From assembly GCF_006345805.1 (NCBI RefSeq), contig NW_021824069.1, forward strand, positions 1 to 19,796: DNA of 19,796 bases. The letters are read 5' to 3'. The notes below the pieces were generated by a model. It saw only the letters and a program-made list of their open reading frames with translations, was not told the origin of the DNA and made no database searches. Of the stretch, positions 1-19,796 are shown in pieces. Within the stretch, counting starts at the first letter, position 1, and each line of letters opens with the position of its first letter. The position numbers and the translations under genes were made by a program. This DNA comes from Octopus sinensis (lineage: Eukaryota).

Positions 1-16
1 TGAATTTAGATGGTTA

Positions 17-122
17 TGTGTACATATATACATACATACATACACAAATACATACATATATATGTACGTATATATTTACATGTATATATATATAGTATAT
101 ATATACAGATATATATATATAG

Positions 123-154
<32 letters not shown>

Positions 155-700
155 AGTATATGTATATATATATATTATATTATATATATATATATGATAT
201 ATATCTATGTATATATAATATATATCCTATATATTATATATATATAATATATATATTATATATATATATATAGATATATCCATCTGTGTGTATCTATTTA
301 GTGGTACGCTTAGTTGTTTACTAAATAGAGAGAGGATAATAAGATGAATAAAGTGTAAAAAAAGTAGGAAAAAATTGTGGATAACATTAGACGATACGGG
401 TTGTAATAAGTAGGTAACTTTCCATCTAACGAGTGTATGAGTCTGAAATACACACACACACACATATATAAATATATATATATTTATATATATATATATA
501 GGAGAGAGAGAGAGAGATAGATGCGTATAAATACATATACTTATGGTATAGATGGATATAGATATAACTATTTGTATACAAAAACATATATATATTATAT
601 ATATAATATGGATATATATATACATATATATATCCATATACATATACATATGTATACATATATATATATGTGAGTGTATGTGTGTGTATGTATGCCTATA
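17..700. repeat. Compound (TA)n/(CA)n/(AG)n microsatellite region with a short unique island (~270-445)
   Basis: Direct inspection. Confidence 0.9.
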
Positions 701-701
701 T

Positions 702-868
702 GGGTAGAGGACATCAGCAACAGCAAACAACATGAAATACGAAAACAAATGTGTTAAATACACCAACAACCAGAGAAAGAAATGGAAAACAGGCCAAGTA
801 ACACAAAGAACGACCTTTTATCAGTTGTCGGCTGTCTATCTATTTCTCATTTCGAGCATTGTACGACA

Positions 869-870
<2 letters not shown>
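702..870 (-). mobile_element. Dispersed repeat fragment, possibly the terminal region of a Penelope-like element
   Basis: Aligns by eye with 7343-7515: gggtagaggacatc vs gggtacaggacacc, atgaaatacgaaaaca vs atgagaaacgaaaaca, tctatttctcatttcga vs tctattccacgtttcga. Family assignment is inference. Confidence 0.4.
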
Positions 871-911
<41 letters not shown>

Positions 912-1054
912 ATATAGAGGGCATAATTATACATACATGCCAGGAGGCATTATATATACCTGCCAAACGCTAAGAGGGACAATCAGTCATTTCTACCAAA
1001 AATATTTCTAATCCCACCGAATGCAACTTTTCAAAGTAAGACATTTAAAAATAT

Positions 1055-1102
1055 AGGCCTGTATCACAGTGATTTCATACTTACGTAATCATCAGCAGGC
1101 CT
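1055..1102 (-). ncRNA. Type I hammerhead ribozyme, unit 1 (matches the array consensus)
   Basis: Minus strand reads AGGCCUG-CUGAUGA-UUAC GUAA GUAU-GAAA-UCACUGUGAU-A-CAGGCCU. Stem I AGGCCUG/CAGGCCU is 7 perfect bp, stem III is AUCA/UGAU, and predicted cleavage follows AUA (between 1062 and 1061). Confidence 0.88.
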
Positions 1103-1539
1103 GAATGTATTATAAAAACAACGACCTTGCCTCGCTTAAGCCGAACAGCTAACTGATCAACATCAACGAAGCACATGGGTGAGTTTATATATATTACATC
1201 GGGTGAATGTGAATGACAAACTTTTACAAAATTGCATTTCGGGAGAAAAAAGTTTTTTCGGAATAAAAATTTTGCAATTAAGGACAACTACTAATAAGGA
1301 AAACTTAACAAGAAATTGTCAGGTAGATAGCGTTAAAAACCTCATAAGAGAAAAAATTTCGAAAATAATTATTTCTTATTGAACATATTAATTATATATA
1401 GAGGGCATAATTATACATACATGCCAGGAGGCATTATATATACCTGCCAAACGCTAAGAGGACAATCAGTCATTTCTACCAAAAATATTTCTAATCCCAC
1501 CGAATGCAACTTTTCAAAGTAAGACATTTAAAAATATAT

Positions 1540-1587
1540 AGGCCTGTATCACAGTGATTTCATACTTACGTAATCATCAGCAGGCCT
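1540..1587 (-). ncRNA. Type I hammerhead ribozyme, unit 2 (matches the array consensus)
   Basis: Same 48 nt as unit 1. Confidence 0.88.
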
Positions 1588-2016
1588 GAATGTATATAAA
1601 TAAACAACGACCTTGCCTCGCTTAAGCCGAACAGCTAACTGATCAACATCAACGAAGCACATGGGTGAGTTTATATATATTACATCCGGGTGAATGACAA
1701 ACTTTTACAAAATTGCATTTCGGGAGGAGGAAAGTTTTTTCGGAATAAAAATTTTGCAATTAAGGACAACTACTTAATAAGGAAAACTAACAAGAAATTG
1801 TCAGGTAGATAGCGTAAAAACCTCATAAGAGAAAAAATTTCGAAAATAATTATTTCTTATTGAACATATTAATTATATATAGAGGGCATAATATACATAC
1901 ATGCCAGGAGGCATTATATTACCTGCCAACGCTAAGAGGGACAATCAGTCATTCTACCAAAAATATTACTAATCCCACCGAATGCAACTTTTCAAAGTAA
2001 GACATTTAAAAATATA

Positions 2017-2064
2017 TGGCCTGTATCACAGTGATTTCATACTTACGTAATCATCAGCAGGCCT
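2017..2064 (-). ncRNA. Type I hammerhead ribozyme, unit 3 (outermost stem I pair lost)
   Basis: Plus strand reads tggcctg instead of aggcctg; core unchanged. Confidence 0.82.
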
Positions 2065-2503
2065 GAATGTATTATAAATAAACAACGACCCTTCCTCGCT
2101 TAAGCCGAACAGCTAACTGATCAACATCAACGAAGCACATGAGTGAGTTTATATATATTACATCCGGGTGAATGGCAAACTTTTACAAAATTGCATTTCG
2201 GGAGAGGAAAAGTTTTTTCGGAATAAAAATTTTGCAATTAAGGACAAACTATTAATAAGGAAAACTTACAACAAGAAATTGTCAGGTAGATAGCGTAAAA
2301 ACCTCATAAGAGAAAAAAAAATTTCGAAAATAATTATTTCTATTGAACATATTAATTATATAGAGGGCATAATTATACATACATGCCAGGAGGCATTATA
2401 TATATACCTGCCAAACGCTAAGAGGGACAATCAGTCATTTCTACCAAAAATATTACTAATCCCACCGAATGCAACTTTTCAAAGTAAGACATTTAAAAAT
2501 TAT

Positions 2504-2554
2504 AGGCCTGTATCACAGTGATTTCATACTTACGTAATCATCATCAGCAGGCCT
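2504..2554 (-). ncRNA. Type I hammerhead ribozyme, unit 4 (3-nt UGA insertion after CUGAUGA)
   Basis: Plus strand reads taatcatcatcagc versus consensus taatcatcagc. Confidence 0.7.
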
Positions 2555-2988
2555 GATGTATTATAAATAAACAACGACCTTGCCTCGCTTAAGCCGAAAA
2601 GCTAACTGATCAACATCAACGAAGCACATGAGTGAGTTTATATATATTACATCCGGGTGAATGGCAAACTTTTACAAAATTGCATTTCGGAGAGGAAAAG
2701 TTTTTTCGGAATAAAAATTTTGCAATTAAGGACACTACTTAATAAGGAAAACTTAACAAGAAATTGTCAGGTAGATAGCGTAAAAACCTCATAAGAGAAA
2801 AAATTTCGAAAATAATTATTTCTTATTGAACATATTAATTTATATATAGAGGGCATAATTATACATACATGCCAGGAGGCATTATATATTACCTGCCAAA
2901 CGCTAAGAGGGACAATCAGTCATTTTCTACCAAAAATATTACTAATCCCACGAATGCAACTTTTCAAAGTAAGACATTTAAATATTAT

Positions 2989-3035
2989 AGGCCTGTATCA
3001 CAGTGATTTCATACTTACGTAATCATCAGCAGGCC
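2989..3035 (-). ncRNA. Type I hammerhead ribozyme, unit 5 (outermost stem I base deleted)
   Basis: Plus strand reads caggccg instead of caggcctg; core unchanged. Confidence 0.82.
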
Positions 3036-3468
3036 GAATGTATTATAAATAAACAACGACCTTGCCTCGTAAGCCGAACAGCTAACTGATCAACATCAAC
3101 GAAGCACATGAGTGAGTTTATATATATTACATCCGGGTGAATGGCAAACTTTTACAAAATTGCATTTCGGGAGAGGAAAAGTGTTTTTCGGAATAAAAAT
3201 TTTGCAATTAAGGACAACTACTTAATAGGAAACTTAACAAGAATTGTCAGGTAGATAGCGTAAAAACCTCATAAGAGAAAAAATTCGAAAATAATTATTT
3301 CTTATTGAACATATTAATTTATATATAGAGGGCATAATTATACATACATGCCAGGAGCAATTATATATACCTGACCAAACGCTAAGAGGGACAATCAGTC
3401 ATTTCTACCAAAAATATTTCTAATCCCACCGAATGCAACTTTTCAAAGTAAGACATTTAAAAATATAT

Positions 3469-3516
3469 AGGCCTGTATCACAGTGATTTCATACTTACGT
3501 AATCATCAGCAGGCCT
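3469..3516 (-). ncRNA. Type I hammerhead ribozyme, unit 6 (matches the array consensus)
   Basis: Same 48 nt as unit 1. Confidence 0.88.
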
Positions 3517-3947
3517 GAATGTATTATAAATAAACAACGACCTTGCCTCGCTTAAGCCGAACAGCTAACTGATCAACATCAACGAAGCACATGGGTGAGT
3601 TTATATATATTACATCCGGGTGAATGGCAAACTTTTACAAAATTGCATTTCGGGAGAGGAAAAGTTTTTTCGGAATAAAAATTTTGCAATTAAGGACAAC
3701 TACTTAATAAGGAAAACTTAACAAGAAATTGTCAGGCGATAGCGTAAAAACCTCATAAGAGAAAAAATTTCGAAAATAATTATTTCTTATTGAACATATT
3801 AATTTATATATAGAGGGCATAATTATACATACATGCCAGGAGGCATTTATATACTGCCAAACGCTAAGAGGGACAATCAGTCATTTCTACAAAAATATTA
3901 CTAATCCCACCGAATGCAATTTTCAAAGTAAGACATTTAAAAAATAT

Positions 3948-3994
3948 AGGCCTGTATCACAGTGATTCATACTTACGTAATCATCAGCAGGCCT
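3948..3994 (-). ncRNA. Type I hammerhead ribozyme, unit 7 (one A of GAAA missing; core damaged or sequencing error)
   Basis: Plus strand reads gtgattcat versus consensus gtgatttcat. Confidence 0.65.
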
Positions 3995-4433
3995 GAATGT
4001 ATTATAAATAAACAACGACCTTGCCTCGCTTAAGCCGAACAGCTAACTGATCAACATCAACGAAGCACATGGGTGAGTTTATATATATTACATCCGGGTG
4101 AATGAATGGCAAACTTTTACAAAATTGCATTTCGGGAGAGGAAAAGTTTTTTCGGAATTAAAATTTTGCAATTAAGGACAACTACTTAATAAGGAAAACT
4201 TAACAAGAATTGTCAGGTAGATAGCGTAAAAACCTCATAAGAGAAAAAATTTCGAAAATAATTATTTCTTATTGAACATATTAATTTATATATAGAGGGC
4301 ATAATTATACATACATGCCAGGAGGCATTATATATACCTGCCAAACGCTAAGAGGGACAATCAGTCATTTCTACAAAAATATTACTAATCCCACCGAATG
4401 CAACTTTTCAAAGTAAGACATTTAAAAATATAT

Positions 4434-4481
4434 AGGCCTGTATCACAGTGATTTCATACTTACGTAATCATCAGCAGGCCT
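4434..4481 (-). ncRNA. Type I hammerhead ribozyme, unit 8 (matches the array consensus)
   Basis: Same 48 nt as unit 1. Confidence 0.88.
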
Positions 4482-4917
4482 GAATGTATTATAATAAACA
4501 ACGACCTTGCCTCGCTTAAGCCGAACAGCTAAACGAAAGCAACGATCCATCACGAAGCACATGGGTGAGTTTATATATATTACATCCGGGAATGGCAACT
4601 TTTACAAAATTGCATTTCGGGAGAGGAAAAGTTTTTTCGGAATAAAAATTTTGCAATTAAGGACAACTACTTAATAAGGAAAACTTAACAAGAAATTGTC
4701 AGGTAGATAGCGTAAAAACCTCATAAGAGAAAAAATTTCGAAAATAATTATTTCTTATTGAACATATTAATTTATATATAGGGCATAATTATACATACAT
4801 GCCAGGAGGCATTATATATACCTGCCAAACGCTAAGAGGGACAATCAGTCATTTCTACCAAAAATATTACTAATCCCACCGAATGCACTTTTCAAAGTAA
4901 GACATTTAAAAATATAT

Positions 4918-4965
4918 AGGCCTGTATCACAGTGATTTCATACTTACGTAATCATCAGCAGGCCT
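4918..4965 (-). ncRNA. Type I hammerhead ribozyme, unit 9 (matches the array consensus)
   Basis: Same 48 nt as unit 1. Confidence 0.88.
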
Positions 4966-5402
4966 GAATGTATTATAAATAAACAACGACCTTGCCTCGC
5001 TTAAGCCGAACAGCTAACTGATCAACATCAACGAAGCACATGGGTGAGTTTATATATATTACATCCGGGTGAATGGCAAACTTTTACAAAATTGCATTTC
5101 GGGAGAGGAAAAGTTTTTTTTGGAATAAAAATTTTGCAATTAAGGACACTACTTAATAAGGAAAACTTAACAAAAAATTGTCAGGTAGATAGCGTAAAAA
5201 CCTCATAAGAGAAAAAATTTCGAAAATAATTATTTCTTATTGAACATATTAATTTATATATAGAGGGCATAATTATACATACATGCCAGGAGGCATTATA
5301 TATACCTGCCAAACGCTAAGAGGGACAATCAGTCATTTCTACCAAAAATATTACTAATCCCACCGAATGCAACTTTTCAAAGTAAGACATTTAAAAATAT
5401 AT

Positions 5403-5451
5403 AGGCCTGTAATCACAGTGATTTCATACTTACGTAATCATCAGCAGGCCT
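5403..5451 (-). ncRNA. Type I hammerhead ribozyme, unit 10 (extra U at the cleavage site)
   Basis: Plus strand reads cctgtaatcac versus consensus cctgtatcac. Confidence 0.7.
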
Positions 5452-5769
5452 GAATGTATTATAAATAAACAACGACCTTGCCTCGCTTAAGCCGAACAGC
5501 TAACTGATCAACATCAACGAAGCACATGGGTGAGTTTATATATATTACATCCGGGTGAATGGCAAACTTTTACAAAATTGCATTTCGGGAGAGGAAAAGT
5601 TTTTTCGGAATAAAAATTTTGCAATTAAGGACAACTACTTAATAAGGAAAACTTAACAAGAAATTGTCAGGTAGATAGCGTAAAAACCTCATAAGAGAAA
5701 AAATTTCGAAAATAATTATTTCTTATTGAACATATTAATTTATATATAGAGGGCATAATTATACATACA

Positions 5770-6086
5770 TGCTGATGATTACGTAAGTATGAAATCACTG
5801 TGATACAGGCCTATATATTTTTAAATGTCTTACTTTGAAAAGTTGCATTCGGTGGGATTAGTAATATTTTTGGTAGAAATGACTGATTGTCCCTCTTAGC
5901 GTTTGGCAGGTATATATAATGCCTCCTGGCATGTATGTATAATTATGCCCTCTATATATAAATTAATATGTTCAATAAGAAAAACAATTATTTTCGAAAT
6001 TTTTCTCTTATGAGGTTTTTACGCTATCTACCTGACAATTTCTTGTTAGTTTTCCTTATTAAGTAGTTGTCCTTAATTGCAAAATT
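5770..6086 (+). repeat. Inverted partial copy of the array unit (317 bp), starting with a 5'-truncated hammerhead
   Basis: Reverse complement of the unit from tgctgatgattacg to gtccttaattgcaaaatt. Core CTGATGA...GAAA...ATA CAGGCCT lies at 5772-5812, but the 5' strand of stem I is missing. TGC microhomology at 5770-5772. Confidence 0.92.
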
Positions 6087-6259
6087 ATATATATTATATA
6101 TAATATATATATATAACAAGAGAGACAGAGACAGGCAGAAACAAGGAAATGGTCTCAAAGCACTGAAACCGGTATGAAATGTTCTTTATAAAATTATTTT
6201 AGCATTTTCTATCTTGACTTGTTTTTTCATATATATCAACTCGTGTGCTCCTTCTCATC

Positions 6260-6286
6260 CTTATACACATATATATATGTATGTAA

Positions 6287-6357
<71 letters not shown>

Positions 6358-6630
6358 TAGATATAGATATATATAGATAGATAGATAGATAGATATAGAT
6401 ATAGATATAGATATAGAAATGTATGTATGTATATAGATATATGTATGTATATGTATATATATATAGATATATATATACATTTATTTACATATTTATATAT
6501 ATATTAATATATATATTGCATATGTACATATGTGTTGCGTATACCTATACACAAAAATATACACATATACATAAGTGTGAATGTATGTATGTAATGTTGT
6601 ATGTATATATATATGTATGTATGTATATAG
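6260..6630. repeat. (TA)n/(AG)n/(TAGA)n/(TATG)n compound microsatellite
   Basis: Direct inspection. Confidence 0.9.
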
Positions 6631-6862
6631 CTTTCAGAAATAATCCAGATGCTAAAATTTATTAGAACAATCCATAAACGTGATCTTTCGGGAAACATAC
6701 AAGAATTTTGGTATCTGCAATTAGTAATGGAAAGTCGTAAAAGAATTATCGATATATCGGCAGATTCCGTTTTCTTTGCTATTTCCCTGGCGTATTTCCA
6801 GGGCTACATATAATCAACTGATATATATGATGCAATCTGTAAAGACTGCTTACGATTTTCTA

Positions 6863-6925
6863 GTTCTCTCTTCCGCTGATGAAAATATCACGTGGTATAT
6901 TTGAAAACTTGTACTTTTAGAGAAC
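6863..6925 (+). ncRNA. Degenerate hammerhead-like motif, unrelated in sequence to the array
   Basis: CTGATGA (6876-6882), 6-bp stem AAATAT/ATATTT, then GAAAAC-TT-GTA. Distal helix GTTCTCT/AGAGAAC. Proximal stem I is only 1 bp and there is an extra A in GAAAA. Confidence 0.35.
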
Positions 6926-7027
6926 GTAATTGAGATGCGGAGGCAAATGTACTTTTATATGGTTATATTCCCATAGGATAAGATAATACTACGTCTATTC
7001 GACTTTACGTAGGTGTTTATATATACA

Positions 7028-7050
7028 CAGTACATCCTCGATTTTCGAAC
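7028..7050 (+). mobile_element. Possible pogo/Tigger-type TIR remnant
   Basis: CAGTACATCCTCGATTTTCGAAC resembles the CAGT..CCTCG..TTCGAAC style of Tigger termini (from recall, not searched). Confidence 0.3.
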
Positions 7051-7106
7051 AACTGTGATGAAGAGTGAAGCGTACTTTATCTCGTGTCCTACTCATATTC
7101 ATTTGA

Positions 7107-7150
7107 TACAGTGGTACCACGGTTTACGGACGCCTCTGATCACGAATAAA
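7107..7150 (+). mobile_element. Possible pogo/Tigger-type TIR remnant with TA target
   Basis: TA-CAGTGGTACCACGGTTTACGGACG; same orientation as 7028-7050, and no matching opposite end is seen. Confidence 0.35.
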
Positions 7151-7212
7151 TAGTGCTTTGATGTATCTATATCTATCTATCTACCTATCTATCTATCTAT
7201 CTCACTCTCTCG

Positions 7213-7263
<51 letters not shown>

Positions 7264-7342
7264 ATATAATAACAAATTAATAAATAAAACATATACATAT
7301 ATGTACGTACCTACATCTACATGTATATATACATGCATATAT

Positions 7343-7890
7343 GGGTACAGGACACCAAAAAACGTCGAACACAATGAGAAACGAAAACATAAACACAAAA
7401 CCAAGGAAATGGACATTTTTCTTAAACAACGAAAAAATAGAGTACAGGACATACAACACTAGGAAAATTCCCCCTCTTCAGTCGCCTCTGTTTCATCTAT
7501 TCCACGTTTCGAAGGTCAAGGCGAGACACGACTTCAGTGAAACATTCCGTCCCGCAAAAAGAAAATTAAATAAAATTTGAGGTTTTTTGCGGAAGGGTAA
7601 AAATGGTAGCAAAAATAGGACAGTAAAGACAGTAAAAATTATAAACAGTAAAAGACAGGGCAAGGAGAATAACAGTAACACAAACAATGAGGGCTGTTAA
7701 GCCAAACGAGAGAAAATATTACGAACGCCTGTTGAGAATGGCAGAGAGAGACACAGAAAAGCGGTCTACGCTCGGGGGAAGCGAGGTCAGAAAGACAGTA
7801 GTTTTCTCGTCGCTGGTCAACGACGGAACAGAGGAGGAGTAAGAGAGAGGGGGGAAAGGGAACGGTTGTAGAGAAAATCAGAAAGAATGA
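7343..7890 (-). mobile_element. Dispersed repeat fragment, possibly Penelope-like, non-coding
   Basis: Left part is homologous to 702-870 and contains CGAAACGT on the minus strand. No ORF. Right boundary is approximate. Confidence 0.4.
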
Positions 7891-7917
7891 AGAATGAGAG
7901 AGATACATAAGTATATA

Positions 7918-7974
<57 letters not shown>

Positions 7975-8569
7975 ATATAATATAATATATATATATATAT
8001 AGCATTGTGGCCGAACCTTCGGTGTGTAAACGTGTATCTCCTTAACATATTCGGAAAGAGAAGAGTATTTTAGATAATGTATTTACAATATATCCCTAAT
8101 GCGTTTACCTACAGTTTCGGTCAGTAGCCGTTCACGGGCAGCCAAACAAGAAAGAACATTCACAATGCAGAATAATAGGAGGATTTTCCTAGAAGCAAAT
8201 ACATGAAAAATTTCCAGCTTTGGAATGGATTGAGAGCTATCACGGACACGATAAACGCCGCGATAGCGACAATAAATCTTTCTATATGTTTCTGCTTTAT
8301 ATACATAATTACATGCATACATACACATTGATATATATATATATATGTGTGTGTGTTTGTGTGTGTATCTGAGCCCCCCCCCCACACACACAGATATGTA
8401 TATATACACAAACCTATGAATTTATTCATTTTATTGACCCTAAGCCACGTGTATCTTTTCAGTGTATTTAAGCATTCCTGTCAGAGGCAATACAAACACA
8501 TTCCACATATGCGTTCGCACATTCAAAATTACAAAACTGAACAAAATATACATCAGATAAGTATATATA

Positions 8570-8600
<31 letters not shown>

Positions 8601-8657
8601 GTGTGTGTTTATGTGTATGTGTGCGTGTGTGTGTGTATGGAGAGAGAGAGAGAGAGA

Positions 8658-8777
8658 GAGCAACGGCTCGAAATGTTAAACCATCTTTCTTTCCTTCACT
8701 GAGCGTCAGCTAATACTTTATATGGACCAACTCTCGCGATGTTGTGATTTTGTGTTTGTTCTTTTTAGGATTTACTG
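8658..8777 (+). mobile_element. Possible Penelope-like pLTR remnant with half of a minimal hammerhead
   Basis: GAGC-AACG-GCTC-GAAATGTTA, the same stem II/GAAA pattern as 19406-19424. The CTGANGA side is replaced by (AG)n. Confidence 0.35.
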
Positions 8778-8842
8778 TATATATATATATATATATATAC
8801 ATATATAAAGATATATATATATGTAATTATATATATATATAT

Positions 8843-8877
<35 letters not shown>

Positions 8878-9012
8878 CATACAACACATGTATATAAGCA
8901 TGCATATATATATACGTATATATACATGCGTATTTGTGCACGTGTTTAAACGTACATTCATTTATATAGATAGATAAATATATACATATATATATATAGC
9001 TAGATAGATATA

Positions 9013-9055
<43 letters not shown>

Positions 9056-9093
9056 GTACATATATACATATATATTCATACTTACATACATGC

Positions 9094-9124
<31 letters not shown>

Positions 9125-9715
9125 TTCGTTGCGCCTATCTGTCTATCAGACCGTGTTTATTTAATCCTGAAAACCTTTTTTCCAACATTACTGCAATCCT
9201 TATACAGAAAGAATGATTCTGCATCACATCACAACCCTCATAATGGAGGGATTGATTGCACAAAACCCACATCGAAATTGTATCTGCATAATAAGTAATA
9301 TACGGAAAACGCAAAACGCAAAACAAATTATATTATACCAAAGGACCTGATTAACAGCAGCAAATGCAAATACAAATATATATATATGCTTTTTATTTCC
9401 TGTTACTTTCCTTTTTTCCATGAGCGGATTCGCTTTAGCTCTTTCGATTCTGTCTTTCTCATCGTATGATATAATTCAGTAAGCCATATACGATTCGTAG
9501 TATGCTAGTCTGTAGTATTATAATTTTGTAATTTTCTATAAATTGATGTAACTAATATGATAATACAAAACAGAGCTATACAACTGAGCTAAACGAAATG
9601 AAATCACTGTTGGTTTTTTTTTATATATGATCTGCGTACAAAAGGGCAAATATTGGCAAATTTGAGTGATAGCAATGTATCGGTTAAAATCTTCCAATCT
9701 CGCGCTTTGTTTTCC

Positions 9716-9738
9716 ATCTATCTATCTATCTATCTATA

Positions 9739-9777
<39 letters not shown>

Positions 9778-9858
9778 ATCTATCTATCTATCTATCTATC
9801 TAACTATCTATCTATCAATTTATCTACCTATCTATATATATATGTCTGTCTGCACGTT

Positions 9859-9891
<33 letters not shown>

Positions 9892-9915
9892 GTCTGTCTG
9901 TCTATCTATCTACCT
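9716..9915. repeat. (TCTA)n/(CT)n microsatellite
   Basis: Direct inspection. Confidence 0.92.
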
Positions 9916-10024
9916 ATGTCTCTCTTTCGCTTTATTTCATCCTCCCTCTCGCTCTCTCCACATTTATCCATTTCTTTTTCCTATCTATTTCTCTTTTCCA
10001 AACTAAGTATATATTTTCGTATAT

Positions 10025-10464
10025 AGAGGGTGAAGAAACTGTCGTCTCAATTACGCAAAAATTAATGTAACACTGACATCTCAATTTAGCAGATATATTT
10101 ACCCAAATTACATAAGAATATCTTGGAATACTAAAGAGTAAAGTTATTCAATAAAATCGCCATTGGCTTCAACCACAGCCTCCAGGAGACTTCAGAATCT
10201 CTTGCAACTCTTCTGGACGGTCTCTTTTAAGTTGTTGAATGCTGCCACAATACTTGCCTTCAGTTTCTCCTTGGTGTGACAAGGAGTCTTGTTGGTCTCT
10301 TGCTCAACTGCCCCCCACACAAAATAACTAAGGGGTATACAGCCTGGGGAATTATGTAGCCAGATTTTAGGGGTGATGTGGTCACAAAAATTGTCTGACA
10401 TCCATGACTGCGTTCTCCTGCTTGTGTGGCATGGTACCTAGTGCTGTTGCCAGAAATAGGATCT
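10025..10464 (-). mobile_element. Tc1/mariner DD37D (maT-like) transposon 3' remnant: transposase pseudogene (10144-10464) plus probable TIR near 10025
   Basis: Minus frame reads RSYFWQQH*VPCHTSRRTQSWMSDNFCDHITPKIWLHNSPGCIPLSYFVWGAVEQETNK...RF*SLLEAVVEANGDFIE*. This is a decayed WQQDSAPCH...WPPNSPDxNPLDY with 37 residues between the 2nd and 3rd Asp positions, both mutated. The element ends in TA-GAGGGTG. Confidence 0.88.
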
Positions 10465-10673
10465 ATCTACCTATCTATGCCGCTCTCTCAAATGAGCAAA
10501 TAGCACCATCTGGTGAGAGGAATTCGAATTGTAACTTGCTGTGTCTCTCTGTAGAAAACTACCATCCTATATTCTGCAAGAATACCCAGGAAGAATAATG
10601 AGATTTGATGAGATTTGTTATAAACAATCTCCAAGATAAAATATCTGCTAAAAATAGCTAGCATCCATTAGCG

Positions 10674-10696
10674 TAATAATAATAATAATAATAATA

Positions 10697-10741
<45 letters not shown>

Positions 10742-10889
10742 TGATGATGATAATGATGATGATGATAATGATGATGATAATAAAAATAATAATAATGATA
10801 AAATAATAATAATAATGATGATAATAATAATAATAATAATAATATAATAATAATAATAATAATAATAATATAATAATAATAATAATAAT
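10674..10889. repeat. (AAT)n/(GAT)n microsatellite
   Basis: Direct inspection; 5' flank of the R4/Dong copy. Confidence 0.95.
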
Positions 10890-11696
10890 ATAGAAATAGA
10901 CAAGAAAAATCCCAGCAATGGTTGAGAAGCTCAGGACTCAAAGCAGAAACAGAGGGATTTTTAATTGCAGCACAAGACCAAGCCTCCCCACCAGAAATTA
11001 CCAAAACATGTAATGAAAAGAAATATTACAAGTAACTGCAGAATATGTGGAGATGGACAAGAAACAATAATCATATTATCTCTAGCTGCCCAGTCCTGGC
11101 TAAGAAGGAATTATTCACAGACATGACAGAGTTGGAACCTACATACATTGGACTATGCCAACATTATGGAATAACACAGAAAAAAGATGGTATAGGCACA
11201 CACCAGAAAAGGTCACAGAAAACGAGAAAGCACCATACTCTGGGATATGCCGATACACACAGATAGAGAAATTAAGGCGAACAGACCAGATATAGTTGTC
11301 AGAGATCATGAAGAAAAAAATGCTTTCTAATGATGTATCAATACCGGCAGATGACAACGTGTCTCTAAAGAATGGAGAAACTCTCAAAATACAAAGACCT
11401 GGAAATAGAGGTAACTAGAATGTGGAACCTGAAAACAGAAACAATTCCTATCATAGTAGGTGCATTAGGCATGATAAAAAAATATTCAGACAAATACATA
11501 ACAAAAACACCAGGACTTACAAACACATATAACATACAGAAAATTGCACTACTAGGCACTGCACACATCCTACGCAGAACACTTTCCATACAATAACCAT
11601 CAAAGCATCACAACAAATCACAGCACATACCCAAGGCACACAGAGCTGCGCTCGGTAGTGAAGTGAAAGCACGCTATAAAAATAAAACTACTGAAT
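10890..11696 (+). mobile_element. 5'-truncated R4/Dong-clade non-LTR retrotransposon (zinc knuckle, REL endonuclease, 3' UTR), frameshifted
   Basis: Pieces across frames: WLRSSGLKAETEGFLIAAQDQSLPTRNY, CRICGDGQETI.HIISSCP (CCHC), ILWDMPIHTDREIKANRPDIVV, DVSIP (PD-D/ExK), EKLSKYKDL...IALLGTAHILRR*. Flanked on both sides by (AAT)n. Confidence 0.9.
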
Positions 11697-11699
11697 AAA

Positions 11700-11759
<60 letters not shown>

Positions 11760-11815
11760 TAATAATAATAATAATAATATATAATAATAATAATAAAATG
11801 ATAATAATAATAATG

Positions 11816-11890
<75 letters not shown>
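11697..11890. repeat. (AAT)n microsatellite
   Basis: Serves as both the LINE 3' tail/target and the tail of the oppositely oriented SINE. Confidence 0.95.
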
Positions 11891-11892
<2 letters not shown>

Positions 11893-12079
11893 TTTGGGGG
11901 GCGGTGGCCAGTCGATTAGATCGACACTATTACGCGACTGGTACTTAATTTATCGATCCCGAAAGGATGAAAGACAAAGTCTATCTCGGCGAAATTTGAA
12001 CTCAGAACGTAAAAAGAGACGAAGTACCGCTAAGCATTTCGCCCGGCGTGTTAACGTTTCTGCGAGCACACCACCTTTT
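11891..12079 (-). mobile_element. tRNA-derived SINE (octopus-type)
   Basis: Minus strand has an A-box-like head, B box GAGTTCAAATT, central CTTTCATCCTTTCGGGATCGATAAATTAAGTACCAG and an (ATT)n tail. Homologous to 15920-16152. Confidence 0.85.
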
Positions 12080-12160
12080 TAATAATAATAACAATAATAA
12101 TGATGATGATGTTGATGATGATGATCATGAGGAGGAGGAGGATGTTGAGAATGATAATAT

Positions 12161-12367
12161 TCATTTCAAATTTTGGTACGAGGCTAGCAAGCCCAGGGAA
12201 GCGAGTAAATCGATTAGATCGACCCTAGCCCTCAAAATGGTACCTATTTTTTTTTTAGACCCAGAAAGGATAAACGCGCGAAGTCGACTTCGGCGGAATT
12301 TGAATTCAGACGCTCGGAAAGCCGCTCTGCGTTTCGCTTCTTTCTGCTGACGATTCTACCATCTCGC
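12161..12367 (-). mobile_element. tRNA-derived SINE, diverged copy
   Basis: Minus strand has TGGTAGAATCG (A box), GAATTCAAATTCCGCCGAAGTCGACTT, the central domain and tail CCTCGTACCAAAATTTGAAA. Confidence 0.78.
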
Positions 12368-12400
12368 AAAAAATTAATAATAATAATAATGATAATAATA

Positions 12401-12454
<54 letters not shown>

Positions 12455-12755
12455 GTAATGGTATTCTTTTCAGCTATCATAAAGAGATGCAGTTTGCCTT
12501 GAGTTCAGGCGAAACAGAAGAATATAACCCAACATAATAGAATAAGCTGTGATACAATACAATGCTTTCACTACAGTGTAATATAATTTGATATAATATC
12601 ATTTCATATCATACTATATTATATACATATAGTATCGTATAAGATAATATGATATAATATAATATAGCAATGACGTTACAATGGAGTTCTGTCATACTTA
12701 ATAACTTTGAACGCCGAACGAAACCACAAGGAGGAAAATAATGATGATAATGATA

Positions 12756-12802
<47 letters not shown>

Positions 12803-13085
12803 AATAATAATAAAGAAGAACAAAAGGAATAAGGAGAAGAACAAGGAGAAGAAAAGAGGTGACTCACTTTAGAAGTAGGGGGTAATGTGGAAAGCGTTGT
12901 TTCAATGAGACATTAACTGTAAACAATTTGGAAAGGGATATATGTATATATGGCCAGATTGAGTGAAAAACTGGGTGTGTGTATGAGGGTGAGGGAAGAG
13001 GGGAAGTGGTTGAGGGTTTTCAAGAAAACCCTGCTTTCATTGGGATGCATATATACATATATATATATACATGTATATATATATA

Positions 13086-13126
<41 letters not shown>

Positions 13127-13246
13127 GACAAATATATATACGTACATATAAATATATGTTTAATATAAACATATATATACATGTATTTCGACATATACAA
13201 TATATATATATATTATATATATATTATATATACAATATATATATAT

Positions 13247-13283
<37 letters not shown>

Positions 13284-13895
13284 AAAAACGATAAGATAAC
13301 CAAAGAAAGAGACCTCAATATGTAAATAGAGGAAATATATATATGCATATACATATATATGGAGACACACATACATGTATATATATATTATATATATATA
13401 TACATACATAAGTTTGTACATACATATACCATATTTATATATACATGCATGTACATATATATGTACAGACACTCACATGTGTGTATGATGTGATATTTGC
13501 GTTTATCAGTGTACGTGTGTTTGTGTGTGTGTGCTTGAGTGCTTCTGTGAGTGTGTGTCTCTGTTTGTTTGTGTGTGTGTGTGTGTGTTTGAAGGATGAG
13601 TACAGATTCCCCTGTAACGTTTAGTAATGTTCTATATTTAATATGAAGCTTTTGTTGCAGCGCGAAATACAAAAATGAAAAACTTGATCGAATTATGAAA
13701 GAATGAAAGGGTGTCCGTGGTGGTGGTGCTGGTGGTGCTGGTGGTGATGTAACGGTGAGGAGGAAGAGGAGAAGGGGAGGAAGATATAGATGAGGAGCAG
13801 GTGCAGGTGTAGGAGATGGATGAATGCCTGTTGGATGACTGGTTGGCTGGTGAAATAGCTTTGCATTCATACTTAGGGTTTTTACATGTTGGAGA

Positions 13896-13939
<44 letters not shown>

Positions 13940-13992
13940 TATATATGTGCATACTTGTGTATAGATACATATATATGTATGTGTGCGCGTAC

Positions 13993-14042
<50 letters not shown>

Positions 14043-14069
14043 CTATATATATATATGTATAAACATATA

Positions 14070-14115
<46 letters not shown>

Positions 14116-14691
14116 CCTGTACAAATATTGTGATACAACATGATACGCATTCATATATTATATATGTATGTATGTATGTATGTATAAACACATACTGCAC
14201 ATATGAATAAGTGTATATTCATATAGGTTAGTGTGTGTCCATGTGTGTGCTTGTTCGTGTGGATGCGCGGTGGTGAAAAATAAATGAATGGGGAGGGGGG
14301 CAGCGTGGGAATTGGTGAATAGAAAGAATAAAAGAACGCAAGAATATTTTAGCTGGATAAAATGGAGGGATGGAGATGTGTATACAAATATATGGATGGC
14401 TGGATGTATGGATGTATGGATGCTAAAAGAATGGGACGGTTGAAAGGACGTTATAGATGTGTCGATTGCTTAGCGGATGTACGAGTCAAGTGAATGAACG
14501 AATGGCCGTGTAAGAATTAGATGCTTACAAAAGGGAAGACAATGCGTATTGGTCAAGCGAACTCCATTGTGCTTTACGCTAAATGAATATTTCCGTTGCT
14601 GTAGGAGTTATTGACGTCACACTAGTAAAATAACTCTGACGTGTGTATTCACATATTCAGAGGCTGAACTTTGCAACTGTTGTTACTACTG

Positions 14692-14713
14692 CTATTATCA
14701 TTATTATTATTAC

Positions 14714-14762
<49 letters not shown>

Positions 14763-14917
14763 TTTACTATTATTATTATTATTGTTATTATTGTTGTTGT
14801 TGTTGTTGTTATTATTATTATTATCATTATTATTATTATTAATATCCTTATTATTATTATTAATATTATTATTATTATTATTATTATCATCATCATCATC
14901 ATCATTATTATTATTAC

Positions 14918-14953
<36 letters not shown>

Positions 14954-15175
14954 TACTATCATTATTATTATTACTATTATTATTATTATTATTATTACTA
15001 TTACTATTATTACTATTATTATTATTATTATCATCATCATTATTATCATTATTATTATCATCATCATCATCATCATTATTATCATTATTATTATGATTAT
15101 TATTATTATTATTATTAATCTTCTTTTTCTTCTTCTTGTTTTTCTTATTATTATTATTAATATTTATTATTATTG
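14692..15175. repeat. Long (ATT)n/(ATC)n/(GTT)n compound microsatellite
   Basis: Direct inspection; source of the poly-I, poly-L and poly-M ORFs. Confidence 0.95.
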
Positions 15176-15412
15176 TCGTGGATATGTTAGATAAATATTA
15201 CACACGGTTACATGCCATACACATATGGAAACGTGTAGCTAACGACACTATTGTTCAACATTTGCCTCATTAATCAAATTAAACACCATTACACGCCACA
15301 CTCACACACACACGCACATGAACACCCATGCACACGTGCACACACGTATATACATATGTATAAACATACATGCTCTCGTGTAAGTGCGATAAATATATAT
15401 ATATACATACAT

Positions 15413-15461
<49 letters not shown>

Positions 15462-15879
15462 TAGATAGATACATATATTCATTCATATATATGTGTGTAA
15501 GTGAGTGGGTGTCATGTGTTAGAGGAGTGTTTGTCTAGATTAATAAACGGGACGTGAAGCATGAATCTGTATATATGAATGATTCGTAATTCCTGAAAAG
15601 GTTCAAGAGACAATTGGCTCAAGGGAGGTAAATTTCTAAAGAAGGAGCTTTCCATCGTTCTACAAACGAAAGCCAAATGTCTAAATTTCTATAACAATAA
15701 TTAAAGAACATGTAACAAATATTTGAAAAAATAACCATTATGTTCCTGTGTCAGGAACTCAGTTGAGGGAGGAATATGAAGAGAATATGGAAAACTTTCT
15801 CTAAAATATGTGCAGAAGTAGACACACAGACACTCACACAAACATACAGGTATACACACGCACACACACACACACACAC

Positions 15880-15919
<40 letters not shown>

Positions 15920-16152
15920 AAGGTGGAGAGCTGGCAAAAACGTTAGCACGCCGGGCGAAATGCGTAGCCGTATTTCGTCGGCCGCTGCGTTCTGAGTTCA
16001 AATTCCGCCGAGGTCGACTTTGCCTTTCATCCTTTCGGGGTCGATTAAATAAGTACCAGTTACGCACTTGAGTCGATATAATCGACTTAATCCGTTTGTC
16101 TGCCCTTGTTTGTCCTCTCCGTGTTGAGCCCCTTGTGGGTAGTAAAGAAATA
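15920..16152 (+). mobile_element. tRNA-derived SINE, full length
   Basis: AGCTGGCAAAAACG (A box), GAGTTCAAATTCC (B box), GTCGACTTTGCCTTTCATCCTTTCGGGGTCGAT central domain, tail ending CCCCTTGTGGGTAGTAAAGAAATA. Confidence 0.88.
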
Positions 16153-16189
16153 ATCATATATATGTATATGTTGTCCGTGCAACATTGAT

Positions 16190-16420
16190 ATTCCTCCCTG
16201 TTCTTGTGATATCTTGTATCCCTGCCGTAGGGCTTCATTTCCACACACGCCGACTTAATTTATTTCGTCCTTAGTCGAAAGACACCTGTTGTTATGTCCT
16301 GTTATTATTTTTATTGTAATTGTGTAACATTGTTCGTTTTTCCCGTCCTTGTTTTTGTATACATTCGTTGCTTTCTTCCAAGGAATCTAATGTTCTTAGC
16401 TTGGTTTTTCCTTGGGGCTC
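16190..16420. repeat. Probable dispersed repeat fragment abutting the LINE relic
   Basis: Pyrimidine-rich non-coding segment that truncates the LINE at 16421. Family and left boundary not established. Confidence 0.25.
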
Positions 16421-17660
16421 TAATCTGGATAGATTAACTCCAGATCTCTCAGTAGTTCCGCGTAGGTATTCTGTTTTTCACTGATCTTCAGCTTTCTGTT
16501 AACATCCGCTGAGCAGCTGATTTGCACAACAGTACACAGCCTCTCTTCTCTATTCTAAATCATTATACAAGGTCCGCTGTGCTTACATTTTCTCGAGGTC
16601 TTCACTGGGACATTCCACTTGTACTCTTTTTTTATTATGAGCGCCTATTGCTTCTACCATACTGTGGGTTCTTATTTCTTTGTCCTCGGTGTTATCCTTC
16701 CGACGGATTTCATTAGAGACTGTCCTAGCTACAGCATCATGTCTCATCGGTAGATAAACGGTAATGACATTTTCTGACAACTACTTGTAATGTGGAAGAT
16801 ATCTTCGATGTTAACTCCCCAAAGTCTGCAATATATTGCCAGATTTTACTGATTTTCCTGCATCTCTATCACTTTTCTCTCCAGCAGGTTTTGGTTGATA
16901 ATACCTGCTGGGAGGTAGTAATCCGTCTATTGGTTCATGATAGACTGCATTTATGATCAATGTTATTCTCATCTCGGAGCTTTCTACTAACATATCCATA
17001 CATAATCTTCTACTCATATATGCTCATCCTTTAATCTGATGATACGTTGCTGGAGAGTCGTGGAACTTCCTTGGGCATGTATTCTAGGTTATCAGACAAG
17101 GAATGTTGCTCAAGTTTCTGCCCCCCACGTTTTATGATGTTTTCAGCCTCATATATGCAAATTTAGTCAAGGGATGTATTTCGTCGCTTGGTTGTTAAAA
17201 AATCTTGTCGAAAAGATACGATACGATATTCAAAGGCATTTTGGATCGATGTTAAGCGTCAGCCATCTTGTTTTCGTTTTAGGTAGAGTAGTCTACGTCA
17301 CCGTTTATGTGCAAATTATGTGTGCTTGTTAGTATTTTTCGGGTTTCCATATTAATGGCTCGGATCTCATCGAGAGCCCAATCAAGCAGCCCAAATATGG
17401 GTATGAGTACTAGCACTGAAAACACATTGTGGGCCACTGTTTTATTGAATGCAGAGAGGTCTGAAGCCCAAATTTTCTTTATTCGGCTGTAATATTCTTT
17501 AGTGATATATTTTTTGTTACAGGTGCCATTGTAAGTTACGCTTTCATCCACCCCTATATACCTGTAACATTCCTCGTCTGACTCGTCTGATACAGGGGAA
17601 ACCGTCATGTTATTGATGGAGATGTTGCTAGTCTAGTTTACAGTTTTCCCTTCTCACAAC
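16421..17660 (-). mobile_element. Decayed R4/Dong-like non-LTR retrotransposon fragment, second subfamily (end of RT, thumb, zinc knuckle, REL endonuclease)
   Basis: ECYRYIG (RT motif 7), YYSRIKKIWASDLSAFNKTVAHNVF, CRLWGVNIEDIFHITSSC (decayed CCHC), YLPMRHDAVA, LCTVVQISCSADVN..KISEKQNTYAELLRDL. Many stops and frameshifts. Confidence 0.85.
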
Positions 17661-17662
17661 AA

Positions 17663-17732
17663 TGTATGTATGTATGTATGTATGTATGTATGTATGTATG
17701 TATGTATTTATATATGTACGTATGTATGTATG
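17663..17732. repeat. (TATG)n microsatellite
   Basis: Direct inspection. Confidence 0.9.
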
Positions 17733-17917
17733 TACAATGTGGTTCTAAACCGTTTCTATTGGTCTGGGAGTCTCATAGAAAACAAGCTTTTCAGATTGAA
17801 CAGAAAACTATTCGATTTGGAACCGAAATTTTTAGACTCGCACCGATGCCTATTCATCTAAAAATATTTTGATATGCGTATGTATGTATGTGTATATATG
17901 CATGTATATACATATAC

Positions 17918-17956
<39 letters not shown>

Positions 17957-18600
17957 TGCATATATATATACACACGTAAACATATGTGTATAATTATATA
18001 TCTGTTTATATCTTTACATGTACATACGCACACACGCACACAAACACTCACCATATGTATGTATGTATATATGTATTTATATATATTATAGTATATATTA
18101 TATATATGATATTAAAAAATATATTAGTATTTTATTATATATATATATATAGATATATATATATTATATATATATATACATACATATATATATTATATAT
18201 ACTATTATTAGATTATATATTATATATATATATATATATACAGAGAGAGAGAGAGAGATACTGATATATATATATGCACATACAATAGGACACTCGCACA
18301 CACTCGCACAAATACATGTTTATATATACATCCGCATACGTTGAATATCACAGAGGTTATCATGAAAAATGTGTGGTTCACAGCTAGATTTTAGAAGATA
18401 GAAGAGTCGATGCAGTATGGGGCAACATTATCTAGGATGTCCCAAGTTAGCATAAACACCAAATAAAAAACAGAAAAATAGGGTCAGCTGATAGCAAGGT
18501 CATTTTTTGCCGTTGACCTTTACCAGGCCTACGTAGCCTCTTTCTCTCTCGGTCTCTCTTTCTGTCCCTCTCACTCGCCCCTATTCGCTCTCTCTCTCTC

Positions 18601-18672
18601 TCCATCTCTCTCCCTCTTTGTCTCTCCATCTCTCTCCCTCTTTGTCTCTCCATCTCTCTCCCTCTTTGTCTC
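18601..18672. repeat. 24-bp CT-rich minisatellite, 3 copies
   Basis: TCCATCTCTCTCCCTCTTTGTCTC repeated three times within a (CT)n tract. Confidence 0.85.
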
Positions 18673-19397
18673 TCTCTCTCTCTCTCAGAAGTCACTCTGT
18701 CTTCCTCATTCTTTCACTGTTTTGTACGCATGTCCTATGATCGTTTATTAAAATGTATCTCCTTCTCACTCACAATCGCTTTCTGTTTCACTTAGTCAGT
18801 ATAAGTGTCTTTCTCTTTCTCTCTCTGTCTCTGTCTCTCTCTCATCTTTACCCTTCATCCTACCACTGTTTTGTCCATTCTTATCTCTGATTCACTATGT
18901 ATTAAAAATGTCTTCCTCTCAAACTCTCTTCTGTCTCTGCCTCTCAAACCTCGTAAATATATATATATATATATATATATATTCTCCTAACTCTTCCTAA
19001 CTCTTCCTTACACACACACAGAGTGTCTATCTATCTCTCTTACTGTCTTTCTCGTACCTACTGTTTTAATCATTATCTAAACTCATTGTTTAAACTTTTT
19101 TCTTTACAGAAATTTCTTAATATCTTTTCTGGTGACGTCGAGGTTTTCTTTTTTATCCCCTTTTCTTATTCTTTTCTTCTTTGAGTTCATCTCCGCCATT
19201 CTCCCCGAATACAGTTGCCTACGCACCCATAAAATATATATAAATATATCTACGTCAGTTTTGCGTATTTATGTATTTGCGTTCTACGTATATATATATA
19301 TATATATATATATAGTGTGTAAAGTGTATGTGTGGTATGTGTGTATATAAACTTATATTTATATTCGTATATATCCGTATCTACTTCAATCCTCTTT

Positions 19398-19425
19398 CCG
19401 ACGAAGAGCCATGCTCGAAACGTCA
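19398..19425 (+). ncRNA. Minimal Penelope-type hammerhead motif with U4-to-C change (probably inactive)
   Basis: CCGACGA-A-GAGC CAT GCTC-GAAA-CGTC-A: 4-bp stem II, palindromic ACGU stem III, GUC triplet. Stem I does not pair beyond 1 bp. Confidence 0.5.
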
Positions 19426-19532
19426 CTCTTCATAAAATATATAAAACATTACATGAATAAGTGGCAAACAGTTCTACAGGGCCGGACCAAAGAGGAACTC
19501 ATAAAAACCAAAGCCATCCTCATTACAATTAG

Positions 19533-19796
19533 GCAATGACACCTTTATCTGACATGCTCAACAGAACTGAATATGGATGCAACTGTTATAGCCATGCAAT
19601 CAGCCATCTCTTGTAAATGGATGATCTAAAACTGTATGCTGCAAATGGTAAACAGGTGGAAACATTATTTCAGACAATACATGGATTTGCCAGCGAAATA
19701 AACCCTAAAGAATATCAACAGAAAAAAGACGGTATATGCATATCCGAGAAAATGTCACAGTAAATGAGAAAGCAACCATATTCTGGGATATGCCAA
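19533..19796 (+). mobile_element. R4/Dong-like LINE fragment with RT catalytic motif joined directly to the endonuclease region; runs off the window end
   Basis: AMTPLSDMLNRTEYG...ISHLL*MDDLKLYAAN (YMDD with TAA at 19614-19616). 19711-19796 aligns with about 11171-11255 (ILWDMP region). Confidence 0.82.

What the first reader, a model, noticed from the sequence alone, without database searches (positions are those of the whole stretch)
904..5772. Ten-copy tandem array of type I hammerhead ribozymes: candidate cephalopod retrozyme producing ~483-nt circular RNA
Seen: every ~483-bp unit carries, on the minus strand, a 7-bp stem I flanking CUGAUGA, a hairpin, GAAA, a hairpin and AUA. Five copies match the consensus exactly and two differ only at the outermost stem I pair. 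Known: non-coding tandem repeats with one type I hammerhead per unit define metazoan non-LTR retrozymes (newt satellite 2, schistosome SMalpha, cnidarian retrozymes), which self-cleave to monomers and circularise. Inference: this is such an element. The unit is longer than the roughly 170-400 nt I recall for described metazoan cases, and I do not recognise the family.
Basis: partly seen in the sequence, partly recalled or inferred. Interest (0 to 1): 0.92.

Follow-up and report, generated by a model that had tools for sequence, protein, structure and literature searches.

The report
Octopus hammerhead-ribozyme tandem repeat (retrozyme)
A roughly 4.9-kb tandem repeat in an octopus-like genome carries one self-cleaving hammerhead ribozyme motif per 485-bp unit, which makes it a likely new member of the known animal "retrozyme" class of circular-RNA mobile elements and interesting but not surprising.

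Summary
Window 899-5772 is a 10.1-copy tandem array with a 485-bp consensus unit. Each of ten positions on the minus strand carries a type I hammerhead motif: AGGCCUG / CUGAUGA / 3-bp helix II with a GUAA loop / GAAA / 4-bp helix III / A^ / CAGGCCU. Five copies are exact, two lose only the outer stem I pair, and three have core or spacing lesions.

Chance is unlikely, at about 1e-5 or less expected per unit. Independent features fit a non-LTR retrozyme:
- There is no ORF longer than 44 codons, and GC is 33%.
- The circular monomer fold is strongly stable and strand-specific (z = -5.8).
- New here: an inverted 5'-truncated copy (5769-6086) lies head-to-head with the array, and both outer ends sit in (TA)n. 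This is the insertion signature described for Penelope-like elements.

Caveats:
- No Rfam hammerhead model reaches threshold (best is HH9, 17.3 bits against 52).
- Helix II is weak, with a U.U pair at its base.
- The monomer's minimum-energy fold is not the hammerhead, but a dimer folds as a double hammerhead.
- No relatives or RNA data could be reached.

The host is an octopod (89% identity to an Octopus bimaculoides ORF). The unit length is not exceptional, since published families span 51-972 bp. Verdict: new member of a known kind, with activity untested.

The parts
899..5772 (-). Tandem array of the 485-bp unit. In consensus coordinates (1 = first nt after the cleavage site) it reads, 5'->3' on the minus strand: partial unit 124-484 (5772-5412), nine full units (5409-1062), partial unit 1-164 (1061-899).
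   Evidence: TRF; unit dissection; blastn of the consensus against the window
5403..5451 (-). Hammerhead copy 1, 49 nt. An extra U precedes A17 (GAUUA), so the cleavage-site register is disturbed.
4918..4965 (-). Hammerhead copy 2, 48 nt, exact consensus. Predicted cleavage is between 4925 (A17) and 4924 (C1.1).
4434..4481 (-). Hammerhead copy 3, exact consensus
3948..3994 (-). Hammerhead copy 4. It has GAA instead of GAAA, a one-A deletion in the core that is probably inactivating if real.
3469..3516 (-). Hammerhead copy 5, exact consensus
2989..3035 (-). Hammerhead copy 6. The outermost stem I pair is lost (5' A missing); the core is intact.
2504..2554 (-). Hammerhead copy 7. A 3-nt GAU insertion lies between A9 and helix II.
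2017..2064 (-). Hammerhead copy 8. The outermost stem I pair is lost (3' U replaced by A through a 1-nt deletion); the core is intact.
1540..1587 (-). Hammerhead copy 9, exact consensus
1055..1102 (-). Hammerhead copy 10, exact consensus
5769..6086 (+). Inverted, 5'-truncated partial unit (consensus positions about 444-485, then 1-281), joined head-to-head to the 5' end of the array through a 3-nt microhomology (TGC at 5769-5771). It lacks most of the 5' strand of stem I, so its hammerhead is incomplete. It is 100% identical over 179 nt to the nearest array unit.
   Evidence: (I1)
869..916 (.). (TA)n microsatellite abutting the 3' end of the array
6084..6112 (.). (TA)n-type microsatellite abutting the 3' end of the inverted copy

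Best explanation
The array is a non-LTR retrozyme of an octopod genome: a non-coding, non-autonomous retroelement whose 485-nt unit carries one type I hammerhead ribozyme on the minus strand. The inferred mechanism follows. The array is transcribed as a multimer from the minus strand. Each hammerhead cleaves after A17 (...GUGAUA^CAGGCC...) and releases 485-nt monomers with 5'-OH and 2',3'-cyclic phosphate ends. Helix II is weak (3 bp above a U.U pair) and the helix III hairpin is quasi-palindromic, so cleavage probably works best when two hammerheads of a multimer pair as a double hammerhead with a 10-bp helix III. A host RtcB-type tRNA ligase then closes the monomer into a highly self-paired circle. 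This genomic copy was probably made by target-primed, rolling-circle reverse transcription of such an RNA by a Penelope-like element (PLE) enzyme at a (TA)n site. Priming on both DNA strands would leave the inverted 5'-truncated copy at the 5' end. Shown here: the array, the motif and its completeness, its improbability by chance, the lack of coding capacity, the strand-specific predicted structure, the inverted copy, the microsatellite flanks and the octopod host. Inferred: transcription, cleavage, dimer action, circularisation and PLE-mediated insertion.
For: The array and its ten motifs are confirmed. All hammerhead core positions are present: C3-A9 = CUGAUGA, G12-A14 = GAA, an A15.1-U16.1 pair and H17 = A. 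Helix I is 7 bp, helix II 3 bp with a GUAA loop, and helix III 4 bp. Infernal aligns the whole motif to a hammerhead model (HH9) with every element in register, and this is the best-scoring family in a local scan. The chance expectation is about 1e-5 or less per unit. No frame is open beyond 44 codons, and GC is 33%. The circular monomer of the ribozyme strand folds at -122.9 kcal/mol against -89.3 +/- 5.8 for shuffles (z = -5.8). The opposite strand folds at -95.0 (z = -3.2). All nine genomic units show the same 20-29 kcal/mol strand asymmetry, and the consensus is more stable than any single unit. The dimer MFE is exactly the double-hammerhead fold at -33.7 kcal/mol, against 2 x -13.0 for monomers. 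A U.U pair at the base of helix II has a precedent in axolotl HHR_Amex2, which cleaved 22% in 1 h as a monomer and much better in dimeric constructs (PMC7229834). The locus architecture matches published PLE insertion signatures. [quoted passage not shown] A purified PLE protein nicks and extends both DNA strands and prefers AT-rich DNA (PMC11167929). Here the 5'-truncated array and the 5'-truncated inverted copy meet head-to-head with a 3-nt microhomology, and both 3' ends lie in (TA)n. Retrozymes are reported to co-occur with PLEs and to be related to PLE pLTRs (10.64898/2026.07.22.740005). PLEs are reported in cephalopod genomes (PMC8557442, PMC6962438).
Against: No Rfam hammerhead family reaches its gathering score, or even E<=10 over the array region. 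The HH9 match is 17.3 bits against a 52-bit cut-off. Positions 10.1/11.1 are U.U instead of the usual G-C, and helix II has only three pairs. For the isolated 48-mer the hammerhead fold (-11.0) is 2 kcal/mol worse than an alternative in which UGAU of the core pairs with AUCA of helix III. Three of the ten copies carry lesions in the core or its spacing. The hammerhead is not less variable than the rest of the unit: 9 variant cells in 441 against 109 in 3924. There is therefore no sign of selection, and no covariation is available. Eleven variant columns are shared, mostly by neighbouring units, so part of the array's history is DNA-level duplication. No related sequence was found anywhere I could search, so dispersal, copy number and conservation are unknown. 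No RNA data were available. No PLE reverse transcriptase lies in the window.
Confidence: 0.7

Rival explanations
1. The array is retrozyme-derived but now inert. The element originated from a hammerhead retroelement, but this array is a decaying satellite maintained and expanded by DNA-level unequal exchange. Its ribozyme is too weak or too damaged to yield circular RNA today.
For: Three of the ten copies have core or spacing lesions. Variants are shared between neighbouring units. The hammerhead is no better conserved than the rest of the unit. Helix II is weak with a U.U pair, the monomer MFE is a non-hammerhead fold, and the motif is sub-threshold in Rfam.
Against: Seven of the ten copies keep an intact core. 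Units are 96.5-99.2% identical to the consensus. Two-thirds of the differences are 1-nt indels, 42 of 70 of them homopolymer-length changes that may be long-read errors. The consensus keeps an unusually stable strand-specific fold.
Confidence: 0.18
2. The array is an ordinary satellite DNA in which a hammerhead-like string arose by chance and was copied along with the unit.
For: There is no Rfam hit at threshold. No homologues are available to show conservation. A partial CUGAUGA-hairpin-GAAA string with no helix III or helix I also occurs by chance at 6876 (+).
Against: The full motif with a 7-bp Watson-Crick stem I is expected about 1e-5 times or fewer per unit. It lies on the same strand that has the exceptional RNA fold. 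The locus also has a retroelement-type architecture.
Confidence: 0.05
3. The array is a piece of an autonomous Penelope-like element: tandem pseudo-LTRs with their hammerheads, rather than a separate non-autonomous element.
For: PLE pLTRs carry type I hammerheads, occur in tandem with inverted 5'-truncated copies, and target (TA)n (PMC8557442, PMC4209133).
Against: There are ten consecutive units with no reverse transcriptase or GIY-YIG ORF inside or next to the array. Published PLE hammerheads are described as minimal variants (PMC7229834), and from my own recollection of that literature they have a very short helix III, whereas helix III here has 4 bp.
Confidence: 0.05
4. The motif is a box C/D snoRNA-like gene repeated in tandem.
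For: There are weak matches to snoZ7 and snoR77Y (19.8 and 15.9 bits), driven by UGAUGA, which is also the box C consensus.
Against: Those scores are far below the gathering cut-offs of 43 and 52 bits. No CUGA box D lies next to the terminal stem (the sequence reads CUGU). The hammerhead alignment explains all the conserved elements, and the snoRNA alignment does not.
Confidence: 0.01

Closest known systems
Non-LTR retrozymes of invertebrates, e.g. Mytilus galloprovincialis (about 350-390 bp) and Acropora millepora (220-240 bp) (Cervera & de la Pena 2020, PMC7229834)
   Same: Both are AT-rich, non-coding tandem repeats with one type I hammerhead per unit and a highly self-paired predicted monomer. 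The mussel ribozymes also lack the archetypal loop 1-loop 2 nucleotides.
   Different: The unit is longer (485 bp). No sequence comparison with published retrozyme units could be made, because none was available to the tools, so similarity is untested. Helix II has a U.U base pair. Expression, cleavage and circularity are shown for those families and not for this one.
Axolotl retrozyme Rtz_353 with HHR_Amex2 (PMC7229834)
   Same: Both have a U.U mismatch at the base of helix II and a helix III more stable than in the newt type. In axolotl, monomers cleave poorly and dimeric constructs cleave far better. Here the dimer MFE is the double hammerhead.
   Different: That family is from a vertebrate host with a 350-bp unit and a 2-bp helix III capped by a tetraloop. 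Here helix III has 4 bp and a CUG triloop. Dimer action here is only a thermodynamic prediction.
Newt satellite 2 and Schistosoma SM-alpha hammerhead repeats
   Same: These are the classical tandem or dispersed repeats with type I hammerheads that are transcribed and self-cleave to unit length. The newt ribozyme acts as a double hammerhead.
   Different: Sequence, unit size and helix dimensions differ. Those hammerheads were used to build the Rfam Hammerhead_1 model, whereas this one scores below every Rfam threshold.
Hammerheads in pseudo-LTRs of Penelope-like elements (Cervera & de la Pena 2014, PMC4209133; Craig et al. 2021, PMC8557442; Frangieh et al. 2024, PMC11167929)
   Same: Both have a type I hammerhead, a tandem arrangement, an inverted 5'-truncated copy at the 5' end and (TA)n or AT-rich targets.
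   Different: There is no RT/GIY-YIG ORF here. PLE hammerheads are described as minimal variants, whereas helix III here is a 4-bp stem with a triloop.
Plant LTR retrozymes (PMC4918200)
   Same: The proposed life cycle is the same: hammerhead self-cleavage, circular RNA, then reverse transcription by an autonomous element.
   Different: The plant elements have type III hammerheads inside LTRs, a PBS and PPT, 600-1000-nt circles and probable Gypsy mobilisation. None of these is seen here.

Membership tests
Hammerhead ribozyme, type I | Conserved catalytic core: C3 U4 G5 A6 N7 G8 A9, G12 A13 A14, an A15.1-U16.1 pair, and H17 (not G) at the cleavage site | tested here: met
   CUGAUGA ... GAAA ... 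U A^ is present in 7 of 10 copies without a lesion. Infernal places every core position in register with HH9.
Hammerhead ribozyme, type I | Three helices around the core, with helix I open-ended (5' and 3' ends in helix I) | tested here: met
   Helix I is 7 Watson-Crick bp. Helix II is 3 bp plus a GUAA loop above a U.U pair. Helix III is 4 bp plus a CUG loop. Helix II is at the weak end and lacks the usual G10.1-C11.1 pair.
Hammerhead ribozyme, type I | Score at or above the Rfam gathering threshold for a hammerhead model (RF00163, RF02275, RF02277 and others) | tested here: not met
   There are no matches at gathering score or at E<=10 over the 5.1-kb array region, window 800-5900. The best is HH9 at 17.3 bits against 52 in a 91-nt scan.
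Hammerhead ribozyme, type I | Helices supported by covariation among homologues | not testable with these tools
   Only near-identical copies within one array are available, and no relatives were found.
Hammerhead ribozyme, type I | The hammerhead fold is thermodynamically accessible | tested here: inconclusive
   In the monomer the hammerhead fold is -11.0 kcal/mol against an MFE of -13.0 for a competing fold. In the dimer the MFE is the double hammerhead at -33.7.
Hammerhead ribozyme, type I | Mg2+-dependent site-specific self-cleavage | not testable with these tools
   This needs in vitro transcription of monomer and dimer constructs.
Metazoan non-LTR retrozyme | Short tandem repeats, dimers to large multimers, with one type I hammerhead per unit | tested here: met
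   There are 10.1 copies of a 485-bp unit, each with one motif. The length lies within the 51-972 bp reported for family consensuses.
Metazoan non-LTR retrozyme | Low GC (<45-50%), no LTR/PBS/PPT, no coding capacity | tested here: met
   GC is 33%. The longest stop-free frame in a consensus trimer is 44 codons. No unit ORF has relatives; the single hit is a spurious summed match to a VWD-repeat protein.
Metazoan non-LTR retrozyme | Monomeric circular RNA predicted to be stable and highly self-paired | tested here: met
   The MFE is -122.9 kcal/mol with 63% of bases paired and z = -5.8 against dinucleotide shuffles. The effect is strand-specific in all nine units.
Metazoan non-LTR retrozyme | Many dispersed loci in the genome, showing mobility, with target-site duplications when visible | not testable with these tools
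   No cephalopod genome is searchable here. At this locus both ends lie in (TA)n, so a duplication cannot be read.
Metazoan non-LTR retrozyme | Expressed as linear and circular unit-length RNAs | not testable with these tools
   No transcriptome data are accessible.
Metazoan non-LTR retrozyme | Co-existence with Penelope-like elements in the host genome | not tested
   This rests on literature only. PLEs (Naiad remnants, Penelope) are reported in Octopus spp. and the giant squid. No PLE ORF lies in this window.

The most novel reading that the evidence does not exclude
This would be the first characterised cephalopod retrozyme family. Its hammerhead is invisible to Rfam and would work only as a double hammerhead. 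This particular insertion would preserve an intact 'twin-primed' rolling-circle integration product: an array plus a head-to-head 5'-truncated inverted copy, with a 3-nt microhomology and both 3' ends in a (TA)n target. Under this reading it would be direct structural evidence that retrozyme circular RNAs are integrated by the Penelope-like RT/GIY-YIG machinery, which nicks and extends both DNA strands.
Probability: 0.25. Interest if true: 0.6.

Novelty: new member of a known kind. Interest (0 to 1): 0.4.

Why it matters
Retrozymes are the only known ribozyme-based route to abundant circular RNAs in animals, and how they are mobilised is still inferred rather than shown. An octopod family would extend the class to cephalopods. 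In the papers I could search, cephalopod hammerheads appear only as an Rfam count in the giant squid genome. The case also shows that model-based annotation misses some of these ribozymes. The architecture of this locus bears on the proposed link between retrozymes and Penelope-like elements. None of this would overturn current views; it adds a case and a testable insertion model.

Tried and rejected
(1) Rfam at gathering thresholds on the whole window and at E<=10 on the array region gave no hammerhead hit. Only a 91-nt scan brought up HH9 at 17.3 bits. The weak mir-297, snoZ7 and snoR77Y matches come from the (TA)n tract and from UGAUGA, and I rejected them.

(2) I looked for relatives in several ways, and all failed.
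- A degenerate hammerhead pattern returned 0 hits in metagenome, viral and prokaryotic genome contigs.
- A second pattern from the GC-richest part of the unit returned 0 hits in metagenomes.
- An exact look-up of ten unit ORFs found none in the collection.
- A word-index search with an alignment of ORFs running into the hammerhead gave no hit.
- A full HMMER search with the longest unit ORF gave one hit, a 2443-aa VWD-repeat protein matched by summed weak repeats. I judged it spurious.

(3) I tried to identify the host through the 109-aa ORF at 17279-17608 and got no hits, probably because of the length filter. The 74-aa ORF at 11372-11596 worked.

(4) Pfam scans of 17 neighbouring reading frames gave nothing significant. 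My reading of mariner-like and LINE/RT-like remnants therefore rests on inspection and only.

(5) A test for purifying selection on the hammerhead within the array showed no difference from the rest of the unit and has no power at this identity level.

(6) The CUGAUGA-hairpin-GAAA string at 6876 (+) has no helix III or helix I and is at chance level.

(7) ARAGORN found no tRNA-like sequences.

Full report
**Observation**

Tandem Repeats Finder reports a single array at 899-5772 with period 486, 10.1 copies, 95% matches and 3% indels. On the minus strand CUGAUGA occurs ten times at roughly 485-nt spacing, and nowhere else on that strand of the window. Each occurrence lies in the 48-nt context AGGCCUG CUGAUGA UUACGUAAGUAU GAAA UCACUGUGAU A CAGGCCU.

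Read as a type I hammerhead, the motif has these parts:
- Helix I has 7 Watson-Crick pairs.
- The core strand C3-A9 is complete.
- Helix II has three pairs (UAC/GUA) under a GUAA tetraloop and above a U.U pair at positions 10.1/11.1.
- G12-A14 is present.
- Helix III has four pairs (AUCA/UGAU) and a CUG loop.
- A17 is the cleavage nucleotide.

Five copies are exact. Two lose only the outermost helix I pair. Three carry lesions: an extra U before A17, GAA instead of GAAA, and a GAU insertion after A9. Units cut at the predicted cleavage site are 477-487 nt, and the majority consensus is 485 nt.

**Chance**

I used a deliberately relaxed descriptor: CUGANGA, helix II of at least 3 bp with one mismatch allowed at its base, GAAA, helix III of at least 3 bp, UH, and hairpins up to 40 nt. 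It matched 73-120 times in 40 Mb of first-order Markov sequence with the composition of the unit or of the window. Only one of those matches had a helix I of 4 bp or more. That gives about 1e-5 or fewer expected matches per 485-bp unit on both strands. A multi-gigabase genome would still contain a handful of chance matches. What matters is that this motif sits in a tandem repeat, on the strand with an exceptional RNA fold.

**Rfam**

No family reaches its gathering score on the window. No hammerhead family reaches E<=10 on the 5.1-kb array region, window 800-5900. When only 91 nt around one copy are scanned, the best family is Hammerhead_HH9 at 17.3 bits against a gathering score of 52. In that alignment helix I, CUGAUGA, helix II, GAAA, helix III and the cleavage nucleotide are all in register. 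So the motif has hammerhead topology but lies outside what the curated models accept. The causes are a short helix I without the model's inner segment, a short helix II and the U.U pair.

**Other properties of the unit**

GC is 33%. The longest stop-free frame in a consensus trimer, in any of six frames, is 44 codons, and none of the accidental ORFs has relatives.

Folded as a circle, the ribozyme-strand monomer has an MFE of -122.9 kcal/mol with 63% of bases paired. Two hundred dinucleotide shuffles give -89.3 +/- 5.8, so z = -5.8. The complementary RNA gives -95.0 against -74.5 +/- 6.4, so z = -3.2. All nine genomic units show the same asymmetry, -110 to -120 on the ribozyme strand against -87 to -97 on the other. 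The consensus is more stable than any individual unit. This is the "highly self-paired" monomer described for retrozymes (PMC7229834), and it lies on the same strand as the ribozyme.

The ribozyme strand has five runs of five or more T per unit. My inference is that RNA polymerase III is an unlikely source of multimeric transcripts.

**Is the ribozyme likely to work?**

For the isolated 48-mer the hammerhead fold (-11.0 kcal/mol) is less stable than an alternative (-13.0) in which UGAU of the core pairs with AUCA of helix III. Two copies folded together have as their MFE exactly the double hammerhead. In that fold helix I forms between the molecules, helix II forms within each, and helix III extends to 10 bp around a central U.U pair, at -33.7 kcal/mol against -26.0 for two monomers. 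Any short-loop hairpin favours a duplex in such a calculation, so this is modest support.

It does match published behaviour. Axolotl HHR_Amex2 also has a U.U pair at the base of helix II. It cleaved only 22% in one hour as a monomer and much more efficiently in dimeric constructs (PMC7229834). I therefore predict dimer-dependent cleavage.

**Variation within the array**

Of 118 variant cells, 78 are indels. Forty-two of the 70 indel columns are homopolymer-length changes, so part of the divergence may be long-read error, including two of the three hammerhead lesions. Ninety-four variant columns are singletons. Eleven are shared, mostly by neighbouring units, so the array was not simply laid down as identical copies that then diverged independently. 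Some DNA-level duplication or exchange has occurred. The hammerhead is not less variable than the rest of the unit (2.0% against 2.8% of cells), and the test has no power at this identity level.

**New finding: the locus architecture**

The array does not simply end at 5772. In consensus coordinates the minus-strand array starts at unit position 124 (5772), runs through nine full units, and ends at position 164 (899). From 5769 to 6086 the plus strand carries an inverted copy running from position about 444 through the cleavage-site junction to position 281. The two 5'-truncated ends meet head-to-head with a 3-nt microhomology (TGC). The inverted copy is 100% identical over 179 nt to the nearest array unit (I1). 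Both outward-facing 3' ends abut (TA)n tracts at 869-916 and 6084-6112.

This is the pattern described for Penelope-like element insertions. [quoted passage not shown] A purified PLE protein cleaves and extends both DNA strands and prefers AT-rich DNA (PMC11167929). This offers a mechanism for two convergent cDNAs.

Retrozymes have been proposed to be mobilised by PLEs (PMC7229834) and to be related to PLE pseudo-LTRs (10.64898/2026.07.22.740005). The locus is therefore consistent with an RNA-mediated, PLE-type insertion. A DNA-level fold-back duplication cannot be excluded.

**Host and surroundings**

The window is AT-rich and dense with microsatellites (41 TRF rows). The ORF at 11372-11596 (+) is 89% identical over its full length to Octopus bimaculoides A0A0L8I0U5. 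The following hits drop to about 68% and include crustacean and insect proteins. It looks like the 3' end of a widespread invertebrate retroelement ORF. This supports an octopod origin.

No Pfam domain was found in 17 neighbouring frames, and no PLE reverse transcriptase lies in the window. A roughly 170-bp repeat occurs in inverted orientation at 11910-12077 and 15920-16087 (83% complementary, I4).

**Comparison with what is known**

The element works like, and passes every in silico criterion of, the metazoan non-LTR retrozymes (PMC7229834). The criteria that need a genome or RNA could not be tested: dispersal, expression, circularity and cleavage.

The unit length is not a novelty. Tandem repeats of 150-450 bp were cited in 2020, and family consensuses of 51-972 bp were reported in 2026.

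In the searchable literature I found no description of retrozymes in cephalopods. The giant squid genome paper lists 235 Rfam "hammerhead 1" loci without further analysis (PMC6962438), so hammerheads as such are known in the class.

**Verdict**

This is a well-supported new member of a known kind. I put 0.70 on the full reading (a retrozyme whose ribozyme is probably competent) and a further 0.18 on the same origin with a now-inert array. Interest is moderate. The points of value are a hammerhead variant that escapes Rfam, the predicted dimer dependence, and an insertion architecture that bears on the retrozyme-PLE link.

Noticed in passing
window 5769-6086 (+): An inverted, 5'-truncated partial unit is joined head-to-head to the array with a 3-nt microhomology (TGC). 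It is 100% identical over 179 nt to the adjacent unit. It is now part of the main explanation.
   Followed up: yes
window 10889-11600 (+): A decayed 3' end of a retroelement ORF. The 74-aa frame at 11372-11596 is 89% identical to an Octopus bimaculoides uncharacterised protein, with 184 relatives across invertebrate assemblies. Upstream frames contain a CxxC...H-type knuckle. There is no Pfam match.
   Followed up: partly
window 11910-12077, 15920-16087 and about 12200-12350: Copies of a roughly 170-bp dispersed repeat, two of them inverted and 83% complementary. Each lies next to a (TAA)n or (TA)n tract. It is possibly a SINE or MITE-like element.
   Followed up: no
window 16400-17632 (-) and 19617-19760 (+): Several stop-interrupted frames in a region of higher GC (about 40%). 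By eye they resemble retrotransposon ORF remnants, for example an MDDLKLYA string reminiscent of the RT YxDD box. There were no Pfam hits, and the word-index search with the 109-aa frame found nothing.
   Followed up: partly
window 10195-10466 (-): The frame resembles, by eye only, the C-terminal part of a mariner/Tc1-type transposase. There is no Pfam match.
   Followed up: partly
window 6876-6905 (+): CUGAUGA followed by a 6-bp hairpin and GAAA, but with no helix III or helix I. It is at chance level for this composition and is not a hammerhead.
   Followed up: yes
window 4495-4535 (-), unit 4924-4441: One unit has a locally rearranged patch (GTGATGGATCGTTGCTTTCGTT instead of GTTGATGTTGATCAGTT), unlike the 1-nt indels that make up most of the variation.
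   Followed up: no
whole window: Microsatellite density is extreme (41 TRF rows), including (TA)n, (TAA)n, (ATCT)n, (TAT)160 at 14693-15174 and CT-rich arrays at 18538-18842.
   Followed up: no
P0121: The only full-library HMMER hit to a unit ORF is a 2443-aa protein with von Willebrand D-type repeats, matched through seven summed weak stretches. It is a repeat-driven false positive.
   Followed up: yes
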